Positions 1-64,000 of a DNA stretch of 64,000 bases are shown here, in pieces. The position numbers and the translations under genes were made by a program. Under the pieces are notes generated by a model. The model saw only the letters and a program-made list of their open reading frames with translations. It ran no database searches and was not told the DNA's origin. The stretch's first letter is position 1; each line of letters begins with the position of its first letter. Source of the stretch: Planctomycetota bacterium (GTDB lineage: Bacteria; Planctomycetota; UBA1135; UBA2386); assembly GCA_947501605.1 (NCBI GenBank), contig CANMWZ010000005.1, forward strand, positions 91,784 through 155,783, in the 5' to 3' direction.

Positions 1-1
1 G

Positions 2-220
2 GCCGTCTCGGCCGCTCGCAACCGAGGCCTCCTCGGCAACGACTTCACGACCTGCAACTTCGATATGTTGCAGCAGTACCGGGCGATGACCAATGTCGTG
101 TCGCGGCCGCCCAAAGAGGGGCTCTCTGTGCTGGCCATGCATGAGATCGTGCTACCCCTTTTGCACCAAGCCATCCTGTGCACAGCCGAGAGCCGCGGGA
201 TGCCGATGGAGCTTCGCTGA
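2..220 (+). CDS. 3' end of a conserved hypothetical protein (possibly deoxyhypusine-synthase-like), truncated by the window edge
   Basis: Open frame 2 reads AVSAARNRGLLGNDFTTCNFDMLQQYRAMTNVVSRPPKEGLSVLAMHEIVLPLL... Its TGA (218-220) overlaps the hldE ATG (220). The family guess is from memory of similar C-termini only. Confidence 0.45.
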   Translation, partial: AVSAARNRGLLGNDFTTCNFDMLQQYRAMTNVVSRPPKEGLSVLAMHEIVLPLLHQAILCTAESRGMPMELR

Positions 221-1689
221 TGGACGATTCTCGTCGCCTACGTCAACTCCTCCAGGGACTGCCCAACCCGAAGATCCTCGTGGTGGGTGACCTCATCCTC
301 GATCGCTATGCCGACGGTCGCACCAGCCGCGTCTCTCCTGAGGCGCCTGTGCTGGTCTTCGAGTTCGACAGCGAACGCTACCTCCTGGGTGGTGCGTGCA
401 ACGTTGCTGCCAACCTACGCAACCTTGGCGCTGTTACGTCGGTTCTCGGCGTGATCGGCGAAGACGAAGCGGGGCGGACACTGCGCACTCTCCTCGGCAA
501 CGACGGCATCGACACCGAAGTGCTCGTGGTCGATCCAAAGCGGCCAACGACGCGCAAGACCCGCTATGTGGCCAAGACGGCGCAAGTGCTGCGCGTCGAC
601 GAGGAGAGCCGGGCACCGATCAGCGGCTCAACTGAGGAAGGCCTGCTCGCCGTCCTCCAACGTCGTCCGTTCCCGTGGCAGAGCATTCTGCTGAGCGACT
701 ATGGCAAGGGCGTCCTGACGCCGCGCGTGATCCGCGCTGCGGTCGATGCGGCCAAGACCGTGGGCGGGATCGTCATCGTCGATCCCAAGGGCAAGGACTA
801 CTCGATCTACCGCGGGGTCGATCTGTTGACGCCCAATCGCGAAGAGGCCGAGGCCGCAACGGCGATCTCGATCAAGGGCAAACCCGAACTGCACCAAGCA
901 GCAAAGCGCTTGCGCGAAGTGACCGGGATCAAGACCGTCACGATCACGCTCGGCAAGGACGGCATCTTCTACGAGAACGAAGATGGCTCGCACCGCATCC
1001 TGCCGACCGAGGCTCGGCAAGTCTTCGATGTGACCGGCGCCGGCGACACCGTCGTCGCGGTTCTCACCTTCTGTCAGACCTGCGGCGTCTCGCTGCAGGA
1101 CAGCCTCGCGTTGGCGAACATCGCTGCCAGTATCACGGTCGGCAAGTTCGGCACTTGGGCGCCAAGTCGTCAAGAAGTGATGGCGCGTCTTGGTGAACAC
1201 GGCGGCACCGGGCGCAAGATCCTGACCCGAGCCGAAGCCGCGGTGGTTGCGACCCGGCTCCGGACCGAGGGGCGCCGGCTGGTGTTCACCAACGGTTGCT
1301 TCGACATCCTTCACCCTGGCCACTGCGAGTACCTGCAGAAGGCTCGCACCTATGGGGATTCGCTCATGGTCGCGGTCAACAGCGACGACAGCGTGCGGCG
1401 GCAAGAGAAGGGACCGGGTCGCCCGATCAACCCGATCGACGACCGCATGGTGGTGCTCTCCGCGCTCGCCTGCGTCGACTACGTCGTGCCGTTTGACGAG
1501 GACACGCCAAAGGGCCTGATCGAGTTGATCACGCCGCAGGTGCTAGCCAAGGGCGAGGATTGGCGCGACAAGGGCGTCGTCGGCCGTGAGTGGGTGGAAA
1601 CCCACGGCGGCCAGGTCGTCCTGGTGCCACTGCGGGCCGGCAACTCGACCACTTCGATCGTCGAGCGCATCCTGAAGACACCGAAGTGA
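220..1689 (+). CDS. hldE: Bifunctional D-glycero-beta-D-manno-heptose-7-phosphate kinase / heptose-1-phosphate adenylyltransferase
   Basis: PfkB kinase motifs ILVVGDLILDRY, RVSPEAPV, SDYGKG, TPNREE and DVTGAGDTV. C-terminal cytidylyltransferase domain with FTNGCFDILHPGH and VNSDDSVRR. Start taken at ATG 220. Confidence 0.95.
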   Translation: MDDSRRLRQLLQGLPNPKILVVGDLILDRYADGRTSRVSPEAPVLVFEFDSERYLLGGACNVAANLRNLGAVTSVLGVIGEDEAGRTLRTLLGNDGIDTEVLVVDPKRPTTRKTRYVAKTAQVLRVDEESRAPISGSTEEGLLAVLQRRPFPWQSILLSDYGKGVLTPRVIRAAVDAAKTVGGIVIVDPKGKDYSIYRGVDLLTPNREEAEAATAISIKGKPELHQAAKRLREVTGIKTVTITLGKDGIFYENEDGSHRILPTEARQVFDVTGAGDTVVAVLTFCQTCGVSLQDSLALANIAASITVGKFGTWAPSRQEVMARLGEHGGTGRKILTRAEAAVVATRLRTEGRRLVFTNGCFDILHPGHCEYLQKARTYGDSLMVAVNSDDSVRRQEKGPGRPINPIDDRMVVLSALACVDYVVPFDEDTPKGLIELITPQVLAKGEDWRDKGVVGREWVETHGGQVVLVPLRAGNSTTSIVERILKTPK

Positions 1690-1793
1690 CTTCGGCGGAG
1701 CGGATCTAGTGTTTGCTCGGGTGGTGCGGGCGCGGCTATCCTGCGCAGATCCTCACGCCTTCACCTCCTCCTTCCCTCATTGGAGGCAAGCAC

Positions 1794-2306
1794 TTGGTCG
1801 TCGTTCCCCGCCGTCAGTTCATTCGCGACAAGATTCTCACCGACCGCAAGAGCTTGGCTCTGATCCTGAATGGCCTGCGCGCCCAGGGCAAGGTGGTTGT
1901 CCTGACGAACGGTGTCTATGACTTGTTGCACGTGGGGCACGTGCGATGCCTCGAAGATGCTCGCTCTCGCGGCGACTTCCTCGTGGTCGCCGTCAACAGC
2001 GACGCCAGCACCGAGCGCGGCAAAGGCAAGGGCCATCCCGTTGTGCCCGCTGACGAGCGGATGGAAGTCGTTGCTGGCTTGGGCTTCGTCGACTACGTGA
2101 CCACCTTCGACGAAGACACTGCCGACAAGTTGATCGAGCAGTTGAAGCCGTCGATCTACGCCAAGGGCACCGAGTACACGATCAAGACGCTGCCGGAGCG
2201 CGACACGCTGAAGAAGCTCGACATCAAGGCGATCTTCGTCGGGGACAAGAAGACGCACAGCTCGAGCAAGCTCGTGCAGAAGATCAAGAAGCGCAAGTTC
2301 GCCTGA
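1794..2306 (+). CDS. Stand-alone RfaE/HldE domain II-like adenylyl/cytidylyltransferase
   Basis: TNGVYDLLHVGHVR (HXGH), VAVNSDAS, FDEDT and AKGTEY motifs. GGAGG at 1782-1786 precedes TTG 1794. Confidence 0.88.
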   Translation: MVVVPRRQFIRDKILTDRKSLALILNGLRAQGKVVVLTNGVYDLLHVGHVRCLEDARSRGDFLVVAVNSDASTERGKGKGHPVVPADERMEVVAGLGFVDYVTTFDEDTADKLIEQLKPSIYAKGTEYTIKTLPERDTLKKLDIKAIFVGDKKTHSSSKLVQKIKKRKFA

Positions 2307-2412
2307 TCGCGACCGCCGGCCGTGTTCTCGACCCGTAGTGGTGGGCTCCATACCACCGCGGTCTTCGCAGCTGCTCAAGCAGCATGCGAACGGGAGTCGA
2401 ATGGCGTGAGCG

Positions 2413-3336
2413 ATGGCCGCCGGAATTGCCACGGAAACCAGACTCGGGCATCTGCCCGTGCCACTCTGCGGCCTCGCCGGTCGCGGCCCGTTGCAGTTCC
2501 CGCTGTACCTGCGGACCACGGCGGAGACCTTGGTGCTCTATCGCGACACCAACGCGCAAATCGCCGAGGATCAGCTCGAGCGGCTGTTTCAGGAAGGCGT
2601 CCGCGAACTGTACATCCGGCCGACTGATCGAGGCGTCTACCTACACCGCGTCGAGGTCGGGCTCGCCGAGATCCTCAACGACAAGCGGGCGTCCGTTGAG
2701 CGTCGCGCGGACGTGTTGCACGGCGTCGCTGCGATGGTCGCTGACGAGGTGCTGTCGCAGCGGCTCGACCGGGACGGCCTGCAGCGAGTGCAGCGCATGC
2801 TGGTCGGCGCCAGCTCGCTGGTGTTGCGAGAGAAGGGCGCCTTCGGTGCGCTGCGCGGCATGCTCGGTGCGAGTCAGTCGCTGTCGCAACACAGTGTCAG
2901 CGTGTCGTTCTTGACGATGGGGCTCGCGCGTCAGGTCATGGGCGCCGATCCGACGACGATGGTGCACGCTGGGCTTGGCGGCATGTTTCATGACATCGGT
3001 CGCGTCGGCAACGAAGACCTCGACCACGACCCCGACCACACCGAGCGCGGCTACCAAACTCTGCGGCAGCTCGGGTTGCCCGTCGAGGTCGCGCAGGTGG
3101 CGTTGTCCCACCACGAGCGGTGGGATGGCACCGGTTTTCCACAGATGCTCCGCGGGCAGGCGATTCCAGCGATGGCGCGTCTGGTTGGCCTCGTCGACGT
3201 CTTCGACGAGGTCTACAGCACGCAAAAGACACCCGTCGGGGTGTTTGATGCGCTGCGCATCCTCGCCGAGGCCTACCGCGGCTGTTTCGAGGATGGCATC
3301 GCGATCCAGTTCGTCAAGCTGTTCCGCCAGGGCTGA
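2413..3336 (+). CDS. HD-GYP-like phosphohydrolase
   Basis: HSVSV, FHDIGR, HHERWDGTGFP (GYP variant) and ARLVGLVDVFD motifs. Confidence 0.85.
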   Translation: MAAGIATETRLGHLPVPLCGLAGRGPLQFPLYLRTTAETLVLYRDTNAQIAEDQLERLFQEGVRELYIRPTDRGVYLHRVEVGLAEILNDKRASVERRADVLHGVAAMVADEVLSQRLDRDGLQRVQRMLVGASSLVLREKGAFGALRGMLGASQSLSQHSVSVSFLTMGLARQVMGADPTTMVHAGLGGMFHDIGRVGNEDLDHDPDHTERGYQTLRQLGLPVEVAQVALSHHERWDGTGFPQMLRGQAIPAMARLVGLVDVFDEVYSTQKTPVGVFDALRILAEAYRGCFEDGIAIQFVKLFRQG

Positions 3337-3454
3337 GCGGCGCCAGCAGAGGGTTGGCTCGCGCGCGAGCGGTGGTCATACTGGGCGCGAGCGGAAGGTG
3401 TTGCGCCGGGCTGTGGGATCTCCCCTCTAGCCAGGGCTTCCACGCGAGGTGCCC

Positions 3455-5245
3455 ATGACTCTGCCCCGATTGCCTGCTCGCTTCGAACAGGTCGAAGAAC
3501 TGTCGTCGACGCCACTCGAGCGCACGTTCCGCGCCGTCGACACGCTGCTGCAACGCGAAGTCCTGCTGCGGCTGCCGCCCGTCGAGGTGTGGAGCGGCTG
3601 GTCCGCCGATGTCCGCTTGCGGCTCCTGCGCGAGGCTCAGGCGCTCGCCAAGATCCAGCACGAAGGTGTCGCGTCCGTGCTGTGGGTCGAGGAGATCGAA
3701 GACGGGCTCCTCGTGGTGCAGAACCCGCCGGTTGGCGAACGGCTCGGCGACGCGCTGCAGCACGGGGCCATGACGGTCGACGCCGTGGTAGTCCTCGGCA
3801 TCGAACTCGGGGAAGCCCTGGCCGCCGTGCACATGGCCAACGTGGTCCATCGCGGAGTTGGAGCGGATGCGGTGTGGATCCAGCCGAACGGCCGCGCGCG
3901 GCTCGGGGCCTTCCACTTCGCCAAGGCTCTCGACGCGCGCCTCGGCGGCTCGTCGCTGAATCACGGCTTGCGCAAGAAGCCGGGTGCCGTCGAGGAGGCC
4001 ATGTGGCTGCCGCCCTACTCGGCGCCGGAACAACTCGCGGGCAAGAGTGCCGATGCACGCGCTGACGTGTTCGCGCTCGGGTGCCTGATGTTCCGTTGCC
4101 TCACGGGCCACGATCCTCTGCTCGCGGTCGAAGGCGGCCAGATGCCCGATGTGCGGTCGGCGCGCAAGGACGTGCCGAAGGCGGTCGCGGACGTGGTCCG
4201 TCGTTGCATGTTGGTGGAGAAGACCGCGAGGTTCCCCACGGCCCAGGCGGTGGCCGAGGCGTTGGAAGCGGTGAAGGCGCCGGCGGGCGGGGGGGGCTCG
4301 GGTTCGCGTCGCGGTGTGCTGTCGGCGGTAGCCGCAGTGGTCCTGGTAGGGGCCGCGGCGCTGTGGTTCCAGGGCGGGGGCGGGGGCGGTCCCACACGCA
4401 CCCCCCCTTCCTCAGAGCCAGGGGGCGAACCCGACACGTCCAAGGTGGTGTACTCGCGTAGCTATGCCAAGGGGCACGCGCTGCTGATCGGCATCGGGAA
4501 GGCATACGGCGGCTCGCACTACCAGAAGCTGTCGACTCCGGTTGCCGAAGTGACAGCGGTGAAGCAGGCCCTGATTGCCGCAGACCCACGCCTGTGGACC
4601 GAGAGCAGTATCGAGATCCTTCCCGAGGATCAGGCGACCCATCAAGTCATCACTTCGAAACTCGACCAGCTCAGGGCGAAGGCCGCCCCTGACGACTGCG
4701 TGTTTGTCTACTTCGCCGGCCACGGGGCGCGCCTGAGCGGGGACGCAGGTCTCGACGGCTTCTGGCTCGTGGCGAAGGACGTCGAATCTCCGATGCCCGA
4801 ATCTGGTGGTTCGAAGGGCTACGTCGACGAGAAGGCGTTGACCAATCTCCGGGCGACCAAGGCCAAGCACGTCCTCGTCGTGCTCGATTGCTGCTATGCC
4901 GGCAAGGTGGGCGGGCTGTTCGTCGGTAAGCGCGCTGGAGGAAGGCCGTTGGCCGAGAGTCGGACGGATGCCGCGTCCACCGAGGTCGACTACTGCACGA
5001 AGCTGACTCGCCAGTTCTTGATGTCGACCGCGGAGGACAAGACCGCTTCGGACGGGATCGATGGCATGACGCCGTTCTGCCGCGCGCTGCTGGAACAACT
5101 CCGGCCCGGACGCGACCCGTACATCACCGCAACGGAGCTGCAGGTCCGCATCGCCAAGATGGTGGGCGAACGTCAGCGCCCCCTGCTCAAGAGCTTCGGC
5201 GGCAAGGAGGACGGCGAGTTCGTGTTCTTCCTGCCCGGGAAGTGA
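3455..5245 (+). CDS. Ser/Thr protein-kinase-like (degenerate) domain + TM helix + peptidase C14 (caspase/metacaspase-like) domain
   Basis: Kinase remnants REAQALAKIQH, VVHRG, SAPEQ and ADVFALG. TM segment GVLSAVAAVVLVGAAALWF. Caspase motifs HALLIGIG, VYFAGHG and VVLDCCYAG, with a GEFVF C-terminus. Start is 3449 GTG or 3455 ATG. Confidence 0.85.
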   Translation: MTLPRLPARFEQVEELSSTPLERTFRAVDTLLQREVLLRLPPVEVWSGWSADVRLRLLREAQALAKIQHEGVASVLWVEEIEDGLLVVQNPPVGERLGDALQHGAMTVDAVVVLGIELGEALAAVHMANVVHRGVGADAVWIQPNGRARLGAFHFAKALDARLGGSSLNHGLRKKPGAVEEAMWLPPYSAPEQLAGKSADARADVFALGCLMFRCLTGHDPLLAVEGGQMPDVRSARKDVPKAVADVVRRCMLVEKTARFPTAQAVAEALEAVKAPAGGGGSGSRRGVLSAVAAVVLVGAAALWFQGGGGGGPTRTPPSSEPGGEPDTSKVVYSRSYAKGHALLIGIGKAYGGSHYQKLSTPVAEVTAVKQALIAADPRLWTESSIEILPEDQATHQVITSKLDQLRAKAAPDDCVFVYFAGHGARLSGDAGLDGFWLVAKDVESPMPESGGSKGYVDEKALTNLRATKAKHVLVVLDCCYAGKVGGLFVGKRAGGRPLAESRTDAASTEVDYCTKLTRQFLMSTAEDKTASDGIDGMTPFCRALLEQLRPGRDPYITATELQVRIAKMVGERQRPLLKSFGGKEDGEFVFFLPGK

Positions 5246-5349
5246 ATCTCTCGAAAGCGACCTGCGGTCGCGCCCCTCCTTCCCCTTCTCCTCGCGTGGG
5301 TCGCAAGACCGAGGGGAATCAACGAGAGATCAGGATGGATGACAGGGGC

Positions 5350-5387
5350 GCGACGGCCGGTGTGGGAACGCCGGCCGTCGCATTTTT
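5350..5387 (+). terminator. Rho-independent terminator between convergent genes
   Basis: GCGACGGCCGGTGT-GGGA-ACGCCGGCCGTCGC stem followed by ATTTTT. Confidence 0.75.
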
Positions 5388-5443
5388 ACTCGCATCGAGC
5401 GCGAACGGCGGCCAAGGAGACTTGCCACCGTTCGTCTTGTTGC

Positions 5444-6709
5444 TCAGCCGTAGATGCCGCGCATGCGCGTGACCGTCGCGACCCGGTCGATGCCGAGCAT
5501 GTAGGCGGCGATGCGGTTGCTGACCGAGAAGCGCCGCGCCATGTCGACGACGGCGTTGAAGGACTCGCACATGATGTGCTCCATGCGGTCCTCGACTTCC
5601 TTCTGGGTCCAGAAGAAGGCCATGCGGTTCTGCACCCATTCGAAGTACGAGACCGTCACGCCGCCTGCATTGGCGAGGATGTCGGGTACTACGAAGATGC
5701 CCTTCTGATCGAGTATTTTGTCAGCACCCGCGGTGCAGGGGCCGTTGGCGCCTTCGGCGATGATCCGCGCCTTGATGTTCTGCGCGTTGCGCGAGGTGAT
5801 CACGTTCTCGGTCGCGGCCGGCACCAGGATGTCCACTGGCAGCTCGAGCAGCTGGGCGTTGGTGATCGTCTCGCCGCAGTCGAGGCCTTCGAGGCGCTTG
5901 GTCTTGGCAAGGTGCGCGCTGATCGTCGCGAGATCGAGGCCCTTCTGGTTGTAGATGCCGCCAGCGATATCGCTGATCGCCACGATCTTCACGCCGATGC
6001 TGGCGAGTTGCAGGGCAGAGATCAGGCCGACGTTGCCTGAGCCCTGGACTGCGGCCGTGCAGTGCTCGGCCTTCATGGCGAGGTGCTTGAGCGCCTCGCG
6101 GACGCAAATCATCACGCCGCGGCCGGTCGCTTCGATTCTGCCGAGCGAGCCACCAAGGCTGATGGGCTTGCCGGTGACCACCGAGGGCAAGAACTTGCCC
6201 TGGTGCACCGAGTAGGTATCCATGAACCACGCCATGATCTGGCCGTCGGTCCCCATGTCGGGAGCGGGGATGTCCCGATCGGGCCCGACGATGTCCATGA
6301 TGCGGGCGACATAGCGGCGAGTGATCTTCTCGAGCTCACCCTTCGTCAGCTTCTGCGGATCGCAGATGATGCCGCCCTTGCCGCCGCCGAACGGCACGTT
6401 GACCACGGCACACTTCCACGTCATCCACGCGGCCAGCGCTCGCACCTCGTCGATCTCGACGTTGGGGGCGTAGCGGATGCCACCTTTGGCCGGCCCGCGG
6501 GCGAGGCTGTGCTGCACCCGGTAGCCGGTGAAGACCTGGATCGAGCCGTCGTCCATCACTACGGGGATGGCGACCGTGATCTCGCGATCCGGCGTGCGCA
6601 GGATCTGATAGAGGCCGGGTTCGAGGCCGAGCTTGCCGGCAGCCAGGTCGAACCGGGCGTGCATGGCTTCGAACGGATTCTCTTCGGCGGAGGCTTTGGT
6701 GTGGTTCAT
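5444..6709 (-). CDS. gdhA: Glutamate dehydrogenase (Glu/Leu/Phe/Val dehydrogenase family)
   Basis: [39 protein letters not shown] and [17 protein letters not shown] motifs. Confidence 0.95.
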
Positions 6710-6771
6710 GCCGCGCGGGCGAGCAAAGGCTCTTGCGCCGCGAAAGTGAGCCGGGAAACCTATCCAACTCC

Positions 6772-7515
6772 ATGCAGGCCAGCAACAAGAGCGCGGCCGC
6801 GGCAGGCCTCACGCAAGCACGCGAGGAGTTCGCGCGCCTTGCCAACGCGGTGCTCGATGGCGCGATCGGCCGCACGGTCCGCTGTACGCCGAGACGGCGC
6901 ACGGTGCTGCTGACGGTGGCCGGGCGCGTCTGCTTTGCCAAGGTGCGAGATGGGTATGGGCGCGCGGCAAAGGCCGAATGGCAGTGGCTGCACGATCTTC
7001 CGAAAGTTGGGATCGCTGTGCCGGAACCGCTCGCGTTGCTGCAGCGCGGCCGCCGCAGCGTGCTCGTCACTGGCGCCGCAGCGGGTCGGCCACTCGATGC
7101 AGCTTTCGCAGAGGCCATAGCTCGCGGCGAGGACGCCGCGGTCGCGGATTTTGTCTGCGGGCCCGTGGCGCGAGCGGTGGCGGCGCTCCATGGCTCCGGG
7201 TTGGTCTATCGCGACCTGTACTGGAACCATGTGTTTGCCGACGGCTTGGCGCCCGGTTCGGGCCTCGTGTTCCTTGATGTCGAGCGCGTCTTCCGACCAT
7301 GGTGGCGTCTTCAGCGCTGGCAGGTGAAGGACTTGGCGGGGCTGGCATCGTCGTTCCCGGGCCGCGTGCCGCTGCGGGTAGCAACGCGGTTTCTGCGCGT
7401 CTACCTGGGTTCGGCTGGCAGCGGCCCAAGGGGGCGCGCGCGCCGTCGGCGCTGGCTTCGGCTCGTGCACGCGAAGTCGGTGCGGATCCGGGCTCACGTT
7501 CCCAAGTACGGCTGA
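6772..7515 (+). CDS. Lipopolysaccharide kinase (Kdo/WaaP/InaA family)
   Basis: Kinase-like motifs FAKV, AEWQWL, VPEPLA, LHGSGLVYRDLYWNH, FLDVER and KDLAGL. Confidence 0.75.
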   Translation: MQASNKSAAAAGLTQAREEFARLANAVLDGAIGRTVRCTPRRRTVLLTVAGRVCFAKVRDGYGRAAKAEWQWLHDLPKVGIAVPEPLALLQRGRRSVLVTGAAAGRPLDAAFAEAIARGEDAAVADFVCGPVARAVAALHGSGLVYRDLYWNHVFADGLAPGSGLVFLDVERVFRPWWRLQRWQVKDLAGLASSFPGRVPLRVATRFLRVYLGSAGSGPRGRARRRRWLRLVHAKSVRIRAHVPKYG

Positions 7516-7549
7516 CCGCGGTGCGCACCCAAAGGCGCACACCGCGGTT
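7514..7549. terminator. Hairpin between the convergent LPS kinase gene and rnpB (probable terminator)
   Basis: GACCGCGGTG...CACCGCGGTT inverted repeat with an inner GTGCGC/GCGCAC pair. Confidence 0.5.
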
Positions 7550-7556
7550 GAGAAGT

Positions 7557-7920
7557 GCCTGGTCCCCGTAAGCCGGGTTCTGCTGTCTGCCCGAAGGCAG
7601 CGGCGACCATTTCTCTAGGAGCGTCCTCGCGGACGCCCGCCAACGACCTACCCGAGGATCTCGGCGCGGGCAGCGCGATCCTCCTATTCGGTCTTCCTCC
7701 AGGTGGGGTTTGCCGTGCCGGCTCGCTCCTGCGAACCGCGGTGAGCTCTTACCTCGCCGTTTCACCCTTGCCGTCGCTGTCGCCAGCCGTCCGGCGGTCT
7801 ATTCTCTGTGGCACTTTCCCTGTCCTTGCGGACGGTGGGCGTTACCCACCACCTTGCCCTTGGGAGCCCGGACTTTCCTCCCGCAGCGCGAAGCTGCCGG
7901 CGGTCGCCCGGGGACCAGGC
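7557..7920 (-). ncRNA. rnpB: RNase P RNA (bacterial type A)
   Basis: The minus strand has GAGGAAAGTCCGGGCTC near the 5' end, AGTGCCACAGAGA, GGGTGAAACG and CAGAACCCGGCTTA near the 3' end. The terminal P1 helix pairs 7557-7568 with 7909-7920. Confidence 0.97.
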
Positions 7921-7926
7921 CGACGG

Positions 7927-7935
7927 ATGGTAGCA
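7927..7935 (-). promoter_or_regulatory. Extended -10 promoter of rnpB
   Basis: TGcTACCAT on the minus strand, 6 nt upstream of the P1-defined 5' end of rnpB. Confidence 0.7.
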
Positions 7936-8072
7936 CCACGGGGTCCAACAGGAAGGCGCGAGGAAAATTCTCCCGAAGCCACGATCGGTTGAACCAGCCC
8001 TTGTGCGCAGAGCGTAGGGTTGGCTAGCGTCTGCGGCCCCGTAGCCTCGTTCGTCTGTCCCGTTCGACACCC

Positions 8073-8429
8073 TTGTCCCGCATCTTCGGAGGCGCCCCCG
8101 TGCCTGCCGTTCCTTGCATCAGTTTGTTTCTGCTCTGTGCCGTACTCCCCGGCCAGGCCGAACCCCTCGCTTCGCAAAAGCTGACCCCCGTTGCCGCCGA
8201 AGCCTCGGCGTCGAGTGGGGCGTTTGCACCCGAAGTCATCCCGTCGTTGCCACTGCGATTTGACCCGGTCGTCGATCGTGAGCCGCGGCCAGCACCCGTT
8301 GCCCCGCCGGGGGATCGTTTCAGCGTGCCAGAGGCAGGCGTTCTGCTCTTGGTTGGGACGAGCCTTGTCTGGCTAGGTTTTGCCCGACGCCGGCCGAGCA
8401 GTGCTCCACCGCGCCGCGTCATTCGCTGA
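8073..8429 (+). CDS. Small exported protein with a PEP-CTERM-like sorting signal
   Basis: Signal-peptide-like ISLFLLCAVLPGQA. C-terminal VPEAG + hydrophobic VLLLVGTSLVWLGFA + RRR. Start uncertain (8073 TTG or 8100 GTG). Confidence 0.6.
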   Translation: MSRIFGGAPVPAVPCISLFLLCAVLPGQAEPLASQKLTPVAAEASASSGAFAPEVIPSLPLRFDPVVDREPRPAPVAPPGDRFSVPEAGVLLLVGTSLVWLGFARRRPSSAPPRRVIR

Positions 8430-8441
8430 CGAACGAGCGCT

Positions 8442-8903
8442 TCATTCGTCGCCGCGCGCGGGCCGTGGTGGAGTTCGCAGCTGCGCGCGATAGCGCTCCA
8501 GGATCACCAAGGCCGCGATGCTGTCGGCAAAGTCCTTGCGTCGCGCCGCCTTCATTCCGAGTTCCTTGAGCCGCTCGTGCGCTTCGTCGGTCGAGTGGCT
8601 CTCGTCGATCGTCGCGACCGGTATCGGTGCTACCGCGGCCTCGAGGCGGGCACGGAACTGCTGGGTTCGCGTCGCGCGCTGGCCCGCGCTGCCGTCGTGC
8701 AGCAGCGGCATGCCGAGGACTACGACCTGCGTGTCGCGTTCTCGGACCAGTTCGGCGATGGCGGCCGCGAGTGCGTCGGGTTCGCTTTCGTCGATTCGCG
8801 GAAGGGGCACACAGATGCTGCCGGTCCAGTCCGTCGCGGCCAATCCCGTGCGGCGTTCGCCATAGTCAACGGCGAGAAACCGCTTCTTGGCAGCGTCGCT
8901 CAC
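8442..8903 (-). CDS. ruvX: YqgF/RuvX pre-16S rRNA nuclease (Holliday junction resolvase-like)
   Basis: LAVDYGERRTGLA, VVLGMP, IDESHST and DSIAALVIL motifs. GTGA overlap with manC. Confidence 0.92.
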   Translation of the reverse strand: MSDAAKKRFLAVDYGERRTGLAATDWTGSICVPLPRIDESEPDALAAAIAELVRERDTQVVVLGMPLLHDGSAGQRATRTQQFRARLEAAVAPIPVATIDESHSTDEAHERLKELGMKAARRKDFADSIAALVILERYRAQLRTPPRPARGDE

Positions 8904-9988
8904 AGCAAGTCGGCGAAGCCGTCCTGCTCGACCCGGCGGACCAACGTCTTCAGGTCGCCAGCTCGATCCTTGGGACAGACCATCACGGCATCGCCAACGG
9001 CGACCACGACGAGGTCGGTGACGCCGAACACAGCGATGGTTCGCTTCCCTTCCGCATAGAGGATGTTGCCGTTGCTCTCGCAGGCGACGCTGCGCGCGCC
9101 GCCACGCAAGACGGCTGTGTTGCCGTGATCGTCGGTCGTGCCGACGGCGGTGAGGGCCGGAAAGCTGCCGATGTCATCCCATTGCACGTTGGCGCGGACG
9201 ACGGCCACGGATCGTGCTCGCTCCATGACGGCGTAGTCGATGGAGGTCTTCGGGGCGGCGCGGAACGCTCGGCGCACGGCAGCTGGCTTGTTCTGCAGCA
9301 AGGCGTTCAGCATCGCTAGAGCCGCTTTGCCGAGATCCGGGTTGCCGACGTTCATCGCATCGCGAATGGCGGGGATGGACCAGACGAAGATGCCGCTGTT
9401 CCACAGGAAGTTGCCGGCGGCGACGAACTGCTTTGCGGTCTCGAGGTCCGGCTTCTCGCGGAATCGCACCGCTGCCATCGCTTGCGGCTCGCTCGCGTCG
9501 AGCGGTTGCCCGCACTCGATGTAGCCGTAGCCAGTTGCCGGGTGGTCCGGCGTGATGCCGAACGTGACCAACGTCTTCTGGTCGGAGGCGATCTGGACGG
9601 CGCGCTGCAACATCGTCGTGAACGCGGTGATCGGCGTGATCAAGTGGTCTGCCGGCAGCAGGACCATGGTTGCTTCCGGGTCCTTCGCGGCGATGGTCGC
9701 GGTCGCCAGCGCCACGCAGGGGGCCGTGTCTCGCGCCTCGGGCTCGACCATGATCTGGTGGCGCGGGAAGCTGGGCATCACCTTCGGCAGCGCTCGGGCC
9801 TGAACCGGATTGGTCACGATCCAGATGTTCTCGGGCGCGCACAGTGGCGCGAGCCGTTGCACTGTGGCTTCGATCAGTGTCAACCCACCGGCGAGCGGCA
9901 GAAACTGCTTCGGGCGCTTCTTGCGGCTTGCCGGCCAGAAACGGGTGCCGGAACCACCGGCCATGATCACTGCATGGAGTGTGGGCAT
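8900..9988 (-). CDS. manC: Mannose-1-phosphate guanylyltransferase
   Basis: VIMAGGSGTRFWPASR, PKQFL, EPEARDTAP, TGYGYIE, FREKP, WNSGIF, SIDYAVME and WDDIGS motifs. No C-terminal isomerase domain. Confidence 0.93.
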   Translation of the reverse strand: MPTLHAVIMAGGSGTRFWPASRKKRPKQFLPLAGGLTLIEATVQRLAPLCAPENIWIVTNPVQARALPKVMPSFPRHQIMVEPEARDTAPCVALATATIAAKDPEATMVLLPADHLITPITAFTTMLQRAVQIASDQKTLVTFGITPDHPATGYGYIECGQPLDASEPQAMAAVRFREKPDLETAKQFVAAGNFLWNSGIFVWSIPAIRDAMNVGNPDLGKAALAMLNALLQNKPAAVRRAFRAAPKTSIDYAVMERARSVAVVRANVQWDDIGSFPALTAVGTTDDHGNTAVLRGGARSVACESNGNILYAEGKRTIAVFGVTDLVVVAVGDAVMVCPKDRAGDLKTLVRRVEQDGFADLL

Positions 9989-9996
9989 CGAGGCGA

Positions 9997-12900
9997 TCAG
10001 AAGTCGGAGCGAAGGGGGCGTTCGAGCCGCGGTGGCACAGGCTGCAGCCGTTGGCGTCGGGGGTCGCGCTGCGCAAACCAACGCTGTTCGGCTTGCACAT
10101 CACGCACGTGGCCGAACAGGTGGAAGCGCACGAGGTTGGAAGTGATCATCTGGATCACGGGCGGCAACAGCAGCATGTCGGCACCGCCGCCGAGGAAGCT
10201 GTCCGTCGTCACCGCCACGTCGAGATAGCCTTCCATCGACATTTCGCCACCGCCGCGAAGCGTGATCAATGGTGACCGCAACGCCAAGTCCGAGAGATCG
10301 ATCTTGCGATCGCGCACGTTGAACTTTGCGGTCAGGTTCTCGAACCGAGGCCGGTTTTTTTCTGCCATCAAGGCGTAGATGGCGGTGAACAGAGGGACTG
10401 TCCCTAGGTTGCCATCAGCGATGGCAAGCTCGCCGCGTCCCTTCATGTCGACGAAGTCGAAACCGTCGAGACGCTCCAGTTCGATGTGGCCGCTGGTCGT
10501 GCCATGGAACGGCGTGGTGGTGAGTCCGCAGTGCACGAGGAACTCGCGCAAACTGACGCCGGCGAAGTTGAGGCTGGCAGAGAGTTGCCCTGGGCCGCCG
10601 TTCGAGTCGCCGAAGACGTAGGTCAGCGCATCGGCTGCGGGGTCGCGTCCTTCGACGTTGCCACCGTGCAGCGAGAACTTGAGGTTCTGCAACGAGAAGT
10701 GGTCCGGCTCGACGATGAAGTCGGCGGTCGCGGTGCCAAACGGGTGGCTGAACAGCGACAGGGCGCCCTTGCTGAAGCTGCCGCGGATCGTGCCGCCGTC
10801 CTTGGTCACGCGACTCTCGGCGATCGCGAGGTTGCCGTTCACTTGTTGTAGGCGAGTGCCGAGAAGGCACTCGACGTCGAGTGCGTTGATCGAGCCTTTG
10901 AGGACCGTCTCGATGCGCTGGTCGGTGCCATCCTGGGGCAGCAGAAAGCGCAGCTGCAGGCCGTTGATGTCGATCGCGCCGCGCAGTTGCCGATCGAGCA
11001 CTGCCTGCTTCATCGGACCGACGAACAGCCGAGCAAACGTGTCGTCGAGCGGGAAACCCTGCGAACTGACGGTGAACGCGACCTCGGACCGAGCTTCCGT
11101 GGTCGACGGCCCGACATAGCCATTGGAGCAGCTCACCAGCGCCGGTCCCATGCGCGCACGCAGGTCGGAAAAACGCAGCGCCCCATCGTGTACCTGGAGC
11201 TCGCCAGTGACCTCGGTCGCGGGCAGGGGCAGCATTTCTGCTGCGGATCGCACACCGCGTAGCAGCACGTCGTACTGGCGGTCAGACTTGCCGCCGCTGG
11301 TCTTCTGGCTCAGGACGAGGTCGACGATGCCCGATGGTCGCAACACGTCCCACGTGCCTTTGCCGACGGCACCGGTCCGCTCGAGTGTGAGGCCGAGTTC
11401 CGTGTCGAGTTCCAGCCCGCGAACCACTGCGGTCAGGTCCTCGCGATAGCCGTCCTTGCCGGTGTACAGCGTGCCCACGATCGCGAGTTCCGCTGGCGTC
11501 GCTCGCTGCGCTTGGAGCAAGCCACGCACCGCGTCGATCTGCACGTGGATCTCCTCGCCGCGACCATGCACGAACACTTGACCGCTTGCCTTCGCGACCG
11601 GCAAAGGAAACGAACTGGGCAGTGCGTGACCATCGTGTAGGTCGAGCGTCAGGTCGTAGAGCAGCTCGGCCTCGGCCTTGTTGCGACGCACATGCAGCAC
11701 GGTGTCGGCGCGCCCGCTCGGTGCCAGTTCGCGCCATACGGCATCGAGCTTTGGCGCCAGCGTGGCGGTTGCCCCGCGCAGGTTCTCGTCGAGTGGGACG
11801 TTGGTGCCATCGATGCGCAGATCGATGCTGCCGAGTTCCAGTGCACCCTCTCGGTCCATCGGCGCCATGAGCTTGCCGCGCAGGTAGGCTTCACCGCCGG
11901 CGTAGCTGGCGCGGAGATCGAGCTGCAGGCCTTCCGACCGAGCGATGATGTTGCCGGTCACGTTCTCGAGTGGCAGTGGAAAACCCTGCCACCGCGCTCG
12001 CGAGCCGAGCGGCGACACAACGACCTGCCAAGTGCTCGCCTGGTCGCTTGTCGGTCGGATGCGCAGGCGAACGGACGCGGCGCCCTCTGGTGCAAACTGG
12101 TCGTACAGCGCGCCGTCGTCGCGCACGAGTTGCGCCAACGCCATCCGCAGCGCCGGCGTGAACTGAATCCGTGTAGCCTCGAGGTCGATGCTGACCTGCT
12201 CGGGGCCGGTGCTCTTGGGGTCAACGCGGCCTGAGATCGTGACTTCGCCACTGCCAGCCTCCGGAGCCAGTCGCGCGGTTACGTCTTCGATGCTGACGAC
12301 GTTGTCGCGCAGGTGCACGCGGCCCTCGGCGCCGACGACCGGCAGCGGAAATGCGGCCCGCGACTCGTCGGGGCCGAACCCGTGGTAGGACATCGCCACT
12401 CCGTGCAACTGCACATCAAGGTCTACGACCTCGTCGGAGTGGCCGTGCGCGCGCAAGTAGAGATCGAAGTCTGCGGTCCCGGCGGTTGGGCGCAGTCCAT
12501 CGACGACGCTGCGGCCGGCCTGGAACGTCCGCAGTGCGGCGCGCACTGTGTCGTCGATCTCGACGTCGCGGCCAGTGCCGCGCACTTCGAGATGCGGATC
12601 GGTGAAGAAGCCGGAGATCTTGGCCACAACCTCGGTCTGACCCGTGGGCAGGAGGCGCTGTCCGGTGAACTTCGCGGTGCCGCCGTCCTGCGTACTGATG
12701 ACTCCGCGCACCGCCGCGCTGCGCAGCGGCACTGGGATCTCTGGCAGCGAGCAAGTCATGTCGCTGAACGTGAACGAACTGCTCGCGACTGCACCATCGG
12801 CGCCGTCGAGCGGCAATTCGAGCTGTAGCACGAGTTCGTCGAGCTTGCCCGAGGCGACGTCGTCGCGCAGTTCGCTGCGCAACAGTGGTAGCAGACGCTG

Positions 12901-13590
12901 CAAGAAGGCGGCGTCGACGGTCAGGTCGGCGATGCGGGCCTGAAGTCTGACGCGCTGCTGCTGCAGGTCGACTTCACCAATCACTTCCACGTCGACTTCG
13001 AGGTTCTTGCAGTGGGCGCTGCCGTGAAGGGTGCCGCGCCGCCGATCCGGGTTCCCGTCGTCGCCGAGCACTCGCTGCAGCTGCAACTCGACGTCGATGA
13101 ACTCAAGATCCGGCACGCCATCGTCGACGCGGATCCGCGCGCTGCTGCGCGTGAGGCGCGCGGGCGTTACTTCGCCGATCCCAGCCGTGACGCCAGTTGC
13201 TGCCCGCTGCTCGCGCAGCAGTTTGGTGAGGTTTGGCGCGTGTGCCGCCGTGAGGTCGATGTCGACGCGCAGTCGGTCCATCTCGATCTCATGGAGTGCG
13301 AGCACGTTGCCCAACGGATCGGTTTCGACGCCGAGTTGCACGGACTCGGCTGCAAGCAGGTTGCGGCCTTCGCGCTGCGGATCCGCGATCGTGATGTTCG
13401 ACAGTGTCAGGCTGCCGCCGAACAGGTCCACCTGTGCGTTCTCGAGGTGGAAGCGCGTTGCCAGCAGTTGCTGCAGAAAGCTGCGTACGAGGCCCGTAGC
13501 CGCGCCGCTGCGTTGCAGCACGTACCAGGTGCCCAACATCAACGCTGCGACGATGGTCGCAGTCAGGATTGAGATGCGTCGCCAGCTCAT
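9997..13590 (-). CDS. AsmA-like envelope (putative lipid-bridge) protein
   Basis: About 1200 aa with a single N-terminal TM anchor and a long repetitive beta-rich body. AsmA-like C-terminus (KIDLSDLALRSPLITLRGGGEMSMEGYLD). Start taken at MSWRR, 13590. Confidence 0.75.
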   Translation of the reverse strand: MSWRRISILTATIVAALMLGTWYVLQRSGAATGLVRSFLQQLLATRFHLENAQVDLFGGSLTLSNITIADPQREGRNLLAAESVQLGVETDPLGNVLALHEIEMDRLRVDIDLTAAHAPNLTKLLREQRAATGVTAGIGEVTPARLTRSSARIRVDDGVPDLEFIDVELQLQRVLGDDGNPDRRRGTLHGSAHCKNLEVDVEVIGEVDLQQQRVRLQARIADLTVDAAFLQRLLPLLRSELRDDVASGKLDELVLQLELPLDGADGAVASSSFTFSDMTCSLPEIPVPLRSAAVRGVISTQDGGTAKFTGQRLLPTGQTEVVAKISGFFTDPHLEVRGTGRDVEIDDTVRAALRTFQAGRSVVDGLRPTAGTADFDLYLRAHGHSDEVVDLDVQLHGVAMSYHGFGPDESRAAFPLPVVGAEGRVHLRDNVVSIEDVTARLAPEAGSGEVTISGRVDPKSTGPEQVSIDLEATRIQFTPALRMALAQLVRDDGALYDQFAPEGAASVRLRIRPTSDQASTWQVVVSPLGSRARWQGFPLPLENVTGNIIARSEGLQLDLRASYAGGEAYLRGKLMAPMDREGALELGSIDLRIDGTNVPLDENLRGATATLAPKLDAVWRELAPSGRADTVLHVRRNKAEAELLYDLTLDLHDGHALPSSFPLPVAKASGQVFVHGRGEEIHVQIDAVRGLLQAQRATPAELAIVGTLYTGKDGYREDLTAVVRGLELDTELGLTLERTGAVGKGTWDVLRPSGIVDLVLSQKTSGGKSDRQYDVLLRGVRSAAEMLPLPATEVTGELQVHDGALRFSDLRARMGPALVSCSNGYVGPSTTEARSEVAFTVSSQGFPLDDTFARLFVGPMKQAVLDRQLRGAIDINGLQLRFLLPQDGTDQRIETVLKGSINALDVECLLGTRLQQVNGNLAIAESRVTKDGGTIRGSFSKGALSLFSHPFGTATADFIVEPDHFSLQNLKFSLHGGNVEGRDPAADALTYVFGDSNGGPGQLSASLNFAGVSLREFLVHCGLTTTPFHGTTSGHIELERLDGFDFVDMKGRGELAIADGNLGTVPLFTAIYALMAEKNRPRFENLTAKFNVRDRKIDLSDLALRSPLITLRGGGEMSMEGYLDVAVTTDSFLGGGADMLLLPPVIQMITSNLVRFHLFGHVRDVQAEQRWFAQRDPRRQRLQPVPPRLERPLRSDF

Positions 13591-13768
13591 GCGAGAGGGA
13601 ACAGTGCGTTGCGGGTCGAACGCACAGCGTTCGCAGTGAGGTTGTAGCCTGCGCGCATGGTCCTCGTCGAGGCGCAGGATCGGAGGAAGAGCACTGAGGC
13701 TTCGAATCGCAGTGCACGCGAAAACGTCGTGAACGGGCTCGGAGAGCCAGTTTCGACGCAGATTTCCT

Positions 13769-13796
13769 TTGACAGTGCGCGCGCAAAGGTCAAACT
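13769..13796 (+). promoter_or_regulatory. Putative sigma70 promoter of the histone-fold gene, overlapped by an inverted repeat
   Basis: TTGACA (13769-13774), 16 nt, CAAACT (13791-13796). TTTGAC (13768-13773) and GTCAAA (13789-13794) form an inverted repeat. Confidence 0.55.
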
Positions 13797-13865
13797 CGCG
13801 CCCCATTCAGCGTTGGGATGTTTCCACGCTGTCCGGTCAGAACCCTTTCACGAAGAGTCATTCCA

Positions 13866-14066
13866 ATGGCTGCCAAGAAGACCAAGAAGGCCGCTACCGG
13901 CGACCTCATCATCTCGAAGTCGCGCACCAAGGCCGCGGTCAAGAAGTGCAACGTCTCGTCGGACTTCTATCCGGCGCTCGACAAGGCCGTCCGCTCGCTG
14001 ATTCAGATTGCTGAGTCGCGTGCGACCGGCAACAAGCGCAAGACGCTCCGCCCGCAGGATCTGTGA
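13866..14066 (+). CDS. Bacterial histone-fold protein (short-alpha3 type) with a Lys-rich N-terminal extension
   Basis: 66 aa, MAAKKTKKAATGDLIISKSRTKAAVKKCNVSSDFYPALDKAVRSLIQIAESRATGNKRKTLRPQDL. Helix-loop-long helix-loop-short helix layout ending in RKTxxxxD. 16 K+R versus 5 D+E. Confidence 0.88.
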   Translation: MAAKKTKKAATGDLIISKSRTKAAVKKCNVSSDFYPALDKAVRSLIQIAESRATGNKRKTLRPQDL

Positions 14067-14111
14067 TCCTCGGAGGAGCCCGGCATCAAGCGCTCTCGGG
14101 CGTGAGGTGAC

Positions 14112-14146
14112 GAGAGGTCGGCCTGCTCACGCGGGCCGATTCTCTG
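14112..14146 (+). terminator. Hairpin downstream of the histone-fold gene (probable terminator)
   Basis: GGTCGGCCTGC-TCAC-GCGGGCCGATT 11-bp stem including G-U pairs, followed by CTCTGT. It lies between convergent genes. Confidence 0.55.
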
Positions 14147-14344
14147 TACGGGGTGTTTCTCTGCGGGCCGGCGAGTTCCGTCGACGCCATGGTGCTCGCT
14201 ACCGTGCTGCGGTCGGGCCCCGGCTACTTGGCCCCTGATTTTCTGGCCTGCTGCGGCCTGCTTGCCGCTGTCTGTCGTGCGGTTGCCTTGTGCGTGCTGC
14301 CGTTCGGCGTGCTGTTGTCTGGGGCGGCGACAGCAGCAACCAGT

Positions 14345-15022
14345 TCAACCGACGTACGAGCCGGTGAGATAGAGGGGCTCCAGTTCGAGTGGCGACACCT
14401 CCACCAGGCGCAGTTCGGCAGCAAACAGGGTCGAGGCCGAAACGTGCGGAATCGGCATCAGGACCGCGCCGGAGGCCGAAATCGTGGCCCCTATGCGTGC
14501 CTCGACCGCGGCGTCAATCAGCACCACACAGTTGCGATCGAGCTGGCTGACAGCTTCGGCGTCGCTGGTGAGTCTTGGCGCATGCAGACTCTCGATCTGA
14601 CCGCCGACGGCTCGGTGGGCGCCAAACTGCACGCGCTTCTGGCGACCGTCGAGCAGAACACAGATCTGTCGGTCGGCCAGCTCGGGGTTGGCGCGCAGAG
14701 CCGCCGCGGCCACGACCTCGAGGCCCTCGGCGGAGAGGATCCGGGCGCCCGAGAACGCAGCCAACGTGCGCGCGAACGTCACGGCGACGCGAAGACCGAT
14801 GTAGGAACCAGGACCGCGATCGACGCGAAGTTCACGGACCTCGCTGGCGGCCATCCCCGCCTGCTGCAGCGCCTCTTGGACGAGCACGGCCAGATCGACG
14901 CGCTGGGCGATCGGGGCCCGCGTTTCCGACAGCGTGCCGCGACGTCCTACGGCGACGGCGAATGCCGTGTTGCCATCGACGTTGCCGCCGAGGATCGCGA
15001 GTGCATCCAGCTGTGGGCTCAT
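14345..15022 (-). CDS. tsaB: tRNA threonylcarbamoyladenosine biosynthesis protein TsaB
   Basis: VDRGPGSYIGLRVAV, LDGRQKRV and the C-terminal LEPLYL motif. Confidence 0.85.
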   Translation of the reverse strand: MSPQLDALAILGGNVDGNTAFAVAVGRRGTLSETRAPIAQRVDLAVLVQEALQQAGMAASEVRELRVDRGPGSYIGLRVAVTFARTLAAFSGARILSAEGLEVVAAAALRANPELADRQICVLLDGRQKRVQFGAHRAVGGQIESLHAPRLTSDAEAVSQLDRNCVVLIDAAVEARIGATISASGAVLMPIPHVSASTLFAAELRLVEVSPLELEPLYLTGSYVG

Positions 15023-15032
15023 CGTGCGGAGC

Positions 15033-16385
15033 TCAGCCGAGCAATTCTGCGACGAGGTCGGCGAGTTCGCGACACAGGCGCTCGACGAGTTCGCCGTCGG
15101 CGGCCTCGATCATCACGCGGCAGAGCGGTTCGGTGCCCGAGTAGCGCAACAGGAGGCGGCCGTCATTGCCCAGGATGCGCTCGACCTCTGCCATGCGGGC
15201 AGCGAGAGCGGGGACCTCGGCGAACTTCGGCTTCTTGCTGACCGGCACGTTGATGAGCTTCTGCGGAAAGCGGCGGAATGAGGCAAAGGCGGCCGCCAGC
15301 CCGCGTTCCCGAACGCCCGGCAGCGACAACAGCCGCAGCGCCGTGAACACGCCATCGCCCGTCAGTTTGCCATCGCCGGCGAAGAGGATGTGACCCGATT
15401 GCTCGCCGCCGAGCGCAAGACCGCGTTCGCGCATCGCTTGCACGACATTGCGGTCGCCGACGGGGGTCACATGGACCTTGATGCCGGCGCTGCTGAGGGC
15501 GCGGTGAAGCCCGAGGTTGCTCATCACCGTCGCGGCCACGGTGGCGTGCGGGAGGTCGCCGTTCTGGTGCATGTGCATGCCGAACAGGCACAACTGATCG
15601 TCGCCGTCGCGGACGGTGCCGGTCTCGTCGACGAAGATGCCGCGATCGCCATCGCCGTCGAGGCAGATGCCGAGGTGGGCCCCGTGTTCGCGCACCGCAT
15701 TGCGCACGAACTCGGGGTGAAGCGCGCCGACACCATCGTTGATGTTGAAGCCGTCGGGCTCGCACGCGACTTCGATGACCTCGGCGCCAAATGCGCGCAG
15801 GATGGTCGGCGCCAGCCCGGATCCGCCGCCGTGCGCTGCGTCCACGCACAGCTTCATGCCGGTGAGGTCCAGCGTCGGGTAGAGCTCGGCAAATTGGTCT
15901 TCGTAGGAGCGCAGCAGGTCGTGGCGCGGGCGCAAGCGCGGCGTGCCCGTCCGTTCGGGGCGCAACTCGCAGCTCAGCGATTCGAGTTCGCGCTCCTCAG
16001 CGTCGGCCAGTTTCGTGCCATCGTGGGAGAAGATCTTGATGCCGTTGTCGTGCGCGGGGTTGTGCGACGCGCTGATCATGATGCCGGCCGAGAACGGCTG
16101 CGTGCGGCAGAGGAAGGCCAGGGCCGGCGTGGTGCACAGACCGACGTCGGTCACGGCGACCTCGGCGGCGACGAGTCCTTGGGCGAGTGCCTCCAGGATC
16201 CACGGAGCCGACTCGCGCCCGTCATTGCCGCTGACGACGCGGATGGGGTCGATGCCTGTCTTCTGGAGCAGAACTCCGAGTGCGGCGCCGACTCGGCGCA
16301 TGGTCTCGGGGTCGAGTGGTGCTTCGCCGGCGCGGCCGCGCAGGCCATCGGTACCGAACTGGGGGGGCTGGAACGACTCGCTCAT
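15033..16385 (-). CDS. glmM: Phosphoglucosamine mutase
   Basis: FGTDGLRG, ISASHNP (phosphoserine loop), DGDGDR, VMSNLGL, GGEQSGH and LRYSGTEP motifs. The ATG overlaps the cdaA stop (ATGA). Confidence 0.95.
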   Translation of the reverse strand: MSESFQPPQFGTDGLRGRAGEAPLDPETMRRVGAALGVLLQKTGIDPIRVVSGNDGRESAPWILEALAQGLVAAEVAVTDVGLCTTPALAFLCRTQPFSAGIMISASHNPAHDNGIKIFSHDGTKLADAEERELESLSCELRPERTGTPRLRPRHDLLRSYEDQFAELYPTLDLTGMKLCVDAAHGGGSGLAPTILRAFGAEVIEVACEPDGFNINDGVGALHPEFVRNAVREHGAHLGICLDGDGDRGIFVDETGTVRDGDDQLCLFGMHMHQNGDLPHATVAATVMSNLGLHRALSSAGIKVHVTPVGDRNVVQAMRERGLALGGEQSGHILFAGDGKLTGDGVFTALRLLSLPGVRERGLAAAFASFRRFPQKLINVPVSKKPKFAEVPALAARMAEVERILGNDGRLLLRYSGTEPLCRVMIEAADGELVERLCRELADLVAELLG

Positions 16386-18307
16386 GGTGTTCGGATCAGT
16401 TCGACGGTGACCAGCTCCTCGAGCCCGAAGTCGGCAGCGTTGTCCCCGTCGCGAACCGAGTCGACCAAGTAGAGCCGCGCCCGAGCGAGGATCTTCTCGG
16501 GGTAGGAACTCTCGTCTTCGCGCGGCGGGATCCAGACCAACAGGCGAAGGTTGGCGCGGGCCCATTCGGCACGCGGGCCGGGCTCGAAGCCGACGAGCTT
16601 CGACAGCAGCGCGCCACCGGCTTTGATGCGGACAGCCTTGGTCGGCGTATCGGGTCGATACTGGTTTCGCAGCTCGGGCGGCAGGGCTAGGTCGTCGACC
16701 AACACCGGCAGATCGAAGCTGTAGCCCTGCATCTCGGGCCGCAACTGCACGGTCAGCGAGCAGCGTTCGCGCAGGCGGAGACCGAGTTCTTCGAACTGGG
16801 GTTGCAGCGTGATCTGAGCCGGGATCTGGCGCGCACTCGACGGCGCCGCGAGCTGGGCGCGCATGGGGCGTTCGCCTTTGCGGGCGGCCAACTCCTCGTG
16901 GGCCCGGGCCGGTCCGAACAACTCGACGGTCTTCGGCGTGAACTCGAAGGTGTCATCGCGCAGGCGTGCCCGCAGCCGCTCGTCGCCGTTGAACATCAGC
17001 TCGATCTGGTCGGCTCCGAGCTGGAGCGTTGTGACCTTGACGCGCACCACTTGGATACTCACGCGCGGTGGATCCATGACGATGGCGATCTTGCCGTCGA
17101 CCAGGGCTCGGTGGGACGGCTGAATGTCGGTGGCCGTGAACCCCGCCCTGTCGACCTTGTCCCACTCGACCTGCGGCAGCTTGACGCTGAGCTTCAGGCT
17201 GTCGCCATAGAGGTTCTCGATCGAGGTCTTCGGTCCCTCGAACGTCAACTTCACCGCGTCGATCGGCTCGCCGGTGCTGAGGTCGACGAACCCGGTGTGC
17301 GTCACCGTGTCGGTTGGGATGTTCACGAACAGTTCGTCGATGCCGGCGAGCTGAGGGAGCTGCTGGCCGATGCCGATCACGTCGAGTTTCATGGCGACGG
17401 TGTGCGACGCCGTGATGCGCTGGTCCATGGCCAGCCACAGCAAGATGGCGAGCCCGACGGCGGACAGCTTGCGCCACGGGTCGGCAGTGACCATCTGGCC
17501 CAGTGTGGTCACGATCGGGCGGCGCTGGGCAGCGCGCTCCCGGCGCTTCTGCGTGTTGAGCACGTCCTCCAGCTGTTTCTCGAGCGTCTCTTTGGTGATG
17601 GCGTAGCTGAGCTTGCCAGCGAGCGCGGTCGAGATCGTGCCGGTCTCTTCGGAGACGACGACGGCGAGTGCATCGGTTTCTTCGGACAGACCCAATGCCG
17701 CCCGGTGGCGCGTGCCAAGGCGCTTGTCCACCTCGGGGTTCTGACTCAAGGGCAGCAGGCAAGCCGCGGCGACCACTCGATTGTCGCGCAGGATCACTGC
17801 GCCGTCGTGCAGCGTGCTCTTGGGGTAGAAGAGCGATTCGAGCAACAGCGGTGAGAGTTCGGCGTCGAGATGGGTGCCGGAGTCCGCAATCGACTGCAGG
17901 GAGGCGTCGCGCTCGATGGCGATCAGCGCGCCCATCTTGACCTTGCTCATGCTCTCAACGGCTCGCGACACCCGCTGGATGATCTTGGTCTCCTTGCGAA
18001 AGAGCCGGGCGAACACCTTCGATTCGCCGATGTGCACGATCGCCCGGCGCATCTCTGGGTGGAACACCACGATCAATGCAATGACCACGGACTGCACGAT
18101 CATCTCGAACAGCTGCTTCAGCCGGTCCAGACCCATGAACTGGATCAAGAACAGGAACGATGCGACCCCGGCGACGCCGAGATACGCGAGGCCGCGGAGC
18201 ACGTTGCTGCCGCGCGTTCGGCGCAGGAACCGCAGGCCGAAGTAGATCAGGGCGGCGAAGATCGCCACCTCGATCATCCGCTTCGATAGCTCCGCGAAGT
18301 CCGCCAT
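16382..18307 (-). CDS. cdaA: Diadenylate cyclase CdaA fused to a TM helix and a CdaR/YbbR-like extracytoplasmic region
   Basis: Three N-terminal TMs, VVFHPEMRR, GALIAIER, LHDGAV, LGTRHRAALGLSEETDA and VSEETG. Then KLSAVGLAILLWLAM (CdaR-type anchor) and beta-rich repeats (VKLTFEGP, PKTVELFGP, KAVRIKA). Start is 18307 or 18322. Confidence 0.9.
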   Translation of the reverse strand: MADFAELSKRMIEVAIFAALIYFGLRFLRRTRGSNVLRGLAYLGVAGVASFLFLIQFMGLDRLKQLFEMIVQSVVIALIVVFHPEMRRAIVHIGESKVFARLFRKETKIIQRVSRAVESMSKVKMGALIAIERDASLQSIADSGTHLDAELSPLLLESLFYPKSTLHDGAVILRDNRVVAAACLLPLSQNPEVDKRLGTRHRAALGLSEETDALAVVVSEETGTISTALAGKLSYAITKETLEKQLEDVLNTQKRRERAAQRRPIVTTLGQMVTADPWRKLSAVGLAILLWLAMDQRITASHTVAMKLDVIGIGQQLPQLAGIDELFVNIPTDTVTHTGFVDLSTGEPIDAVKLTFEGPKTSIENLYGDSLKLSVKLPQVEWDKVDRAGFTATDIQPSHRALVDGKIAIVMDPPRVSIQVVRVKVTTLQLGADQIELMFNGDERLRARLRDDTFEFTPKTVELFGPARAHEELAARKGERPMRAQLAAPSSARQIPAQITLQPQFEELGLRLRERCSLTVQLRPEMQGYSFDLPVLVDDLALPPELRNQYRPDTPTKAVRIKAGGALLSKLVGFEPGPRAEWARANLRLLVWIPPREDESSYPEKILARARLYLVDSVRDGDNAADFGLEELVTVELIRTP

Positions 18308-18575
18308 TGCAATGCGCAGCATCCATAGCGGCGTGGCAGCGCTGATGCCACAGCCGAACCTCGTCGATGCGTGTCTAGAAGTGGTTTCCTAGCCCGCTAG
18401 CGCTTCCCGAAGGCCCCGTCGATCGATGCCGGCGTCGCGAACTCGCCGCCCAATCACCAGGTTGCGCTGCGAGTCCGACTCTCGCCCTCGGCTGCCGTGG
18501 CTTGGCCGCGCGCGCTCGACCTTGGTGCCACGACAGAGTGCCGCGGACCGTCGCGGTTGCGCCGGCCCGCCGCGG

Positions 18576-20885
<2,310 letters not shown>

Positions 20886-20949
20886 GGAGTTCCCGGGTTT
20901 GGCGGGTCAGACGCCGCGATTGTGCCGGCGCGCGGACCCTTTAGATTCG

Positions 20950-21471
20950 TCAGAATGGAGTCTCCAGGGCAAGCACGATCTTCCTGGCAAGATCTTCCAC
21001 CAGTTCGGTGCGTGCGGTGCCAAGGTCCTCGCCCAGCGGCGAGCGGAATTCGGCGCGGTCAATGACGGTGCGGTCGACCAGCTGTTTGCCGGTCCGCCGA
21101 TCGGTCAGGAGGATGCGGACGACGACTTCCTGGGCCCCTTCGCGCACCGGGGCGCTGGTCCGGTCCCCCGACACCAGGGTCCGTTCGCGTTCCGAGGTGA
21201 TGCGCAGCTCCAGGATGGCGTCGGCTGCAGCCGCGGAGCCGGGCAGGAGGTCGGAGGAAACTGACAGCTCGCGGCTCACGGCAGCGCCGAGTTCGACCTC
21301 TAGGCGCTGACGAAAGGTGTCGTTCTCGATCGCGCGCAGATGCACCGTGCGAATGCCGCGCTGGGGCAGGCCGCTGCCGGTGCTGTAGCCGCAACCGGCG
21401 ACGAGTGCGGTGAGCAGCATCGCCGCGACAGTCACGCCGACACGAGGCGCAGGACGGTGGCGTGGCCTCAC
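20950..21471 (-). CDS. lptE: LPS assembly lipoprotein LptE family
   Basis: Lipobox LVAGC-GY, IRTVHL..END, ADAIL and a C-terminal LARKIV helix. GTGA overlap with bamD. Confidence 0.75.
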   Translation of the reverse strand: MRPRHRPAPRVGVTVAAMLLTALVAGCGYSTGSGLPQRGIRTVHLRAIENDTFRQRLEVELGAAVSRELSVSSDLLPGSAAAADAILELRITSERERTLVSGDRTSAPVREGAQEVVVRILLTDRRTGKQLVDRTVIDRAEFRSPLGEDLGTARTELVEDLARKIVLALETPF

Positions 21472-22397
21472 GGTTTGGTGCCTGTTGGCGGGCGCGGTGG
21501 CAGTTGCGCTGCCGGCTTCGGGTCGCCGAGTTCGTGCAACCGTTCGGTGGCGTCATCGGCGGCCCAGGTTCCGGCAAACTCGGAGGCCAGGGCGAGGTGC
21601 AGGTGCTCGACCTCGCCGGGTCGGTTGTCGACGCGTTGGTAGAACGCCGCGATGCTGAGATGGCGTTCTGCCCGCCAGTTGCGCAGGGTCTCCAACGCCA
21701 CCTCGGCCTGGGCGCGGTAGTCGGGGTTCTCCGGGTTGCCTTGCAAGTAAACGTCGAGTTCGCGCGACGCGCTCTCCATTCGGTCGAGGTCGTAGTCAGC
21801 GCCGCGCAACGACAGGTAGATGCTCATCGCGAACTGGAAGCGTGCTAGCGGGGCCCACTCGCTCTCGGGGAAACGGCGCAGCAGTTCGCGGTAGCGCTCC
21901 TCGGCCAGCTGATAGTCGCGCTTCTCCAGTGCGAGCTTGCCGAGCAACTGCATGGCTTCTGGAAACTGTGGGCAGTTGGGGTAGCGCGTCGTGAGGTGCT
22001 CAAGACAGGTGCGAGCGCCGCGCTTGTCGGACCAGAAGAACAGAAACCCACCGTCGCTCAGGGCCAGTTGTTGGCCCGCCTCGAACTGAAGCGCGATGGC
22101 ATCGTTGCGCAGTTCGCTGTGCGGGTGATTGTCGGCGAACTCACGCAGTGCGAGATACGCCTCCCAAGGATCCTTCTGCTGCAGGTGGATGCGCGCTCGG
22201 AGCACCGCGTAACGAGGTTGCCAGGCTTCGAGAAACGAGGTCTCTTCGTACTCGAAGAGCTGGTCCGCGGCGCCGTCGAGGTCAGAGTCCTCGAGTCGCT
22301 GCGCGACCTCCGTCATGATTTGCTCGGCGACGGGCGCTTCGACCGGCGGCGCGCTGGCGCAGGCAGCGAGGCTCAGGACCAGGAGCACGCGGAACAT
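21468..22397 (-). CDS. bamD: Outer membrane protein assembly factor BamD-like TPR lipoprotein
   Basis: Lipobox LAAC, TPR helices (RRFPESEWAPLARFQ), GADYD and AERHLSIAAFY. Start taken at MFRVLL, 22397. Confidence 0.8.
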   Translation of the reverse strand: MFRVLLVLSLAACASAPPVEAPVAEQIMTEVAQRLEDSDLDGAADQLFEYEETSFLEAWQPRYAVLRARIHLQQKDPWEAYLALREFADNHPHSELRNDAIALQFEAGQQLALSDGGFLFFWSDKRGARTCLEHLTTRYPNCPQFPEAMQLLGKLALEKRDYQLAEERYRELLRRFPESEWAPLARFQFAMSIYLSLRGADYDLDRMESASRELDVYLQGNPENPDYRAQAEVALETLRNWRAERHLSIAAFYQRVDNRPGEVEHLHLALASEFAGTWAADDATERLHELGDPKPAAQLPPRPPTGTKP

Positions 22398-22416
22398 CCG
22401 CGCACGGTAGTGGGAG

Positions 22417-23220
22417 TCACGCGCCGGTGTCCACAGCCCGGATGCCGGTCGCTGCTGGCGCGAACACGTGGCGCCGCAGCCGGCAGCGGCGTTCGAGGGC
22501 CTGCGCGAGCCAAGCAGCCGGCAGTGCGGCAGCGCCGGTCGGCACTGGGCCGGGCAGTTCGGGCCAACTGCGGCCCGGCTGATCGCGCAGCACGCGGAGG
22601 AACGAGATCGCCCGCTGACCGACGGCGCGACGGGGTGAGGCGGCATGAGCGCGGCAGCACAACGCACCCTGCACTTCGCCGCGAAAGGCCTGGGTCACCA
22701 GCGCGACTCCGCACTCATTGCAGCAGTCGAAGTCCGGCAGCGCGCCGAGATGCGCCAACAACCGCAGCTCGAGCCCGAGGACGACGGTAGGTAGCGCGGT
22801 TGCCGGGCAGCGTTCGAGGAGCGTGAGGCCGCCCTCGATCAGGTCGAAGAGCTCGGGTTCGCCTCGCCCCGGGACGAGGGCGAAGTCACAGATTTCGACG
22901 AAGTGGCTGGCGGCGAGAAACCGAGCCGGCGCCCGCAGCCCGCGGCGTTCGCGCACAAGGTCGGCGCGGACCAGCGTTCGCAGGCCGTCGCGCGCGCCCG
23001 AAAGCTGCACTTCGAGGTCCGACAGGAAGTCGATCCGACCGAGCAGTGGGGAGGTCTCGCGATGAGCACCCTTGGCCAGCGCGTGCACGACACCGTGGTC
23101 GCGCAGCAACAGAGCTACGATCCGGCTGGTCTCACGGAAATCGAACCGCTTCCAGACCAAGGCACGACCGCGGAAGCCGCGGCCTCTGCCCTCAGGCGTC
23201 GCGCTTGGCGGGCTCGTCAT
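22417..23220 (-). CDS. recO: DNA repair protein RecO
   Basis: RETSRIV..L..DHGVVHALAKGA, ELFDL, LELRLL..LG..P and Zn-finger CNECG...C..H motifs. Confidence 0.88.
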   Translation of the reverse strand: MTSPPSATPEGRGRGFRGRALVWKRFDFRETSRIVALLLRDHGVVHALAKGAHRETSPLLGRIDFLSDLEVQLSGARDGLRTLVRADLVRERRGLRAPARFLAASHFVEICDFALVPGRGEPELFDLIEGGLTLLERCPATALPTVVLGLELRLLAHLGALPDFDCCNECGVALVTQAFRGEVQGALCCRAHAASPRRAVGQRAISFLRVLRDQPGRSWPELPGPVPTGAAALPAAWLAQALERRCRLRRHVFAPAATGIRAVDTGA

Positions 23221-24460
23221 TCGGCACCGTCACCCGCAATCGCTCGATGCGGCGATCGTCGCCGACCAGGACCTTGAACTCGACGCCGTCGATCACCAGG
23301 GACTCGTCGCGAGCCGGGATCCGATTGGCGTGGTGGATCACGAAGCCGGCGACGGTCTCCCAGTCGCCATCATCGGGCAGTTCGAGCTCGAGCAGGCGGT
23401 TGACTTCGTCGACCGAAAGGCGCCCCGGGATCTCGACGATGTGACCCCGCTCGACGATCTGCACGAGCTCGGGTTCGACCTCGCCGTCGGCGTCGTATTC
23501 GTCGTCGATGTCGCCGACGATTTCTTCGAGCACGTCCTCCACGCTGACGAGGCCAGCGGTGGTCCCGTACTCGTCGAGCACGACGGCAAGATGGACCTTG
23601 TCCGCTTGCAGGCGACGCAGCAACTGCGGCACGGGCATCGACTCGGGCACAAACAGCGGTGCGCGGATCATGCTCTGCACCGGCGCGTCACCGGCAGCCT
23701 CGGCCTGCAGCAGCCGGAGGGCGTCCTTGACGAAGAACAGCCCGGTGATCTCGTCGACCTTGTCGAGGTAGACCGGGTAGCGCGAGAAACCCTGCTCGAG
23801 GGCCAGTTGGACGGCCGCGCGCAACGGCGTATCTGCTTGGATCGCCACGATGTCAGGACGCGGAGTCATGATCGTCGATACCTGCAGGTCCTTGAGGCCG
23901 ACGATGTTGCCGATCCAAGCCTTCTCCTCGTCTGCGAGGGCATCCTCGTGTACCGAGTCGGACACGGCAGCCATCACTTCTTCGGCGATCTCTTCGGGGT
24001 CGTTGCTCGGCTCATTACGAATGCGCAGCAAGCGCATGAAGCCGCTGGTCATCGCCAGCACCGGCAGGACCAAAGGCCATCGCAAAACGAGGTGGCCGCC
24101 GCGGAGCACCGGCAAGATCCGCAGCAGGGTTGCCTCCGCTTGCGCATCGGCGACAGCCGACGGCAGTGAGCCGCACATCAGCAGGGCGAGCACGACCATC
24201 GCGCCCAGCGCCCAACCTTCGCTCTGGGCATCGACGCCTGTCTGCAACGACAGCAAGGCACCAACCAAGCCGCCGACCAAGTAGAAGCGGGCCACGACGC
24301 GGTACTCGCGTTCGCGGGCTTCGAGTTGGTCGACGAGCGCTTCGCCGGCTTCCCCAGGCTGGCGGGTCCTCAGCTTGGTGGGCGAGTACACCGCAAGGCT
24401 GCTGGAGCCCAGTGCGCCCAGAGTCGAGATGCAGAGGCAGCCCAGAGTCAGCGCCAGCAT
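23192..24460 (-). CDS. Hemolysin/CorC-HlyC family CNNM membrane protein with a CBS pair
   Basis: N-terminal TMs, IMTPRPDI, GFSRYPVY, FVPES, LAVVLDEYG, EDVLEEIVGDIDDEYD and a CorC_HlyC tail. Start taken at MLALTLG. Confidence 0.9.
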   Translation of the reverse strand: MLALTLGCLCISTLGALGSSSLAVYSPTKLRTRQPGEAGEALVDQLEAREREYRVVARFYLVGGLVGALLSLQTGVDAQSEGWALGAMVVLALLMCGSLPSAVADAQAEATLLRILPVLRGGHLVLRWPLVLPVLAMTSGFMRLLRIRNEPSNDPEEIAEEVMAAVSDSVHEDALADEEKAWIGNIVGLKDLQVSTIMTPRPDIVAIQADTPLRAAVQLALEQGFSRYPVYLDKVDEITGLFFVKDALRLLQAEAAGDAPVQSMIRAPLFVPESMPVPQLLRRLQADKVHLAVVLDEYGTTAGLVSVEDVLEEIVGDIDDEYDADGEVEPELVQIVERGHIVEIPGRLSVDEVNRLLELELPDDGDWETVAGFVIHHANRIPARDESLVIDGVEFKVLVGDDRRIERLRVTVPNDEPAKRDA

Positions 24461-24818
24461 GGCTGGCGAGACGGTTGCTTGCAGGGCCGCCGTGGGCAAC
24501 TCGCCGCCGAGGCCGCCAGGAAGCACCGATGCGGAAGCGGCAGTCAGGAGGGCTTTCCGATGTGGCGCGGGCCCGACCGGACGGCCGGACCCGGAAGGAC
24601 CGTCGGGTTCTGGACTCGGGCCATCGCCAGCGTCGTCGTCGGCGATGGGGCCGCGGAGAGTCGTGAGGTTATGCAAGGCGGGGGGAGCATAGGTTGGTGC
24701 CGCCTGTGGCTCCAGGGGCTGGGTGGGCCGGCCGCGGGCAGGGCGCGGTGTGGCGTCGATGGCGTGTCGATTTCGGTTCGCCCCACCGGCCAGGGTCGCC
24801 CTCAGCCCAAGACCTGGA

Positions 24819-26675
24819 TCACGCGTCGTCGTCATCGACCGAGAATCGATTGCGGCCCTGCGCCTTCGAGGCGTAGAGCGCCCGGTCGGCGCGCGCCAGA
24901 ATGCCCTCTGCGGTGTCGCTGGCGCCGAGCGATGCCTGGCCGATCGAGACCGTGATCGGCAGGTTGACGCTGTGGCCGCGGGCCTCGATCTCGACGAACA
25001 AGCGCGCCGCCAGCAGCGAGGCCTCCTCGGCAGAGGTCTCGGTCAGTAGCACCAAGAACTCTTCGCCGCCGTAGCGGCTGATCGTGTCGGCACGGCGGAG
25101 GGTGTGACGCAGGACGCCGGCGGTCGCCCGCAGGGCGACGTCACCCTGCACGTGCCCGTAGGTGTCGTTCAGCTTCTTGAACTGATCGAGGTCGATCATC
25201 AGCACTGTCAGGTCGGTGTCGCTGCGCCGCGCGCGCGCGATGGCCTGATCGAGCGTTGCGATGCCCATGCGGCGGTTCCACAGGCGCGTGAGTGGGTCGA
25301 CCAACGCCGACTGCGCTGAGCGGCGCGCGCGGCGGTCGAGCAGGAGGTTCTCGACGCGCATGCCGGTCGTCACCGCGAGCATCGTCAGCAGCTCGCTCGA
25401 ACGTTCGGCCTGCACCGAGCGTCCGGAGATCGTGCGGTCGACGAGGAGGAACGACGGGGTGTGGAACTTGCGGTTGATCGGGACGACCAGCGCCTCGTTC
25501 GCGCCGATCCCGGCGAGCAGGCCGTCGCGTTCGCCGGCGGCCGCCAGCAGGACCGGTCGGCAGGCATGCAGCGCATCATGCAGCGCCGATTGGTCGGCCG
25601 GCGTGAGGCGAATGCTGTGGCGCAGCAGCGGAGCATCCCCGGAGGCTCCCGGCTGCTGGATCACCAAGGCGCCGGTTTTTCGAATCCAGTGCCCGACCAT
25701 CGCGCGGTCGTAGTCGAGCACTGTAGTGGCGGTTTCGGCGCTGGCCGCGAGCGCGGCGCGGTAATCAGGGATCGGCCGGTCGCCGCCGAGCACGCGCAGG
25801 GCTAGGCGCGCGGCGTCGATGCAGGCTAGTTCGCCTTGGGCTTCGGCCGCTGTCGCGAAGTCGATCCCCGAATCGGCCGACGAGTCGGGTTCACGGCCCA
25901 CGCCGTCGAGGTCGATTCCGATCGCGCGCAGATCGGCCGCAACGCTGTCGCGCAGCACCGAGCCGATCGCCGCCGCGCTGCGTTGCGCGAGTTGTTGCAC
26001 GGCGTGGTCGGGTTCGGAAAGGCGCCCTGGGTGGGTGAAGCCTGCGAGTTCGGCCAGCAACTGCGCGGCCAGCAGGATCTGCGTCACTTCCGTCAGCTTC
26101 GCACCGGGCCCATCCTCAATGGCCGCGGCGGCCGCCGCGAGTCGATTGGCGACCGAATCCGGCAAACCCAGTCGGCGCCGGCGTTCGTCCGCGTCGGCCA
26201 AGGCGACCGAGTCGGTCGCCTTTGCCTGTGGTGCGCGCTGCGTGGCGAGCGCGAACCACAGCGGCAAGTCATGCAGCAGGCCGAGCAGGTGTGCTTCCTC
26301 TGGTGGCAGCGAGCCCGTTCCGTGCGCGAGCAGTTCGGCCGCCTTCGCGGTTGCCACGGCGTGGAGCCAGAGTTGGTGCAGCGGACCCGCGTCGACGACG
26401 ACGCACGGGGGCGCCGATGCGACCCGCAGCGCCAGTCGTTCGCCGATGGCTGCGACGATCGTCGCTACCGACCAGGTGTCATCGCTGCGGCCGTAGAGCG
26501 GGGCCGCCGCAAGACACAGTGCCCGCACGGTGGCCAGTGGATCGACCCGGAGCAAGGTGGCGGCCGTCGGGCTCGGGTGCGCTTCACGCAAGTGCCCGCG
26601 ACGCAGGTCGCGCATCGCCAAGATGGACGGCAGGCCCGCGAACGGGTCCGTCGTGCTGGAAAGCAGGGCTGTCAC
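24819..26675 (-). CDS. HDOD-domain diguanylate cyclase
   Basis: HDOD motifs (DPLATVRAL..A, LWLHAVATA, GLLHD). GGDEF domain with DPLTRLWNRR, IDLDQFK..NDTYGH..GD, RRAD I-site, RYGGEEF and ADRALY..K..GRN. Start uncertain (GTG 26675). Confidence 0.88.
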   Translation of the reverse strand: MTALLSSTTDPFAGLPSILAMRDLRRGHLREAHPSPTAATLLRVDPLATVRALCLAAAPLYGRSDDTWSVATIVAAIGERLALRVASAPPCVVVDAGPLHQLWLHAVATAKAAELLAHGTGSLPPEEAHLLGLLHDLPLWFALATQRAPQAKATDSVALADADERRRRLGLPDSVANRLAAAAAAIEDGPGAKLTEVTQILLAAQLLAELAGFTHPGRLSEPDHAVQQLAQRSAAAIGSVLRDSVAADLRAIGIDLDGVGREPDSSADSGIDFATAAEAQGELACIDAARLALRVLGGDRPIPDYRAALAASAETATTVLDYDRAMVGHWIRKTGALVIQQPGASGDAPLLRHSIRLTPADQSALHDALHACRPVLLAAAGERDGLLAGIGANEALVVPINRKFHTPSFLLVDRTISGRSVQAERSSELLTMLAVTTGMRVENLLLDRRARRSAQSALVDPLTRLWNRRMGIATLDQAIARARRSDTDLTVLMIDLDQFKKLNDTYGHVQGDVALRATAGVLRHTLRRADTISRYGGEEFLVLLTETSAEEASLLAARLFVEIEARGHSVNLPITVSIGQASLGASDTAEGILARADRALYASKAQGRNRFSVDDDDA

Positions 26676-26890
26676 AGGTCGCTCTCGGTCCTGTTCGGCT
26701 CCGCACGGCGGTGCGCTCAAGTCGATATGACGACGGCCGCGGCAGGCCGCGCCGCGATCGGACCGCAGCTTCCGTCGCATTCTCTAGAGCACCGATAAGA
26801 GGCGACGAAGTAACGGTTTGAGGCAGTCCTGTGTGGGGTTTCTGGGCACTCCCCGTGGCTTTGGCCCAGGCTTCGCTTGGAGCGGGCGCC

Positions 26891-27664
26891 ATGACCCCCG
26901 CCGCGATGCTCCGCGTTCCCGAATCCGCCGTAGCTGGACCGGTATCCCGAGCCGAGACGTTGCTCGTTGTGCGAGGTCGCACGATGGCAGAGATTCCCGG
27001 CTCGGCTGCGCCCCTGTGCCGTGAGTCGGCGCTGGCGACGTTGCTGATGGACGAGTTCCGTTGCACTCGCGACCGCGATGTGTTCGAGGCCTTGGTCGCG
27101 CTGGTCGCGCCCCAGCTGTTCGCTCGGGTTCGTCGCAAGCTGCGGACGCTCGACGCCGGCTTTGACCCACACGAGTTGCTGCAGGACGCGATCATCAACA
27201 TCTACCGCTATCCCGACCGCTTCGAGGCATCGCGCCCCGGCGCGTTTGCGGCGTGGTCGACCACGATCGTGGATAACGCGATCCGTCGCCAACTGCGCCA
27301 GCGCCGGTCGGGGGTGCCGCTGTGCCTGAGTCCGACCGAAGTGCTGACTCAGCACGCGTGCGATGGTTCGCTCGCACCCGACCAGCAGGCGCAGGATCAC
27401 GAGGAATGCCAGCAGACAGGTGCCGCCTTCGGGCTCCTGCTGCAGATCTACCTGCAGGCCTTCGCGCACCTCAGCGACCGCGAGCGCTACGTGCTCGAGC
27501 AGGTTGAAGTGCACCAGTTGCGCTACGCCGAGGTCGCGGCGCAACTCGGCGTCCGCCATGAGGCCGTCAAGATGGTGGTGTTCCGCGCCAGGAAGCGCGT
27601 GCACGACCGCATCGGCGCCTGGCTCGGTGCGGCGCTCGGCCACGCGGTCGAAGCTGCCGCCTGA
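26891..27664 (+). CDS. ECF (sigma-70 family) RNA polymerase sigma factor
   Basis: Region 2 (FEALV..., ELLQDAIINIY, FAAWSTTIVDNAIRRQLR) and region 4 (LSDRERYVL, YAEVAAQLG..EAVKMVVFRARKRV). Start uncertain. Confidence 0.88.
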   Translation: MTPAAMLRVPESAVAGPVSRAETLLVVRGRTMAEIPGSAAPLCRESALATLLMDEFRCTRDRDVFEALVALVAPQLFARVRRKLRTLDAGFDPHELLQDAIINIYRYPDRFEASRPGAFAAWSTTIVDNAIRRQLRQRRSGVPLCLSPTEVLTQHACDGSLAPDQQAQDHEECQQTGAAFGLLLQIYLQAFAHLSDRERYVLEQVEVHQLRYAEVAAQLGVRHEAVKMVVFRARKRVHDRIGAWLGAALGHAVEAAA

Positions 27665-27728
27665 ACCGCTACCGAGGGTCGCTCTGCGCTTGCACAAGCG
27701 CAGCCGATCCCGTCCGCTGGCCGAGATC

Positions 27729-29051
27729 ATGGCCACGCCGGTCGATCGTCTCTTCGTTCATTGCAAGCAGCTCGTCACCCTGACCGACGGGCCGTTCAGC
27801 GGCCCGCGCCGTGGCGCGGCGATGCAAGCACTCGGTGTGATCGACGACGGTGCCGTGGCCGTGCGTGACGGCTGCATCGTTGCGGTTGGTCCCACTGAGG
27901 CGATCGCGCGCGAGTACGCCGCCGCCGACGAACTCGACCTGACGGGTTTCGTGGTCACGCCAGGATTCGTCGATTGCCACACGCATCCGGTCTTCGCTCG
28001 CACCCGCGAGCGCGAGTTCCACATGCGCTGCGCTGGGGCGGACTACATGGCGATTGCGCAACAGGGCGGTGGCATTCTCAGCTCGATGCGCGCCGTGCGC
28101 GAAACGGGCCTCGACGTCCTGACCGAGCTCACGACCGAACATCTGTGGGGTTTCCTGCAGCACGGCACCACGACTGTGGAAGCCAAGACCGGCTACGGGC
28201 TGTCGCTCCACGACGAAGAGAAGAGCCTGCGTGCACTCGGTGCGGCGATGGCGCAGGTGCCGTTGCGCTGCAAGCGCACGTTTCTCGGCGCCCACGAGTT
28301 CCCGCCGGAGTATCGCGACAATCGCGAGGCCTACGTCGAGATCGTCTGCAAGGAGATGATCCCGCGCTTGGCCAAACTCGCGGACTACTGCGACGTCTTC
28401 GCCGAGCCGGGGGTATTCGATCGCGTCCAGTCGTTGCGCGTCCTGTCGGCGGCCCGCGCCGAGGGTCTGCGACTGCGGTTGCACGCCGACGAACTGCAGC
28501 CGATGGGTGGGGCAGAGTTGGCCGTTGAGCTGCGCGCCGACTCGGCCGATCACCTGGGCAAGATCTCGGAGCAAGGAATTGCCGCGATGGCGGCGAGCAC
28601 GACGACGGCGGTGCTCCTGCCCGGTACTGGTTTTTTCCTCGGCAAGGACATCTACGCCCCGGCCCGGCGCATGATCGAAGCGGGCTGCATCGTCGCCATT
28701 GCGACTGACTTCAACCCTGGTTCGTGCCACACGCAGTCGATGACTCTGATCCACACCCTGGCGTGTGTGAAGCTCAAGATGACGCCGGCCGAAGTGCTCA
28801 CTGCCTCGACGATCAATGCGGCATTCTCGCTGCAACTCGATCGCGAAGTCGGCACGTTGCACCCGGGCAAGCGCGCCGACCTCGCCGTGCTCGAGCTTCC
28901 GAGCTATGAGGCAGTCGGCTACGCGTTCGGCGGCAACCCGGTGGTGATGACGATCGCCGACGGCGAACCTGTCTGCGTCAACACCAGCGATCGCTCGCCC
29001 GACCCGTTCACGGGCTCGACTCGATCCCGCGCGCCGCGAACCGACGACTGA
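27729..29051 (+). CDS. hutI: Imidazolonepropionase
   Basis: PGFVDCHTHPVF, GGGILSS, GTTTVEAKTGYGL, TFLGAH, CDVFAE, HADEL, SADHL and ATDFNPGS motifs. Confidence 0.95.
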   Translation: MATPVDRLFVHCKQLVTLTDGPFSGPRRGAAMQALGVIDDGAVAVRDGCIVAVGPTEAIAREYAAADELDLTGFVVTPGFVDCHTHPVFARTREREFHMRCAGADYMAIAQQGGGILSSMRAVRETGLDVLTELTTEHLWGFLQHGTTTVEAKTGYGLSLHDEEKSLRALGAAMAQVPLRCKRTFLGAHEFPPEYRDNREAYVEIVCKEMIPRLAKLADYCDVFAEPGVFDRVQSLRVLSAARAEGLRLRLHADELQPMGGAELAVELRADSADHLGKISEQGIAAMAASTTTAVLLPGTGFFLGKDIYAPARRMIEAGCIVAIATDFNPGSCHTQSMTLIHTLACVKLKMTPAEVLTASTINAAFSLQLDREVGTLHPGKRADLAVLELPSYEAVGYAFGGNPVVMTIADGEPVCVNTSDRSPDPFTGSTRSRAPRTDD

Positions 29052-29052
29052 G

Positions 29053-29553
29053 TCAACTGCGATCGCGGTGCAGCACAAACGCGCCGCGGTCACCGCCGAG
29101 GGCCTCCTCTGCGCGCGCGCCCTCGCTGTCGGCATCAAACGGCGGGATCGACCACTCGCCGCGGAGCACGCAACCGCTGTCGTCGAGTTCCCCGTCATAG
29201 AAAACGCGGTGGCCTTCGAGTTCGGCTGACACCGACGCGTCCCCGAGCAGCAGGGTGAACGAATGGGTGCCGCTGTAGCGCTTGCAGAACGACACTCTGC
29301 GGCCGTCGACGTCGCCTTCGAGCGTCGATTCGGGTGGCAACACGGTCAATACCTCGACTGGCCGCGGCGGCGGTGCGTCGAGACCTTCTTGGTCAGTGGC
29401 CAGCTCGTCTTCCGAGATCCACATCGTCTCTTCGTCGTGCATGGCGCCCATCAGTGAGTGCCCTTTGTGGACGACACGCATCGAGATCGCATGCTCCTTG
29501 CCGTTCTGCACGTAGTGGCCTTTCCAGGCGCCGGACAGGTCGAACGTGGTCAC
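29053..29553 (-). CDS. Hypothetical protein (beta-strand-rich)
   Basis: Fills the gap between hutI and the pseudouridine synthase gene. LSGAWKGHY, VSFCKRY, VFYDG, LRGEW and GAF pattern. Start is GTG 29553 or ATG 29565. Confidence 0.7.
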   Translation of the reverse strand: MTTFDLSGAWKGHYVQNGKEHAISMRVVHKGHSLMGAMHDEETMWISEDELATDQEGLDAPPPRPVEVLTVLPPESTLEGDVDGRRVSFCKRYSGTHSFTLLLGDASVSAELEGHRVFYDGELDDSGCVLRGEWSIPPFDADSEGARAEEALGGDRGAFVLHRDRS

Positions 29554-29584
29554 ACAGCAGAGCATCCATCGACCGTCGATGGGG

Positions 29585-30352
29585 TCAAGGACCCGCGGCG
29601 CGAGCCATTGCCCCGGCGACTGCGGCTCGCAGCAACGGCTCTTCGACGGCGGTGAGCGCACGCGCGGCGCCAACAGCCAGATCGCCGAGTCCAAGTGGGC
29701 CGACGAAACTGCGGTGCAGTGCCAGTACGCCGGAGCCTATGGCGCGCACCATCTTGCGCACTTGGCGGTTGCGTCCCTCGTGGATGGCGATGCGGATCGA
29801 GCACTCGTAGGCCCCGCGCTCGACCAGTTCGACCTGCGCCGGCAAGGTCGGCCCGGCACCATCGCCGATGTCGAGGCCGAGCCGCATGCGTTCGAGTTGT
29901 TCGTCCTGCAGTTGGCCGGAGCAGCGGACTTCGTAGGTCTTCGGCAGTTTGCTCGCGGGCGCGAGGATGCCCCGTGCCAGTTCGCCGTCGTTGGTGAACA
30001 ACAGCAGCCCAGTGGTCTCGAGGTCGAGGCGTCCGATCGGCGCCAACCAGTCGAGGTCTGGCGGCAACAAGTCGCAGACGGTGGGCCGGGCGCGGTGGTC
30101 GACGCGCGCGGTCACCACCCCGGTCGGTTTGTGCAGCATCCACACCGCGCGCGGACGCGAGCGCAAGAGCTCGCCATCCACTCGCACTACAGCGCAACCG
30201 ACGTCGATCCACGTGTCTGGCTCGCGAACGATGGCGCCGTTCACTTCGACGCGCCCCGCTGCCACTGCCGCGCGTGCCTGCGTGCGCGAGCACAAACCGG
30301 CGGCAACCAGCACGCGGTCGATCGACTTGTCGGAGCTCTGAGGCCCTGCCAT
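29585..30352 (-). CDS. rRNA pseudouridine synthase (RsuA/RluB/E/F family)
   Basis: S4 domain (GLCSR, GRVEVNG), HKPTG, GRLDLETTGLLLFTNDG and EGRNRQVRKM motifs. Confidence 0.93.
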   Translation of the reverse strand: MAGPQSSDKSIDRVLVAAGLCSRTQARAAVAAGRVEVNGAIVREPDTWIDVGCAVVRVDGELLRSRPRAVWMLHKPTGVVTARVDHRARPTVCDLLPPDLDWLAPIGRLDLETTGLLLFTNDGELARGILAPASKLPKTYEVRCSGQLQDEQLERMRLGLDIGDGAGPTLPAQVELVERGAYECSIRIAIHEGRNRQVRKMVRAIGSGVLALHRSFVGPLGLGDLAVGAARALTAVEEPLLRAAVAGAMARAAGP

Positions 30353-30397
30353 GGCGAGAACGTTGGCCGCTGTCGCCCGGTGGCGCAACCACGCGCG

Positions 30398-30426
30398 TTG
30401 ACTTCGCCGCCGCGCGTTAGCAGCAT
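30398..30426 (+). promoter_or_regulatory. Putative sigma70 promoter of ftcD
   Basis: TTGACT, 17 nt, CAGCAT, ending 9 nt before the ftcD ATG. Confidence 0.45.
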
Positions 30427-30435
30427 GGCTCGACC

Positions 30436-31341
30436 ATGGCTTCGCCCCTGCTCGAGTTCATCCCCAACTTCAGTGAAGGTCGCAACGCCGCCGTCGTGGA
30501 CGCTATCGTCGCGGCGATGGCCGCCGTGCCGTTCGCCAAAGTTCTGGGGCGCGAGATGGACCAGAGCCACAACCGCTGCGTGATCACGTTGGCAGGGCCG
30601 CAGGAGGCGATGGCCGAGGCGGCATTCCGCGGTTGCCGAGAGGCGATTGCGCGCGTTGACCTGCGCACGCACAAAGGCGAGCACAAGCGGATGGGGGCGA
30701 TGGACGTCTGTCCGTTCGTCCCGCTCGCTGGGGCCTCGATGGCGGATGCAATCGCGACGGCGAAGGCGGTCGGCGCCCGCATCGGTAAGGAGCTGTCGCT
30801 GCCGGTGTTTCTCTACGCTGAGGCATGCACGCGCGAAGATCGCCGCGTGCTGGGCAACGTGCGCAACAAGGAGTTCGAAGGTTTGATGGCGCTGGTGGGC
30901 AGCGATCCGACCTATGCACCGGACTTTGGTCCGGCCAGGATGCACGCATCCGCCGGCGGCCTGTCCGTCGGCGCCCGCAATTTCTTGATCGCTTACAACG
31001 TCAACCTCAAGACGCGCGACGTGCAGATCGCAAAGGACATCGCCAAGGCGGTGCGCGAGAAGGATGGCGGCTTGAAGCGGGTGCAAGCGATGGGTTTCTT
31101 CCTCGACGACAAGCAGTGCGCGCAAGTCAGCATGAACCTGCTCGACTTCCACGTGACATCGCTGCGCACGGTGTTCGATGCCGTCGCGGCGCGCGCGCGC
31201 GATGCCGGCGTCGAGGTGTTGGAGAGCGAGCTTGTTGGCTTGGCGCCCGCGGCTGCGATCGACCAAGGTCTCGCCAGGCACATTCGGCTGCCGAACTTCG
31301 ACCGTGCGCAGCAGGTCGTCGAAGAGAAGCTGAAGGGCTGA
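30436..31341 (+). CDS. ftcD: Glutamate formimidoyltransferase (stand-alone formiminotransferase)
   Basis: PNFSEGR, D.SHNR, HKGEHKRMGAMDVCPFVPL, PDFGP, GARNFLIAYN, QVSMNL and SELVGL motifs. Confidence 0.93.
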   Translation: MASPLLEFIPNFSEGRNAAVVDAIVAAMAAVPFAKVLGREMDQSHNRCVITLAGPQEAMAEAAFRGCREAIARVDLRTHKGEHKRMGAMDVCPFVPLAGASMADAIATAKAVGARIGKELSLPVFLYAEACTREDRRVLGNVRNKEFEGLMALVGSDPTYAPDFGPARMHASAGGLSVGARNFLIAYNVNLKTRDVQIAKDIAKAVREKDGGLKRVQAMGFFLDDKQCAQVSMNLLDFHVTSLRTVFDAVAARARDAGVEVLESELVGLAPAAAIDQGLARHIRLPNFDRAQQVVEEKLKG

Positions 31342-31344
31342 GCG

Positions 31345-32487
31345 CTACTTCAGCGTGACCGGCACTTCGACCACCTGCTGGGCGCGATCGAGGGTGCGCA
31401 GCACCTTGACCGCGATGGTCTCGCCGCGTTTGCGCCCGCGAAGTTGCCGCTGCAGATCGGCCATCGACCGCACCGGTTGGTCGCCGACCGCCACCAGGAT
31501 GTCACCCCAGGCGACGACGCCGCCGGCGCCATCGAGCTGAAACGGCCGCATCCCTGCAGCCTCGGCACCAGCTCCCTTCTCGACGCCGAGCACGGGCACG
31601 CCCGCGGTGAACCCGGAGCCGCGATCCACGCGAACAGCCTCACCGATCGTGACGCCCATGTGCCGTTGCGCCGAGCGGCCATCCAACAAGGCCGGCACCA
31701 CGTCGTTGATTGCGTCGACCGGGACGGCAAAGCCGATCCCGGTGTTGGACCCGCTCGGGCTGTAGATCGCCGTGTTCATGCCGATCAAGCGACCGGCGCT
31801 GTCGAGCAGTGGACCGCCGGAGTTGCCTGGATTGATGGCGGCATCGGTCTGGATCAGCCCGCTCATCTGCGCGTTCTCGGTTGCGATCGTGCGGTCGAGG
31901 GCGCTGATGATGCCGGTGCTCAGGCTCGAGTCGAAGCCGTAGGGGTTGCCAATCGCGAGGACCAACTGGCCGACCTTGAGGTCCGCCGACGCACCGATCG
32001 GGATCGGTCTCAGGTGGGGCGGTGGCGCCACGATGCGAACCACAGCAATGTCCTGCTGCGGGCTCGTGCCGATCACCGCGCCGTCGTACAGCTCGCTGCC
32101 CAACGCCACCTTCAACTGGCTGCGCGATTCGACCACGGTCTGAACAACGTGGTAGTTGGTGACCACGGTGCCAGCGTCATCCCACAGGAAGCCCGTGCCC
32201 GAGCCCTCGGGGTAGCGAGCCATTCCCGCGATGGTGCGAGCGAGCTTCTCCGTGGTGATGTGCACGACGCTTGGCGCCGTCTGTTCGAAGATGCGGGTCG
32301 TCGTCTGTTCGAGCGCCATCAGGTCGCCGCGCGGCTCGATCGTGCGGGGCATCGGGTTTGGTGCGCCTTCGAAGACGCCGTTCCGGTCGAGCACGAGCCA
32401 GGTGGCGAGGACGAAGGCGGCGCCGGCAAACGCCAGCGACAGAGGCGAACTGCGGCGGGTGCTCGTGTGGTGTTGCCAAGTCGTCAT
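31345..32487 (-). CDS. HtrA/DegP-like trypsin serine protease with a PDZ domain
   Basis: N-terminal TM, GSGTGF, TNYHVV, DIAV, IGNPYG and IQTDAAINPGNSGGPL motifs, then a C-terminal PDZ domain. Confidence 0.93.
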   Translation of the reverse strand: MTTWQHHTSTRRSSPLSLAFAGAAFVLATWLVLDRNGVFEGAPNPMPRTIEPRGDLMALEQTTTRIFEQTAPSVVHITTEKLARTIAGMARYPEGSGTGFLWDDAGTVVTNYHVVQTVVESRSQLKVALGSELYDGAVIGTSPQQDIAVVRIVAPPPHLRPIPIGASADLKVGQLVLAIGNPYGFDSSLSTGIISALDRTIATENAQMSGLIQTDAAINPGNSGGPLLDSAGRLIGMNTAIYSPSGSNTGIGFAVPVDAINDVVPALLDGRSAQRHMGVTIGEAVRVDRGSGFTAGVPVLGVEKGAGAEAAGMRPFQLDGAGGVVAWGDILVAVGDQPVRSMADLQRQLRGRKRGETIAVKVLRTLDRAQQVVEVPVTLK

Positions 32488-32514
32488 AGGCGACTGCTAC
32501 GGATGAATCGTGGA

Positions 32515-35355
32515 CTACGCTGGGTTGGGCCAGAGTTCTTTCCAGTTCGGCTGGCTTGCGCCCTGTTGGCCAGCCAGCAGGGCCAGCGCGCTCTGCGACA
32601 AGCACACTTGCTCGAGTGCCGTTTCAGCCAGCGCTTGGCCGCACGACTCGGCGATGCCTTCTGCATGCAGGCCGTGGTACTTGAAGATGTGAGCCGGGGT
32701 GCCTGACTTGCTGAACTTGACCACCGCACGCGCGATCTGGCGAACGCCGAGGATCGAGCCCAGGTTGTCGAGCAGACCGATCTCACCGTCGTGCACGGAC
32801 ACGATCGGGACGCGTCGACCCGCGAGGTCGACGACATCGCCCGGAGCCAGCACGTCGCCGCCGCTCTTGCCGGCAGGGCGGAGGTGCAACGCGCCCGTCA
32901 CCCCAAGTGTCGTGTGCAGGTGAGCAAAGCCATCTTTCCGGCCGAGCTCGCCGCACAACAGATCCGGCGACGTGACGACAAACACGTTGGCGTAGATGCC
33001 GCGTTGCAGCAACAGCGCGCTCGCCTGCGCGGCTTCGGGAACGAGGGCGCCCATGACGAACAGGTTGACGACATTTTCGCCCGCTTGGTAGCCGCGATAG
33101 CCACGCCAGTCGATCAACGTGTAGCCGCCCTTCAGCACGTGGTCCTTGACCACGGCGTGGATCTCCGACTCGCTGCGGTGCGGGACCTCCGCTTCGTGGA
33201 GACCGCCGTCCGATGCTTCCAAACCGAGCATGGCGCCGTCGGGGATGCCGATCTTGAACCTCGTCTGCCGGCGCAACCACTTCAGCATCAGGTCCTGGTG
33301 CAAGGCTCGGGTGACGGCGCGGACGAGCACGCCGCTGCGGCCCTTGTTGTCGCCGGTGAAGTGGCGGCGAATCGCGTCGCAGAGAACCCACTCCAACTCG
33401 ATCGCGAACGCCGGCTCCCAAGTGATCAGGTTGGGGATCTGGATGTCGCTCTTCCAACTGTGCTGCGCGCCCTCGGGCGCCAGCGTGATGCCGCTCGGCG
33501 TGCCGACGAGGATGAACGAACTGCCCCAGTAGAGATTGTAGTAGAGCTGGTCGAGCGCGCGTTTGATGAAGAAGTCGTAGACCGTCATCATCGGCAGGAA
33601 CGGGATGCCTGCGAGGTAGCCCATCTTGCCAAAGCTGCCGACCGCGGACATGCAATTGGACTCGGCGATCTCGAAGCGGATGTGGCGCGTCCAGGCCCCG
33701 TCGGTCGGCGAGAGTTCTGGACGGAGGCGCTCGCTGAGCTGCAGTTTCGACTCCCAGTTCTCCTCGTAGCGCGGACCGAAGATCTTCTCATCCATCGCCG
33801 GGTTGATGTTGGTGCTGGTCCCGACGTCAGGGGCCATCGTCATCATCAGGTCAGCGATTGGACCCCAACGCGCTTCGTCGGTGGTCGGGGCCTTGCCGGC
33901 CTTTTGGGCGCGACCAGCGGCCTGCAGTTCGTCGAACACGCCGATGCGCACGAGCTTGGAGGCAAGCTGGCCCCACATCCATTGGGTGTGCGTGATTGGC
34001 GACAGCTTGAGGTTGATCTCCAGTCCCGCAGGCACGCCGCCCTGGTGATCGATCTGCTGCGCCACGCGAGCGCGGTTGCTGTGCGCGAGGGCTTCCAGGG
34101 CTTCGATGCAAAGGCGCATGGTCTGGCCGCGTTGCGCGGCATAGCGCGCCGCCTCCGAGTCCTCGGGCAGGCGTTGGAAGGGGCGCTCCATCGTCAGCCC
34201 CTCGGCCGCCAGGATCTGCTGCACTTCGTCGTCGTCCGGTAACGCCGAGTGGTTGCCGTTGGCGGCGACGCAGCGCAGGCCGCGGCCCTTGACGGTGTGG
34301 GCGATGATCAGCGTCGGGGTCTGCTTGTTGACCTTGCTCTGCTCGAAGGCGGTGAGGATTGCCGCGTGATCGTGGCCGCCGAGGTCATAGAACAAGCGGA
34401 CAACGTCGGCATCGTTCAGCGACTCGATCAGCTTCTTGCAGCCGGCGTCGGCCTCGATCACGGCTTGTCGCATTGCGGCGGCGTCGCGCTTCCAGACCAG
34501 TGCCTGGAAGTGATAGTCGGACAGCTTGTCCTCGAGGATGACGCGCAGTTTGTCGCCTGCGGGCTTCTGGAAGACCGACTGGCGGAAGGTGCCGTGCCGC
34601 AGCTGGATCACCTCCCAGCCGTTGGCCGCCGCGGTGCGCCCGATGCGGTCGGCGTCGGTGCCGTGCAGGCCACGGTTGTTGGGGATGCGCGTGCCGTCGA
34701 GGTTCTGGCGGTTGTAGTCGACGATCCACGTCACGTTGCCGAGTTCGCGTTCGGCGACTTCGGGCATGACCTCGAGCAGCGAGCCTTCGCGGAACTCACT
34801 GTCGCCCATCATGCACCAGAAGTGCGGCTCGTCGACCTCCCAGCCATGCTGGCGGGCGTAGCGATAGGCGAGCGCCAAGTAGACCGCGTTGACCGGCGGA
34901 ATGCCGACCGAGCCCGACGGCAGGAAGCGCCAATTGTCCGGATCCGCTTCGGCATGGTAGCTCTGGAACACCGGGGCCGAGTCGTGCGAGAAGCTGCGCA
35001 GCCGGTGCATCACCGCTTCGGCTTCGGCTTCCTCGAACCAATTTCCAGTCGCGTGGCGGAACAGCCCGAGCGCGTGGCTCAGCGAGTGGTCGACAGGCGA
35101 TGCGTGCGGTTTGCAGCAGACGAAGTCGCCGGGCTCGCGGACCAGCAGGTGGAGCACCGAGAGGAAGTCGAGGCTCGACGCGCAAGCGGCCGGATGGCCG
35201 CCTACCTTGGGGTCGGTCTTGTCCGCGTCGGTCCGGTTGTTCGCCACGTGGATCATCGCCACCATGTGGGCGAAGGCGCGGCGGGAGATGCGTTCGATCA
35301 GTGCGAGGTCGGGCTTGGTCGCGGCTGACTTCATAGTCGTGGTGGGCAGAGCCAT
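32515..35355 (-). CDS. aceE: Pyruvate (2-oxoacid) dehydrogenase E1, homodimeric AceE/transketolase-like type
   Basis: KVGGH, KPHASP, FQSY, TPP motif GDSE...VDYNRQNLD, HTVKG, APDV..ST, YDFFIKRALD and GITLAPEGAQH motifs. Confidence 0.85.
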   Translation of the reverse strand: MALPTTTMKSAATKPDLALIERISRRAFAHMVAMIHVANNRTDADKTDPKVGGHPAACASSLDFLSVLHLLVREPGDFVCCKPHASPVDHSLSHALGLFRHATGNWFEEAEAEAVMHRLRSFSHDSAPVFQSYHAEADPDNWRFLPSGSVGIPPVNAVYLALAYRYARQHGWEVDEPHFWCMMGDSEFREGSLLEVMPEVAERELGNVTWIVDYNRQNLDGTRIPNNRGLHGTDADRIGRTAAANGWEVIQLRHGTFRQSVFQKPAGDKLRVILEDKLSDYHFQALVWKRDAAAMRQAVIEADAGCKKLIESLNDADVVRLFYDLGGHDHAAILTAFEQSKVNKQTPTLIIAHTVKGRGLRCVAANGNHSALPDDDEVQQILAAEGLTMERPFQRLPEDSEAARYAAQRGQTMRLCIEALEALAHSNRARVAQQIDHQGGVPAGLEINLKLSPITHTQWMWGQLASKLVRIGVFDELQAAGRAQKAGKAPTTDEARWGPIADLMMTMAPDVGTSTNINPAMDEKIFGPRYEENWESKLQLSERLRPELSPTDGAWTRHIRFEIAESNCMSAVGSFGKMGYLAGIPFLPMMTVYDFFIKRALDQLYYNLYWGSSFILVGTPSGITLAPEGAQHSWKSDIQIPNLITWEPAFAIELEWVLCDAIRRHFTGDNKGRSGVLVRAVTRALHQDLMLKWLRRQTRFKIGIPDGAMLGLEASDGGLHEAEVPHRSESEIHAVVKDHVLKGGYTLIDWRGYRGYQAGENVVNLFVMGALVPEAAQASALLLQRGIYANVFVVTSPDLLCGELGRKDGFAHLHTTLGVTGALHLRPAGKSGGDVLAPGDVVDLAGRRVPIVSVHDGEIGLLDNLGSILGVRQIARAVVKFSKSGTPAHIFKYHGLHAEGIAESCGQALAETALEQVCLSQSALALLAGQQGASQPNWKELWPNPA

Positions 35356-35515
35356 TTCGGAAGCGCGGCCGTGGTGATCTGAGCGGCCGATTGCAGGTCG
35401 CAGAGGGTAGGCCGAGGGCCGCAGTCGTTCCACTTCGGCGTGCGGCGGCTAGCGGCTGTCTTGGGAGGGGCCTATGCGCGGAGGCTTGTTGCCCGTAACC
35501 TCCTCCGCCCCCTTC

Positions 35516-36853
35516 ATGGCCCTGCCCCGCGTTGCGATCCTGGGCCGACCGAACGTCGGCAAATCGAGCCTGCTCAACCGCATTGCCGGGCAGCGTGTTG
35601 CGATCGTCGAACCTACGGCGGGCGTCACTCGCGACCGCGTCGCCGTCATTGTCGAGATCGAGGGGCGCCGCTTCGAGCTGGTCGACACCGGCGGTCTTGG
35701 CATGGTCGATGAGGCCTTGCTGAAGGACCACATCGAGGCCCAGATCCAGGTCGCCTTGGAGACCGCGGACCTGATCTTGTTCGTAATCGATGGCAAGGAA
35801 GGGCGAGTGCCGGGGGACGACCTCGTCGCCCGCCGCCTCCGGCAGTTGCAGAAGCCGGTGCTGCTGGTCGCAAACAAAGTCGAGAGCCGCCACGACGAGT
35901 TGGCTGGTGCGGCCTGGGAGCGACTGGGCTTCGGCGACGCGATGTTGGTCAGCGCCAAAGAAGGCTTCGGCGCCAGCGACCTGATCGCCGCAATCTTGCA
36001 CCGGCTACCGCCGGCCCGCGAAGAGGAGTCGCTGACGCGCAATCGGCCACTGTCCTTCGCGATCGTCGGCAAGCGCAACTCCGGCAAGTCGACCTTGGTC
36101 AACAGGCTTTGCGGCGAAGAGCGATGCATCGTCTCGGAGCTTCCGGGCACGACCCGCGACTCGATCGACGTCGAGTTCGAACTCGACGGCAAGCGGATGA
36201 TGGCGATCGACACGGCCGGCGTGCGCAAGAAAAAGAGCATCGAGCACGCCATCGAGTTGTTCTCGCATTCGCGCAGCACGGCGAGCATCCGTCGCGCCGA
36301 CATCGTCGTGCACATGTTCGATGTGCGTGAGTCGGTGAGTCAGGTCGACAAGAACCTGGCGGCCTACTGTGCTGAGAACCACAAGCCGGTGTTGCTGGTC
36401 GGCAACAAGATCGACTTGGTCGAGGACTTCGACCTCGGCAAGTGGGACACGTACCTGCGCCAGCAACTGCCGGCGCTCGATCACGCACCGGTCGCATTTC
36501 TCTCGGCCAAGGAAGGTCGCAACGTCGATGCGGCGATCAACCTGCTGTTCGAACTGCAGCGGCAGACGCAGATCAAGCTGTCGACGCCGCGACTCAACGA
36601 AGTGCTGCAGGGTGCTCGCGACAAGTTGCTGCCGCAGAACCGCGGTCAGTACCCGAAGTTGTTCTACGGCACGCAAATCGGCACCGAGCCGATCTCCATC
36701 TTGGTGTTCGTCAACGAGCCCAAGTTGTTCCGCGGCCAATACGAACGCTATCTGTCGCGTGTTTTGCGCGAGAACTTCGACTGTCCCGAGGTGCCGATCC
36801 GGCTGGCGTTCCGCCGCCGCGACAAGATCACGCTCGCGCCGAAGGCCGAGTGA
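35516..36853 (+). CDS. der: Ribosome biogenesis GTPase Der (EngA)
   Basis: Two G domains (GRPNVGKS/GVTRD/DTGG/NKVE and GKRNSGKS/GTTRD/DTAG/NKID) plus a KH-like C-terminus. Confidence 0.97.
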   Translation: MALPRVAILGRPNVGKSSLLNRIAGQRVAIVEPTAGVTRDRVAVIVEIEGRRFELVDTGGLGMVDEALLKDHIEAQIQVALETADLILFVIDGKEGRVPGDDLVARRLRQLQKPVLLVANKVESRHDELAGAAWERLGFGDAMLVSAKEGFGASDLIAAILHRLPPAREEESLTRNRPLSFAIVGKRNSGKSTLVNRLCGEERCIVSELPGTTRDSIDVEFELDGKRMMAIDTAGVRKKKSIEHAIELFSHSRSTASIRRADIVVHMFDVRESVSQVDKNLAAYCAENHKPVLLVGNKIDLVEDFDLGKWDTYLRQQLPALDHAPVAFLSAKEGRNVDAAINLLFELQRQTQIKLSTPRLNEVLQGARDKLLPQNRGQYPKLFYGTQIGTEPISILVFVNEPKLFRGQYERYLSRVLRENFDCPEVPIRLAFRRRDKITLAPKAE

Positions 36854-36889
36854 CGCGACGTGCCCCTGACGCTGTGGGGTGCGCGCGTC
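36852..36889. terminator. GC-rich hairpin between convergent genes
   Basis: GACGCG...GTGCCCC / GGGGTGC...CGCGTC imperfect inverted repeat directly after the der stop. Confidence 0.4.
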
Positions 36890-36919
36890 GGTCGTTCGGC
36901 TCCTTGCGTTACGGCGGCC

Positions 36920-37246
36920 TCAGCCCTTCAGGATGCGGCCCCAGAATGAGCTGCGTCGGACAGTGCTGCGGGTGCTGCTGGCATCGATGACGCCCGGGCT
37001 CGCGGCGGTGGCCGGCGACTGCGGCAGGCGACTGAAGTGGTAGGACGACCAAGCGCGACCGCTGCGCAACTTGCGCATCGGTTCGGTGCGCTGGCTCGAC
37101 GTCGTCGCCGCCGCATCCGTGGCTTGGTTCGTTACTGCCGCGGTAGCCTGGGTGCGGATCGGTCGATGGAAATGGCGCCCGCTCTGCTGGGCCGAAAGGC
37201 AAGCGGGGAGCAATGCGAGAGCAGCGAGGATCAGGATCGTGCGCAT
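36920..37246 (-). CDS. Small exported hypothetical protein
   Basis: AAGGAGA RBS and signal peptide MRTILILAALALLPACLSA. The mature part is Thr/Ala/Ser/Arg-rich. Confidence 0.6.
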   Translation of the reverse strand: MRTILILAALALLPACLSAQQSGRHFHRPIRTQATAAVTNQATDAAATTSSQRTEPMRKLRSGRAWSSYHFSRLPQSPATAASPGVIDASSTRSTVRRSSFWGRILKG

Positions 37247-37341
37247 CTTGGGTTCTCCTTCTTTGCGGGTCTGAGTCAGAATAGCACGGGCTGTTGTTGC
37301 GTGCTTTGGGCCAGCGCTAATCGGCCGATGGCAAGGCCGAA

Positions 37342-38694
37342 TCAAAAGGTCAACTCCATGCGGACCATGCCGACGAGCGCGTCGTCGACGCTAGGGTCCC
37401 CGGATGGGTTGAGGACGTACTGCAAGTCAGGCTTCAGGCTCATCGCCGGTGTGACCTGGAAGCGGTAGAGCAGTTCGAACACGGTCTCGTCGCCGTCAAA
37501 GGTGCTGCCGGTGGCCGAACTCAGCTGCGCGTGCGTCACCAGGAAGCCGAGGGTGTCGTCTTCGCGGCCACCGATCGCGCCGGTCCACACGACGCCCGCC
37601 TGCACGTGCAATGGGACCTGGGCGACGTCTTCATCGGCGAAGCCGAGCATGGCGGAGACACCGATGCCTTGCTTGTCCTCGGCATCCTCCGGGTTCTCGC
37701 GCCAGACGATCTGGTCGAGGATTGCATACGCACCGGCCGTGCCGCGATCGATGCCGCCGTCGAACCGGGTGAACTGTTCGCCGTGGTACCAGGCGCCGAG
37801 GGCGACGCGGCCGGAGCCCCAGGTGTTGCCGCCGGTCCAACTCGATCCAGCTTCGAGGATGGTGAAGTACTGGTCGGACTCGTCGTTGCGGAAGAAGCCG
37901 GAAGGCCCCTGCGAGCCAGTGTTGACGCCGATCGCGGCGGCGCCGTCGTAGACGCCGACGCCGATGTAGCTGAACTCACTCGGGTTCCAGAACACGTTCA
38001 CGGAGGTCGCCGGGTTTGGATAGGAAGGCGCTGCTTGAATGGTCGGCGAGAACCCGGCTGACGAGTTGATGAACTCGCCGCTGACTTCGCTGAAGGCGAA
38101 CTCTGAGTTGAAGTCCACCTTGCCAGCCTTCACGCGAATCGAGTCGCACAGCCAGGTCTCGAGCCAGACTTCGGCAATCTGCTCGGTGTTCGGCGAAGCG
38201 ATGTTCGACACGCCTTGCAGGTCGCCGATGTCGTTCGAGATGTTGCGGCCTTCGATCTGGTAGGCATCGACGAAGGCAAGCGTGCGCGGCAGGCCGATCA
38301 ACGTCTCGAGGTCGAGGGCGACATTGATGTCAGCCAGAGCCATCACGCTATCGCGGTTGCGCAGACCGCCGTGCCACGCCGCGCCCCAGTCCATCGTCAA
38401 GCCACCGCCAACCTCGATGCCGCTTTCTTCGAGCCAGCGGCGGCGATCGCCGAGATCGCCTGTAGCGCGCGACCAGCGCCACCAGGGGAGCCCGCCGACC
38501 CACTCGCGTTCCGCCGCGACTTCTTCGCCTTGCGCTTCTGCCGAGTCCGGCTCAGGTGGTTGCACTGGCTGTTGAGCCAGAGGTGGCGTGGCTGCGGGAT
38601 CCTGCGCAGCAGCAGTCGCGGCCAGCGCGAACAATGTGAAAGTACACGCGCCTGCGGGCGCCCGGACGTTTGTGAGGTGTCGAGCCATGGTCAC
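37342..38694 (-). CDS. Carbohydrate-selective porin, OprB family
   Basis: Signal peptide, RRWLEESGI, VKAGKVDFNSEF, EFINSS, ETVFELLYRFQ, LKPDLQYVLNP and a terminal Phe. Confidence 0.9.
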   Translation of the reverse strand: MTMARHLTNVRAPAGACTFTLFALAATAAAQDPAATPPLAQQPVQPPEPDSAEAQGEEVAAEREWVGGLPWWRWSRATGDLGDRRRWLEESGIEVGGGLTMDWGAAWHGGLRNRDSVMALADINVALDLETLIGLPRTLAFVDAYQIEGRNISNDIGDLQGVSNIASPNTEQIAEVWLETWLCDSIRVKAGKVDFNSEFAFSEVSGEFINSSAGFSPTIQAAPSYPNPATSVNVFWNPSEFSYIGVGVYDGAAAIGVNTGSQGPSGFFRNDESDQYFTILEAGSSWTGGNTWGSGRVALGAWYHGEQFTRFDGGIDRGTAGAYAILDQIVWRENPEDAEDKQGIGVSAMLGFADEDVAQVPLHVQAGVVWTGAIGGREDDTLGFLVTHAQLSSATGSTFDGDETVFELLYRFQVTPAMSLKPDLQYVLNPSGDPSVDDALVGMVRMELTF

Positions 38695-38763
38695 CTCGGC
38701 AATCGTCCCCTTTTCGCGATGCGCTTGAGCGCACTTGGGCCACCTCGGGCCTTGCGCGGGGTG

Positions 38764-40278
38764 CTAGCGCCGCCAAAACGTGCGCGACAGCAGCGCGATC
38801 GGGGCCAAGAACTCGAGTCGCCCGAGCAGCATCAAGCACGAGCAGAACAACTTCGTCGCCCCGTGCAGATCCCCGTAACCGCCCATGGGACCAAGGTCGG
38901 GGCCGAGCGCGCGCCCGAGGCTGTCGACGTCGCACAGCGCTGGGCCACAGCACCCGAGCATCGAAGCTGAGGCCGAAATCGAGGTCAGGAACGGCAGCCG
39001 CGTGTCGAGCGATATCACGAAGGCGCCGACGAACAGGCCGACGATCCAGAGGAGCACGATCGCCAGGATGTCGGAGATGATCGCTGCCGAGAGTGGTTGG
39101 GTGCCGAGTTTGACGCGTTCGACGATCTTCGGCCGCAGGTAGTGGCGGATGGTGAAGCCGATCAGCTTGCACACGACGACGAAGCGGACGAGTTTCATGC
39201 CGCCGGCGGTCGAGCCGGTGCAGGCGCCGACGACCATCGACCCGAGCATCAGCATCACCGTCGGTACCGACCAGCGCTGGAAGTCCTCGGTCGCGAAGCC
39301 GGTCGAGGTGAACACGCTTACCACGTTGAAGCCGGCGCTACGCAGCGCGCCCAGAACGGGCCGGCCGTCGATCACCAGGGCGATCGTCGCGGCGGCGACC
39401 AGGATCGTCGTCGCGAAGAAATAGACGCGCAGCTCGCCGTCGCGCAGCAGGATCTTGGGGCCGCGCTGCGCGGCACTGGCCAGGAGGCCGAAGTTGCAGC
39501 CGGCGATGAACATGAACACCGTGATGACGATCTCGATCGGCAAACTCTTGTAGTCGCCGATGGAGCCGTTGCGCGTCGAGAAGCCACCCGTGGCCAGTGT
39601 TGCGAAGGCGTGGTTGATGGCGTCAAACAGCGGCATGCCGCAGGCCAGCCACAGAATGCCTGCGCAGAGGAAGGTGAGCGCCAAGTAGACGCGGAACAGC
39701 TGTCGGCCCTGCTCGATCATGCGAGGCTGGAAGACGTCCGTGCCTACGCTGGTCTGCTCGCTGGTGATCAAGCTCTTGCCAGTGATGCCCATGGCGGGAA
39801 GCAGGATCACGAACACCAGCACGATGCCGAGACCGCCGAGCCAGTGCGTGAGCGACCGCCACAGCAGCATGCTTTGCGGTAGCTCTTCGATTTTGAGGTT
39901 GTCGCCGGTGCCGAGCACCGAGGCTCCAGTCGTGGTGAGTCCGGAGACGGACTCGAACACAGCATCGATGGCACCAGGGATCGCGCCGGACCAGACATAG
40001 GGCACTGCTCCCAGCACCGCGGCGAGCAACCACGACAGGCCGACCACGGCAATGCCCTCGCGGCGATAGAACTGCGTTTCGCCGGTGCGGCTGCCAAGCC
40101 ATAGCAGCAACGCGGTGCACAAGCCGACGGCGATGCTGGCGATGAAGCCGGCGATCGGAATGACCTCCGGTCTAGGCGGCGCGCCTTCGCACAGCGCGTA
40201 GGTCAACGGCACCAGTTGCACGAGGGAGAAGAAGATCGCGAATCCGGCGAGGATCCTGGCTACCGGGGCAAAGTGCAC
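38764..40278 (-). CDS. trkH: TrkH family potassium uptake membrane protein
   Basis: FESVSGLTTTGAS, WLGGLG, ATGGFS, TSTGF, GSTAGGMK and MLLGRLE motifs. Start GTG 40278. Confidence 0.93.
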   Translation of the reverse strand: MHFAPVARILAGFAIFFSLVQLVPLTYALCEGAPPRPEVIPIAGFIASIAVGLCTALLLWLGSRTGETQFYRREGIAVVGLSWLLAAVLGAVPYVWSGAIPGAIDAVFESVSGLTTTGASVLGTGDNLKIEELPQSMLLWRSLTHWLGGLGIVLVFVILLPAMGITGKSLITSEQTSVGTDVFQPRMIEQGRQLFRVYLALTFLCAGILWLACGMPLFDAINHAFATLATGGFSTRNGSIGDYKSLPIEIVITVFMFIAGCNFGLLASAAQRGPKILLRDGELRVYFFATTILVAAATIALVIDGRPVLGALRSAGFNVVSVFTSTGFATEDFQRWSVPTVMLMLGSMVVGACTGSTAGGMKLVRFVVVCKLIGFTIRHYLRPKIVERVKLGTQPLSAAIISDILAIVLLWIVGLFVGAFVISLDTRLPFLTSISASASMLGCCGPALCDVDSLGRALGPDLGPMGGYGDLHGATKLFCSCLMLLGRLEFLAPIALLSRTFWRR

Positions 40279-40285
40279 GTGTTGG

Positions 40286-41299
40286 TTATGCCGAGCGCAC
40301 GGTGTCGCCAAAAGCGCGATCTGCGCGTTCGGCCGTCGCGGCTGCATCCGCACCGGGCTGCCACGCGGTGCCCAGCAGGTGCAGCAGCACGGGGAGGAGC
40401 GCCAGCAGCGCACCGCCGACGGCAAGGGCCAGCAGGGCATACTCGCGGCGCGTGAGTTTCTCGAGCGGCGAGGTGCCCGATACCGACGTCAAGAACTCGA
40501 GGGTCTCGCTCGACAGGTGCTGCAGGTTGCCGTCGTGGTAGACGCCACCGAGCCGCACCGCGACTTGACGCAGCGTCGAACGGTCCTGCCGCGATTGGCG
40601 ACCGTCGAGGAATCGACCGGCGAGCGGATCGCCGACGCCGACGACGAGTACGCGCCGCACCGATGCGGGCATGCGCGGCATGCCCAGAGCCGGCACCGTG
40701 TCGCCATCGCTGACGAGTGCAACGATCGTACTTTTCGGCCGCCACGGCTCGGCGATCTTCGCGGCCTCGGTGAGGCCGGCAAAGATGTCGGTGCGCCCGG
40801 TCGGGAACGCGTGGTGCATCGGCAGATCGCCGAGGATGTTGCGTACGACCTCCAGGTCGTTGGTGTCGATCACCACGGGCTTGGCGCCGTTGTAGGTCGC
40901 GACCACGGAGATGCGGTACTGCTCGACCGGTACGCGCCGGAAGAACGACTCCATCACATCGCGGGCGCGCTGCATGCGGCTCTGCAGTTGGCTTGGGCCG
41001 GCATCGACGAGGCGCATGCTGGGGGAGACGTCGAGCACGAGCACGAGGTGCTGGAGTTCGTTCTCGGCGATCTGGCCGACCTTGTGCACCTTGGGTTCCA
41101 ACTGCAGCAGGGTCGCGAATCCGAACGCACAACTGGCGAAGGCGACCACGCGCAGCAACGGTGTCGCCCGCGCCCACAGTCGCGGCTGCCGCGAGGGACC
41201 AAAGGCGAGGCCGGCGACTCGCGACGTTCGCCGCTGATGCAGGAACTCCCCCAGTGCCGACAGCAGCACGGCGATAGCGATGGCGACCAACTCTACCAC
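40286..41299 (-). CDS. VWA domain membrane protein (BatB-like)
   Basis: N-terminal TMs, MIDAS motif LDVSPSM, T and SDGD, and a C-terminal TM. Confidence 0.85.
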   Translation of the reverse strand: MVELVAIAIAVLLSALGEFLHQRRTSRVAGLAFGPSRQPRLWARATPLLRVVAFASCAFGFATLLQLEPKVHKVGQIAENELQHLVLVLDVSPSMRLVDAGPSQLQSRMQRARDVMESFFRRVPVEQYRISVVATYNGAKPVVIDTNDLEVVRNILGDLPMHHAFPTGRTDIFAGLTEAAKIAEPWRPKSTIVALVSDGDTVPALGMPRMPASVRRVLVVGVGDPLAGRFLDGRQSRQDRSTLRQVAVRLGGVYHDGNLQHLSSETLEFLTSVSGTSPLEKLTRREYALLALAVGGALLALLPVLLHLLGTAWQPGADAAATAERADRAFGDTVRSA

Positions 41300-42207
41300 G
41301 GTGAGTACCTCAACCCGAGGCCGCAGAGCAGCGAGGCTGCTGCCAGCGACAAGCCGAGCCAGCACCAGGGTGCGAAGTCGTCGAGCGTTTCCGCCGCGAT
41401 CTTCTCGATCTTGGTCTGCTGCATGCTGTCGATGCGTGCGAACACTTCGGACAGCGATCCTGGATCATCGGCCTGGAATGCCGCGCCGCCGGTAGCGCCG
41501 GCGAGGTTGACCACTTCGGCCGGGGTCTCGTACTCGGCCGCGTGGATGCAGTAGACGACGATGCTGTCGCGTCGCAGCGCGTCGGCGACCTCCATCTCGT
41601 AGCCGTTGCCGAAGTCGCCGCTCTCGCCGTCGCTGACGAGGATCAGCATGCGGTCGCCTTCCTCGCGTTCGCGCAACACTTCGCGGCAGGCCATCAACGC
41701 CTTGCCGATCATCGTGCCACCGAACCACGGCGGTGCGATCTCAGGGCGCATGAACGGCGGGGCGCAGCGGATCGCCGACACGTCCGACGTCAGCGGGACC
41801 CAGTGCATCACGTTGTTGCCGAAGAAGGTCAGGCCGAACGCGTCGCCCTTGCGCTTGTCGAGGAACCCGTCGATGGCCTTCATCGCTGCGTCGTAACGGG
41901 TGCCATCCCCGAACGACGACGTCATGCTGCCACTGATATCGACGCAGAACTCGATGTTCGTCATCGCCCGGCGCGTGCGCGGTTCGCTGAAGCGCTGCGG
42001 GTTGGCGAGCACGACGATCGCGGTCGCGAGCAGCAGCGCCGGCATCGTTTCGGCGAGGTCGACGGCGATCCGCAGAGCCCGGGATCGGCGCGCGACCGAG
42101 CGGTCGAACGGCACGACCACGGCGCCGGTGCGGCGGCGCCAGATCCACGCGCCGAGCCACAGTGGCACGAGCAGCAGGAGCAGCAGCCACGGCTGACCAA
42201 ACGTCAC
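41293..42207 (-). CDS. VWA domain membrane protein (BatA-like)
   Basis: BatA N-terminus FGQPWLLLLLL and LANPQ. MIDAS motifs VDISGSM, GTMIG and SDGE, and a C-terminal TM. GTGA overlap. Confidence 0.88.
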   Translation of the reverse strand: MTFGQPWLLLLLLVPLWLGAWIWRRRTGAVVVPFDRSVARRSRALRIAVDLAETMPALLLATAIVVLANPQRFSEPRTRRAMTNIEFCVDISGSMTSSFGDGTRYDAAMKAIDGFLDKRKGDAFGLTFFGNNVMHWVPLTSDVSAIRCAPPFMRPEIAPPWFGGTMIGKALMACREVLREREEGDRMLILVSDGESGDFGNGYEMEVADALRRDSIVVYCIHAAEYETPAEVVNLAGATGGAAFQADDPGSLSEVFARIDSMQQTKIEKIAAETLDDFAPWCWLGLSLAAASLLCGLGLRYSPW

Positions 42208-43037
42208 GCGCGACCTCCGTCGTCGTCGCCCACGGCCGCGTACGGACGCAGCAAGGACTCGACGTCGACCGGTTCCGGTGCCCTGCGGTGCAGCCACTGC
42301 TCGAGAGCGCGCAGCACGACTCCGGCCTCGGGATGGTTGCGCAGTTCGCGAATGGCATCGCGCGCCGGGCGGTCTTGCAGCTGCAGGCGATCGCGCCAGA
42401 ACGACAACAGCAGGCGCTCGAGTTCGGCGCGCTGTTCTTGCGCTAGCGAACCCTGCAGCGCCGCGGCGACGAGCGGCCGCAGGCGGTCGGCGAGCGTGAT
42501 CGGCTTCGGTGGTGGCGCGGTGGCGCGCGCGCGCTTCTTGCCCACGAACGCGATCGCGACGAGGCCGGCGACCCAGGCGCTGCCGAGAAGCCAAAGCCAC
42601 GTCGAGTAGCCGCCGAGCTTTGGCGCGGGCACGGAGGACAGCGCGTTGGGCTCGTGCTGTTCTTGGTTGCGCACCTCGGTGACGACGACCGGGATCTTCG
42701 GCAGTGGCCCCGCATCGCTGCGGTCTTTGCGACGCAAGCACGACGCGAGGTCATAGTCGCCCTTTTCGAAGGCGGTGAACTCGAGGTCGTAGCGGTTGGC
42801 ACTGCCGTGCTTCTGCACGTGCTCGATGCGCACCACGACGTTGCTGTTGGGCGTGGTCTCGATCGGCTCGAACTCACTGCCGGGCAGCACGACGCCGGCA
42901 ACGTGACCGATCATGCCGACGGTGGTTCTGACTGGTTCGAGGACCGGCAATTGCGCGATCGTCGGCGAGGGGGCGGAGGTGGGATCCTGGGCCGCTGCGA
43001 TTGCAACGAACAGCAGCGGAATGAACGCGCGTCTCAT
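42204..43037 (-). CDS. Exported, membrane-anchored Bat-cluster accessory protein (BatD-like)
   Basis: Signal peptide, Ig-like beta region, TM followed by KKR, and a helical C-terminus. Located between DUF58 and the VWA genes with 4-bp overlaps. Confidence 0.65.
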   Translation of the reverse strand: MRRAFIPLLFVAIAAAQDPTSAPSPTIAQLPVLEPVRTTVGMIGHVAGVVLPGSEFEPIETTPNSNVVVRIEHVQKHGSANRYDLEFTAFEKGDYDLASCLRRKDRSDAGPLPKIPVVVTEVRNQEQHEPNALSSVPAPKLGGYSTWLWLLGSAWVAGLVAIAFVGKKRARATAPPPKPITLADRLRPLVAAALQGSLAQEQRAELERLLLSFWRDRLQLQDRPARDAIRELRNHPEAGVVLRALEQWLHRRAPEPVDVESLLRPYAAVGDDDGGRA

Positions 43038-43894
43038 CGAGCCCCCTTGCCGAACACGCCGCGCGAGCGGCAGAAGTGGCGCAGCCGCTGTGCAAACGGT
43101 GCGTCGGTGTCGATCGTGAACTGGTCGATGCCAGCGCGCTGCAGCTCGCGCGCGACGCTCTCGTCGTCGAGCCACCGGGCGCGACCATGGGTGACGAACG
43201 ATGCACCTGATTCGGCCTCGCGCAGGCGAAAGATGCCGGCGCCGCGCAGTTGTCGTTCCGCCGGGTCGCGCATGCGCAGCACGATCACGTCGTGGCGTTG
43301 GCCGAGCAGTTTGAGCACTTGGACTGCACTGTCCTCGTGCAGGTCGGTGATGGCGATGACCAGCGTGCGGCTGTTCAAGCGCGCGGCGAGTTCGCCAGCG
43401 CGGCGAGCGAGCGAGGTCTGCTCGTCATAGCGGAAGTGGCGCAGCTTCAAGAGCCATTGCAGGACCTGCTGCCGCGACAGGCTCGGTTCGACGCGCAGCG
43501 AGCGCTCGCCGACGCCGAGGATTCCGACCGGGCTCACGCGATCGAGGCAGGCGTAGGCGAGACCGCCAGCCACATGCAGCGCGGTCGAGTACTTCGTTGG
43601 CGTCCGCGATCCGGTCGCCATCGACGCTGAGGTGTCGAGCAGGATCCACGCCGGCATCTGCTTCTGCGCCTCATACTCCTTCACGTGCACGCGGCCGGTG
43701 CGCGCGGTGACGCGCCAGTCGATGCTGCGAATGGGGTCGCCGGGCACGTACTTGCGCGACTGCACGTACTCGATGCCGCCGCCGAGGAACGGCGACTTGT
43801 CGGTGCCGAACAGGAGGCTGTCCGCCAATCGTTTGATGGCGATGTGGAACTGCCGGCTGTCGAGCGGCAACAGGGCATCGAGTTGACCTTCCAC
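43034..43894 (-). CDS. DUF58 family protein
   Basis: GGGIEY..SRKYVPGDPIRSIDWRVTAR, VKEYE and LDTSASM motifs. Confidence 0.92.
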   Translation of the reverse strand: MEGQLDALLPLDSRQFHIAIKRLADSLLFGTDKSPFLGGGIEYVQSRKYVPGDPIRSIDWRVTARTGRVHVKEYEAQKQMPAWILLDTSASMATGSRTPTKYSTALHVAGGLAYACLDRVSPVGILGVGERSLRVEPSLSRQQVLQWLLKLRHFRYDEQTSLARRAGELAARLNSRTLVIAITDLHEDSAVQVLKLLGQRHDVIVLRMRDPAERQLRGAGIFRLREAESGASFVTHGRARWLDDESVARELQRAGIDQFTIDTDAPFAQRLRHFCRSRGVFGKGAR

Positions 43895-43907
43895 GGCGGC
43901 GGCGCGC

Positions 43908-44963
43908 TCAGGCCTTGGCTGCCGTGTGGGCCGTGCCGTTTGCAGTGGTGCGCTGCTTCGGCGCGCCGAGCTCCGACAGCATTTCCTCCAGCACACCAGC
44001 GGTCGTACGACCATCGGCGAGCGCCTCGTACGACAACCGCATGCGGTGCAGCAGGCAGTCCTCGGCGAGTGCGAACAGATCCTCGGGCACAACGTAGTCG
44101 CGGCCTTGGATCAGCGCGCGCGCGCGTGCCGACTTGAGCATCGCAATGCCGGCTCGCGGGCTGCAGCCGAGCGCCACAGCGGGATGCTTGCGGGTGCGGC
44201 CGACGATCTCGACGACGTGGTCGAGGAAGGTGTCGCTCACGTGCACGCTGTGCACCGCCTCCATGGCCGAGATCAGGTCTTCCGCCGTACCCACGGGCGA
44301 GGTGTCGATGACATCGAACTCGGTGCGCGCGATTGCACCCTTCTCCTCGCGGCGCACGCCGAGGTTGAGGTTGCGGCGCAGCACTTCCTTCTCCTGTTCT
44401 GGGGGCAGGTACTCGAGTCGGTGGCAGAGCATGAAGCGGTCGAGCTGCGCTTCGGGCAGCTCGAACGTTCCGGCCTGTTCGATCGGGTTCTGGGTCGCGA
44501 TGACCAAGAACGGGGCCGGCAGCTTGAAGGTCTCCTTGCCGATCGTGACCTTGCGTTCTTGCATCGCTTCCAGCAACGCACCCTGCACCTTTGGCGCGGC
44601 GCGGTTGATCTCGTCGGCCAGTAGCAGGTTCGTGAAGATCGGGCCCTTCAGCACGTGGAAGCTGTTGGTCCGCTGGTCCAGGATCTCGCTGCCGAGAATG
44701 TCGCTCGGCAACAAGTCGATCGTGAACTGCACGCGCGCGAACTGCAGGTCGATCGCCCGCGACAAGGTTGCCGCCAGCAGGGTCTTGGCGATTCCCGGGA
44801 CGCCCTGCAGCAGGATGTGGCCGCCGGTGAACAGGGCGATGAGCAGTCGCTCCACCACGACATCCTGACCGACAACGACGGTGGCGACGCGCGTTCTCAC
44901 GGCGTCGAGGAAACGGATCGTGGCGGCGGTATCAGCCACCGGACGCGAGGGGGTCTTGCTCAT
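43908..44963 (-). CDS. MoxR family AAA+ ATPase
   Basis: VVGQD, HILLQGVPGIAKT, QFTIDLLPSD, LADEINRA, ATQNPIE, LPEAQLDRF and G.SPRA motifs. Confidence 0.95.
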   Translation of the reverse strand: MSKTPSRPVADTAATIRFLDAVRTRVATVVVGQDVVVERLLIALFTGGHILLQGVPGIAKTLLAATLSRAIDLQFARVQFTIDLLPSDILGSEILDQRTNSFHVLKGPIFTNLLLADEINRAAPKVQGALLEAMQERKVTIGKETFKLPAPFLVIATQNPIEQAGTFELPEAQLDRFMLCHRLEYLPPEQEKEVLRRNLNLGVRREEKGAIARTEFDVIDTSPVGTAEDLISAMEAVHSVHVSDTFLDHVVEIVGRTRKHPAVALGCSPRAGIAMLKSARARALIQGRDYVVPEDLFALAEDCLLHRMRLSYEALADGRTTAGVLEEMLSELGAPKQRTTANGTAHTAAKA

Positions 44964-45063
44964 GCGCGATTGGGGTCCCGAGGAGGCCGTTCATCCTACG
45001 TCGCGGGCGGAGCGGTGCACGCGCCGCTTCAGCCGCTGCCGCGCGTGGGTCGATCCACGGCCT

Positions 45064-45906
45064 GTGGCCGGGATCGTCAAGACCGCAGTTTCCATCCTGC
45101 GCGCGCCGGGCAACGCGATTGCGTTCCGCCTGCGGTCCCGCCTCCGCTGGAGCAAGGGCGTGGCCGCTCTCCCGCACGAGGACAAGGGCGAGCGACTGGG
45201 CTGGCTCACGTGCGAAGGGCATGCCCGGGCGCAGGATCTCGAGGCTCGCTTCGATCTCGCGGCGCTGCGCCAGCGATCTTCGCGGTTGGTCTTCGCCGAG
45301 AACTTGGCACTGCTCGACAGCCTCAGCCGGTTGCTCGAAGGCACCGTTCTGCCGGTGTCCGAAGATGGTGTGCTGCGTGCGGTCGATGTCGGCAGTGGTG
45401 TGTTTCAGTACGCCACGGCCCTGCAGCGCTACCTTGCCGGCAGCGGCACAACCAGGCTGCGGCGCGTCGTGCTGCGCGGCATCGAAGTCGATGGTCACGG
45501 CATCTACCGCGACGGGCACAGTCGCAGCGATCACGCGCGAGCGCATGCGGCGTTGGCCGGCGACGACGTCCACTTCCAGGTCGGCGACTTCACGGCGGTG
45601 CGACTCCCCGAGCAGGACCTCGTCACCATGTGGTTCCCCTTCGTGACGCGCTACTCGCTGTTGCAGTGGGGCCTGCCTTTGTCGCTGTTCGCACCAAGGG
45701 AGTTGTTCCAACGGGCAGCGCAGATCGTTCGTCCCGGTGGTCTGTTGGTCGTCGCCAGCCAGACCGAGATCGAGGCGTTGGCAGTCGAACGGCTCGTGCA
45801 GGAGTTGCCGTTCACGCACGTGACCAGCGCTTCCTTGGCGACGGACTTGGTGCCCTACGGCGAACGCACGCTGGGTCGCCTGGGTGCCGTCTACCGCCGC
45901 AACTGA
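45064..45906 (+). CDS. Putative class I SAM-dependent methyltransferase
   Basis: Motif I AVDVGSG, GIEVD, GDF, DLVTMWFPF and VRPGGLL. Start uncertain (the ORF is open from 44881). Confidence 0.65.
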   Translation: MAGIVKTAVSILRAPGNAIAFRLRSRLRWSKGVAALPHEDKGERLGWLTCEGHARAQDLEARFDLAALRQRSSRLVFAENLALLDSLSRLLEGTVLPVSEDGVLRAVDVGSGVFQYATALQRYLAGSGTTRLRRVVLRGIEVDGHGIYRDGHSRSDHARAHAALAGDDVHFQVGDFTAVRLPEQDLVTMWFPFVTRYSLLQWGLPLSLFAPRELFQRAAQIVRPGGLLVVASQTEIEALAVERLVQELPFTHVTSASLATDLVPYGERTLGRLGAVYRRN

Positions 45907-45920
45907 CTGGCGGCGCGAAG

Positions 45921-48887
45921 TCAGCGCCGATCGAGGCTCGTGCGCACCACCACGGGCTCCGCAGAGGAGACCTCGCACGTCCCGATCACGGCCGGCGTTC
46001 CTGCCGCGGGACCGGTCTCCAGCACCACGCGATACTGGCCCAAGGGCACGTTGCGCAACTCGTAGCGCCCGTCGCGGTCGACGTTGCCTTTGACCGTGTT
46101 CTGTGCAGCATCGGGCAGCAGGAGGATCGCGCCGCGTCCGTCGACGAGTGACTTGGGATCGATCTGTCCGCGCACGCGACCGAGCGGGACGAGCTCGATG
46201 GTGATGGGACCGAACTCGGCAGCGCGGTCGACGACCAGCTGGCTCGTGGCCGTGCCGGCGCTGTCCTTCTCGGCCCGCAACTCATAGGCGCCGAGTGGCA
46301 ACTGCGCGATGAGGAACGCGCCGCGGCCGTCGGTGCGCTGGCTGCGCAGTGCGCTCGACCGACCGGCGCCGCCGCGGTCGTGCAGCCACACGCGACAGTC
46401 GGCGACTGGCGCGCCGCTGCGATCGCGCACTTCGCCACGCACCGAGGCCGTCACCACATCGATCTGCAGTTCTTGGCTCTGCTCGTTGACGACGGTGAGG
46501 TCGCGGGCGAACTGGTGGCTGAACAGGTTCTCCAGCAGCCGGCTCTCAGCAACGTCCTTCGGCACCACGACGACGCGCAGCGCGCCTTCTGGGCAGCGGC
46601 CGAGGTCGAAGGTGCCGGCGCGGTCGACGCGCGAGGTGGTTCGGCGATTGCTCGGGGTGCTGGTGCCAACTACCAGGGCGCCCTCGCCGGGCCGGCCATC
46701 GATCGTCACGACCCCGCGGATGTCCGCGCCGCTGCCCGAATACGGCTGCGTGTCCAGCATCGCGTCGATCCGGACGGACAACGTCTCGCCCGAGTGCAGT
46801 TCGACGTCGGCCTTGGTCCACGGCAGGATCTGCTTCCGTCGCGCCATGTAGTCGTAGATGCCGCCGATGGTGCCGACATCGGTCATCGCGTCCTGCACGG
46901 TGACGCGCCAACTACCAGGTTGGATGGCGCCGAAGGTGAACGAACCGTCGAGCGCCGGCAGTTGCAGTTGGGGCAGGTCCGGCATGGCGCCGCGCGGTTG
47001 CTCCTTGCTGTAGCGTCGCTCGAGCACGGCGACCCAGCGGCCTGTCATTGGTGGCCTGCCGCCGTCCGTGAGGATGCCGTGGATCGAGCCCGCGGCTTGG
47101 AATTGCAGGTGGACGTGTTCTGGCAGTCCCTGCACCTCTTGGTGCACCTGGCCGTGCTGCGGGTGCTCGGCCGTCACTTTGGTCATGTCGGTCGGCAGAT
47201 CGCGCAAGGTGCAGAGGCCCTCGCGATCGGTGGTGCCCGCGTGGGTCGGGACTTCGAGGATGCGTTGTGCCCGGGCGCCGCCGCGCGGTTGGACGTAGAG
47301 CGCCGCGCCTTCGACCGGCTCGCCTGCGGCGTCCAGAACGTGCACCTGGGCCGTGCGTGCGGCGCGCAACTGCACGCTGAGATCGGCGTCGCCTGTGACC
47401 TCGACCTGCAGGGATTCGATGCCGCAGTTGCGCGCGGTCACGAGCACAGTCCACGACCCTGCGGGCACGTCGGCGATGCGCACCCGACCATCCGGCAGAC
47501 TCTGCACGCGGGCAGCAAGATCGAGCTGGCTGCGCATGCCGAGCATCTGCAGTTCGACGGCCATCTGGTCGCGATTGCCGCGCGCGAACTGCAGCTTGGG
47601 CGCCGAGCACGGCTTTCCGTCTGGCAGCAGCACGCGCAACAGCAAGCTGTGATGAGCCGCCAAGACGACCTCGAGCGGCGCGCCCGACGGGGCGCTCTTG
47701 CCGAGGATCCAAGGCTCCTTCGGCGAGCGGCGCGCGGCGGCGAGTGCGCGCCCGCGCGGCAAGCCCGTGACCGCCAGCGTGCCTTGCGCGTTGGTGCTGC
47801 CCATGCGCTCGCCCAGGTGCACCGGGAGGCCGAGGCTCTCGCCTGCCACCAGGACTTCGGCGTCCGCGATCGGCTGGCCCCCCGGTTCGCGGACCAGCAC
47901 CGTGGTTTCCTCGCCGTCCTGCAGTGCCGTCTCGCCGAGATCCTGGTGCGTGGCGGCCACGACCTGCACGCCCTGCTTCAGCACACCGAGGTGGCCTGGA
48001 TGTGTGAGTGCCACGACGTTTTGGCCAGGATCGACGCCGTAGAGGGTGAAGCTGCCGTCGGCGGCGGTCGTGGCGCGGCAGAGCGGCAGTGCCTGTTCAA
48101 CACGCGCCGCCCACGGTGGCAACTCGACGACCGCGTCTACCCCGTTGGCCGTCACGAACAGCGCATCGTCGGCTGTCAGGCGTTCGATCGGGAACATCGA
48201 GAACGGCAGGTTCGGCAGCCGCATGGCGCGCACCGTGGCCAGCGCAATCGGGTCGCCGCGGTCGTCGACGACACGGCCGGTCAGCACGGCACCTTGCTTG
48301 AGCACGAGGTCGCCGAGGTCCTTCTCCTCGCCAGGCTGCGGCGCGCTCTGGACAGCGATCACCGTACCGTCGCCGGCGCGCAGGTGTGGCGGTGCACTCG
48401 TGATCACGGGCCACTCGAGCCGAAGCCAGCAGATGCCGCGCCCGGCGATGCCACCGAGTCGGAAGCGGCCGTCGGCGGCGGTGGTCGCGCGCGCGGCTTC
48501 GAGTTGCGGTTCGGGCGGCGCCGTGGCGAAGGCGTCGAGACCTGCCAGCAGCAGGACGTCGGGAGCGCCGCGAAACAGCCGCACGCGCATGCCTGGCACT
48601 GGCGTGCCGGTTGCGGTGACGATGCGACCGCGATAGCCGGTGCGCGAGTGCGCAAAGGGGTCGATGGCCGCCGTCGCCGAGCGGGTGGCCGCGTCAGCAT
48701 CGAGCGCCCGCTCCCCGACGGCCGCTGTCGCCAAGGCGCTGTCGGCGTGGCCGGCAGCGTCGACGGCTGCAGTGGTCGAGTTCGCTGCGAGCCCGGTGTT
48801 GGGCGGGGGGGGCGCATCGTCCCAGCACCACAGGACCAGTAGGCCAAGGGTCAACAAGAGGACCGTCGTGAACGCCGCGCGACGCAT
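45921..48887 (-). CDS. Large exported protein with repeated carboxypeptidase-regulatory-like (Ig/prealbumin) domains
   Basis: N-terminal TM/signal and repeats such as GRIVTATGTPVPG, TAADGRF, GRVVDDRGDPI, TAADGSF, GEVRDRSGAPV, TDGRGAF and VDRDGRY. Start taken at MRRAAF. Confidence 0.8.
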   Translation of the reverse strand: MRRAAFTTVLLLTLGLLVLWCWDDAPPPPNTGLAANSTTAAVDAAGHADSALATAAVGERALDADAATRSATAAIDPFAHSRTGYRGRIVTATGTPVPGMRVRLFRGAPDVLLLAGLDAFATAPPEPQLEAARATTAADGRFRLGGIAGRGICWLRLEWPVITSAPPHLRAGDGTVIAVQSAPQPGEEKDLGDLVLKQGAVLTGRVVDDRGDPIALATVRAMRLPNLPFSMFPIERLTADDALFVTANGVDAVVELPPWAARVEQALPLCRATTAADGSFTLYGVDPGQNVVALTHPGHLGVLKQGVQVVAATHQDLGETALQDGEETTVLVREPGGQPIADAEVLVAGESLGLPVHLGERMGSTNAQGTLAVTGLPRGRALAAARRSPKEPWILGKSAPSGAPLEVVLAAHHSLLLRVLLPDGKPCSAPKLQFARGNRDQMAVELQMLGMRSQLDLAARVQSLPDGRVRIADVPAGSWTVLVTARNCGIESLQVEVTGDADLSVQLRAARTAQVHVLDAAGEPVEGAALYVQPRGGARAQRILEVPTHAGTTDREGLCTLRDLPTDMTKVTAEHPQHGQVHQEVQGLPEHVHLQFQAAGSIHGILTDGGRPPMTGRWVAVLERRYSKEQPRGAMPDLPQLQLPALDGSFTFGAIQPGSWRVTVQDAMTDVGTIGGIYDYMARRKQILPWTKADVELHSGETLSVRIDAMLDTQPYSGSGADIRGVVTIDGRPGEGALVVGTSTPSNRRTTSRVDRAGTFDLGRCPEGALRVVVVPKDVAESRLLENLFSHQFARDLTVVNEQSQELQIDVVTASVRGEVRDRSGAPVADCRVWLHDRGGAGRSSALRSQRTDGRGAFLIAQLPLGAYELRAEKDSAGTATSQLVVDRAAEFGPITIELVPLGRVRGQIDPKSLVDGRGAILLLPDAAQNTVKGNVDRDGRYELRNVPLGQYRVVLETGPAAGTPAVIGTCEVSSAEPVVVRTSLDRR

Positions 48888-48940
48888 CGCCTCATTGCAG
48901 CGAATGGAGTGGCGCGGCGGAAGGGGTCTCATCCGCCGGT

Positions 48941-50557
48941 TCAGGCTGGCAGCAGGGTCAAGAACAGGTCTTCCTGGGAGAACAGGAGCGTCCACAACTC
49001 GCGCGCAGCGGCATCGTCGAGCTGCGTTCGGGGAGCGCCGTGGGCCGTGGCGAACGCCCGCGCTGCGGCGAGCCTGCGGGTGTCGTCGCGCAGGCGTACC
49101 GCGTCGTAGCCGTGGGCCACGGGCAGTGGCTCGCGGCCCAAGTGGTCCCTGAGTGCCGTTGGGTGCCGTTGCGCGGTGGCGTACGGCGACAGACCAAAGC
49201 GGATGCGGCCGTGCTCCAGTGGCGAAGCCCATGGCAGCCATGTTCCCATCTGGTCGTCGAACGACGGCAGCCCCAACTCGGGCCATCGCCGATCGGCTTC
49301 GAAGGCGGCGAACAGGTGGCCATAGAGTGGATTGGGCGCGCGTCGACCGACCCGCAGGGCCGCGGCGTCGCGCAGGAAGCGATCCTCGCCGGCGATGACC
49401 TCGTGCGGACAGAGGTCTGGTTGCTCGGGTTCGCCGCCAAGTACGAGTCCGTCGGCCAGAAGGCGCGGCACGTCGCGTGCGTCGAGCGAGCTGCCGAGTG
49501 CTCGTGCGTCGCGGGCGCGCAGCACGAGATCGCCGTCGCCCGTTCGCGTCGGCACGCGGCCGCCGAACAGGCGCAGGCGCAGCAGTCGCAGTGCGTGCCG
49601 CAGCGACGCAGGTTTGCCAGCGAACGTCGGGTGCGGTCGCAGTGGTCCTTTTGCAGCGGCAGCGACATCGTCGCGCACCAGGCCGACGACGAAGTTCTGC
49701 CGCAGCTCCTGCCACAGATCGAGATAGCCCAGCACGGTCGATTGACTGCGCGCCTGCAATCCGAGTCGTGCCGCTGCGACATCGGGCTGCGCCCATGGCC
49801 GGTGCATCCAGTGGGCCGGCTCCAGTCCTGCTGCTTCGATCAGACTGCCGAGTTGCCAAGCCGTGAACCCGCGGTCGCCGGCGTGCAAGAACGCGTCGAC
49901 GATGCCGGCGTCATTCCTGCTGTCGGCGTAGGTGGTGAAGGCGTAGCGCAGCGGACTCGTTCGCGCCAACGACCTGACGAAGGCTCGAAATCGGCTCGGG
50001 TGCGAGCGATCGCCGGCGTGAAAGCCGCAGAGTCGCGCCACTCGCTGCAACTGGAACACGCGCGTTCGCGAGAACTGTGGGTAGACCATGACCCGGAGCA
50101 CGCCGTCCCGCGTCAGCCGCTGGCCGAGTGCCGCCAATGCGGACAGCGGGTCGCGAAGGTTCATCAGCACGCCGTAGCACTCGATCAGATCAAACTCGCC
50201 TTCGGGCCAGGTCGACGGGTCTTCGAGGTCGCACGGCGCGAAGGTGACGTTGCGCACTCGATGCACGGCGCAGCGCCTCTGCGCGCGTGCGAGGCTCGGT
50301 TCGGACAGGTCAGTCGCGAGGATCTCGGCGCGCGGATTGGCAGTGCCGAACACGTACGGCTGGAAGGTGCCGCAGCCGGCGATCCAGATACGCGGCCGAT
50401 CCGGCGCCTTGCCGCGGCCGCATCGATCCCACAGGGAGTCGCAGTGCAGTTGCCAGGGATGCGTGCTGTTGACGTTGGCCAGCAGCGGTACGGCGGGGTA
50501 GGGCCAATCCCCGTACTGCCTGCCGATGTCGTTCGTTGCCGAGCGGGTCCCGTCCAT
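48941..50557 (-). CDS. Class I SAM-dependent methyltransferase with a C-terminal extension
   Basis: QYGDWPYP, RIWIAGCGT, ATDLS, FDLIECYGVL and DAFLH motifs. Confidence 0.82.
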   Translation of the reverse strand: MDGTRSATNDIGRQYGDWPYPAVPLLANVNSTHPWQLHCDSLWDRCGRGKAPDRPRIWIAGCGTFQPYVFGTANPRAEILATDLSEPSLARAQRRCAVHRVRNVTFAPCDLEDPSTWPEGEFDLIECYGVLMNLRDPLSALAALGQRLTRDGVLRVMVYPQFSRTRVFQLQRVARLCGFHAGDRSHPSRFRAFVRSLARTSPLRYAFTTYADSRNDAGIVDAFLHAGDRGFTAWQLGSLIEAAGLEPAHWMHRPWAQPDVAAARLGLQARSQSTVLGYLDLWQELRQNFVVGLVRDDVAAAAKGPLRPHPTFAGKPASLRHALRLLRLRLFGGRVPTRTGDGDLVLRARDARALGSSLDARDVPRLLADGLVLGGEPEQPDLCPHEVIAGEDRFLRDAAALRVGRRAPNPLYGHLFAAFEADRRWPELGLPSFDDQMGTWLPWASPLEHGRIRFGLSPYATAQRHPTALRDHLGREPLPVAHGYDAVRLRDDTRRLAAARAFATAHGAPRTQLDDAAARELWTLLFSQEDLFLTLLPA

Positions 50558-50670
50558 GCGACCCTTGCTATCGGCATTCGGCGCCGCCTTTCGCGAGCGA
50601 ACGAGCCGCGGCACGCAGCTCGCCCAGCTAGTTGTGGCGCGATGCCGGTGCCAACCCAGATGATGGCTCG

Positions 50671-51594
50671 ATGCGCGCGTACCGCTATCACCGCATCGAC
50701 GTGTTCACCGACCGGCCGTTTGGCGGCAACCCGCTGGCCGTGTTCCCGACCGCGAATCGGCTCAGCAAGGAGGAGATGCAGATGCTGGCGCGCGAGATGA
50801 ACCTCAGCGAGACCACGTTCGTGCTGCCGCCGACCAACAAGGAAGCCGTGGCCCGTGTGCGCATCTTCACCATCGACCGAGAACTGCCGCTCGCCGGTCA
50901 TCCTGTGGTGGGTACCGCGTTTGCCATGGCCCAGAACGGCATGCTGACGGTGCAAGAAGGGCGCAACCAGTTCGTGTTCGAGCTCGGTGCCGGGCTCGTG
51001 CCGGTGGAGATCGATGTGAAAGACGGCGCCGTCCAGAGCGTGTTCATGACGCAGCAGCCACCGAAGACCGGCGCGCAGATCACCGACGTGCGCGTACTGG
51101 CGGCGGCGTTGACCCTCGATCCGTCGGCCTTCGACCTCGGTTCGATGACCGCGCGCGTGGTCGATACCGGGATCCCGTGGCTGTTGATTCCGGTGCGCGA
51201 CATCCGCGCGTTGTCGCAGGTTCGGGCCGACTTCAAAGCCTGCAGCGAGCTGGCGAAGACGGTCGGCACCGACCTGTTCCATGCATTCACGCTCGACACT
51301 GGGGACCCTGATTGCGCCGTGCGCACTCGCCATGTCTGGTGGGGCACGGTGACGCCCGGTGAGGACCCCGTAACGGGTTCGGCGATCGGTTGCATTGCGG
51401 CGCACCTCGTTACCGAGGGTGTGCTGCTGGCTGCTCCTGAGGCCATCGTGCAGATCGAGCAGGGCCACGAGGTTGGCCGTCCGGGCAAAGTCACGGCGCG
51501 CATCGGCACGTCGAACGGCAAGGTGAAGCGCGTGCAGGTCGGCGGCAGCGCCGTACACGTCGGCAACGGCGAGGTCTGGATGCCGGACGCGTGA
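50671..51594 (+). CDS. PhzF family isomerase/epimerase
   Basis: DVFTDRPFGGNPLAV, REMNLSETTF, RIFT..ELPLAGHP, EDPVTGSA and EQG.EVGRP motifs. Confidence 0.93.
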   Translation: MRAYRYHRIDVFTDRPFGGNPLAVFPTANRLSKEEMQMLAREMNLSETTFVLPPTNKEAVARVRIFTIDRELPLAGHPVVGTAFAMAQNGMLTVQEGRNQFVFELGAGLVPVEIDVKDGAVQSVFMTQQPPKTGAQITDVRVLAAALTLDPSAFDLGSMTARVVDTGIPWLLIPVRDIRALSQVRADFKACSELAKTVGTDLFHAFTLDTGDPDCAVRTRHVWWGTVTPGEDPVTGSAIGCIAAHLVTEGVLLAAPEAIVQIEQGHEVGRPGKVTARIGTSNGKVKRVQVGGSAVHVGNGEVWMPDA

Positions 51595-51996
51595 CGACGC
51601 CCGCCGCTCGCGTTCCTCGATGCGTCCGCGCCGCCCTTCGGACAGCGAGTCGAAGCGCAGGATGGTGCGGCGCCCGGGGTCGGTGCCGCCGGCGATGAGG
51701 CAGCTACGGCCGCGGCCGCTGCGGCAGGGGATGCGAATGCCTGGCCGTAGCCAGCCACAGGCTACGGAGCCGCTCTGAGCCGATGTTCGGCTCGCGGTGA
51801 CGAAGGCGCCGCAGACTCTCAAGTCAGGCGAGTTCGGCAAGGTTGCGCTTGCCGTCGTTCGGGTGTGTTGGCGGCAAGCGCGCCTGCTGCCGCTACAGCT
51901 TGGTCTTGGTCGCCGAGGTCGCGACGAGCTACGACATCGCCAGCCCGTCGTTGTGGACCGAGCGCGCTGGTGGGCGACTGCCAGAACAGTTCCGGC

Positions 51997-52028
51997 CCCA
52001 GCAGGGCCGATCCCAGCAGGGCGATCCC
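51997..52028. repeat. Short imperfect tandem repeat (about 15-bp unit, 2 copies)
   Basis: CCCAGCAGGGCCGAT CCCAGCAGGGCGAT CCC, just downstream of the UDPGP stop. Confidence 0.6.
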
Positions 52029-52039
52029 GAGCGGCCGGT

Positions 52040-53173
52040 TCAGTTCGCGTCGTTGTCGCCGTCGGTGGCGTACATCTCGGCGATTTCGTCGCGCGCGGCG
52101 TCGAGTTCTTCTGGCGTCTTCACCGGCAGGAATCGCGAGTCGGTGCCACTGCGGCGGACCTTCAGGTAGTTGCTCGACAGCGTGCGCGTGACTTCGCCGA
52201 CAAGGTGCTCGACTTGCACGGCCTTGCGTCCTTCGACGGTCTTCTCGACGAAGTACCAGCCGAGATCGAATTCGCGTTCGAGTGCCGAGGCCGTGAACGT
52301 GAACGTGTTGCAGTTGAAGACGTCGACGATCTCATGGCGGAAATCGGGCGGGTAGCGCAACTGCTCGACCAACTGGACGCGGCCGTCCAGCAAGTAGGGT
52401 GCACCACCGACGTCTTCGGGCCACTTCGGCGCCACCTCGACGCTGACCTCGCAGTTGCTGGCGATGTGGTGACCGAGGATCTCCGGGTCGAGGCGCGCGC
52501 CGAGATTGTCGACGTTGCGCACCAGGATCCACTTGCCGCCGCCGTCGAGGAAGCGCCGCAGTAGCGACGAGGCGCGGAACGCCGACGGGAAATCGCCGTG
52601 CCCTGGGCCATAGGGCGACAGCTCGCCGCTCTGCGTGCGAAACAGCTGGCCGTTCTTCTCCATGCGCACGGAGACGAACTGCGTGAAGTGATGCACCTGG
52701 TCCTGATCGAGACCAAAGTTGTCGTGTTGCGCGAAGTGCGCCTTGGTCGCGTCGTCGGTGGCGTAACTGTTCATCAGGAACACCTGCACCTTGCCACCGT
52801 GCAGCCGCTGCGCCTTGTGCACATCGGCCATGACCAGCGACAAGAACGACTTGCCGCGGCCCAGCACATCGACGATGCCCTTGACCACGCCGCCGAATCG
52901 GGTGGCCATGCCGCCGTTGAGCACGACCATGCCCATCTCATTCTTGCTGATCGCCGCAGCGCCCTTGCGCCGCAGTTCGGCGCGCGCCTTGGTCGTGCTG
53001 CCGGGCAGCTCTTTGACCGTCTTGGGCGGTGGTGCGAGCAACTCGCCCTTCACGAGGTTGCCGGCTTTCGAGAGGCGCCCGGCGACGAGTTCTTGCTGCC
53101 ACTTGGCGAGCAAGGCGCGGTCAAAGCCGTAGCGGAGGAGCGGTGCGAACAGGGCGTCGGGAACGTCAGCCAC
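52040..53173 (-). CDS. UTP--glucose-1-phosphate uridylyltransferase family protein (UDPGP/eukaryote-type fold)
   Basis: LNGGMATRFG..VKG, LMNS..T, FTQ, GPGHGD, NVDNLGA, LVEQ, FNCN, QVE and RFLPVK motifs. Confidence 0.85.
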   Translation of the reverse strand: MADVPDALFAPLLRYGFDRALLAKWQQELVAGRLSKAGNLVKGELLAPPPKTVKELPGSTTKARAELRRKGAAAISKNEMGMVVLNGGMATRFGGVVKGIVDVLGRGKSFLSLVMADVHKAQRLHGGKVQVFLMNSYATDDATKAHFAQHDNFGLDQDQVHHFTQFVSVRMEKNGQLFRTQSGELSPYGPGHGDFPSAFRASSLLRRFLDGGGKWILVRNVDNLGARLDPEILGHHIASNCEVSVEVAPKWPEDVGGAPYLLDGRVQLVEQLRYPPDFRHEIVDVFNCNTFTFTASALEREFDLGWYFVEKTVEGRKAVQVEHLVGEVTRTLSSNYLKVRRSGTDSRFLPVKTPEELDAARDEIAEMYATDGDNDAN

Positions 53174-53259
53174 GGTGCAGAACCGTAGCGTGTGCTCCCG
53201 CCGCGCGCGAGCGCGGGCAGCGGGACACCCTCTTGGTCTGACGCCAACCCGGCCGTCGC

Positions 53260-55287
53260 ATGGACAAATCGCGCGCAGTCTCTACACCAGCCTTCGTGTC
53301 GTCTGGTCCTTCTTCCACTGCTGCGACGGCTGCGGCGGCCGCTCTGCCCGAGCGCAAGCTCGCGCCACTTGGGTCCGTCCAGCAGCTCTTTGGCATCGGC
53401 GAGACGACGCGCATCCGCCTGGCTGCGTCGGGACTGGTTGCGATTGCCGACCTGCTGGCGTGGTTTCCGCGCCGCTACTGCGAACTGGTGGAGCTGAACG
53501 CGCCCACGCCGGTCGCCGTCGGGCAGATGGTCCGGCTCCACGGGACCGTGCAAAGCGTGCGCCGCGCCTGGCTGCCGGGTCGGCGCGCCATGGTGACGAT
53601 CGAGTTCGCAGCTGGCGACGGTACGCCGTTCTCGGCTGCCTTTTTCAACCAACCTTGGCTCGCGAAGGCCTACGTCGCCGGCAGTGAGCGCGTGCTCGAG
53701 GGCGTGCTCGAGCAGAAGGGCAAGCGCTTCTCGATCAGGCAACCGCGCGTGTTGGCGCCGGGTCCAGCGCTGCAGGGTGCCGTACAACTGCGCTACCGCG
53801 ACATCGAGGGTGTTACCAGCAAGAGGCTGCAAGGGTGGCTTGCCGAGGCCCTCGAACACACCGACTGGGAGGCGTTGTCGCTGCCGCCGCTTCCTCGTGG
53901 TCTGCACCAGCACGACGCCAGCGTGCGCGACATGTTCTTCGCGATGCACCGTCCGCAAACTGTGGCCGAACACGAGCGGGCGCGAACGCATTTTGCCGTG
54001 CGCGAGGCGGTAGCCCTGTTCAGCAAGGTCGCGGCCGCACGCGCTCGCCGCCAGGGCCGCGCCGCGGCTGCGTTCGTCGTCGATGACGCGGTCGCCGCTC
54101 GCATTCGCGCGCGGCTGCCGTTCGCTTTGACCGAGGATCAGGACGCTGCCGTCCGTTCCGTGTGGCGGCGGCTCGCCGGGCCCGCACCCATGGGCGTGCT
54201 GCTGCAGGGCGATGTGGGCACGGGCAAGACGGCTGTGGCGGTCGCGGCAGCAATGGCGGTCGTCGCGCGCGGCGCGCAGGTTGCGTTCTTGGCTCCGACC
54301 GAACTGCTGGCCGAACAGCACTGCCGGCTCGTGTCCGGCTGGTTGGAGGGCAGCGGCGTCGACGTGCAGTTGCTGACCGGTAGCCTCGATGCGCGCACGC
54401 GCAAGGTGCTGGCGGCAACGATGCAGCAGAAGGGGCCGCGCATCTGGTTCGGCACGCATGCGCTGCTGTCGGCCGACGCGAACTTCGTGCGACTGGGCCT
54501 CGTCATCGTTGACGAACAGCACCGGTTTGGCGTCGAGCAACGCATGCAGCTGGTCGGCAAGGGCAAGGACCCGCACGTGCTGGTGATGACGGCGACGCCG
54601 ATCCCGCGCACGCTCGCGCTTGCTATGTTCGGCGACCTGGACCTGATGACGCTGCGCCATCGGCCGGGCGGTCGTTCGCTGCCGCGCGCGGTGCACCAGG
54701 ACACGGCGCGCTGGCCGCGAGTGCAACGTTCGATCGCGCGCGCCGTGCGCCGCGGCGGCCGCGTCTACGTCGTCTGTCCAACGGTCGGTGAAGACGGCGA
54801 GAAGGGCGGCGCCGTGCTGTTGCATCAAGTGCTGAAGCGCGACTTCCGCTGCCGTCTCGTGCACGGCCGTATGGACAGAAAGGAGCAGCAGGATGCGGTC
54901 TCGGCCTTTCGCCGTGGCGACTGCGACGTGCTCGTCGGCACCACGGTGCTCGAGGTCGGTGTGGACGTCCCGGCTGCGACCTTGATGGTCATCGTGCAAG
55001 CGGATCGGTTCGGCCTCGCGACCTTGCACCAGTTGCGCGGTCGCGTCGGTCGTTCGGCGCGGCGTGGACTCTGCATCGCTTGCGGCCCGAAGTGCGAGCG
55101 AACCGATGCGCTCTGTACCACGACCGACGGTTTTGAACTCGCCGAAATCGATCTGCGGTTGCGCGGCAGCGGCGAACTGCTCGGCACGCAGCAAAGTGGC
55201 TTCTCGGACCTTCGCGCCCTCGATCCGGTCGAGGACTTCGAGTTGCTGCGAACTGTGCGCGCCGCCGTGTCGCCGGAGGAGTCGTGA
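53260..55287 (+). CDS. recG: ATP-dependent DNA helicase RecG
   Basis: DLL..FPRRY, FFNQPW, LQGDVGTGKT, APTELLAEQH, DEQHRFGV, MTATPIPRTL, TTVLEVGVD, LHQLRGRVGR and DGFELAEIDL.LRG.GE motifs. True start may be slightly downstream. Confidence 0.95.
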   Translation: MDKSRAVSTPAFVSSGPSSTAATAAAAALPERKLAPLGSVQQLFGIGETTRIRLAASGLVAIADLLAWFPRRYCELVELNAPTPVAVGQMVRLHGTVQSVRRAWLPGRRAMVTIEFAAGDGTPFSAAFFNQPWLAKAYVAGSERVLEGVLEQKGKRFSIRQPRVLAPGPALQGAVQLRYRDIEGVTSKRLQGWLAEALEHTDWEALSLPPLPRGLHQHDASVRDMFFAMHRPQTVAEHERARTHFAVREAVALFSKVAAARARRQGRAAAAFVVDDAVAARIRARLPFALTEDQDAAVRSVWRRLAGPAPMGVLLQGDVGTGKTAVAVAAAMAVVARGAQVAFLAPTELLAEQHCRLVSGWLEGSGVDVQLLTGSLDARTRKVLAATMQQKGPRIWFGTHALLSADANFVRLGLVIVDEQHRFGVEQRMQLVGKGKDPHVLVMTATPIPRTLALAMFGDLDLMTLRHRPGGRSLPRAVHQDTARWPRVQRSIARAVRRGGRVYVVCPTVGEDGEKGGAVLLHQVLKRDFRCRLVHGRMDRKEQQDAVSAFRRGDCDVLVGTTVLEVGVDVPAATLMVIVQADRFGLATLHQLRGRVGRSARRGLCIACGPKCERTDALCTTTDGFELAEIDLRLRGSGELLGTQQSGFSDLRALDPVEDFELLRTVRAAVSPEES

Positions 55288-55907
55288 GTGCCCCCCGTCC
55301 GATCACCGCAGCAGAAGCGCGCGAACTCGATCGCGATGCCACCGAACGGCTCGGCATGTTGACGATCGTGTTGATGGAAAACGCGAGCCGTGCCGTCGCC
55401 GAGGCTGCCCGGGCGCTCGGCGATCGCTACGTGATCCTGTGCGGGACCGGCAACAACGGTGGCGACGGGCTGGCGGCAGCGCGCCATCTCGGCAACGGTC
55501 GCTGCCGTGTGCACCTGCTTGCCGAGCCGGACGCGGCGCGGTCGCCGGACGCAGCGCTGCAGTTGCGCATCCTTCGCGCCGCCGGTTGGAACGTGGTGGT
55601 GGGGTCACTGCCCGATCCCGCTCTCCTCGGCGACGCTGTGGTGATCGACGCGTTGTTCGGCACCGGCCTCACGCGCTCGCTCGAGGGAGCGCCGCGCGCG
55701 TGGGTCGAGTTTGCCAACGCGTTGCCGGGGACCAAGCTCGCGGTCGACGTGCCGTCTGGACTTCACGCCGATACCGGTGTCGTGCTCGGTGCGGTGGTGC
55801 TGGCGGACGTCACGGTCACCTTCGAGGCCCAAAAGCTCGGCATGACGATCGGCGAGGGTCCTCGCTGCTGCGGTCGCGTGATCGTGGCCCCTCTCGGGTT
55901 GCCGTGA
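55284..55907 (+). CDS. nnrE: NAD(P)HX epimerase (YjeF N-terminal domain)
   Basis: LMENA, CGTGNNGGDGLAAARHL, IDALFGTG and AVDVPSG motifs. GTGA overlap with recG. Confidence 0.92.
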   Translation: MSAPRPITAAEARELDRDATERLGMLTIVLMENASRAVAEAARALGDRYVILCGTGNNGGDGLAAARHLGNGRCRVHLLAEPDAARSPDAALQLRILRAAGWNVVVGSLPDPALLGDAVVIDALFGTGLTRSLEGAPRAWVEFANALPGTKLAVDVPSGLHADTGVVLGAVVLADVTVTFEAQKLGMTIGEGPRCCGRVIVAPLGLP

Positions 55908-55923
55908 AGGGGGACCGTGGAAC

Positions 55924-56742
55924 TCAGCGGTTGAACCAGAACCGCGCGAGCATGGCAGCGAACTCGACCGGCCGTTCCATGGGCACCATGTGGCCCGCGC
56001 CGCCGATCACCTCGAGCGTCCCGTGGACGGCGGCGGTCGCCATTGCTGCTGCCTCACTGACGGGAGTCAGCACGTCGAGCGCGCCCACCGCGCAGAGCAC
56101 AGGAACGCGCAAACCCGCGAGCACGTGCATGCGCTCCTCGCGCCGACACATGCCGTCGAGGTCGGCGAGGATGGTCTCGACTGGCGTCGATTCGATCATC
56201 GTCTGCAGCCGCGCGCGCACCTCTGCCGGGGCGCTCTCGGCCACGAGCTTTGGCAGCATCTGGTCGGCAAGCCAGCGCCGGCCGTGCTGCACGACGTTCT
56301 GCGCCGCGATTCGCCGCGCTTCCTTGCCGGCGTCGGTGTCGGCCGTGGCCTTGGTGTCGACCAGCACCAACGAGCGCACGAGGGAAGGGTGTCGTTCGCA
56401 CAGCGAGAGCGCGGCGTAGCCGCCCATCGACAGTGCGACCAGGTCGACGGGGTCGTCGCTGATCGTGCGTGCGACCGCCGCCAGGTCATCGGCAAAGGTC
56501 GTCATCGCATGGGTCGCGTCCCCGGCCCAGGGCGAACGGCCGTGGCCACGAAGGTCGATGGCGGCGAGCGTGTGCGTCTTCTGAACGGAGCTGTGCATCA
56601 GGTCGAGCCACATGCGGTGGTCGAGCGGATAGCCGTGCACCAGCAGCGCGAGCGGAGCCTTGGTGGCGCCGTGCACCGCCGCGCCAGTGCAATGCACGAA
56701 TAGGCGGGCCTCACCGACTGCGATCTCGCGCGTTGCGATCAC
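55924..56742 (-). CDS. Alpha/beta hydrolase
   Basis: VHGYP, DLRGHGRS, ALSMGG nucleophile elbow, G..D and AGHM..ME.P motifs. The GTG start overlaps the upstream stop. Confidence 0.9.
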   Translation of the reverse strand: MIATREIAVGEARLFVHCTGAAVHGATKAPLALLVHGYPLDHRMWLDLMHSSVQKTHTLAAIDLRGHGRSPWAGDATHAMTTFADDLAAVARTISDDPVDLVALSMGGYAALSLCERHPSLVRSLVLVDTKATADTDAGKEARRIAAQNVVQHGRRWLADQMLPKLVAESAPAEVRARLQTMIESTPVETILADLDGMCRREERMHVLAGLRVPVLCAVGALDVLTPVSEAAAMATAAVHGTLEVIGGAGHMVPMERPVEFAAMLARFWFNR

Positions 56743-57911
56743 CCTTTCCTCCACACCAGCTTGGCAACGCACTCGACGTGGTAGGTCTGCGGGAACATGT
56801 CGAACGCGTGCACCGACTCGAGGTCGTAGCCGCCGGCAACGAGCTCCTTGAGGTCGCGCGCCAGGGTGTTGGGGTCGCACGAGACGTAGATCAAGCGCGG
56901 CGCCGCCAGCTCCAGCAGTTGCGGCAAGGCGCGCTTGGCGCCGACGCGCGGCGGGTCGATCAGCGCGACATCGGGCCGGAGCTTGTTGCTCTTCAAGAAC
57001 AGCTCCGTGGTCTGGCGGTGGTAATGCACGTTGTCGCAGTGGTTCTGCTTGACGTTGACGCGGCCGAGCGTCGCCGCGCGCCGCTCGTCTTCGACGCCGA
57101 CCACGCGCGCGAACTGCCGGCTCAACGGCAGCGTGAACAGGCCGACACCGGCGTAGAGGTCGAACGCGAGTTCGCCCTTCTCGCCCGCCACCGCGTGCTG
57201 GACGAGTTGATCGACCAGCAAGTGGTTGCCCTGGAAGAAGCTCTCCGGCTCGACGAAGTACGAGAAGCCGAGCACGCGGTGTTCGACGAGGTCTTTGCGG
57301 ATGCCCGGCAAGTCGGGAGCCCAGGAGGCGCCGCCGACGCCGCAGGCGCCTTCGATCTGGTGCACGCGCTCGCCCGCCGGGACGCGCTGCAGCGCCTCGC
57401 GCAGGCTCGATAGCGCCGACTCGAGTTCGGGTGCCAGCACCGGGCATTCTTCGATCTCGACCACGTTCTTGGTGAACGCGCGATGAAAGCCCATCTCGCG
57501 GCGATCGACCTTCAGCTGCGTGCGTGCGCGATAGCCCCATTCGGCGGCGTGGTGGATCGGTACGTCCTGGGTCCAGTCCAGGCCGCCGGTTCGGACCAGG
57601 GCGTCCTTGACGAAGGCCGCCTTCTGCCGCACCTGTTCTTGATAGTCGACGTGCTGGAAGTTGCAGCCTCCGCACTCGCCGAAGTGCTTGCATCGCGGCT
57701 TGCGGCGGTGCGCCGACGGTTCGAGGATTTCGACGAGCTGTGCCGTTGCGTGGCGCTTGTCGACCTCGGTGACTGTGACGCGCAGGCGATCGCCCGGTGC
57801 GCCGAACGGCACGAACACGGCGAAGCCGTCGTGGCGGGCGATGGCGAAACCGCCGAACGCGAGGCGCTCGACGGTGACGTCAACTGTGGTACCGATCTCT
57901 AGGGTTGTCAT
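56739..57911 (-). CDS. RNA (uracil-5) methyltransferase, RlmD/TrmA family with a TRAM domain
   Basis: TRAM domain, C.HF..CGGC Fe-S motif, SFFQGN, DLYAGVGLF, DPPRVG, YVSCDP.TLARD and DMFPQT.HVE motifs. Confidence 0.92.
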   Translation of the reverse strand: MTTLEIGTTVDVTVERLAFGGFAIARHDGFAVFVPFGAPGDRLRVTVTEVDKRHATAQLVEILEPSAHRRKPRCKHFGECGGCNFQHVDYQEQVRQKAAFVKDALVRTGGLDWTQDVPIHHAAEWGYRARTQLKVDRREMGFHRAFTKNVVEIEECPVLAPELESALSSLREALQRVPAGERVHQIEGACGVGGASWAPDLPGIRKDLVEHRVLGFSYFVEPESFFQGNHLLVDQLVQHAVAGEKGELAFDLYAGVGLFTLPLSRQFARVVGVEDERRAATLGRVNVKQNHCDNVHYHRQTTELFLKSNKLRPDVALIDPPRVGAKRALPQLLELAAPRLIYVSCDPNTLARDLKELVAGGYDLESVHAFDMFPQTYHVECVAKLVWRKG

Positions 57912-57951
57912 CGTGGCGAGCTGCGCACCATACCGGCGTCGTGGCGGGCCG

Positions 57952-58902
57952 TCACTGTGCGCGTGCTTGCAGCCACAGGCCGGCGGATACACCCGCAAAG
58001 GCAACACCAAAGCGCCAGTCCGGCAGTGGCTGACCGAGTGCGGTGGCCACGACGACGGCGACCAGCGGTTGCACGTTGATGTAGAGCGCCACTTGCGAAC
58101 TACGCGTGTGCCGCAGCGCCCAAGTGTTGAGCAGGTAGGTCGTCACCGTGGCGAACAGGATGCCGTAGAGCGCGTACCACAGCGTCGGCGGTTCCAGGCA
58201 GGCGCTGACGTTGGCCATAGTCATCGCGCTGCCGCCGTAGATCGGCACGATCAGGATCGCGAACGCAAACATCACACCGGTCGTGCGCAGCGGATCGAGG
58301 CCCGCGCCGACTCGGCGCATCAGGATCAGGTGCAAGGCGAAGGCGACGCCGTTGAGCAAGGTCAACACGTCGCCGAGCGCCTGCTCGGGCGACAGGCCGG
58401 TGCCAGACGTGATCTGCTCATCGAGGCGCAACAAGCAGGCGACGCCAGCAAGCGCTAGCGCCACCGCCACGAGCTTGCGCGGCGACAACCGTTCTTGGCC
58501 GAAGGCTGCGGCCAGCAGCAGCGTCCAGACCGGGATGCACGCGTTGATGATCGCCGAGTGGTCGGGTGTGGTGAGGGCCATACCCTCGGTGAACAGAACC
58601 TGGTTGAGCACCACTCCGAGCAGGGCCGCGAGCGCGAGTGCTGGCAACGAGCGCAACGGCACGCGACCTCGGCCCAGGCCGAATGCGATCGGCACCAGCA
58701 GCACGGCCGCGGCGGCGATGCGGAACACGACCCAGGCCGACGCTGGCACGTTCGCCAGCAGCTGCTTGGTGAAGACGTAGTTCGCGCCAAACAGGATCGA
58801 GACGGTCAGTAGCGCGAGATGGACGCGGCGGGGGGACGGTGCCAAGGGTGCGGCATCGTGACTGCGAGCGGGTCCGATGCAAGCAGACGCGCAGTGCGGC
58901 AT
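57952..58902 (-). CDS. DMT/EamA family transporter
   Basis: About 10 hydrophobic helices in two EamA repeats (FG.NY, VFR, QERL, GD.L, YINVQP). Start uncertain. Confidence 0.88.
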   Translation of the reverse strand: MPHCASACIGPARSHDAAPLAPSPRRVHLALLTVSILFGANYVFTKQLLANVPASAWVVFRIAAAAVLLVPIAFGLGRGRVPLRSLPALALAALLGVVLNQVLFTEGMALTTPDHSAIINACIPVWTLLLAAAFGQERLSPRKLVAVALALAGVACLLRLDEQITSGTGLSPEQALGDVLTLLNGVAFALHLILMRRVGAGLDPLRTTGVMFAFAILIVPIYGGSAMTMANVSACLEPPTLWYALYGILFATVTTYLLNTWALRHTRSSQVALYINVQPLVAVVVATALGQPLPDWRFGVAFAGVSAGLWLQARAQ

Positions 58903-58982
58903 ACGAACGCAACGACACCGACCGGCGGGGGCCGGTCGGTGTCGTTGTCAGCCGTCGCGTTGTTCGCGCCCCGGCGGCAGGG

Positions 58983-60041
58983 TTACGGCGGCAGGATGCT
59001 GAACTGGAACTGTTGCGAGACGCTGAACAGGCCGGTCTGCATGTTGAGCACCACCGAGCAACCGTACATCGTCAGGCCAATCAGAGCCGTGTCGTTGGGG
59101 ATCGTGAACCACTGCGACACGAACGTCGAGTTCGGCAGGATCGAGGTGTTGATCAGCACTTCCATCGGCAGGCCAATCGGGATCGACAGCGCGCCCGTGG
59201 GGGCCGGCAGAGTGACGATCGTCGGGCCCGGGTTTGGCGAGACCGCGAGGCAGCCAGCGCAGCCTGGCGCGGCCGTCATCGTGAACTTCACGGTGCAGCC
59301 GATGCGCGGCGTGCCGGTCATGAACGCGGATGGGCTGCAGGACGGCGCGTTGCTGAGGCAGCCCGAGGAGCCACCGCAAGCATCGAGGTTGAAGTGCGCG
59401 GCCGTGTTGACGTTCTTGCCGGCGGCGTTCGTGATCGAAAAGGCGTTGGCGAACGTGCTCGCATTGAGTGTCGCGCCGGTTGCCGGCGTAACCGCGAATT
59501 GGAACGTCACTGGACCGAGGATCTCCGAGCCCGGCGGGACCGCGAGCGTGTCCGCCAGCGGGTTGGCGATGCCGTTGCTGGGGTTGCCGAACAGGCACGC
59601 GTTGAAGCGGCCGAAGGGATGCACGAAGTTCGGGTTCGGCAGTGCTTGTAGGTCCGAGTCAAACGTCAGCGTCCAGCCTGGCTGCGTTGCACCCGCGGCC
59701 GACTGGCCGGTCAGGGCGATCGCGTTGACCGCGCCCACCGGGACGTTGAAGTAGAGGCTGGTCATCACCGGATTGACGACCCCGGTCGTGACCGGCGACG
59801 TGTTGTCGACGGCGAGGGTCAGCGTGGTCGTGGCCGCGTTGTAGGTGAACTGCACCGAGGCGCTCGCTTGGGTGATGCCGTCACACAGGGTGGGCGGGTT
59901 GAACGCGCCGCAGGAGGTGAGGCCGCCGGGGCCGCCGATCAGGCGTGTCGCGGTGGTCGTTTGCGCTGCGGCAAACGAGCCTAGAATCATCGCCGCAAGG
60001 GGGGCGACGAACAGAGTTCTGCAAAGAGCATGGGAGGTCAT
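58983..60041 (-). CDS. Secreted Cys/Thr/Asn-rich hypothetical protein
   Basis: Signal peptide ending FAAA-Q, a beta-rich core, several Cys pairs, and a C-terminal IPNDTALIGLTMY...VSQQFQFSI segment. Confidence 0.8.
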   Translation of the reverse strand: MTSHALCRTLFVAPLAAMILGSFAAAQTTTATRLIGGPGGLTSCGAFNPPTLCDGITQASASVQFTYNAATTTLTLAVDNTSPVTTGVVNPVMTSLYFNVPVGAVNAIALTGQSAAGATQPGWTLTFDSDLQALPNPNFVHPFGRFNACLFGNPSNGIANPLADTLAVPPGSEILGPVTFQFAVTPATGATLNASTFANAFSITNAAGKNVNTAAHFNLDACGGSSGCLSNAPSCSPSAFMTGTPRIGCTVKFTMTAAPGCAGCLAVSPNPGPTIVTLPAPTGALSIPIGLPMEVLINTSILPNSTFVSQWFTIPNDTALIGLTMYGCSVVLNMQTGLFSVSQQFQFSILPP

Positions 60042-60428
60042 CGGAGTCCTGGAGCGCCGGGCCGGGGGAGGCCGCTGGGCATACGTTTGGAGCGGGGTAG
60101 GGGCGCAGAGCCCCGCTTGCCCCGCAGCGGCATCAGCACCATCCGTGCCGCCCGAGGCCCAGAAACCTAGCCCACGTCTCAGACTGGGGCTGGCGCGCAT
60201 CCCGCGGTGTTGCTGGCACTGCCGTTGTCATCGGCGCTGCCGAGAACGAGTTTTTTGCCCCGGGGTAGATGGGCCTGGCGACGGTGACTTTCGCTCGCCG
60301 TCTCGCCTCTTGTGGACGGCAGGGGCTATCATGCCCCCCCTCGCCGCCGGCCGGCGGCACCGATTCGACTGTTGGGCACCCCTCCGCGCAGTCGTCACCC
60401 CTCCGGTGCAACGGCCGGTTCCAATCTC

Positions 60429-63275
60429 ATGATCTGGACCGCCACCGTCTTCTTCGCATCGCTGCTGACGATGCCGCAGTCTCCGCACTTGCGGTTGCCT
60501 CCGGTGCCCACACAGCAAGGCAACGCCGCAGCGGTTCAGCGCCCGTTGTCCGAGGTCGAGCGCTTCAGTCGTCAGGTGCAAAAGCTCCGCGGTGCACCGG
60601 TCGAGGTCGAGCGCACGCTGCAGGCGATCGCGCAGGAGTATCCCGATGTCGAAGCGCTGATCCTGCAGCGACTGCCGGCGGCGCTGCCGCGCGAGTTGCT
60701 CGATCTGATGGTTGCAGCGCGGCGCTTTGCGACGGCGAGGATTGCCGACGAGATCCAGTTTCAGCTACTGGCGCGTCCGGTGGGGGATGCAACCCGCGAA
60801 CTCTTGGAGACGATGTCCGTGCTCAAGGGGCGTGACAGCAACGCCGCGCTGCGCGAGTGCGTGCACGGCAGAATCGCCGGTGTGCGCCGCGTCGCCACCG
60901 AGATTCTGGCGCGCACCGCAACCGCAGCCGACCTCGACTTTGCCCTGCAGCTGGTCGATGACCAAGCGCTCGACTTGCGGTTGTCGGGGATCGACTTGCT
61001 GTCGGCGCTGCGCGAGCCGCGCGCGCAGCAGCGGCTCTGCGAGTTGCTGGCCAAGGACCCAACTGTGGCCGGCGCCGCGTGTGCGGCGCTGCTGCGCGGC
61101 ATCGAGAGAGCCCGGCCAGAACTGCAGCGTGCGCTCGGCCAGCCGCCGATCGACCGGTCGTTCCACTACGCAGCGTTCTTGCTCGCCGCCAGCGATGCCG
61201 ATGGCAAGAACCTGCCGCCCGAGTCCGCGGTGTTGCCGTTGCAGGAGGCGTTGAAGGGGCCCGACGCGTTGGCGCGTTGCCTCGCCGCCGTGGCGCTCGG
61301 CGAGATGTGCTACCACGGCAGAGCCGAGGTCGTCGACGACGCCTCCGTGGTCACGGCGCTGATCGACATCGTGGCGGCTACGAGCTTCGTGCCCAACTTC
61401 GAACTGCTGCGTCGCCCAGCGGAACAAACGCTGCAACAGCTGACGGGACGTTCTGGCACCGAGACAATTGGTTGGCGGCAGTGGTGGAGCGACTCGCACA
61501 AGACCTTTGCTGGCTTGCGGGCGCACATCGACCTCAAGCTGGAGCAAGCCGGTCTGGCGCTAGTGACCCTGCGCGACGAGCGCCGCCATGTTCGCCTCAT
61601 CGGCGAGCAGTTGGCCGATCTGCCGCCCGTGCAGGGCGCGCTCGAATACGTGCTCGATGCTGAGCAGATGCACCAACTGGTCGCGGCGCTGGAGCGGAGT
61701 GGCTTCATGCAGCCGGGCGTCGTCATTGCGCCCGCCGGCCTCGCCGTGGCGCGCACGATCGAATTGTCGATCGGTGACGCACGCACCCAAGCATCGGCGC
61801 CGCTGGCCGAGTTGCCGGTCTTCGAAGCCCTGGTCGCCATCGTCGATCGCACGGCGGGGCCAGAGTTGTGGCAGCTGCTGCGCCACCCGACCGACGAGCC
61901 CGAGCGCGGCGCGTTCTGGCGCTCCGAACGCCGCGCCCGGTTGGCTCAGACCGATCCGCTCGAGAGCGCGCGGCGTTCGCTCCGTCGCGCACTGCGCGCG
62001 TGGCCGGTCTGCACTCCGGTGCAGCGCCAGATGGTCCTGTCGTGGCTCTTGACGCTGCCCAAGCGTGGCGAATTGACTCGCGAAGAGGACGGTCGAGCGC
62101 TGCTGCAACTCGTCGAGAAGGCGCCGCAGTTCGGCGACGACGAGATCGTGCTGCTCGAGCTCGCCGCGAGTGCGCCTGGCGATGAGGTATGGCGCGAGGT
62201 GGTCGATGTCGCGTCGCGGCTGTCGTCGCGCAGCCGCGCCGCGGTCGATCGCGTGTTCGCGGTACTCGGCGCCGATCGCCTGCTGCAGGCTCTCGCCGAC
62301 GCGCGCGTCGATGTTCGCCGCGCGGCAATCGATCAAGTCGTCGCCGTCCGCGACCTCCGCGCCCAGGAGCAGTTGATCGCCCTGTTCGACGACCCGGACC
62401 CGACCGTGCGACGTGCCGCGGTGTTCGCGACCGGGCAACTGCAGTTGGCGGCAGCCCGTGCACCGCTGATGCAGCGCATTGCTGCCGAGGACACCGACCT
62501 GTTCCTGCGGCGCGACGCGCTGCTGGCGATCGGCAAGATCGGTGGTGAGGGTACCTTCCTGATGTTGCAGCGCGCGCTGGCTTCGCCGGTCCAAGCTGAC
62601 CGCGACGCGGCGTTGCGAGGTCTCGGCGAACTGCGCGACGAACGGGCCGCCGATCAACTGGCAACGATCTTCACGGTCAGCCGCGGCCAGCCGAGCGCCG
62701 AGCTGGCGCGCGTCTACCTCTCGCGCATGGGGGCCGCGCTGGCCGTGCCGGCGCTGCGCAAGCAGTTGCAGACCCAGAATCCGGATGTGCGCGCCGATGT
62801 CGTGCTGATGCTCGGTTCCTGGCAGGACCCGCAGATCGTTCCCGACCTCGTCGAGCAGTTGCAGCGCCGCCGCGAGCCGCTGTTGGTCGCTGGGATGCTG
62901 GCCGGCACGACGGGCCTCGACCTCGACACGGTCGCCGACCCGGTCTTTGCCATCGATGAGTGGTATCGAGACCATCGGCAGGAGCCGCAGTGGCGCTGGC
63001 TCTTGCAGGCCCTGCAGCGCGACACGATCAAGCACTCCCTCGAAGAGGGCCAGTTCGCAGTGTCGGCCGGGATGGTCGCGGTGCCGGAACTCGCGCGCAT
63101 CATGGTCGACGCCGAGCACGGCCGCATTCGCGTGCTGGCCTCGGCGGTGTTGCGCACGCAGGCCGGCGCCGACCACGGCACCTTGACGCCGACGACGCCG
63201 CTCGAAGTGCGCCAGGCGATCGCCGCGCGCTACCGCGAGGACTACGAGAGCGCTCGCGCGGCGCAAGGGCGCTGA
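60429..63275 (+). CDS. Exported HEAT-repeat protein
   Basis: Signal-like N-terminus. Repeats such as VRRVATEIL, DVRRAAI, DPDPTVRRAAVFATGQL, LRRDALLAIGKI, DRDAALRGLGEL and DVRADVVLMLG. Confidence 0.85.
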   Translation: MIWTATVFFASLLTMPQSPHLRLPPVPTQQGNAAAVQRPLSEVERFSRQVQKLRGAPVEVERTLQAIAQEYPDVEALILQRLPAALPRELLDLMVAARRFATARIADEIQFQLLARPVGDATRELLETMSVLKGRDSNAALRECVHGRIAGVRRVATEILARTATAADLDFALQLVDDQALDLRLSGIDLLSALREPRAQQRLCELLAKDPTVAGAACAALLRGIERARPELQRALGQPPIDRSFHYAAFLLAASDADGKNLPPESAVLPLQEALKGPDALARCLAAVALGEMCYHGRAEVVDDASVVTALIDIVAATSFVPNFELLRRPAEQTLQQLTGRSGTETIGWRQWWSDSHKTFAGLRAHIDLKLEQAGLALVTLRDERRHVRLIGEQLADLPPVQGALEYVLDAEQMHQLVAALERSGFMQPGVVIAPAGLAVARTIELSIGDARTQASAPLAELPVFEALVAIVDRTAGPELWQLLRHPTDEPERGAFWRSERRARLAQTDPLESARRSLRRALRAWPVCTPVQRQMVLSWLLTLPKRGELTREEDGRALLQLVEKAPQFGDDEIVLLELAASAPGDEVWREVVDVASRLSSRSRAAVDRVFAVLGADRLLQALADARVDVRRAAIDQVVAVRDLRAQEQLIALFDDPDPTVRRAAVFATGQLQLAAARAPLMQRIAAEDTDLFLRRDALLAIGKIGGEGTFLMLQRALASPVQADRDAALRGLGELRDERAADQLATIFTVSRGQPSAELARVYLSRMGAALAVPALRKQLQTQNPDVRADVVLMLGSWQDPQIVPDLVEQLQRRREPLLVAGMLAGTTGLDLDTVADPVFAIDEWYRDHRQEPQWRWLLQALQRDTIKHSLEEGQFAVSAGMVAVPELARIMVDAEHGRIRVLASAVLRTQAGADHGTLTPTTPLEVRQAIAARYREDYESARAAQGR

Positions 63276-63278
63276 GCC

Positions 63279-63713
63279 GTGCGTGGATCGTGGCCGTGGC
63301 TCATTCTGGGCGGAGCGCTGTTCGTGCTCGGCTTCTTTGTGCTGCGTTCGCGGTCGACCGTGCTCGCGGCCGAAGCCGAGACGCCGGCGATGCGAGCGCT
63401 TGCGCGTCACCATGGCGTCGAGGCGGCGAGCGTGCTGGCGCTGCGCGCTGCGGCGCTCGAACTCGACGATGCCGCCTTCGCCGCGCGCGTTGCGGTCTTC
63501 GCTGCCCTAGGGGCTGAACTGGGGGAGCCGCTCGCCGTCGTGGCGATGACGGACCGTCAGGCGGCCGCCGGCGTGCAGGAGTGGGTGCGAGCGGCGGGAC
63601 GGGCCGATGCTGCTTGGCAACAGCACCAGGGCGACGCTGCCGCCTACCCAGGGGTGGCGTTCCTGCAGTTGCGCGCTCGGTTTGCCGCGCGCGCCTCGGG
63701 TCGTCGCGACTGA
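63279..63713 (+). CDS. Hypothetical membrane-anchored protein
   Basis: N-terminal TM (WLILGGALFVLGFFVL). Starts 3 nt after the HEAT gene stop. Confidence 0.65.
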   Translation: MRGSWPWLILGGALFVLGFFVLRSRSTVLAAEAETPAMRALARHHGVEAASVLALRAAALELDDAAFAARVAVFAALGAELGEPLAVVAMTDRQAAAGVQEWVRAAGRADAAWQQHQGDAAAYPGVAFLQLRARFAARASGRRD

Positions 63714-63803
63714 TGCTTTTACGCCCGGGTCCGACATTGAGGAGTCTTGCGGTCTCGGTATCGTTGGCTGCCGTTTCGTTCTGCAGGACCCTAGAAATCG
63801 CCC

Positions 63804-64000
63804 ATGACTGACGTTGCTGCCATCGCCCAGAAGATCCAGATCGAAGCCAAGGTCTTCGACTCCGTGCGCACTGCCTTGCAGCAGGTGATCGTCGGTCAAG
63901 AACAGCTGATCGAGGGCCTGTTGGTCGCGCTGCTTGCCGACGGCCACGTGTTGCTCGAGGGTCTGCCGGGCCTCGCCAAGTCGCTGGCAGTGTCGTCGTT
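63804..64000 (+). CDS. MoxR family AAA+ ATPase, N-terminal part (runs off the window)
   Basis: MTDVAAIAQKIQIEAKVFDSVRTALQQVIVGQEQLIEGLLVALLADGHVLLEGLPGLAKS. Confidence 0.9.
   Translation, partial: MTDVAAIAQKIQIEAKVFDSVRTALQQVIVGQEQLIEGLLVALLADGHVLLEGLPGLAKSLAVSS

Follow-up and report, generated by a model that had tools for sequence, protein, structure and literature searches.

The short gene at 13866..14066 on the forward strand of the window, the analysed 64,000-nucleotide stretch of a contig in the Planctomycetota MAG of an uncultured freshwater planctomycete, encodes a face-to-face (FtF) alpha3-truncated bacterial histone. A literature search found no bench work on planctomycetal FtF histones and, to our knowledge, the only bacterial histones that have been studied at the bench are Bd0055/HBb and the FtF histones of Leptospira. 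The protein is an uncharacterised member of a published family, whose type, phyla and tails were described in 2024-2025: what defines an FtF histone is its tetramer (Schwab et al., 2024, PMC11390915), and FtF histones with positively charged tails are in print for Planctomycetota (PMC11390915; PMC12701072). It is very probable that the planctomycete protein is a nucleoid-associated histone of this type, with a tetramer that would wrap DNA, a tail that would add a non-specific grip, and a gene that would act as a stand-alone unit beside HU/IHF. The features of the gene and its surroundings are as follows.

13769..13796 (+): putative sigma-70-type promoter, with TTGACA at 13769-13774, a 16-nt spacer and CAAACT at 13791-13796
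13852..13857 (+): GAAGAG resembling a Shine-Dalgarno sequence, 8 nt ahead of the ATG; a weak feature
13866..14066 (+): FtF histone gene, 66 codons and TGA, resting on the ORF list, AF2, Foldseek, the family profile and 2159 homologs
13866..13901 (+): codons of residues 1-12, predicted disordered Lys/Ala tail
Residues 13-66: alpha3-truncated histone fold, with alpha1 at 18-24, L1 at 25-33, alpha2 at 34-55, L2 at 56-62 and a one-turn alpha3 at 63-65 (AF2)
14019..14063 (+): codons of R52, N56, R58, K59, T60, D65 and L66, which form the RD clamp (RxTxxxxD) and the predicted FtF dimer-dimer interface
14114..14144 (+): GC-rich hairpin, 48 nt past the stop and followed by a U-poor UGUAC (RNA fold)
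9997..13806 (-): gene of a 1269-aa protein with a DUF748 match (E 8.7e-10, 37.7 bits, under the Pfam cut-off of 50)
15033..18322 (-): c-di-AMP module, in which a 646-aa protein carries a diadenylate cyclase (DAC) domain at residues 120-237, followed by a long C-terminal extension

Translation of the gene gives the composition that the first-pass annotation had claimed, with 11 Lys, 5 Arg and five acidic residues (4 Asp, 1 Glu) in 66 amino acids, and yields a protein of 7.19 kDa with a pI of 10.5 and a net charge of about +11. The R58-x-T60-x4-D65 signature (RxTxxxxD, the R-D clamp in L2-alpha3) is present, and so is the 13-residue lead that precedes the fold, MAAKKTKKAATGD. The same annotation had drawn attention to the Lys codons, all of which are indeed AAG (11/11), but this is unremarkable, since AAG accounts for 64/77 Lys codons in five neighbouring genes (P = 0.13 for 11/11), and the background usage thus rules it out as a sign of special expression. 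An in-frame ATG at 13818, upstream of 13866, would yield a protein of 82 aa. Loci of the same genus lack a Met in the upstream frame, where their sequence also differs, while the proteins all start with MAAKK or MAKK; therefore 13866 is the right start, and from this comparison 13818 is unlikely to be the true start of the ORF.

The histone protein has no match in Pfam at E <= 10, and its sole match in NCBIfam is FabI at E 0.085, which is chance level, so that no histone model is matched and the assignment rests on the comparison of profiles and structures. A phmmer search of the PDB matched only two chains, 9f2c of HTkC (E 0.0017) and 9qt0 of HLp (E 0.0038). Homologs are numerous, with 2159 of 2162 candidates (36-116 aa) matching at E <= 0.01 and 138 cluster representatives (50% identity) matching at E <= 0.001, and the source databases label them either “histone H3/H4” or “DUF1931 domain-containing protein.” The latter label is loose: the Pfam DUF1931 family (PF09123) is pseudodimeric, while the present protein is a single fold of 66 aa without a Pfam match at E <= 10, and PF09123 has no match in the genome that carries it. 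Among the relatives there are tandem doublets of ~117-130 aa, in which both halves end in the FtF-type ...N.R.T....D, making them fused FtF pseudodimers that are distinct from those of Pfam DUF1931 (P0147, P0159, P0165, P0171, P0178, P0181, P0189, and further P0190, P0208, P0217, P0225, P0226, P0229, P0238). A nucleosomal histone (PF00808, PF00125) was rejected on the same lack of a Pfam match and on the AF2 model, in which alpha3 amounts to one turn; at another place in the genome PF00808 matches L005 weakly, but this is a Clp_N-type protein and no histone.

Within the histones, the order of the matches places the protein in the FtF class. A family profile of 78 members matches HTkC (9F2C) at E 2.6e-16 and HLp (9QT0) at E 1.4e-13, followed by HBb/Bd0055 at E 3.4e-9 (8cmp) and 1e-8 (8fvx), HmvA at E 4.6e-5 and HMfA at E 0.28, such that the FtF members are closer to the protein than HBb or HMfA. 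The 78 members were chosen among 187 sequences ending in R.T....D, and the invariance of R58, T60 and D65 is thus partly due to selection; R52, N56 and A49 are invariant in 78/78 aligned homologs, though they lie outside the selection criterion. Furthermore, 225/257 proteins examined show the complete spacing R-x3-N-x-R-x-T-x4-D, which R52 and N56 fit exactly, and in most of the other 32/257 the C-terminal end is truncated or unrelated. This spacing is that of the FtF HMM logo, in which R48, N52, R54, T56 and D61 are described as most conserved (PMC11390915) and correspond to R52, N56, R58, T60 and D65. In the HMMER alignment, R52, N56, R58 and D65 map to R49, N53, R55 and D62 of HLp, and T60 maps to T57.

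These residues bear on the question whether the protein could instead be one of the “bacterial dimer” histones, like HBb/Bd0055, and would stay a dimer and bend or coat DNA, with no wrapping by a tetramer. The family profile also matches HBb, as given above, the AF2 model can be superposed on HBb with a TM of 0.75-0.78, and the RKT triplet described for bacterial dimers is present; moreover, such dimers also occur in Planctomycetota (PMC11390915). However, the FtF structures score better by 5-7 orders of magnitude, and according to the published description R48 and N52 link both FtF dimers, while the bacterial dimers are without this joining R and N (PMC11390915), whose counterparts R52 and N56 are invariant here. 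Since the dimer-dimer interface is also predicted through exactly these residues (see below), a histone that remains dimeric is very unlikely. The FtF class, which had been preferred over the Bd0055 class from the letters of the gene, is therefore supported by the profile E-values, by R52 and N56, by Foldseek and by the interface in the ESMFold2 model.

The AF2 monomer has a pLDDT of 81; its two helices span residues 18-24 and 34-55, residues 63-65 make a helical turn, and the model agrees within a few residues with the layout of helix, loop, long helix, loop and short end that had been read from the sequence; residues 1-10 have a mean pLDDT of 49. Foldseek places HLp first (9qt1/9qt0, target TM 0.85-0.86, rmsd 1.2-1.3 Å, 36% identity), with HTkC ranking next, HBb below it and NF-Y and nucleosomal histones far behind, and the best nine matches are all prokaryotic alpha3 histones, with E-values no better than ~3e-3 owing to the short chain. 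With four copies, ESMFold2 returns a score of 0.88, as opposed to 0.01 for the best of three controls, a mark that was reached by 20/30 proteins solved as pairs and by 1/23 solved as single chains; contact agreement in the four-copy runs is at least 89% and the partner pLDDT at least 84. In this model the scored chain and its dimer mate form a full handshake along alpha1, alpha2 and L1-L2, with an antiparallel alpha2-alpha2 packing, so that both the predicted histone fold and the predicted handshake dimer agree with the bacterial histone that the first-pass annotation had proposed, as do the profile and the 2159 homologs. The contact between the dimers is small and runs from residues 51-52, 55-56, 58 and 64-65 to one chain of the other dimer, these residues being the counterparts of HLp R49, S52, N53, R55 and T61-F63. 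One chain was scored and hence one inter-dimer interface, which leaves ring closure outside the view of the model. As like complexes have been solved (9QT0, 9F2C), the tetramer prediction indicates likeness and may echo these structures.

In the HLp tetramer, R49, S52 and N53 of one chain are reported to lie against F63, T61 and R55 of the other, with an RD clamp between R55 and D62 (PMC12701072). The residues R49, S52, N53, F63, T61 and R55 align to R52, G55, N56, L66, Q64 and R58 of the planctomycete protein. By this likeness, two chains would pair into a classic handshake dimer, and two dimers would then join into a closed tetramer via the C-terminus of alpha2 together with L2 and the single turn of alpha3 (R52, N56, R58, Q64-L66). 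About 60 bp of DNA have been reported to wrap around the HLp tetramer (Hu et al., 2025, PMC12701072), and by analogy ~60 bp would wrap non-specifically around the basic rim of the planctomycete tetramer, with contacts that may be made by the N-terminus of alpha1 (K18-R20), by K22 and K26, and by the L1/L2 bridge (K59, T60). The DNA-contacting residues of HLp, A13, S14, K15, K17, K21, T56 and T57, align to K18, S19, R20, K22, K26, K59 and T60, which means that at the level of the alignment these positions are retained or more basic. From the conserved contact residues we infer, by analogy with HLp, that the planctomycete histone wraps DNA, and its form is probably a four-subunit ring wrapped by DNA, as judged from the model and from the solved relatives; the cellular abundance of the protein and the role of its tail, taken up below, are likewise inferred.

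Some histone folds are described as never touching DNA (PMC10627809), and such a fold could serve a role without DNA, for example as a scaffold between proteins as in TFIID or CENP-TSWX. Against a scaffold speak the net charge of about +11 and the pI of 10.5, the retained or more basic residues at the HLp contact positions, and the genetic setting, a stand-alone single gene without partners, which together make this role extremely unlikely.

The lysine-rich tail, which the first-pass annotation had placed before the fold, is genuine and the start at 13866 upheld, as judged from the homologs. Residues 1-12 contain four Lys (K4, K5, K7, K8) and have a net charge of +3 when D13 is counted. For comparison, 78 distinct proteins from related loci were surveyed, each read from whichever Met lies closest to the fold and thus with the shortest possible tail, and the counts cover the 74 that have such a Met, the other four loci being cut or starting otherwise. 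The minimum tail length ranges from 2 to 34 residues with a median of 15, the median number of Lys and Arg is five, the net charge is at least +3 in 67/74 homologs, and 66/74 start with MA[AKR][KRA]. Beyond these first residues the tail sequence is unconserved among the 74 homologs, and a one-codon indel is found within the genus (MAAKKTKK versus MAAKKTTKK). The comparison thus indicates that the tail is translated and is conserved in charge, composition and first residues, without conserved length. In some homologs, tails of AKK or ATKK repeats are very long, reaching at least 32-34 residues and carrying as many as 18 Lys and Arg (L079, L086, L090; P0137, P0143, P0242), and tailless homologs of 55-58 aa exist as well (e.g. 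P0154, P0205).

Since the charge is kept while the length and the later positions drift, a non-specific DNA-binding arm fits better than a site-specific code, and the four disordered Lys/Ala tails of a tetramer would most likely add a non-specific electrostatic grip on DNA. The first-pass annotation had gone further and compared the tail to a modifiable eukaryote-like histone tail, in which lysines would be acetylated or methylated to tune chromatin. The tail is indeed predicted to be disordered, is basic and is conserved in kind, 66/74 homologs share the start given above, and Schwab et al. name such tails H3-like (PMC11390915). The drift in length and sequence, from 2 to 34 residues and with an indel within the genus, nevertheless favours selection for charge, and the account of Schwab et al. 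describes no conserved tail sequence (PMC11390915). Moreover, no acetyl- or methyltransferase, deacetylase or reader gene adjoins the histone gene, and a search of the genome gave no ZZ histone, a ZZ match (L093, E 0.2) being at chance level. The alanine at position 2 and the early lysines may instead reflect removal of Met and efficient translation. No account of a modified tail on a bacterial histone came up in a literature search. Regulation of the tail, a claim of the earlier annotation that found no support, is thus unlikely. A bolder variant, in which the tailed FtF histone would act as a major chromatin protein and form tetrameric “mini-nucleosomes,” with the AAKK N-terminus exposed after Met removal being acetylated or methylated to tune wrapping or bridging, is very unlikely; if true, it would give uncultured freshwater Planctomycetota a bacterial counterpart of histone-tail control, alongside HU. 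Because the fold stays almost the same while the tail varies from absent to over 30 residues, the homologs offer a natural series for probing the tails of bacterial histones.

The gene appears from cross-locus comparison to be monocistronic, a stand-alone transcription unit with a conserved promoter and terminator. Upstream, TTGACA is invariant in 10/10 aligned loci from several genera and CAAACT is identical in 9/10, while the spacer varies freely, which is the signature of a promoter. The weak GAAGAG before the start is kept in four of five aligned loci from the same genus or family (L007-L009, L011), L010 having TGAGAG, and is missing from L018-L020 and L025. Downstream, the hairpin at 14114..14144 is likely an intrinsic terminator; its U-tract is weak in the window, and in relatives the hairpin at this position precedes T runs that are clearer. 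A consensus promoter and terminator scan listed neither the promoter at 13769..13796 nor the hairpin, and both calls rest on conservation across loci and on folding.

Parts of the window are contained in 19 RNA runs from 12 studies, and in three of the four runs examined (four studies) there are short contigs restricted to the histone gene. In X5 a contig covering 13898-14180 has a depth of 33.7, compared with 6.7 for a neighbouring contig, and the contigs of X12 and X6 cover 13820-14052 and 13864-14056, respectively, while in X1 the flanks of the gene are covered too. These contigs from RNA libraries hint at expression of the histone and are no proof of transcription; window parts without RNA-contig cover are likewise no sign of silence. 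In the X12 metatranscriptome contig one base is missing at 13863 in the 5′ leader, matching the leader length in the same genus, and three base differences occur at 14015-14024 in the X6 and X12 contigs, so that related strains are indicated in those samples.

The assembly that carries the gene comprises 4.65 Mb in 89 contigs and is 91% complete; its nearest records are Planctomycetota MAGs with 86-97% identity, and the 80 related loci are all from MAG records. The histone is single copy in this genome, a second-copy candidate (L092, profile E 0.32) being at chance level, and is found in 34/41 relatives with one match each and in 23/24 sampled genomes of its own family, several complete genomes being among the family members that matched. 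Throughout the phylum it occurs in 89/201 genomes that are at least 80% complete, all-or-none by family, in a survey whose profile may also pick up bacterial-dimer histones at its weak end. The gene is flanked by the divergent gene of the 1269-aa DUF748 protein and by a convergent tsaB-glmM-cdaA group. The DUF748 gene lies upstream in 24/80 loci, down to ~34% identity, and when five neighbours from the window were compared with the 80 loci by tblastn, glmM (16), cdaA (12) and tsaB (11) lay downstream, neighbours whose sharing across loci indicates that the histone locus is old and vertically kept within the phylum. No functional link between the DUF748 gene and the histone is evident. Within the c-di-AMP module, the gene of the 646-aa DAC protein lies directly upstream of glmM (phosphoglucosamine mutase), and this cdaA-glmM pairing, which is best known from Firmicutes, stands downstream of the histone in 12-16 of the 80 related loci.

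The fold is also 70-85% identical across loci L017-L091, which come from MAGs of differing phylum labels (Planctomycetota, Myxococcota/“Deltaproteobacteria,” Eisenbacteria, Acidobacteriota, Spirochaetales, Methylomirabilota, Verrucomicrobiota and “Glaciecola”). This identity may reflect constraint, transfer or mis-binning, between which 53 aligned residues are too few to separate. The genome further encodes three HU/IHF-family proteins (PF00216) over the Pfam cut-off, at C2:250524-250793, C1:261547-261813 and C14:25903-26154, and the histone is thus not the only nucleoid protein and, in contrast to Leptospira, need not be the main organiser of the DNA. Its gene would work as its own transcription unit, coexisting with these three.

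Bacterial histones are a young field, and the planctomycete histone leaves unchanged the picture drawn by Schwab et al. (2024) and Hu et al. (2025). To this picture it contributes an FtF type that is a stable, vertically kept, single-copy gene across a Planctomycetota family (23/24 sampled genomes), that has strong and conserved expression signals, and that sits alongside HU/IHF genes without replacing them.

Among the known systems, HLp of L. perolatii (9QT0, 9QT1, 9QT2) is like the planctomycete histone in its alpha3-truncated fold, its length class (63 residues; PDB chain 65) and its short disordered N-terminal lead, and HLp R49, N53 and R55 with the clamp R55-D62 are equivalent to R52, N56 and R58 with the clamp R58-D65. 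The two differ in phylum, in the tail, which is richer in Lys in the planctomycete (four Lys in 12 residues), and in the additional basic residues at contact positions (K18, R20, K59). Their neighbours differ as well, the planctomycete gene lying beside DUF748 and tsaB-glmM-cdaA and that of HLp beside SMC, MAP and DUF350. The planctomycete host has three HU/IHF genes, whereas HU/IHF is reported absent from L. perolatii, and L. interrogans also differs from the present genome (PMC12701072). HTkC of Thermococcus kodakarensis (9F2C), which the profile matches best, has the same fold and a torus-shaped tetramer, but it is archaeal and tailless, has a Glu at the N56 position and coexists with nucleosomal histones. 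HBb/Bd0055 of Bdellovibrio bacteriovorus (8CMP, 8FVX, 9EZZ) shares the truncated alpha3, the RKT...D pattern and the handshake dimer; unlike the planctomycete histone, it bends or coats DNA as a dimer, and it is the weaker match (3e-9 versus 1e-13 to 1e-16). The archaeal nucleosomal histones HMfA/HMfB (PF00808) have the histone fold and the RxTxxxxD signature or RD clamp in common with the planctomycete histone, but their alpha3 is full-length and they build hypernucleosomes through a single four-helix-bundle interface. Low-complexity, Lys/Ala-rich basic segments of the AKK type are also known from the C-terminus of mycobacterial HupB, the N-terminus of Deinococcus HU and chlamydial Hc1, where they probably give a small DNA-binding fold additional non-specific affinity for DNA. 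The resemblance of these extensions to the histone tail is one of composition only; they are carried by HU or H1-like folds and by no histone fold.
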